This document shows, piece after piece, positions 1 to 64,000 of a DNA stretch of 64,000 nucleotides. The DNA is taken from positions 66,712,001 through 66,776,000 of the forward strand of contig NC_079169.1 of NCBI RefSeq assembly GCF_947568905.1, written 5' to 3'. A program made the position numbers and the translations under genes. Origin of the DNA: Ostrea edulis (lineage: Eukaryota). The notes under the pieces were generated by a model that saw nothing but the letters and a program-made list of their open reading frames with translations, had not been told where the DNA came from and made no database searches. Each line of letters opens with the position of its first letter. Within the stretch, counting starts at the first letter, position 1.

Positions 1-31
1 TACCCGACACGGAAATTCTCTAGTCCACTTA

Positions 32-2107
32 GGGCTATTCCAGAAATAAATACATGGGGGGGGGGGGGGGGGGGTCGGGAGGCACCTTTTGTATATATCA
101 AGCACCCATAAAAATAAATAAAAAATGGGTCAAAGACTCAATTGGCCGGGTTGCAATATTTAGAGTAAGTAATTGGGTAGGGATTTATTTGGTGGTAGTT
201 ATCTGTTGCCCCGCTCGACTTACTGCTAATAATGCAGTCACGGACAACGACATGTCTCTTACTGTTACCGTGAATAGTCACATTTCCACGTTTGAAAGAT
301 GTACACTCGGTCGTGGCGAAATAGGACAATGGATGTCTAGAAATTGTGGACGTTGCTGGCTTATTGGCCTCATAAATTCTGCAAAACATTTTGCCATCAC
401 GAAAATTTCCTCCGCCATTTCAGGACTGGGGTTCTTCCTTTACTTTTGCATTTCTCTTTAGACATTGCTACGCCATCTTTTGATGCAGAACTCTCCCCGT
501 GTGATTCTTGAATTACTTTGTTACATGTACAAGGCTGAGGCTTTTGTTTTTTACTATTGATAAATCCAAAGTGCTCTAAACTTCGTTTTCCCGCCATCTT
601 GATTGTTTTGACCGAGACTAAAAATATTTATTCAGACTTCCGATCCCGATTCTAAAATTTTACTGGTTGCCCAAATTTTCTTCACTCGCGAAAATGCGAC
701 TTAATTATAATCTCTAGTCGCAAAATTGATTTTCTGGTCGCAAATGCGACCGTTTTACTCGCAACTTGGAGCACTGCTGATATATGTAATATTAAGTAAT
801 AATAACTAAAATGAACAATAACTTCAGGTGCTTGAATTGTATATGATTATATGATAAAGAAACAGAATTTCTCTATCTATATTGCAAATTTACAACTCAT
901 GCCCAGAAAATTTGACATTCATATATAATTGAATTTTTCCTCAGAGGTAGTGCAACTAAATTTAACCACAAAAGATAATCTCATTTACCTTTTTCAAGTT
1001 GAACTCTATTTTTAGTAACAACTTCTTGCTGTAGCACCCATATTCGACAAAGGTCAGACTTCAAAAAACCTAGTGCATAACTTCAATATATATACTTACT
1101 TTCTGCAAAGTTTCAAGGTTGTACATAAAAAACTGTAGGAGGAGTTGATTTCACAAAATTTCCCCAACCACCCGCCCGCCCGCACTTCACCATACTATAG
1201 ACCGGATTTGCACTTCGTGCAACCCGGCCAAAAATTACCCCATGACCCATCAAATTGATAAACTCATTTTACAATGACCCATCTAATTATAAATAACAAA
1301 CTAACCAGACCCACCACAAAAATATTTTAAAAAATGAAAACGGTACAAATCTCACGAGGTTTTCGGGACAAACATTTTAGTAAATGACGCGGTAATGCTT
1401 GTGCGACATTGTATCACAGTAGTTCTGAAGAAACGATGTCACATCAACAATCAAAGGCATCTATGACGGGAATGTTGGAAAGATTGGGAGTCCAAACGAT
1501 GCTATGGGTATGGATATGTTTTTCCACGAATCGTTCGTCTTCTAATGGAGCCCGCGCCCGGAGGCCTCTATATCACCATCACACTGACTGATAAATATAA
1601 CGCATTGGTACCCTCGTATAAATCAACTAAGGTTTGCCTATTTTTATTAGAAAATGGAATACCTATTGGTTTCAAAATATTCCCAAAATCGATGCACTGT
1701 AAACTGTAATAATCTACAGAACAGAGTTCGCCGCCATCACGTCCAAAGGGACCCTACTAAACGTGCCTCTAATTTGAAGAGTGCCGTAATGGAAAGTTAT
1801 GCGCTGCAAAGAGCGACAACTCGAATAGTTCTATGTTACTTCCGATTTCCGATAGCAGCATTTCGAAAGCACGTTTTCAATTTTCCCTCCGACGTTTTGT
1901 AACCAACATGACAAGAGCGACAATAAAAATATTCTGAAAACTCAACACCCACGTGGCACAAAATAAAACAATAGAAACTACCCACAGTAAATATTTTTTT
2001 AACAGTCCAACAACAGACAAAATAAAATATGAAAAAATACGACCACCCACACAAAAAAATATCATTTGCCGCCCGACCCCCCCATTTGATCATTTCTGGA
2101 ACAGCCC
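32..2107. mobile_element. Non-autonomous PIF/Harbinger-like DNA transposon (composite, 2076 bp) in a CCT5 intron
   Basis: TIRs GGGCTATTCCAGAAAT...GGGTCGGG (from 32) and reverse complement GGGCTGTTCCAGAAAT...GGGTCGGG (ending 2107). Identical 3-bp flank TTA at 29-31 and 2108-2110. GGG termini with a TWA duplication are typical of PIF/Harbinger. Confidence 0.8.
138..597 (-). pseudogene. Degenerate N-terminal fragment of a hAT-like transposase (TTF-type zinc-finger region)
   Basis: MAGKRSLEHFGF...KWRRKFS*W followed, after a frameshift, by MFCRIY...FATTECTSFKRGNVTIHGNSKRH. This resembles the W..kF.WL...MFC..C...F.tgc.nFk...l..H..S..H motif of hAT/ZNF862-type proteins. A matching element end (GAGCACTG at 769-776, with TGCGAC/GTCGCA subterminal motifs) lies upstream. 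Confidence 0.55.
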
Positions 2108-2479
2108 TTAGAATAAAATGACCTCAACCTTTTTTTTTTTAAATCTCTATTTCATAAGCCCTGCTTTGTTTCTTCCCTACCTTTTACTTTTTTTTCTCTT
2201 GGGACATCTTTCCTTGAGGACGAGAAGTCGTATTTGAATATAGAGACATTCCCGCACATATGTCAACACCGAAAAATGGTTGTTTAATTTGACAAACACT
2301 TTCTTATATTCAAATAAACTGGGGGTTTTCTTTAAAAAATAAAAGAAAATAAATTCATCTAAAACATAACTTTACACACATTAACATGCGGTTCAAAATT
2401 GCTCGCAAGCTCTACAGTTTTTCTTTTTTAGTTAAGAATAAAATATCTTATGGTTTAAATTTAAAGTAAAGTTTCTTGT

Positions 2480-2586
2480 TTATATTTTCAACACGACCAG
2501 TCGGACTAGTAAATTAACATTTTACCTGACCGGACCTATCATTTAGTAGACTCAGTCGGTCGGACGTGCCTTAGTGTCAAACGCTG
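2480..2586. mobile_element. Terminus of an older DNA-transposon/MITE that hosts the Harbinger insertion
   Basis: Ends ...GCCTTAGTGTCAAACGCTG (reverse complement begins CAG) with subterminal CGGAC/GTCGG motifs. The other end is probably outside the window. Confidence 0.35.
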
Positions 2587-2670
2587 AGCATGCTGTAATT
2601 TAGGGGAATGAAAGAACTGTTTAACATTCAATCACATGTTACAACTTAAGTTAATTTTTACAAATCATAC

Positions 2671-5600
2671 CTCTATTTCAGGTCCTCCCACCCATCGCAC
2701 TGCTGGCAAACTTCTCTGTAGTAACAAGTGGTTTGCTTCATCATCAAATCCCCACTGACAGATGACCAAGTTCGCACCTGTGTCTTTAATCTATAGATAT
2801 CGAGGTGAAAATTGACATTAATCATGCAATTTAAAGAATACATGATAAATACATTATATGTACATATAACACTTCTATAATGTCAATATGTGTTACTACC
2901 GCATGTAATACATGTTCGTCCATATACAATTTCTTTGCATGTTCCAAAACTTTTTCTAACCACTTTTAAGACAAAACACAATAAATAAATAAATTCTAGA
3001 AACTCATTGAAAGCAAATTAAAAAGCATGTTTTCGAAAACAATTTATCAAACAATATTAATTGGCAACATTCATAAGAAATGAGCCAACTCATCTCTGAC
3101 TGAAATGTATATTCATTATACAGAAATAAAAAAACATAAACTTTCAGGGAATTAAATGAACTGGGAAAGATGCATGAACTGATTTTAAACTTTTATGAGA
3201 TTTACTAGTATTCAAATTGGTCATCGGATATTCTATCTCGTTTACAGAATAGAATATATGCCCAAATCAACCTTTCGCATAGACAGCTCTCATTTAAAGT
3301 AAATTATCTCTTGAGAGTAAATTTCAATAATTGATTACTGTAGATGTACATAATACACTGGGATATTCAAATTTCACCTATTCTGCTACTACAGTATGTA
3401 AAATGTTATGCAACAATACCTTACCATTCTAACCATGGATTCAAACTTTTCCAATTCATACTCTCGAAGCTTCTTGTAATCTTCTACAGACTTCACCTCC
3501 AGACCGTGCTTGGTCTTGGGTTTTGGTGGTTCAAAAGGGCAGGTCAGAATCGCTATCCTAGCATCCTTGATGTTCTGAAAAATATATTACCGAGGTTAAA
3601 CTAATCAATGTATTATGAAACTGTAGCTATTCTATACACTATGTAAGCATTGTATGGTAGCCAAACATTTGTTTTTGAACTACTTCATATCTCCTATCTT
3701 AAAATTCACCAATGGCAGTCACCCGGGTTATTCATTTCCAATAACCACTGACCTTAGGCATCTGTGGATGGCTCATATCTTTGTCTATAATAACTCCTTT
3801 AATCAACATGGTGTCCTCCATTTTCCCTCCAACTTTGCCGTCAACTTTAATCAGTTCAAAATCTACATCTTTCCTTTCAAAATCAGCTACTGACAAAATA
3901 GCATCTACTGCTATCTCTGCCATTTGTCTGTGGCATCTGTTCACACTGCAAGCAAAATGTTTGCATCTTAATATATTTCCCCCACTCAATACATATACAG
4001 TACAAATGTTTATCAATATTCACATCTTAAACGACTCTCAACTACACAGTAACAGTGAACCACAATGCATATAGAGAACCACAATTTAATGGATGCTTAC
4101 ACATACAGAACCACAATTACAAATGGATGCTTACATTTTGGAACCAAGGGTAGTCATTGCTAAACGTATCAGATCTTCTTTATCTTTTGGAGTAACTTTG
4201 AAATCTTCACTAATTTTCCCAAGGTGTTCACATGCCACTTTGGCAGCCATTTCATAGCCATCAGCTACACGAATTGGATGTATTCCTCTATCTAAAAGTT
4301 TTTCTGCTTGTTCTAAAAGGGCCCCAGCCAATACTGTAAAAGAAAAGAATTTTTTTAATCAAATCTATAATATAGTACAGCACATAGTCAATTTGAGTAC
4401 ATGTAGCATTTAAAGTGATGCATTTCTAAAATATAATCAAATTTATGTAAATACTCAATTTTGTTAACATTTTTCTTTCAAACTGCATAGAATGCTGATT
4501 TGGACAAAACATTTTTTTTTTTTTTTTTTTTTTTACATGTACGTGAACATGAAACTTAATTCTTTGGTGTGAATATTAAGTTTGTCCAAGCTTGCTTTCA
4601 AGGTTTTCTAGAAATTGTGTGAAAACTAGTTATTTTTGTGAAAATACCGTCATGTTTATGTCACATTTCAGGTTGTATGTCATTTTGATCAAATTAAAAA
4701 TAAGAACAGAGATGCATCAACCTGAGAGATAGAAGACGAGAGGACTGTGACGATGACATGGAATAGTCAGTACTATTTAACATGTTCTATTGAATCTTGG
4801 TGTATCACTTACCTACTACCCCAGTAGTACCGTCTCCAATCTCGTCATCTTGTGACTGTGAGAGCTGGACCATGAGTTTGGCAATCTGATGCTGGACATC
4901 CATCTGTTTCAGGATGGTAGCACCATCATTGGTAACTGTAATATCACCATCTGGACTCACTAATAATTTATCCAAACCTTTTGGACCCAGGGAAGACCTC
5001 AACACCCCTGCGACAGACTTTGCTGCCATGATGTGGGACTGTAAATAGTACAGAAAATCTTTAAATTCAAATTTTCTATCATTTTAGATAATTCAAAAAA
5101 TATTTTCTCAGTGTTTACATACACAAATCATAACCAAAATAAGCATCTGTACATTGACAAGGACTAGTGTACAGCAATTCTGATTAGTTATACTGCAAGG
5201 GATGAACCTTCTAACATCCATAGATGCAGCAATTGTATGCATAAAATTTTTAAGATATCAGCTCTTCTTCGAGTGGTAGAGACTAAAATTATCATTGTAG
5301 ACTGGTTATGTAGAAAATTTCGAATGCGATTTCCATCAATATGGCAGACTGAGAAGATTAATAGAGGGCTCATATGTTTAAAAGGAAAATAAAGAAAACT
5401 GATAAAAAATTAAACCATACCTATGAAACTTGGGAATTTTTTTGGTCAAAATGGTGTTAATTCAAATACAAGCGCGGGAACATGTATTTCTCCATTTTGA
5501 ATCTCGTGTATCCAAGTGTATGTCATTCTGAGATCCATATAAGCATGTTAACCATAATTTCTTAATCATATACAATCACTCCTCAACTAACGTGATTGTA

Positions 5601-7741
5601 TGTTTGTAAATTTGCTGAACACCGATGCTGAGTATGTCACAATGCACGCTTTACATCAATTGTGTTATATTTCCAGCTTTCAATGAATAGACAGATATAA
5701 TCAGGGCTCGCGCTGCCCATCGCATTTGTCGCATTTTGTGATTTTTCAGAAAAAAATGCGACAGAAATTCCGGAAATGCGACACGGACATTTCATATTTT
5801 AGTATTCGCGCGCCATTTTGAATTTCAGCTGTTGGCATCCAAACAGCCTCAGGGCTGTTTTACTTGTGCAGAATGTGGATACCCTGTCGCATGGGAACAA
5901 TAAGACTTCGGGGCATCTTGTTTATTTAGCAGTTTAAACAAAACAAAGGGTTGATCCTCTATGTACAGGTAGGTGTGAATGAAATGAACTTTGCGCATGC
6001 CAGTTGCCTACAGTACATATCATAAATATAGAGATACCCGGAGTCATTACTGGGGAGCTACCTGTTTTGTACTGGATAGAATAAAAATCTTTAGTTTGAT
6101 CTATTTAGAAAATGGCCATGAGGAAATGCAAAACAGTAGGTTCTTCTGAAATTGCTATCCTGTCATCTTTTGACTTCACATCATCTTAAGCCATTTAAAA
6201 TTTGTTTCAGACTTCATGAAGTCCCTTCTCCTCTACATGATGAGATTCACCAAAGGACCACTTTGTCATTCTGGATTTCAAGATGAAAACAGGATTCTTC
6301 AGTGAAAATGTGATGTGAAACTATGATCATGTGTTATGTATTACAATAATTAATTTTCAGTAACTTTGTCATCAGTGACTTTCTAGACTTTAAATTTAAT
6401 GAGTAATATATGTCATTTACACCACTAAAATGATTAATAAACATTTAGAAACTCATTTCTTGTCTTTATTTAATATAGCCATTTTATATGCTATGAAATA
6501 CTCTTAATTTTTTCTGGTATGAAATAGAATTGAGTCAACTTAGCCAAAAACAATATTTAGAAATAAAACAATTATTGTGCTGCAATGTCATCAGACTGAC
6601 TAAAAAGCAATCTGCTGAAATACAACCGATTTTCACAATATCCTAATAATTATAGTGATTTGTGATAAAACTAAACAAAGCTATGTTGTATACATCGTGT
6701 AAGAATAATCAGAGATATGATATGTTGTATATGCTTCTTGAATAATATACATGAAATATAAAATTATAGATCTACAGTAAACGTGTATGAGTCGATGCAC
6801 GCGCGCCAGGTTGCGACACAAAATTTTGGTCCCGTGTGAGCCCTGAAAATGTCTGAAGTCCTGTAACAAGATGTTATGATGCTTTGATAGAGTTCTGCCC
6901 TCGCACGTTAGATGATAACTCCAGGATATTTTTTGTCTTGTTGTGGATACTAATGCTTTGCCCTCAAACAGTTATGCTGTAAGCCATATCATATATTTGA
7001 TGCTGAAATTCATTACCTTATATGGATTGTTGTATGCTAGATTACAAATTTGTATTTGGGAAGTGGGGGGATTACATGTTCAGTTTCTGTATCTGTATGG
7101 GTAATTCGAAGCTACCAATTCTGGCTTTTCTAGGACGGTGAGAGCTAGTGTCGGTCATATTGACACAAGCTGTCGAGGGCGGTCTACCGTCTTGAATGCC
7201 TCGAAAGTTTTAGCGCAGAGTATATGGTCTTAAAGTTGGTTCCATTTGATTATGGTGTCCACAAAGAATGAAGATTTGTATTGTTTAGTGTTTCTTACTT
7301 CTACCACTTCCCCCTAATATCTGATGATGGAATTGTCTGCAAAAATAAAGGCACCAGACGTGTCCCTGGTGTTTAGAATGCCCTTGAATTCCTCCCTTTT
7401 GACTATCATACAACTAGTTTCCCAATGTTTTGACATGTCCCTTATAATATCTCTGAACTTGTTTCAACATGAATGTACTGATCCAAGAAATAATTTTAAT
7501 CGATGTCTATGTTTTTGTTCTGAACATTTAACATATTTTAAAAAGATTTATATCAAAATTAAAAGGAGTACTTTACGCAGTCTGCAGAGAAACTAGAACT
7601 TTTCATGACTACAGTTTGTAAACAAAAAAGTCATGCTGCATCTCTTACTTTATGGGCTTCAATTCCTGTCAATCGTGATTTCCTCTCCTGGTCTCTGATG
7701 ATAATGAAAGGTCTTCCATATTCGTCAAATGCTATGCTCAT
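2671..7741 (-). CDS. CCT5: T-complex protein 1 subunit epsilon (chaperonin CCT5), 5' part, 327 codons in window
   Basis: GT-AG exons in phase: 7649-7741 ([31 protein letters not shown]), 4813-5038 (SLGPKGLDK...GDGTTGVV), 4135-4333, 3753-3945, 3425-3574 ([13 protein letters not shown]), 2671-2790 ([14 protein letters not shown]...[10 protein letters not shown]). These are diagnostic CCT-epsilon motifs. Remaining exons lie left of the window. Confidence 0.98.
5702..6845. mobile_element. hAT-like non-autonomous element in CCT5 intron 1
   Basis: Termini CAGGGCTC...GAGCCCTG with subterminal GTCGCA/TGCGAC motifs like those at 660-776. No TSD found. Confidence 0.55.
7080..7300 (-). mobile_element. 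Truncated 3' end of a CR1/L2-type LINE
   Basis: Minus strand reads [32 protein letters not shown], matching the ORF2 C-terminal SFF.R.I..WN.LP...A.....FK pattern. Boundaries approximate. Confidence 0.6.
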
Positions 7742-8143
7742 GATTATAACTATTTGTTTAAACTGTCGATGGCTTCGGATAGATGAAATTAATTCTCATC
7801 GAATGTGCTGGAAAAAATTTCAAGACCGGAAGTTTACCAGACGACTTTACTCCAGAATGCTTTTATAAAAAAACGAAAGTAAATAAAAACTGTTTATAAT
7901 ATAAATGAACGTGAAATGTGTTTATCTATTCAAATTCCCTTTATCTTTTGAATAAAAAATGCTACAATGTATGGAAACAAGCACAAATTTTAAAATTCTC
8001 ACATTTATATTGTTTTTCGTTTTGTGAAATCTCATTGCATTTTAATCCTACGTAGCGGATGTCAACAAACTTCATAGCAACTTACAGTGCATGGTGCTAA
8101 TTAAGTTTTAAAACGTTTGTCCTGCAAAAATAATTTGAGAACA
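7742..8143. promoter_or_regulatory. Putative bidirectional promoter CCT5 / TEX49-like
   Basis: Divergent ATGs 402 bp apart. ETS/GABP motif CCGGAAGT at 7826-7833. RFX X-box-like half site CATAGCAAC at 8073-8081. Confidence 0.55.
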
Positions 8144-8486
8144 ATGTCTTTCTTTGGGTTGACACAGTTGGGTTACCAAAATACAATCCGTGAGGGAATG
8201 GTCCAAGCCAAAATGGATCCTCTTCGTTCAAAAACTCAAATTGGATTTGTAGCCCTCCCCCCTTTAACAGAGAAAAATCCTCCCAGGCGGTCTATTGTAC
8301 CGATCAATCAGGTGTCAGGTTATGGACCTGGACCACAAGGCTCACACGTGGAACACACTAGGATGCGGGCAAAGCATATTCGTACTCCGAAAGGTTAGTT
8401 AACCTTTTGATTTTGTACTGTTGAATAGAAATTGGCCTCATACCGATATCAATTCTTCACAATTCTGAATGCTAGTACTTAGTGCA

Positions 8487-8533
<47 letters not shown>

Positions 8534-9718
8534 CAGTATATCCCTGGATCTTTGAAGCTCAAATATACTCCAAGCAATAATTGATCACAATGCAGTCTTA
8601 GTGAAATTTAGTCTTGGTGAAAATTTCAAACTCGTAACGAATTTGGATTGCTGCATCTCTATGCTGCACACATTATCATTAGATGAAATAATACATATGT
8701 TTAAAATATATAAATGGTGCTTAGATTAGGGGACTCGAACCGAGTATAGAAGTTTGTGGATTTATTGCTTCTTGTTTTTACAGAACCCTTTGAGATATAT
8801 AGGTTCCCTCTTCACACATCTAGACAAGTGGGATGGTGGACACACGAGGAACCATTAAAGAAGAGCCAACCCTGGACCCATGTTCCTCGTCATGTTCATG
8901 TCAACAGCGAAATGACCAGGTAATATCATATACGTCATCAAATATAGTTTTTAGTAATTAATCATAGGTTTGTGTACAATATGTTGAAAGTTTTGAATTA
9001 ACGACATGTGAAGCATATTGAATTGAAATTCAGGACTTTATCAAAGATGCGATTGGTTTCTGAAGAGTGAGATACATGTACTTGTTATACAACCATCGTC
9101 ATGAGCCACAGCTGAATTGTACGCTTCTCTGGGAAAGCTTGCAACTATGCCACATTGTGGGAGATTTCTCTTTATATTTATCTGAGACAAGTCTGTGTAA
9201 ATCAAATTCACAAGTAATATCTCTTACCAGGGTCTCAAATCAAATACCAGTCACCACTTGGGCATAGTAATGCATGTACTCTGCTTTTAAATACATTATT
9301 TTTAATTTGAAGGGCCTCCATGGCCGAGTGGTTAGAGCATCGCGCTCAAAATCTTGTCGACGCGGGTTCGAATCCCGCTCGCGCTGGTAAGTGAGAAAGT
9401 TTCCCGTTTACTTTCGGAAGGTTGGTGGTCTCTTTCCAGGTACATTGTATCTGGGTTCTCTCTTCCACCAATAAAAACTGGGCGCCACCAGATAACTGAA
9501 AAATTGTTGAGTGTGGCAGAAAACATCAATCAATCAATAAGTCATTTTTAATTTGACAATTGTACATAAAAATGAATAAGTGACATATATATCTGTATAG
9601 TAGATTTTCTAAGAAATAAGTTGTAAATGATTGTTGCAGATTTTAAGATATTTTTTCCATTTTTTTCAGATTTGTGAATGAAATGAGCCTAACTAATAGG
9701 GAGTTCACCTTGTTTTAA
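8144..9718 (+). CDS. TEX49: TEX49 / sperm microtubule inner protein 11-like, 144 aa
   Basis: Exons 8144-8393, 8784-8919, 9670-9718 join in phase (435 nt): MSFFGLTQLGYQN...EPFEIYRFPLHTSRQVGWW...PWTHVPRHVHVNSEMTRFVNEMSLTNREFTLF*. Both termini and the PW...PRH...S.MTRF motif match recalled TEX49/SPMIP11. Confidence 0.85.
8491..8530 (+). repeat. (TC)20 microsatellite
   Basis: Perfect dinucleotide run in TEX49 intron 1. Confidence 0.95.
9311..9543 (+). mobile_element. tRNA-derived SINE with TSD
   Basis: A box TGGCCGAGTGG (9321-9331), B box GGTTCGAATCC (9365-9375), (ATCA)n tail, and 13-bp TSD ATTTTTAATTTGA at 9298-9310 and 9544-9556. Confidence 0.88.
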
Positions 9719-11388
9719 TATTTCTGCCACAGTGATCATGACATGAACTATGTGGACACTGGATAAATGTCAAAAAGAGGGACTAAAACTGGGATATTTT
9801 AAGCAAATTTTATATCTATTTCTGTATACCTCAGTTATTGTTGGAGTACTGTAAATTTATTTAGCAAAATTCATTAGATGGAATGCGTGTTACGATAATG
9901 AAATTATACTATTGCATAATTGTTATTGTTTGAATTTGAAAGTAATTATGACATTAATGATTATATTACCTGTAATTAGAGATTTTTTTTTATATCTTAG
10001 CAGTACTTGGTATACCTACAGCATTATTCAGAATAATCTTTTTTAACATTAATAATTTGTACTATGTTTGTGTTGCATTCATTATAACTCGCATCAATGA
10101 AGGAAATACACTATACACCAGTCATTCTCAATATATGACCCCATTTGTGTCCGAATAAGAACTAAACAGTAAGACCTCATACTTTGACTACTGCTTTAGT
10201 ATTTAACAAACTTAATATCATAATTGTTAAGTTAATTGTTAATTAACAAAAAGAGAAAGTTTGAGTGATTAGTATCTCACAATCAGTTTAAAATTTAGTA
10301 AAACAGATAAATTTCCAAGCAAGTTCATATTGGCATTTGACACATTAACTGTTGTACATAGGATTTGATATTCTGTTCAATGTGTATAGATGTATGCTCT
10401 ACATTATGAAAATTTGCACCAATTCTTGGAATCATGGAATTGAGAGTGACTGAAATACTAATTTGGAAATTGTAATTCTGTTGTCTTATTCCATTAGTTT
10501 TATACATGACACTCCAAAGTCTGAAGTAGATTTTAATTTGGCTTTGTGCATTTTTTATTGTTTTGTTGTTGTTTTTGAGGTTGTTTTTTTTTTCGTTCAT
10601 CACATTTTCAAGGCGACATTAATGAAAATTTACTTTTTGAGTAGAATTTTATAATCCACCCAAAAAGAGATTTTTAAAAACTTTAGTAGTTTCATTTATG
10701 AGCTTAGAAATCACATTACATTATACTTTTTCATGATTTAATCTGAATCTAAATTTAATCTTGGTTTTCTTACTGAACAAAATCTACTTTACAAATTACT
10801 AGGCCCTAATAATTTTTAAAATTATCTTCATTATTGATCAGTCAGCAAATTCACACCTTAGGTTACTGTAGTTTTAATGTATATATGCCATTTGTAATGT
10901 ACGAGTTTTTGTCTGATGTGAATTAGGTTATAAAAATGTGCATTTTGCAGTTGAATTTTTGCACTTTCTAATATCATGATATCCTACAACTTTTTGTTGG
11001 TGTAACTTAACATTGCTTTTTTCTGTAAAGTCTACCGTTTTACTTCAAGAATCATGTGTTCACGTCAATTTTTGATAAATATTTGTTGTTTTTTCTCAAT
11101 AAATCAAAAAATCAAAACATCTCTGTACATGTTCAATTCTTGTCATTTGTTTACTGTGAGTGATCGGCATGTTGTTGAGCTGCAGATCTCTGGGGAAAAA
11201 TGGGATACATCTTACTCATTTTGTTCCCACCGCTACATGAACCAAAAATCATTTCGCCTTCAATTCTTTAGTACCAACCACCAATTGAGAATCTACAGAA
11301 ACATTCACAAATTTTGGAAGGTTCTGGCAATTTCTGTCATTATATTTTCTCATCAACCAATTTGTGACATTTTTGATTCTATTATTTC

Positions 11389-11758
11389 TGTAACAGGAAG
11401 GGAGAAAATGCAACGGACCAGACCAGGATTCGAACCCGGGCCCCCTGAATCTCTAGTCAGGTGCTCTACCAACTCAGCTAACTGGCCACTGGCAATCGAA
11501 CCCGGCTGACCGCTACATTCTTCCCTCCTTAAATGTCTTCACAACTGAAGACATCATCGACCCAGGATCTTTATCCCCTTGGCAGGCATTTTCACCTGTC
11601 ACTTCCAGGGGCTGGTCTACGGCACCAAATGTAACAGGAAGGGAGAAAATGTAACGGACCAGACCGGGATTCGAACCCGGGCCCCCTGAATCTCTAATCA
11701 GGTGCTCTACCAACTGAGCTAACTGGCCACTGGCGATCGAACCCGGCTGACCACTACA
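11389..11758 (-). mobile_element. Miniature LTR retrotransposon (TRIM) with tRNA-derived LTRs, Helenus-type
   Basis: Two 129-bp LTRs (11630-11758 and 11389-11517; TG...CA; 6 differences). PBS TGGTGCCGT starts 2 nt after the 5' LTR. PPT AAGGAGGGAAGAA abuts the 3' LTR. Internal region 112 bp, non-coding. 4-bp TSD TTTC (11385-11388, 11759-11762). Each LTR holds a tRNA cloverleaf with A and B boxes. Confidence 0.92.
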
Positions 11759-23900: not shown

Positions 23901-26900
23901 CACTTAGTCTACCTTGTCTGTATTATCTAGACACCACTTAGCCTACCTTGTCTGTATTATCTAGACACCACTTAGCCTACCTTGTCTGTATTATCTAGAC
24001 ACCACTTAGCCTACCTTGTCTGTATTATCTAGACACCACTTAGTCTACCTTGTCTGTATTATCTAGACACCACTTAGTCTACCTTGTCTGTATTATCTAG
24101 ACACCACTTAGTCTACCTTATCTGTATTATCTAGACACCACTTAGTCTACCTTGTCTGTATTATCTAGACACCACTTAGCCTACCTTGTCTGTATTATCT
24201 AGACACCACTTATCCAACAGTACCTGCCTGTGATATATAGACCTAGCTTACCTGGCCTGCATGTCCCTAGCTTTGGTCAGCGCTGTCATGGCATCCTCCA
24301 TTCTGTCCACTTTCTGGTAAACTTTGGCCAGTAGGACCATCAGCTTGGTCTGCTCCATCATGGTATCCAGATCAGAGGCTGAGAGGAATCGTTTTATACA
24401 TGCTTCAATTCTTACTGATCAACTTTACATGAAACAATTCCAACCTTTAATCAAACTTTGTTCATAGATATATCTTTTGTAGAAATTGTATTCAGTGGGT
24501 ACAATCACATATCTGGTAAACTATATTAAGTGGAAATCAATAGTTTTTCTCCTTTGAATTCAATTCATAATAGTGTGAGTATAGAGTTACCTTAATCAAT
24601 TTTTTAAAATCTGAATTTGATCCAGAATATCAGTACATATAATTAGTTACTTAGTACTATGTATACTCCTAAAAACATCCTCCCTATTAGTCTGGTCCAC
24701 AGCAAAACAGAAGACTCACCTGCATCTGTATCTAGGGACTGTTTCAAGACCTTTTCTGCCTTGTCATATTGTCGTAGCTTTAACAGCAACTCCGCAAGAT
24801 CATGCCTGTAAATTTCAATAACGTACATCACGTTAAAATCATTACATTATTGACCACATTTTTCTGACAATTTCTCTATAAAAAAAACTCTCTACAGTAA
24901 TAATTTGAGTATTGCTCCATGTTTAAATTTTGAATTTTCTGCTTTCATATAAAATGACTTTAAAACATAGTTGTTTTTTCCTGAGAAGTGTTTGACAGAG
25001 AGAGAAATAGCACAGAAACTGTGTGTCTATTAAGAATGGATTCTTCTTACCGTGCTAGTATTCAGAAGCCTGAGTAATTCACACAGTATCGAGAAAATAA
25101 TATGTGTGTTATGATGATATTAAACAGCACATGGTGCAACATACCCTTGTTTTGAAAATGTTTTCTTTCTCTCAAATTGATTTACTTCAGTCAAAATCTA
25201 CTACTTTCGTATCTTCAATAAAGACAATAAAGTGCTAATTTACTATGCCAGTGTAACTAAAATTTTGTGTTAAATAGAGAGCAAGAGATTATTGTAGCTC
25301 CATGATGGTGATACCTGTTTAGAAAATAAATTATAAATTGTGATATATATAATCTGAAATCTGACAAGAATCCATTCTTAAATATTTGAAACCTCAAAAC
25401 TTATTTTACAACTTGCAGAAAGTGGAAGGGTTAGTGAAAATACACAAAATGAAATGATGAAAAATTGTAAATCACAAAAATTTGAATCTGTCAATTTTTA
25501 TTTTTTCTAATAAAATACAAACATCAACTTTGTACCTCAATTGAAACTGACAAAGCTATCTTAAGTTTAGCAACACTATAGCAATTTTATCATGAATTAG
25601 ACAAGAGCATTTAGTTCATAATTTGTACAGTAAAAACAATCAGTTAAAATTTAATTCTACTTGTGAATATTTGAATTATTACACAACCTTTGTAGATGAA
25701 GATAAGGTATTTTATGAGTTTGAAATGTGACTAAGGGATGAATCCAGTCCACCCATTGAACACACAATATTGACTAAGCTGTCGTAACTCAGTGTATACA
25801 TGTGCCCTTTATTTCTAAGTTTTACCTTACAAAGCTTTCAAAATGGAAAGAAATTCAGAGAACATACACCATTAATGTCATCGTAAGTTTCTATACAAAC
25901 GAATTTCTTGTGACAGACATAAAATTAATTATAAACACTACACTGATGTGATCATAAGCACACAGAAATTATGACACAGACATAACAGAATTAGTTCTTA
26001 AGCAGATATCTATATTCATGTCAGAAAAGCATGGGAATCCTCACAGTACAGATTATATCAGGCACACTCGTGGTACCAAATAAAGTAATTTCAAGTATAA
26101 AGAATATTATAATACTATCTAACATTTTTTTCAAAAGTGCACTTCAAGAATCATTTATGCCCAGACTTTAAATTTATTTGTATAAATTGTTTTCAATCAA
26201 ACATTTTATCACAATCATCTCTATAATCCTAGGGAAAACCCACATTACAAAATAAACTAGCAGTAAGATACATGCATTAAGATTTCAACTATTACATGTA
26301 CATGTATATTACATTCTTTAAAGGTTGTAAAATTGTCCAATATGAGATAAAAATTGACAAATTTGTCTAACCAATAAGGACATACCTCAGGAAACCTTGA
26401 GTCGTACCATTTCGCAGAGCTGCCTCATAGTAGTTTATCGCCTTTAAATAAACAAACACGTACATCAAAATAGCGTCAAAATAAACAAACACTGTATATC
26501 AAAATAGTGTCAAAATAAACAAACACTGTATATCAAAATAGTGTCAAAATAAACAAACACTATATCAAAATAGTGTCAAAATAAACAAACACTGTATATC
26601 AAAATAGTGTCAAAATAAACAAACACTGTACATGAAAATAGTGTCAAAATAAACAAACACTGTATATCAAAATAGTGTCAAAATAAACAAACACTGTATA
26701 TCAAAATAGTGTCAAAATAAACAAACACTGTATATCAAAATAGTGTCAAAATAAACAAACACTGTATATCAAAATAGTGTCAAAATTTACACCTCTGATG
26801 ATGCATTTCACATCAGAAAAAGTGCACCGCCACGGCACATGATACGCCCGTCACATATTGTTAACAGTATAGATTGTACCCATTAAAACATTTTTTTTTT

Positions 26901-27822
26901 ATATCACCTTAATTAAATGTCACAGTGACCTTAAAGTAGGATGCGACACACCTTCTACCTAAGATGCATTAGTTGACCAATTTTGGTGATTCTAGGTCTA
27001 ATAGTTTTCAAGTTATGAGCCGGACAAGTTTTTGCCATATATGGCCATATCTTCTTAATGAAAAGTCACAGTGACCTGGTTTTAATGTGCGACACACCTT
27101 CTACCCAAGATGTATCTACAGACAAAGTTTGATGATTCTAGGCCTTGTAGTATTTAAGTTACGGGTCGGACACGAAAAAGCTAACAGACGGACGGACATG
27201 AACGCCATACCATAATACGTCCCGTCTTAAGACGGGCGTATAAAAACTAGATATAGGCCTAGTTGTGATGGCAAGAGATCCCAAAAGGGCCCCGTTTTAA
27301 GGCATTATATGCTAAGTTCAAGGGCCATAACTCTTTCAATAATAAGTCTAAAAAGCCAATGAAATAAGATCATGTATAAATTTTCAATTCAATAGCTAAA
27401 GATATTGCCAAATATTTACACTTTCAATGTTTTTGCTTTTGATATCTCTACAAATTGTAATGATAGTCATTTCATCATTAACGCACTGCAGTTACAAACA
27501 CTGTATGTATTTTAAATACAGATAAATACAGTACTTCTATTCTACCAGTGGGGAATTCTGACAGTAATGACAGCAGAATGTAGATATAAGAAATAAACTT
27601 TATTTTTGAAATCTACTTGAGGGTATGAACTGAAACAGTTCACACTGGCACACTTTTCGTGAAGCGCTAACAAACTTCATGAAGTATGCTGGTATAAAGC
27701 ACTGCAGTTTATACTCTCATGTATTTACAAAATAATGAAATTTATTACTTAAAGAAAGTCCATAAAAGTGTCAATGGTAGATGCATGCACACAGGTTGAT
27801 CACTATGGGATTCCCACCTACT

Positions 27823-27863
<41 letters not shown>

Positions 27864-30800
27864 CTAATAAACCAAGCCTTAAGTATACACTTGTGTACCC
27901 AGACAATGACACATAAAATGAAGATAAACATTGTACAGGGAACATATAGAAATTCTGAGCTGACGATGAGTTACCTTTCCATAGTTGTGAGTCTTGACCA
28001 GAGCTTGACCTATCTTGCTGGCCAGTTGAGTCTCTTTTGGGTTGCTCTTCATTGCTTTCTCATAAACTTCAATGGCTTTGTCAGGCTGAAATCACATCAA
28101 ATTCATTTACTAAAGAGTTGCAATGCACTGAGAAAGGACATGAATTAACAAATCTAAGAGTAATCAGACTGATTGGTGTATCAACATGTAATGAAAATAC
28201 AGTACAACTTGCATATCTGTGGTTGTATTAGCCAGTTTTATTGTACAGTAAAACATGCTTAACATGATGTCCTAAGGATTCGTTATCAACGTAATTTGTT
28301 ATATCCAATAAGTTCATAATAAGTTTAAAAACTACTGGGAATGAAAATCACATTACTATTTATAAGCGTGTTTGCTATAACCATGTTTTACTGAACACAT
28401 GACTATTTATAAGCATGCTTGCTATAACCATGTTTTACTGTATATCGAAAAGTTTTGCTAAAATGAAACTACAAAACAAACCTCTTGGATGCTCATGTAG
28501 GCATCACCCAGTAACAACGCAGTTTCAATGTTCGGCTGCTTGTCATAGAGTTCCCTGAAATACAAAATAAAATCATTGTTTCTTGTTCTGACAAACTTGA
28601 GAGTCGTAGTGTTATTTAATGGGTGCATAAAACCAAGTTTTACGCACTATCTAAAAATTTATTACCTGTAGCAACCGGTATAGAGCCTCTTGTCCTTCTT
28701 CTGATGGAGGTAGATGTCGGCCAGTTTTTCTCTGGATTTGACGTAGTAAGTTTGGTCTGGGGTGATATTTCTGAGCATAGTGATGGCCATTTCTACATCT
28801 CCCCGCGCAATGGACAGATCAGCATTAGCTATGGATATTCTTACTTCTTCTGCAGTTCCACTGAAATCATTAATGGCGTCCTGCATCACTTTAGCTGCCT
28901 CATGCTGCAAGTAGAAAGATGAGAATTTTGTCCTGTAAAAAGGATTCTTCATCAAGATTTATATTAAAAGATATGTACTCAAGTTTCACTGACTTTTTGG
29001 ATTGGAAATATTTCATAACTGTTTTCATATCTAAAACTTCAATTTTAGGCATAGTATGCCACTCACTTCTAGCATAGTATGTCAGTCACTTAAAGAAAAG
29101 ACCATGCACATGAATTGGTATTTCCTCTTCATGTTGTGAATGAAGAGGGTAAACCATGTACTACTCACGTCTCCCCGAGTACAGTGTGGGCCTCGGTCAG
29201 CTCTAGGAACACACACACCCTGTCCTACTACTCACGTTTCCCTGAGCGCAGTGTGGACCTCGGTCAGCTCTAGGAACACAGACACTGTGGTACTACTCAC
29301 GTCTCCCCGAGCGCAGTGTGGGCCTCGGCCAGCTCTAGGAACATAGACACCCTGTCCTAATATTCACCGTCTCCCCGAGCGCAGTGTGGGCCTCGGCCAG
29401 CTCTAGGAACATAGACACCCTGTCCTAATACTCACCGTCTCCCCGAGCGCAGTGTGGACCTCGGCCAGCTCTAGGAACATAGACACCCTGTCCTAATACT
29501 CACCGTCTCCCCGAGTGCAGTGTGGGCCTCGGCCAGCTCTAGGAACACAGACACCCTGTCGTTTGTACCGATGTCTGGCATCTTTCCTTTCTTTGACATT
29601 GGTCCTTTTCCTTCAGTATCAAATAAAGATTGAAATAAATCTATAAAACTTTCACATTGCATTTTACTAACAAAGTCAGATTATTTGAAGTAAATTTCAA
29701 TAGTAGAAAATTTTGAACACATACTATTTTATCAATGCATAGAAATGATATTTTGTTCTGTTTTAAAATCACTCCATGCCATTTTGCCTATTTAGAGCTA
29801 CATGTACATATCTATTATCACCTAATATTCACCCAAAGAGGATGAAGACAACAAGATGAAAATCAGTTAGAGGCAGATAAACCTAGAATAAAATATTACA
29901 CAAATTTGTTCATGCATTGTACTTTCACAGGCACAGATTTTAGTTTTCATTTTTATACAGAACTCGAAAATCTCTCTGAATTACTCGTCTAAAAATTCAG
30001 TGTCAAGTCAGGACAGTAGCCTTTGAACTTACCAGCTGCTTTGACCCCTGGGAGTGCCATTGCCATCTGTAGAGTTTTAACAGCTTCTGCAGAGTCTCCA
30101 GATTTTTTCAGAATCCGAGCCTTGATCAGATGATACAAAGGGTGGTCCCTCACCTGTCAATCATATAACTGGCATTAATCTAACATCCTGACTTGTTTGA
30201 CTCCACCTTCATTGAACTAATGTACAGTTCATAATATCTTCTGGAAATTGATCTGTCACAAAAACAATTCCACAGAACTGTTCAAATTGTGCAGAGTAAT
30301 GAAAATTTAAATGTACCTCAAAGTTGTAGCTGAGTCCGACCTCCAAAGATTGGTTGGCCAGTTTAAAGTTGTTCTGATAAAGATGAATCTGAGCCATCAG
30401 GATGTGGGCGTCAGAGTATGTGTTCTCCATCTCCAGACAGTGATTCAGGGTCCCCTGCGCAGAGTCAATGTCGCCTACACAATACAAACATCAACATAAT
30501 TACATATATATCAGAGTATGTGTTCTCCATTTCACGGCCCCTGCACAGAGTCAATGTCGCCTACACAAGTATTACAAATACCAACATATTTACAGGTACA
30601 CAGGAATTTCCATAATATTATTAATCATCTGTTGTTAGGAAACATTAAACAGTGTTTATTCATTTCATTCCTAGAATATAAATAGGACTTGGAATATCTT
30701 AAGAAATAGCTGCCCCCCCCCCCCCCCCCCCCCCATAATTGCTCTGAGGCAATAAAAAATGAAATTTCTTTTAAGTAAAACCAGATATTACATTTTACAT

Positions 30801-33800
30801 TATATCACAAGACAACAGTATAACAGCCAAAAAAGTCTGTAGTTTCCTTTATTGATGCTGAAATCTGTACCTTGTAGGAATCTGACTTTGGCCATCAGAT
30901 ACAGGGCCTCCAGCAGCCCTGGCACAGTCCGGGTCAAGGCCTCCAGTACCTGACAGCAACGTTTCAGGAGTGGATCCGGGGGTTGTCCCTGCTTTATAGG
31001 CTGTCAAAAGCAATATTGTAGATGTATTTATTTTTGTTGGGGAATTTTTCTCTCGTTTTTTTCATTATTTTTTTTTTTTGGGTAGTGAACACAATTTTGT
31101 GTGAATTAATTTTCGTTGTTTGTGATCACATAAAGATTGCATGTTATACATACGAAGTATGAACAATGTTGTTTATCCACAGCTCTTTAACAGTTAAATA
31201 ACGGTATGATACCCACGCCATTTCTTGACCATTTGTTCAATGAAGCGTGCCGTCGTCAACATCTATTTACAAACAAATCCTTACTAAGTGATCTGTGTAA
31301 GCTTGGGTCATTAGATTGTTGTCATTAGATTGTTGAAACTGTTCATATTGTATTCCATTCATCAATAAAATTTGTAAAGAAATCCAACATACGGGTGAAT
31401 ACAAGGCTCGTGCCCTCGCTCTGTTCGAGGTTCATAGGGCACATCAGGACAAGAATGGGTCTACCAATGTCTTAAAAATGGCATTAAATGTGACACACAG
31501 TTGGGTTTCATCTAAGCGGCATATAATAGATACACTGTCTGCATGAGCGGTTAGCTGAAATCCGAAGATCTACCTGCACTTTGTGGTGTTAATATTTATA
31601 TAGTTATAACTTTTTTATTAGCACCAGTGTGTTTCTGTAATGAGTTAAAAACGCAGGTACATGTACATCTACTCGTAAGGAATATGTACAATGCTGATGA
31701 TCATGTTAATGGCGAAATATATCATCTCTAAATAGACGACAAATAACAGAGACCGATATTTCTGACATTAAAATAAACACTTCCTGAAATAAAGAATTCA
31801 TGTTGGATTTAATTTCGTTGTTTTTTCCAAGACATGAAAATAACGAAATTTAATCCAACACGAAATTAAACACATCTGCAGTATCACCATTAGCAAAAGA
31901 TCCAATGTAGAAAAGGAGTACTAGCATTTTTCATCTTATGATGTATCTTCGAATACGTACTTGTGTAGGAGCAAATACCAAGAAATCCTTTATCATCTGC
32001 AGGAGAAAGTCCGGATTGAGGAGGAGGAAATATTGAGGTCCAAGAGGATTTCCCTATAAAAGTAGAAAAATATGTACACTACCATCAAGATTAAAGACAA
32101 GATTATTCTGTACTGAGTTTCCTTCTGATTATGTGAATTTACCTTCAAGGAGGAGAAGTGAATCTCTACAGCTTCATTCAGGAGTTTGTAAGCTTTCTCT
32201 GGACCTTCACCTCGCTTTATACACAATGCTGCACTTAAGTAGGCCAGTTCCTGTAAAGGGATATGAATATCTTTCTCTTACGGAAAAAAATGTACAGCTT
32301 TCAGAAGACTCAATCAAAGATAAAATGTAAAGCTTCCAGAAGACTCAATTAAAGATAAAATGTAAAGCTTCCAGAAGACTCAATCAAAGATAACTCCCTT
32401 TTCGAGCACACTTACAGATGTTCTTCCTATACTTTGTTGTACTTCTTGTAGGAAATCTAACTGCTGTGCAGCGTCATCCAACTGGTTTTCAATCAACTGA
32501 CAGCGAATGATACCTGTTCGGAACAGATATCAATAAATTAATCAACTGGCAGCAAATGATACCGGTTCGTAACATATATCAATAAATTAATCACCTATAA
32601 AACAGTTCATTCTCAAAAGGATCACACACATTTACACAGAATTTGCACAAATGTGTCAACTGCATTTCTAAACTATCAAAGTTTTAAAAAATAATTCTAG
32701 TGGGAGGGTTGGGGGCTAGACCCTGTGGCCTATCAGACTAATAAATTTATGACAGGACTATAAATGGATCTTTTCACTATTCCCCAAGTCTGGCATGTGT
32801 TGAATCCTGCCCACTGTATAAAAACGGACATACAAATTTAGGAGAGCATTCTCAAATTGCACTAACTTATATCTATGCCAAGAGGTAGGGTAGTCATTGT
32901 TGACAGATTCAATATCAACATATCACACATTATCACCAAGTCTGGGTGTTTTAAGTTTTACATTACATAGTCCATATTATGAGTTGAAATATCTTCTTTT
33001 TTTTTCTTTTTAGATACTACTGTTAATACATATCTTTTATTTCAAGAAGAAAAATTAACTTACACAGTATAGTAATGGGTGGCAACAAGTTCTGAATTTT
33101 CTCTGTCAAAATGCTTTGATATATCATATGTATGTTTAAATCTGTACACCGCCATACAATGCCATCTTTTCAATGTAGATTATGTCTACATGCAACATTG
33201 ATGTGATAAGATGCATGTCTTAGCAATAAAGAGATTATAATTAATTAAAGCGATCTATCAACAAGTCTGTCTCAATATTGAGAAACTTGAACACTCGTTT
33301 TTCACCTGTCTCCAGAACATCATACTAACCCATGAGTGACCGAACACTGAACAACACACTAACCCGTGAGTAACCAGACACTGGTGTCATTGAAAACACA
33401 CAACCCGTGAGTGACCAGACACTGGTATCATTGAACAACACACTAACCCATGAGTGACCAGACACTGGTGTCATTGAACAACATACTAACCCATGAGTGA
33501 CCAGACACTGGTATCATTGAACAACATACTAACCCGTGAGTGACTGGACACTGGTGTCATTGAACAACACACTAACCCATGAGTGACCAGACACTGGTGT
33601 CATTGAACAACATACTAACCCGTGAGTGACTGGACATTGGTGTCATTGAACAACATACTAACCCGTGAGTGACCAGACACTGGTGTCATTGAACAACACA
33701 CTAACCCGTGAGTGACCAGACACTGGTGTCATTGAACAACACACTAACCCAGGAGTAACCAGACACTGGTGTCATTGAACAACATACTAACCCGTGAGTG

Positions 33801-36800
33801 ACCAGACACTGGTGTCATTGAACAACATACTAACCCATGAGTGACCAGACACTGGTATCATTGAACAACATACTAACCCGTGAGTGACTGGACACTGGTG
33901 TCATTGAACAACACACTAACCCATGAGTGACCAGACACTGGTGTCATTGAACAACATACTAACCCGTGAGTGACTGGACATTGGTGTCATTGAACAACAT
34001 ACTAACCCGTGAGTGACCAGACACTGGTGTCATTGAACAACACACTAACCCGTGAGTGACCAGACACTGGTGTCATTGAACAACACACTAACCCAGGAGT
34101 AACCAGACACTGGTGTCATTGAACAACACACTAACCCAGGAGTAACCAGACACTGGTGTCATTGAACAACATACTAACCCGTGAGTGACCAGACACTGGT
34201 GTCATTGAACAACATACTAACCCATGAGTGACCAGACACTGGTGTCATTGAACAACACACTAACCCGTGAGTGACTGGACACTGGTATCATTGAACAACA
34301 CACTAACCCGTGAGTGACTGGACACTGGTGTCATTGATTTTCATGGCGTTTCTGTAACACTTCATGGCATCTTTGACCTTGCCCTGAAGCAGGAGTTGGA
34401 AACCCAGCTCATTAATATATTCGGTGTTCTCAGAGTCCTGCTGCACTGAGCGCTCCACCAGGGTATACGTCTGTTGTAGAACCAGAGCATTCCTCCCACA
34501 CTGTAAATATAAACAGTAAATATAGACACAAAGTGGCAACAACAATTCTATGTCCGTCCCTTTTTTGCATACACGCTTCTACAGAGAGGCCTTTAAATTT
34601 GGCTATTGGTCAGGACAAAATAGATGTACTGAAGTTCGGAGAAAACCATCACAATAACTCACCATTCTACAAAAGATTTGTGCCATGTGGTAGTAAAGAA
34701 AGGAACTTCTAGGTTCAAATCTGTCCAAGGCTGATATAAGATCCCCTATCTTGTTGGAGGCCTGAAATGATAATCATAGTTTTAGAAGTACTAGTGAGAT
34801 CACAGGTTACATATAAACAGCTCACCCTGAGATGACTGTCATCTGATGGTGAGATAACGTGGTGATGGGATTTTTCAGTCCCTGTCCTATACTCACTTCT
34901 GAGTAGTTACCGTCCCTGGACAGGAGATAGATGACCTGATACTTCAGAGCTTCTGTACAGTGTAGATCAGAATCCAAAGCTCTGAAGAAAATCAAACAAA
35001 CGAAATCAAAGCTTATAATCACATATATAATCTGAAGTTATTTTCAAATACTCACTGCAGTTATAAAGATTAATGAGTTTTAGCTAACACTAATAATGAA
35101 AATACAGCACCAAATTAATTTTGTATGATTTCTGTCATCCTCAGGAATTTTGTATGTAGGACACCTCCCCCTCCCCCTTTTCGACCTACACAAAAAGGCC
35201 ATAGCAACAGCCTGGGGACTTTAAGTATCTATTGTAAAAGATGTTATACTTTTCTCCCACGATATTGCCAAAACTTCAAAATACAGGCAATTCTAAGCCC
35301 CCCCCCCCCCCCCCCTTCCCTGAAATATTGTAATTGTAATCACCACTTAAATTACAAATACCTATTCAAATCATGAAAAAACAGATGTCAAATAATGTTC
35401 ACCTACCTCTGTGCTGTTTCAATGGCCTGGTCCCAGTCCTGGAGATTCAGTTGTAGTTTCATTTTCTCAATAAGAGCTGGCATAAACCCAGAGTAGGTCA
35501 CAATCAGCTGATTGATCAATTCTAGAGCACCAGTAAAATTGTGTCGCATCTCCAGGTATTTTGCTTTTCCCAGCAAGGCATTTATATCACGGGAACCTTC
35601 CATTCTGTCATAAAGTATCAGCGTTTACAATAGAAGGTTAATGAAAGGTTATAGCAAGAGTAAACAGTCTATATGTAAGCAGGGGCACTACAAAATACCC
35701 CCTGTTCGACAAACAATTTGCTGACAGCTGCCATTTTTCCAATATGGAACAGCTAATGATTCATTTCTTTGTTTATCCATGGAAGACTGGTATATTTGTA
35801 TCATACTAATGTAAAATCTATGTAGTTATTAATACAGGCCCACCATTACATGGTAACAATGTCCGTGTACATGCAAAATGTTATGTATTTACATACAAAA
35901 TGTGTGTTTTGGGACGGCAGCTATATTCTTGGACATATTTTTACCAATATTTATATGAATTTAAAAAAATATCAACAAGTGACCCCCTCTCTGATACAGA
36001 CATGCTACTGGAGAAGATGGTATAAAATACATTAATAGTATGTCAGTGAATAAACGCACTGAGGGAGAGGGTAAAAATTACATGTGCTCACCCAATGGCG
36101 TCATCAAAGAATTTAATGGCTTTCTTTGTCTCTCTGCCACTCAGCAATTCAATCCATCCTTTTGCAACAAGTCCCTGAACAAGAACACTTCTAAGTTTAA
36201 GGAATTATATCTTTTACAATACAACATGGATATTTACTTTTACTGTGGCATCTAAATGGGATGAAAAATTCCATTTACCATTAGGATGTTTGGTTTTTTT
36301 CTTTGGAAGCAAAGCAATATTGGATGCAAATTGTACAACAAGAGAAGAGATCAAGTATTGAACATTAAAACATGACAAAAACACTAGGTTTTTTTTCTTC
36401 CTGTGCGTAGGTATTTTGCACTATTCCTTAACTGAAAAAAAAAAACAACCCAAAAAAACCCCAAAAAACCAACCAAATCTATAAGAATAAAACCTGTAAG
36501 AATTATTTCAGTTTACTTTCCCTACAAACCACAACATCTACTAAGAAAACCAGTTTTACAATGGCTTACAAAATATCTTATTAGTGATGTGAAGTAATTT
36601 TTCATGTAGTTAATTTACTACACTCCCTCTCCCATTACCTCTTTGGTTATGCCCATTTTAAGCATTCTGTCAATGTATTCTCTGGCTTTGTCTGGTTTGT
36701 TATTCAACAACAGAAACATTGCACCGTAGTATAAACCCTGTAATGAAAAAATTATTTATGAGTACAAGCAGTTTTAGATAAAAAGACCTTTTACAGATAA

Positions 36801-47600: not shown

Positions 47601-50092
47601 GGTATTCTGTTGACATTTGATATCAGAGATCAAGGACTAGGTTATTTTTTTTTTCTTGCAGAAGCAATGACACTATAATGTATGGTCTGTGTTTCAGTTA
47701 CATGATTATCATTGCTAATAAGTCAATTAATAAATAAAAAAAGATTGAATGTAATGGTAACCCTGCCTCATCTCTCTGCAACTTTCTGAATTTGATTAAG
47801 AACAATTTATATGAAATGATTCATGCTGAGAAGTTTTTATATTGACAGCCAAGACTATTTAGAATTATCTCCCTTTCAAACACAGTGTTAACAACTTATG
47901 TAGGAGTACAGGATATTTATGACATCTTCTAGAAATATTCACAAGTCAGTATGTTTTACTTCTTCATGTGGAAGTCAGTTCATGTATTTAATGGATCAAG
48001 TTACTTAGTCTCAAAGAATGCCAGAATTTTCCAAATTAGCCCCCCCTCCCCCCCAATACCTTAATACCTTTTCAGTGGCGGATCTAGACCTTACTGTGGG
48101 GGTGGGTTGAAGTCCAAAGGGGGAGGGCAATGGGAGGGGGTTCACCGGGGGGGGAATGAATTTAAAAAAAAAAAGATTGATTCAAAATGGTGCATTTTAA
48201 TGCATTTTCGACTGAAATTCTGGTTCCTTCTTCCTCTCATTTAACAGACTCTGAACTAAAAAAATTTTGTCCAAACTATTTTTTTCTAATATAAGATCAA
48301 TGTTTGGAGTGATTTGATTTTATAGTCACCACATCCTTTATAGAATTTAAACAAAAAGAATAAACTGGAGTTATTGATTCAAAATAATTCATTTTAATGC
48401 ATTTCAGACTGAAATTCTGGTTCCTTCTTGCTTTGATGCATAGTTATCACTATGAAAAAAAAAGAAGAGCAGGGGTGTGTGTGTTCCAAACCCCACCCCC
48501 TACCCCCCACTGCCTTTGACCCATGCTACACATACATATATGAACCTTAATAAAATATTTATTCAAATTTTGTCACTTACTTGATGCTTATTGAATTCAT
48601 ACTTTTATTTTGATACACAGCTCTGTATATTTCTCCATTAAAATGCAAGTACAATTCATATCATATTTGTAAAATGACTGACTTTAAAACACCCATTCTA
48701 GTATGTATTTTAAGCAAACATTATAAAGAATTTTCAGAACTTGGTTTAAATGATAGGTTGTGCTATTGAATGGTTCCTACACCTAGAGCAGTGATTGTAT
48801 CATCAATAGAACTGTAGCACTTTAATAATCAATATCGGTATCCAGGTAGTTTTCTGTCCCTGTTTCAGAAAACCATACTCCATTACCCAACAAGTTGTGT
48901 ATCACAATCTGTAATTATTAATAGGAGTGTTTTGTTTCTCACCTTACTCTAATGAGTTATTAAATGACTAATTAATAAGTATTGACAAAGTTATTGAAAG
49001 TTATACATGATATTTAAAGTGTAGATTTCAGGCAGGTGTAAACTTGCCTCGAACTCTGCAGGTAAATAGTTCTTTACACCCACAGTGTGTAAACACCAGG
49101 GGTAACTACAGTAATGTGCCTGGTGTCGTATAGTACTGAAGGAATACTGATGCAGTACTAAGGACTTATATCTACAAAGTACCACTTTTTAACTAGTGCA
49201 TTGATTTTCCATTATTATTGTCTGGGTGACACAGTTGTTGGGATTTTGTAAATGTGTGTTCAACAGTTTTACTGAACGCCTGACAAACTGGTATGTATTA
49301 TGGGGGATTTTCCTCCTCTTTGATCAATTTTTATTGGATGTGATATTATTTAACATATTTCCAATGATGAATCACTACCCAACAGGGTTTTCTTCAAAAT
49401 GTATATTAATTCATGTGGTGTTATGAAAAACGAAAATACTTGTGAGAGCATGGATGTGAATTTTTAACTGGGTCATTTACGGTGCCTGTAAAAAAAAAGG
49501 ACAATAAAGTTTCCTGCTCATTGGATTTTAAAGTGATTTTTGAAGCTTACTCTGATCTACAGCCACATTTTAATACCCTAAAGACAAAGTAAAGATTTAA
49601 AATCTAAAAAGTAATTAATCCACTTTCTAATGATACAATTCTTTAAAAAGGCAAAAATAAGAATCCATTGGCTGTTGTTTACAACTTAGACTAAGCAGCT
49701 TTGAATACTCTCATCAGTATTTGGTCAATGAAATGAGCACGGTCTAACATCTTGATGTTCAGAATGGTTTTCTGTTATTTATAGGCATCCAAACATCATT
49801 GAAATGTTCTTATCAGAAATCATTTCCTCTAACATAAATTGATTTTACTGGAAGTTGTATTCAAGTTTGACTGGGACACAATAATTTTTTTCCCTTTAAT
49901 ATGTGTGTGATGTTTGATTTTCTGCACCTTTTCACACTTTGAACGCCGCAGGTGCGTGAAGATTCACTTGTGCACCGCTTGGTGGAGCTACGGCGACTAG
50001 AACGCCACCACATGGATGGGATCCTGGGTAATATGGTCATCAATGCCTTGCACTTTCATTTTTTGAGGGCACGATTGCCAGGTTTTGTTTAG
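40443..50092 (+). CDS. Partly resolved uncharacterised gene
   Basis: Exon 1 40443-40494 (good Kozak, MALKLDVNNGPFTLTHD, donor GTAAGT). Candidate downstream exons: 45778-(45829 or stop at 45881), then three phase-0 open exons 46188-46331, 49032-49061 and 49952-50092 (VREDSLVHRLVELRRLERHH...*). The phase link from exon 1 to the 3' exons was not found. Confidence 0.4.
41637..41698 (+). repeat. (AG)n microsatellite
   Basis: Near-perfect dinucleotide run of about 31 units. Confidence 0.95.
44532..44793 (+). repeat. 23-bp G-rich minisatellite (~11 copies)
   Basis: Unit GGGGTGGGGAGAGTGTTTAGT(A/G)T; paired G4 runs in each unit give G-quadruplex potential. Confidence 0.93.
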
Positions 50093-50399
50093 TTGAAGCT
50101 TATCATCTGTAGCTTTCTAAAAGAGAAAATAAAGCTTTCGCATCACTACATTAGCAAATAAAATTCATTTTTGGAAGGGGGAGGGGGTGTAGGGATGCAT
50201 GCTGAATTAGAATGTTGAAATTACGCATTCATATCATAATGAAGTGCACATTTAATGATTTGTACATAAAAATAAAAGTCAACATTTTCATATGCATGTT
50301 TTTGGGGTTTTTTTTGGTTTTTTTTTTTACTTTACAGTTCTTTGTCATAGTTAACAGCACGTAGTCTACAGTACATGTATTAACACAGCATTGCAGTGG

Positions 50400-50434
<35 letters not shown>

Positions 50435-51944
50435 CTCAGCCTTTTGTTCTGATTTATAGATAAATAACGCTATATTGTTTCAATTTCCATCCAATGTATC
50501 CTGTGTTTGCCGGTAGATGCCGTGGTAAAATCAAATTCATTAAATATTTAATTTAAATGTAACACCGACGTGGCTACCCCATTTTAAAACGATCTCTATT
50601 TAGACTAGTTATATGGTGACAACTCGAAGCTGTCGTCTAGACTTCAACCGTCCATATATTTACTTTAACCTTAGCTAGCAAAGAGATAATAGTTGTTGAC
50701 CATCCAATTCAATACTTTATCAGGAATTTTTTATTTCCAATAATATGTCCTCGTGGGGGAGAACTATTAAAACTATCCAGAACGCGATAGGGCGACTTTT
50801 CTTGGCCACTGCACGTTCAGTCTTCTCTTTAGAGAAGGCTATGCCTTTCGACTTCTCTAAAGAGAATACACGTTCAGGAGAGAAAAAATCTCCCGAAGTA
50901 CTTCTAATCGATTTGCAAATCGAATCCAGATTAGAACATTTTACACCTTTGATAAGATTGTTACACTTGTATCAAGATCTCAGTGTATAACGTTTCAAGG
51001 ATTTTACGTCTTAATTTTGTGTCAAAGCACAAAACCTGTTTGATATCTACTGTTGTAAAATATACCTGTATGGAAAGTGTAAGGACTCTCAATACGGCAT
51101 AAGGAGATTCCATTCGTTCTGTTGTTCGTTCTATATTCGTACATTGCAAATATAATCATAAAAGGTTGGGTTTGTTTTAAAAAGTTCATAGAAGTTGTGA
51201 CTGTCTCGTCCAGTCACCCAAGGTCTCGTGGTAGTTGTAATAATGCTGAATGGAAGGTTTACAAATAGACTTCGATTATTATACTCAAATATCCTATTTA
51301 TGGAAAATATACAATTTTATTAAATTCGTGAGCTACAAGTTCCTTTAAAGGACCGATATAATTAAACTATTTATAGTGTATCATGCATATAGATATGTGT
51401 TGTGAAAGTTTTAATTTATTGTAATGTTTTGTCATTTTGTTTGATAAATGCACGACTTATGACCCCCCTCCCCCCCCCCCCCCCCCCTGTTTATTAATAG
51501 ATACTACAGATCCAATCAACTGACGTTGCATAAGATTGAATATGGAATTTGCAACAGAATATCTTTTGAATGTCGACAGCTTCTTATCGTCGGCCATCGA
51601 CATTGCATGCATGGTGCTACTACGGCACATTTAACTAGATTGTAAGCCGATTGTTCGTATTCATTTAGATGTACATGCAATACAAGTTGGAAAAAAAAAA
51701 CATAATGAAAAGAACTTTGATATAGACGGTTTTCTATTTTTAAACCTCTTCTTATCCATCTGTATATCCTCTTTGAAAATTTACAGACACCGAGCCACAT
51801 ACCCCCCCCCCCCCCCCCTCTCTCTCAGTATTTTCGTCAACATTATTAGTGTTGATGCATGTTTAGTTAATTTAAACACATACATGCATGTGCGTACATG
51901 TTTGTGTGTAACTTCTGACCATGTCTGAGCTCAGGACATGTGTG

Positions 51945-52085
51945 ACCGATCGACAAGCGATGCTTCCTCCTCCTAGGCACCTGATCCCACCTCTGGTGTG
52001 TCCAGGGGTCCATGTTTGTCTTTTTCTATACTTTGTATTATTTATAATATTCATGAGATTGATCACTGTTCGATATCCCCACTTT
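51945..52085 (+). mobile_element. Dispersed retroelement-like repeat fragment (possibly Penelope-like 3' end)
   Basis: GTGTGACCGATCGACAAGCGATGCTTCCTCCTCCTAGGCACCTGATCCCACCTCTGG... is recalled as a high-copy oyster repeat. Family assignment uncertain. Confidence 0.4.
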
Positions 52086-53346
52086 TTTTATGTTTGATAT
52101 TTTCCTGTCTTTATAATCAATTACAATTCTATAGTCAGTTTACACGCTCACTGTGCATTTAAGAAGTCTGCTGCTGCATGCCCACTAGGGTGACTAAATT
52201 TGACTTTTGAAATTCTAGTTTAGAGTAACTACAGAGATGAAATATTGATGACGAAGAGAGAAAATGTCTTATTTCCAATATCAAGTTTGTTGGGGGGGGG
52301 GGGGGGGGGGGGGGATACGTATATGCATGGTCCAATGGTCAGGTGCTTGTGCCAAAGACGCCTTCATGCGGATCTTTATTTTAAGGACATAAGATACCCA
52401 TTTACCCATTACATGCATTATGAAGAAGGATTTTACTATGTTTGATCTTAATAACAATGTAAATCAGTCATCAATACATAAAATGCACGAAGAAAAAGGC
52501 ATTTTTGAAGGATTTCTATTTTTGGGGCTGTTTATTTTTCATTGAATTTTCAAGTAAAGAACGCAAATAAAAAGACGATTTCGGGAAAAGTTTGTGGTAG
52601 AAATGTTTTTTTTTTTTAGCAATATCAAAACATTTACAAATGGTTTTATAAATTATATACCAATATTTTGGGTATCCTTTGTCCTTAATCACCATTTCCC
52701 ACATTCGTTCTATTACTAGCACACTCTAAGTACAATGTACATACCTGTTAATACTAAGAATCAAGTAAAATAGTCACATGTACATTAAATTCAATTAAGA
52801 ACCCAGCAATAAAACTTAAGGTAGCAATTTTTTTTTCTATTTCCGGTTGTTGAAGTACATGCATCTGTACCTGCAACATTAGTACAGTTGCAACTATCGA
52901 GGAAGGATAAACCTGTGTTTGGACATACTATTCGTGTCATCCCACTAATCAACTTGACAGGTCATAAAAAGTACAAAAACATTTCTGATTGAGCGAATAT
53001 CTGTGGAAATGAATTATGAATGAGAAAAACCCATTTTCTTATCTTTTAAAGCCACTTCATTTCACCTTTGAAATAAAAAACTTAATTGCTTGTATAAAAA
53101 AAAAAGATTGCAGATGACATCATATAAATGCAAAAGCTCTTGTTTTAAATTAAGCAATATTTTATTCATACAAAGGACAGGGGTAGACGACACCTCCAAG
53201 CCTATTTAAGCCCCCTTTTAATTAACTTTTATTAACTGTCTGGCTTTGAAATCTGCTAGATATACACCGTTTATTGTACACATCGGCAGAGGTCTGATGG
53301 AGACTTAGTGGAGGTTTGCGCAGTGTGATGGTTAGGTGATTCTGAT

Positions 53347-56300
53347 ATGGTTGAATATGTTTCTTTGAAAAGAGCGTATGCAAAATTTATCCCAAAAAAA
53401 GACAAATATCAAGATGAACGTAAACAAAAAGTCTAAAAACCTAATACTAGGAACTAATATCTATTCTTAAACTTATACAATTTATATTTTCACGCTTGTT
53501 TCAACCTTTTCAGCGAGACCACGTGATCTGAAAACCTCGAACAACACCTCTACGGACAACCCGTTGTATCAGGACTTTCGGTTCAAAGGTTATCCATCAG
53601 AGGGTTTCAACAATCCTCACAACCCACAATACAAGAGGAATTCAGCTGCTGATATGAATGGGTCCGATGTGAACAGATATTTTGGGAAAACACAGCATTT
53701 TGATTCAGGTATGATTTTCACACGAACACACATAAATGATATATATGACTCTTGAAATAGATTGGTAAAGGTCACCAAATTTGGCAATACGAGTTACACT
53801 TGGTTATAAGTGGTTTTTGATGTTCTTTATTGCTTTTTCACGGTAAAATAGATTACAATGGTGAGTAATATATAAAAGTTTATTTTTTTCCCTTTAATCA
53901 GTTAGATTAACAATGCGTCGTAATTAACATGCTTATGCTTTACATATTACAGGCTTTACATAACGTCGCAGTGTCCGAGACATTATATGATTCATAGATG
54001 TGTCTTAACTCTAGTTATTTTAGCTTGAATACAAATATACCTAAATAATATTTATTCTGAAGAGAAAGCTTTCACAGGAATCAGAACCTTGCAAGAACAT
54101 TTACTTTAATACTTTATTAACTTGAATATATCAAATAATAAGTGTCAATTGTCCGACTGCATGGTAAAACAGAAGCGAAGTGTTTCTGAAATAATTCCGA
54201 TACGTTTTCAACAGGATCAAGCTTAATCCGCGCCAAAACTGACCGACCATCGGCAAGACCACGTGCAACCCCACCTCCGAGGTCAAACTCGCAACTGAAC
54301 AATGGTACTTTATCGTTACCATAGTCACGAGAACATTACGTTATGAGTGTAATAACCCCGGCTATGACTCTTCTCTTTATATTTTATACATTATGTACAA
54401 AGTCTGTCACTTCCCGTTGGAAGTGATCATGAAGTCATGCATTGAAAGTTGAATGCAGATATTCAAGTGTTCTGTTCCTTTGAAGATCATTGAATCAATC
54501 AGTTTTAAAATTTCATTTAGAGGACTTGCAGTCTTGAGAACTGATTTTTACGAGTACCAAATTGATTAAAGAGAAGAGTCCACCATCACGTACTTATCCG
54601 AAGTGAAAGCAGTCCCTAACGTGCCTGGCTACGCACTATTGCATTGAGAGCGTTTTTGATCTGTTGTACTTGACTACTGTTTTATAACTTTAAGTTTACC
54701 GTTTAGCACGACGATACTCGACTTGTAGCAATTTTGGTAAATGTTAACTTCATATAGCTCTCAAGTTGTAGTGAAACTAAGGAAAATTCAAGTGAACACA
54801 CGCTTACTCTTTCAGCAAGAAAGACAGAGCTGGTTGCACCGAAACCACAGGCATCTGAAATTGTCACTTACCACCCTGGTGATGGTAATAGAAGCTAGTT
54901 TCTTGCATGTACTAATTTGCATAAAATGAAATTGTTTTGTTTGTTAATTTGTTTGCTCTATGATATCTAGTCACTTTTTCAGCAAATAGTTTTTCCTTTT
55001 TATGCAAAACATTTTCCATAAAATAATCGCTTGGAAACTTTCTCTTTGATTTTGATATCTTGTAGAATGCTTGGAAAACTATTGATTTATTCATTTGATA
55101 TGAAAAGGAGGCAAAAGTGACTCGTTCAATACAACCTTCCTTATAATGTAAACCCTATCATCAGGGGAAAGCAATCGTGTGTGTGTCGTTGAAATTCCTT
55201 ATTTTCAGTTTTCAATCTGCAATACAATAGCTTCTTGCAATTTTCATAACCCCTTTGTTGTCATACTGGAGAGTGAATTAATGATGAATTTTGGAATCTA
55301 TTAATTATGCACACTTGATATATAGCACTCGTCTTTCAAGTATCTGACTACTGCGTTGAAGTGTGGTGACACGGATTTTCTAGACTACTAAATTTTCTAA
55401 AAAAAAAAAAAAAAAATAAAAAAAAAAAAAAAAAAAGTGTACTGTTCTTTTTTTCTCATCAGTCATTAATGTTGAAAGAATTGATGCGTGTGTAAAGGTT
55501 TGAAGATTGTGGAATAAGTAAGTCATGTTTTAATACGAACAACAGCATATTCAACTTAGTAGGAATAAGTAATAATTGTGACTTTCTTCGGTTTTATAGC
55601 AAGACCAAAGTTAGACGAGGGTCACAGGAGTATTCAGTACGGGTCAGGGGACCCCCGAATCGACGAATCGCAACAGGTGCGCCCAAGCCCAATGAAGGGC
55701 TTCGATAACAGAAAGTAAGTTTCAGAAAAAAGAATAATCAAAATACTTTTGACTGACCTAATATAAATCATTGCGCATTGTGATGTTTAGCCATTGTGAC
55801 GTCATAATGATGTGGATACATTAATATAAATTGTGACGTTATAAAACACAGCGCATTGTGATGTTTAGTCATTGTGACGTCATAATAATGTGGATACATT
55901 TTTGAGAGTAGAAATAATATACGAATGATATAGACCTCTACTATATATGAGAAATAATAATTAATCATTACGTATTCATTGTTAGATATTGAGAAAATTG
56001 CAATAACTTTATCTGCTCTTCTTCTGATATAGTGAAAGCGAACGGGATAGATTACGACGAGAAATGATCGAAACTGAACAGGATCGGCAGCGTCTCCGAT
56101 ACCAGGATGAAATGAGAATGCGGGACAGAGTGGAGGAGAGGAAACGGGTAAGTCAAACTGTCGTCTGCCATCAACACATAGAAACATAGCTAAACTGTCG
56201 TCTGCAATCAACGCATAGAAATAAAGCTAAAACTATCGTCTGCCAGCAGCACATAGAAATAAAACTAGAATTACAAATCAAAGTAAAGTGATGTTGATTT

Positions 56301-59300
56301 TTAAAAAGAAAAGATATTAGATTCTAAATAATTTACGTTAGTTAAGGCTGAATTGTTGACTGATTTTAACAGCACGAGGAACTTATGGAGCAGAAGAGAC
56401 AGGTTATTATAATACATATCTCACACTGTCTCTATCATATCTGCTGTTTGGGGTCTTCTGCTACCTTCCGTAGTTTTCCTTCATCGTTATATGTAGGCAT
56501 TGAGTGTTTGATGATATATTCATATACTAGTAATTAAATCAGAAAACTTTCTTAAATTTTGGTTGATCTGGCCTCTATCTGTAGGGCAATGTCTGCCTAG
56601 TCGTATTCTACAAGAATCTACTTCTGACCTTTTTTCTGTGAATCTACATGTTGTATCACAGTGTTGTAACTTTCTATTGTAGCAGATAGACTAAGTGTCT
56701 TTCTTACATGGGTAGACATTTTGTCATATTTTGAAATTTTCATCAATATTACATAAAATTCAACTTCATCGACGCCTCAGTAGTGTTCTCATTGGCATCA
56801 ACGTTCTTCCCCGCAGTTGTGATTAATTCTGTAATGTTTTAGAATGAAATTTTTATTAAATCTACTTAATTTAAACCTTAATGAAAGCATGCCGTAACCA
56901 ACAAAATCGTGGCTGTTAAGCTTTTTGCATGAGCCATGCCGTTTTAATACAAATTAGAACATTTTCTCTAATTTCATTTAATTAATGCTTGTGCGACCTA
57001 ACGTGCTCTTAATAATTATAAATTTTAGGATATGGAAATGTTAAAAAATTACAATCCTTGGGGTCGACCAGGGGGCGGAGCACCTATGGTAAGTCAACCG
57101 AAAGTGATGTGTAGGTCTAGTGTAGCAATGATAGTAATCGCAGGCACTGATTCTGTTCTATTGAAAGTGTTGTACATGTATAGAAATAAAGTTGTAGTCA
57201 GTTATCAATATTTACATGTATCGAGTTGACGTTCAGTTAATATTTACATTTCCAATGTCTTAGCAATTTCCTCCTAAATGTGAACAAAGTGCGTATGAAT
57301 CTTGATAAATATAGTAAGTACTGCTATTTTTAACGGCTGGGAAATTCGAACGAAATAAAAGTAAAATGTAAATATAAAAAAATAATTTCATTTTTGAAAA
57401 CACATGAGGGTATGAACAGCACCGCTTTACATCAGCATTCTTTTCACGAAGCGTGTAAAACGTAAGTTGTATTTTTGTTGTTTACTTAATTAGCAACCTG
57501 AGTAATGCGTTTTATGAAACATGCGAGAAATTAAAGGGACATGTAAATATGATTTTACAAGCTACTATTATTAGAACTGAGAAAAGGAGTACATTTTACG
57601 CACATCAGGATCCTTTAGAGCAATTCGGTTCTGGAAAAGAGAAAAACAATGGGAACTCGTTGCGCTTACAATGGCCCTGTAAACTTTCAGTTCAAAGAAA
57701 TGTGCTGTTGTGTCTTTAATTTATAAATAAATAAATATGATGTACGTATTTGAAATATTAAGCAATTCTTCATCGGAGTTTATTTATGAAAGGACAAATG
57801 AAAAAAACTTTCATTTAGTGGTATGAAACATGCGAGTACGATATAAAATAACCGATGTGCTAATTAAACAAAATCAGTTTTGATCGTAGGTTTCGTGCCT
57901 CTTTGGATAAATTGTTGAAAAATCTAATAATTTGCCAATAATAACGTACTTTGTAACGCAGTGATTTAGATACCGCTGCGTAAATGTCGTCATAGATCAC
58001 CTATAACGATGGTCCCATTCATTATCTTTATGCTGATAAATGAAATTAATTTGAAAATGTAGATAATTCAAATGATTTATTTCAAATCACAAAACCAGAT
58101 AAGTTTGAGTATTGATTGGGGTGGTGGGGGTAGTGGTGGTATTTCATTTTCAAAAACAAATCAGTGCCTGTCATATTGAAGCAATGCTCAGTAGAATTTT
58201 TAAATATCATTACAAGTGCAATTGTATATAAGATTATATCAAAATTATTTTTGAACTTCCAATAGTGAATGCATATTTTTCAATAGTAAAACTTTCACAT
58301 TTGGTTAGCTTATTTGTCTCTATCACAGAATATAATCTGCACGCAATATTAACATATTGTCCGAGCTGATATCACCCAGCTTCATCCAGCCTTTATTCCT
58401 GAAAATAAAATAAAAAAACCTGTAACGATGTAATTAAACATTCAAATGTGGTAAAGCGTGTTCTGTGCGTGTACCATCACTCTGTGCACACAATTGCAGG
58501 CCGACTCCAGAAAGCAGAAATTTACTGAACACCAACTCGAACTTCCGGAGGACAAGGTTTATAAGGATAACTGGGTAAGCATCTGTACCTTCTGTGACTA
58601 TACCAAACAGGGGGCACCAATGGGGGTTATTGTGGTAAGCATCGATACCACTGATTATACCAAACAGGGGGCACCAATGGGGGTTATTGTGGTAAGCATC
58701 GGTACCACTGATTATACCAAACAGGGGGTACCAATGGGGGTTATTATGGTAAGCATCGACACCACATATTATATGAAGTACGGGGTACCATTGGGACTAT
58801 TGTGGTTGGATTATATGTACCACCTCTGACTATACCAAATATGGGACACCATTAGGGTTATTGTGGTAAACGTTGATCCATATAGAATTTAAAAAATATA
58901 TGAAATGTTACATATTTTGCTCTAAATCACTTGAGATCAGGGAGTTTGAAATTAATGATAACAATCTAGTTTCTTATGAATCCTTAACACGCAGAGAAAA
59001 AAAAAATAGTGTGTGAAAGGTACGAGTGTACAACAGACGATTCTGATCAAGAAAGGTACATCTAGAAACAACAACGACATTACAAACATTTGAACGGTTT
59101 CTACAGAAACTCGCTCAGAGACACTGCTCCACTTTTTAACTTTTTGGCCTTACATCTTTTACTCTCTGAACAGGAGCCTGCCTACCCTGAGTTAGAAAGG
59201 ATTGATTTTAGGAAAGAAATAGCTCAGGTATCAGTGTTTAAATCGGACGTTAAAACCCGGTGACAGGATAATAATAATGTATTTCTATGTAGACTAACAA

Positions 59301-64000: not shown

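Follow-up and report, generated by a model that had tools for sequence, protein, structure and literature searches.

Helenus elements are TRIMs (LTR retrotransposons in miniature) with tRNA-derived sequence in their LTRs; they were described in oysters in 2024, the lineage considered here being known from three other oysters, and Ostrea edulis, the flat oyster, is absent from Table 1 of that study (Kojima 2024, PMC10886601). Cassandra, a plant TRIM, has been reported to be transcribed from its own Pol III promoter (Kojima 2024, PMC10886601). The window analysed here, a stretch of 64,000 nucleotides of Ostrea edulis (NC_079169.1, positions 66,712,001 to 66,776,000), contains an element that resembles Cassandra in that a small-RNA gene module with a putative internal Pol III promoter sits in its LTRs and in forming tandem LTR-internal arrays, but Cassandra carries 5S rRNA rather than tRNA, resides in plants and has no known autonomous partner. 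The window element and LTR-11_DR with related Helenus elements of fish have a tRNA-His PBS and 4-bp TSDs in common, and both occur in thousands of copies and form tandem arrays, whereas the LTR sequence of the fish elements is unrelated, their internal region is only about 43 bp long and their tRNA-like part is less complete. To our knowledge, Helenus has so far been defined purely from sequence, with its Pol III transcription unvalidated, and in bivalves a similar PBS has been the sole earlier link to a helper.

The element, on the minus strand of window positions 11389-11758, is a complete 370-bp LTR element (129 + 112 + 129 bp) without any ORF. The original prediction had laid out a 5' LTR, 2 nt, a PBS, a PPT and a 3' LTR between two copies of a TTTC TSD, and each part was found where it had been placed (Table 1). 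Read on the minus strand, the flank ...GGAAA leads into the LTR (TGTAG...TTACA, with TG at its start and CA at its end), followed by TT, TGGTGCCGTAGACCAG..., about 75 nt, ...TTTAAGGAGGGAAGAA, the second LTR and the flank GAAATAAT...; the sequence directly after the TT is TGGTGCCGTAGACC..., and the PPT AAGGAGGGAAGAA precedes the second LTR. The TT before the PBS and the AA before the 3' LTR are the two bases that integrase removes from retrovirus-type ends. The predicted 95% identity of the LTRs was borne out by the repeat finder, which returned direct repeats at 11389-11519 and 11630-11760 (95% identical, 241 bp apart), and by comparison of the two 129-bp LTRs, which differ at 6 of 129 positions. 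Two hairpins are predicted in the internal region, for which a folding z-score of -3.0 and a few compensatory changes provide weak evidence (the MAFFT/alifold consensus was broken by gaps, and the hairpin extraction was unreliable); by eye, stems equivalent to hairpin 2, of other sequence, are present in the published consensus sequences. A 21-nt likeness (D5) of the 5' flank to the PPT region, considered as the trace of a decayed array with a false TSD, was rejected: with a local score of 24 (median of shuffled sequences, 23) and agreement in register at 7 of 24 positions, it is at the chance level, so the TSD of the window copy stands. Elsewhere in the window, contigs of 100% identity from two small RNA-seq runs cover positions 10900-11121, which probably represent an exon or a UTR some 270 bp away from the element, and several 21-bp tandem-repeat arrays (TCTGACAAGTCNACATAA-like) occupy 12337-13065 in both orientations.

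Table 1 Features of the TRIM in the Ostrea edulis window, in the order of the element strand.
Feature	Window position	Strand	Evidence or remark
5' TSD	11759..11762	-	GAAA on the element strand, TTTC on the plus strand
5' LTR, 129 bp, TGTAG...TTACA	11630..11758	-	same boundaries in dozens of copies
tRNA-like cloverleaf, 5' LTR	11656..11728	-	ARAGORN; Rfam RF00005, 54 bits
A box, 5' LTR (LTR positions 38-49)	11710-11721	-	within cloverleaf
B box, 5' LTR (LTR positions 82-92)	11667-11677	-	within cloverleaf
T4 run, 7 nt past the tRNA-like 3' end, in Pol III-terminator position	11646..11649	-	sequence; putative function
TT dinucleotide between U5 and PBS	11628..11629	-	sequence
PBS TGGTGCCGT[A]GACCAG	11612..11627	-	complements the 3' end (with CCA) of tRNA-His-GTG, one bulged A
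Predicted internal hairpin 1, CCCCTGG...CAGG...CCTG..CCAAGGGG	11575..11611	-	folding; weak evidence
Predicted internal hairpin 2, GATGTCTTCA-GTTG-TGAAGACATT, adjoining the PPT	11532..11555	-	folding
PPT AAGGAGGGAAGAA, with AA at its end before the 3' LTR	11518..11530	-	sequence
3' LTR, 129 bp	11389..11517	-	LTR comparison; 6 differences from 5' LTR
tRNA-like cloverleaf, 3' LTR, A box mutated to TAGCTGAGTTGG	11415..11487	-	ARAGORN; Rfam, 46 bits
3' TSD GAAA / TTTC	11385..11388	-	sequence

ARAGORN calls a 73-nt tRNA-like unit in each LTR, at exactly the coordinates of the predicted cloverleaves, with a 4-base 'anticodon' that amounts to an 8-nt loop; the scores of both units (Table 1) exceed the gathering score of 29 of the Rfam tRNA model. 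An Rfam scan of 10800-12400 (E<=1) returned the tRNA matches and one weak, sub-threshold mascRNA-menRNA match but no 5S rRNA, and the 5S rRNA-derived LTR sequence by which Cassandra and Ajax are recognized is absent from the window element. Both promoter boxes, A and B, have the canonical form and the usual spacing. An intact A box had been expected in each LTR; it is intact in the 5' LTR, but the 3' LTR has TAGCTGAGTTGG. Among 71 LTRs of the family, the box sequences TAGCTCAGTTGG and GGTTCGAATCC are each present in 55 and the T4 run is kept in 60; within the element, T4 occurs only here, once in each LTR at corresponding positions. At tRNA position 7 the family consensus is split between T and A, the latter of which would close the acceptor stem. 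The conservation profile of the 71 LTRs across the genome shows uniform decay apart from CpG sites, as expected for dead copies, and was discarded as an uninformative sign of function. Within the 30 nt that precede the tRNA-like unit, LTR positions 13-28 (window 11731-11746 and 11490-11505) contain a second T-arm-like motif, CCGGGTTCGATCGCC, also found in the Saccostrea and Crassostrea consensus sequences, which may be a remnant of a second tRNA-like half. The tRNA-like core is further the building unit of a tandem array with a 59-bp period at chr1 96,013,717-96,014,387, which includes at least 12 exact 22-mers of the anticodon arm.

The cloverleaf, its A and B boxes and the T run that follows it could also come from a pair of genuine tRNA genes or from a dimer of a tRNA-derived SINE mobilized by a LINE. 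Genuine tRNA genes have a 7-nt loop, a readable anticodon and a cellular isoacceptor, but the loop here is of 8 nt, the odd anticodon arm exists in about 1,000 exact copies, and a search for the source isotype found no genuine tRNA in the genome that shares both arms; the 29 genome matches in which the loop region is shorter are, without exception, copies of the TRIM with deletions. A SINE2 origin is contradicted by the TG..CA LTRs, the PBS, the PPT and the TSD fixed at 4 bp, and there is no A-rich or LINE-type tail. We therefore consider this pair of readings highly improbable, the anatomy of the element being what rules them out.

A search of the genome with the element yielded 3,256 first-look candidates, and the 53 full-length matches that were scored, with 89-100% identity, lie on nine of the ten chromosomes, pattern matches to the family being present on all ten. 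The 22-mer spanning the odd anticodon arm has 994 exact copies in the genome and the 22-mer across the LTR-PBS junction has 215; these exact-word counts suggest that the family comprises several hundred internal regions and roughly 2,000 LTRs, many of the latter being solo LTRs, an abundance similar to that of Helenus-2C_CGi of Crassostrea gigas (1,124 LTRs and 402 internal regions; Kojima 2024, PMC10886601). Nearly all of 30 loci examined are exactly LTR-internal-LTR with identical boundaries, and a few are LTR-(internal-LTR)n arrays of up to 7 LTRs with 237-bp spacing. Among 28 stand-alone two-LTR copies, some of which were picked solely because they contain an exact LTR-PBS junction, 17 carry a perfect 4-bp TSD, which would be expected by chance in 0.9% of copies, and another 8 agree at three of four positions; the TSD sequences differ from site to site, nearly all being distinct.

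These data also bear on whether the window sequence is an immobile fragment of a 241-bp tandem satellite derived from a tRNA-like unit, a reading for which the LTR-internal arrays and the 59-bp-period array of the core on chromosome 1 might be cited. Most copies, however, are single LTR-internal-LTR units dispersed over all ten chromosomes with site-specific TSDs, two of the arrays, L010 and L022, are each flanked as a whole by a perfect TSD, and the PBS and PPT are conserved. The TSD statistics rule the satellite out, and of all readings considered we give it the least credence. The family is neither single-copy nor confined to satellite arrays, the two outcomes that would have spoken against the original prediction, and its call for a count of copies and TSDs was answered in favour of a mobile element.

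The identity of LTR pairs in the sampled copies ranges from 79 to 98.4%, with a median of 96% and no identical pair, and the junction-selected sample includes many older, truncated or nested copies. From this divergence and the abundance of such copies, it follows that the family has a long history and that the sampled copies are not very young. The proposed check for an empty-site allele gave no support for polymorphism at the window locus: in one DNA run, which bridges both junctions, no empty-site joint was seen.

Homology to the published Helenus elements was assessed by motif look-up in DataS1.fa and comparison by eye, without a tool alignment, and by this measure the published oyster consensus sequences are clearly homologous to the window element. 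Helenus-1_SaGl of Saccostrea glomerata has the same 129-bp LTR and LTR layout, a 4-bp TSD, a tRNA-His-type PBS, a PPT (...TTTAAGGAGGGAGGAA) shared with the window element and a T4 run after the tRNA-like unit, and its LTR is about 90% identical by eye (13 of 129 differences to the 3' LTR of the window copy). It differs in an internal region of 103 bp versus 108-112 bp in Ostrea edulis, in three positions of the 8-nt anticodon loop, in a PBS without the bulged A (TGGTGCCGT-G-CC) and in an LTR start TGTGG versus TGTAG. Helenus-2C_CGi, with a 128-bp LTR and a 101-bp internal region, has the same layout, a His-type PBS (TGGTGCCGTGACC), also without the bulged A, two internal hairpins, a 4-bp TSD and, like Helenus-1_SaGl, a PPT ending ...TTTAAGGRGGGAGGAA; by eye, unlike the window element, it lacks a T4 run after the tRNA-like unit.

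Given this homology, the TG..CA termini, the 4-bp TSDs, the PBS and PPT, the dispersal in many copies and the lack of coding capacity, the proposed assignment to TRIMs of the Helenus (TRIMp3) architecture holds, and the window element is very likely a complete Helenus-type TRIM of Ostrea edulis, the counterpart of Helenus-1_SaGl and Helenus-2C_CGi. As had been surmised, the family is probably undescribed in this species, which is missing from Table 1 of Kojima (2024, PMC10886601), the lineage itself being on record from three other oysters.

The genome contains ten identical tRNA-His-GTG genes and two single-base variants, ending ...AATCCTGGTCACGGCA; the 3' end reads ...CCTGGTCACGGCA, and its complement with CCA added is TGGTGCCGTGACCAGGAT. 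At least six of these genes, all but one identical, are clustered at chr1 101.09-101.33 Mb. The PBS TGGTGCCGT-A-GACCAG forms 15 pairs with this tRNA, 9 + 6 around one bulged A, so that the choice of tRNA-His in the original prediction stands, while the match is longer than the first 9 nt on which it had been based, and tRNA-Phe, named there as the alternative, is not needed. No tRNA in the genome has an acceptor stem that exactly fits the A-containing PBS. The bulged PBS is present in every regular copy of the young subfamily, and at 30 junctions the A is missing while the genomic 3' part of the PBS is retained. The perfect tRNA-His 17-mer TGGTGCCGTGACCAGGA occurs 77 times in the genome, and about half of the first 30 sites inspected directly follow the end of a TRIM LTR. 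The commonest length of the perfect tRNA-His run is exactly 18 nt, the length that reverse transcriptase copies from a primer tRNA before it meets the modified base at position 58. The run begins with the complement of CCA, which is not encoded in the tRNA genes, and was therefore copied from mature tRNA. The clearest case, L092 (chr9 41.71 Mb), lies within a perfect CATG TSD and consists of a 5' LTR, TT, an 18-nt tRNA-His copy, a stub resembling the U5 end, the bulged PBS, the internal region and a 3' LTR; it is one integrated cDNA that retains both the primer-derived and the template-derived PBS. Such cDNA copies of the mature tRNA-His 3' end within family members are direct evidence that tRNA-His primed this flat-oyster TRIM family.

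Perfect tRNA-His cDNA copies after the end of a TRIM or Gypsy LTR and a spacer were also found at L038, L056, L059, L063, L042, L057 and chr5 15,461,203. The copies at these sites are 18 nt long, or 22, 27, 32 or 39 nt, and are followed by unrelated DNA or by the next LTR, not by an internal region. L057 has the structure LTR-TT-PBS18-AA-LTR, and the chr5 site consists of an LTR end, a 32-nt tRNA copy, a PPT and an LTR start; all of these sites resemble products of aberrant reverse transcription that extended into the primer. Another recurrent joint, in which the 18-nt tRNA-His copy is followed by A, AA or AAA and an inverted TRIM LTR end (TGTAACAGG...), was seen at chr5 91,690,753, chr6 84,263,183 and 84,301,155, chr3 96,947,836 and chr10 3,741,607. 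At L037 (chr1 3.536 Mb), a unit of an LTR and a 19-nt primer copy lies between directly duplicated stretches of about 15 bp (gactg..tattctttg) rather than within a 4-bp TSD, which hints at a different insertion route. In this genome, tRNA-His-GTG is the primer of several LTR retrotransposon families.

The element encodes nothing and was integrated by an enzyme that duplicates 4 bp of the target; this integrase and the reverse transcriptase are presumably supplied in trans by a Ty3/Gypsy element. The search for a Gypsy sharing the PBS and the LTR termini, as the original prediction had proposed, turned up L070 (chr2 50.146-50.155 Mb; L070:1129-10000), a full-length member of a young Ty3/Gypsy family with 1243-bp LTRs that are 99.2% identical over the 1174 nt compared. 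It has two gag-like ORFs, an open frame of 1290 aa with protease, RT, RNase H, an integrase zinc domain, the integrase core and a C-terminal SH3-like domain, a tRNA-His PBS and a PPT downstream of pol; an additional 156-aa ORF between pol and the PPT (8284-8754) has no Pfam match. A scan of L070 for tRNA-like sequence found none.

The TRIM and L070 match only at four functional junctions, which are in colinear order. The LTR starts are identical (TGTAGTGGT in both, 9/9), the LTR ends agree at 11 of 12 positions (CTTCCTGTTACA in the TRIM, CTTCCGGTTACA in L070), the two PBSs specify the same primer, tRNA-His, with a bulged A in the TRIM and perfectly in L070, and the PPT with the adjoining LTR start agrees at 19 of 21 positions (TTTAAGGAGGGAAGAA in the TRIM and TTTAAGGGGGGAGGAA in L070, each followed by TGTAG). 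This pattern makes the TRIM look like a mimic of L070-type ends rather than a deletion derivative. Judging by these short terminal motifs, of 9, 12, 16 and 18 nt, we infer that the L070 family is the best helper candidate; it counts against this link that the sampled TRIM LTR pairs are older than the LTR pair of L070.

Several other elements were considered as partners and set aside. L043, L049 and L068, old His-primed Ty3/Gypsy elements with a TTATT spacer like that of Gypsy-39_CGi, contain a zinc knuckle and real protease, RT and RNase H domains, but they are only 86-88% identical to each other, rearranged, degraded and without LTR pairs, and their LTR end CTGCTACA fits the TRIM less well. 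L069 is not autonomous: it is a 3.9-kb element with 1.2-kb LTRs and only a 184-aa C2H2-like ORF. This non-autonomous member of the Gypsy family of L070, with its C2H2-zinc-finger-like ORF (L069:877-4738), has an unrelated neighbour at L069:6364-9653 in which RT/RNase H is accompanied by a weak tyrosine-recombinase-like match (DIRS-like). L065, which appeared to have the same LTR end, is an internally deleted TRIM LTR. Two PPT candidates outside the TRIM family are located at chr1 22,434,845 and chr5 54,362,342.

Only about 30 nt of the LTR lie upstream of the tRNA-like unit, which, together with the canonical boxes, fits an internal Pol III promoter. RNA polymerase III, directed by the A and B boxes, would most likely initiate the genomic RNA, with a U3 of about 30 nt and an R-U5 of about 100 nt; the chance that Pol III drives the element RNA seems to lie between even and good. 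Because the T4 run in the 5' LTR precedes the PBS, Pol III would have to read through this weak stop. In the available RNA runs, which are tiny, no discrete Pol III transcript was found, the only contigs being the flank piece 10900-11121 and one that contains an LTR of another copy inside a longer transcript.

Alternatively, the same TRIM could obtain its template from Pol II, through a start inside the LTR or read-through from a host gene, in which case the tRNA-like unit would be an RNA-processing or packaging signal, a chromatin boundary or a conserved passenger. The ~30 nt upstream of the unit leave little space for a Pol II promoter, the boxes are canonical and normally spaced, and the short total length of the element fits Pol III, although the T4 run stands in terminator position right after the unit and the sole RNA contig that touches an LTR continues into unrelated sequence. 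The related Cassandra is reported to be transcribed by Pol III (Kojima 2024, PMC10886601), whereas for the window element the use of Pol III is suggested by the boxes. A Pol II template would also accommodate the identity to the Crassostrea gigas consensus over 74 nt, which goes far beyond the A and B boxes, while the LTR flanks are about 27-30% different by eye; overall, we regard it as possible, if rather unlikely.

By eye, the 74-nt tRNA-like block of Helenus-2C_CGi, odd loop CTAGAGAT included, agrees at every position with the majority base in Ostrea edulis, whereas outside the core the 30 nt before it are about 30% and the 26 nt after it about 27% different, a divergence of about 28% for the remainder of the LTR. 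In agreement, raw reads from another oyster map only to 11406-11497 and 11636-11727, the tRNA-like core, and their overhangs resemble the LTR ends of Helenus-2C_CGi. An invariant core next to flanks that diverged between genera suggests that selection reaches beyond the A and B boxes. Mimicry of a tRNA could then have roles besides promoting transcription: the ends of the R region might, for instance, be defined by tRNA-processing enzymes, or the fold might aid RNA export or packaging into the particles of the helper Gypsy. We nevertheless consider it doubtful that the element RNA needs the cloverleaf in its entirety, over and above these two boxes.

The element is of a known kind, a flat-oyster member of the Helenus lineage described in 2024. 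The additions made here are a host-matched tRNA-His primer backed by fossil primer cDNA, a candidate helper with all four cis-acting junctions, and an invariant tRNA-like core set against fast-diverging LTR flanks. For Ostrea edulis, about 2,000 LTRs that score as tRNA genes will inflate the tRNA predictions in its annotations, and the same LTRs scatter potential Pol III promoters near the genes of a farmed species. If the cloverleaf does prove essential, the helper candidate and the tRNA-His footprints would provide a testable model for Pol III-type LTR parasites in an animal.
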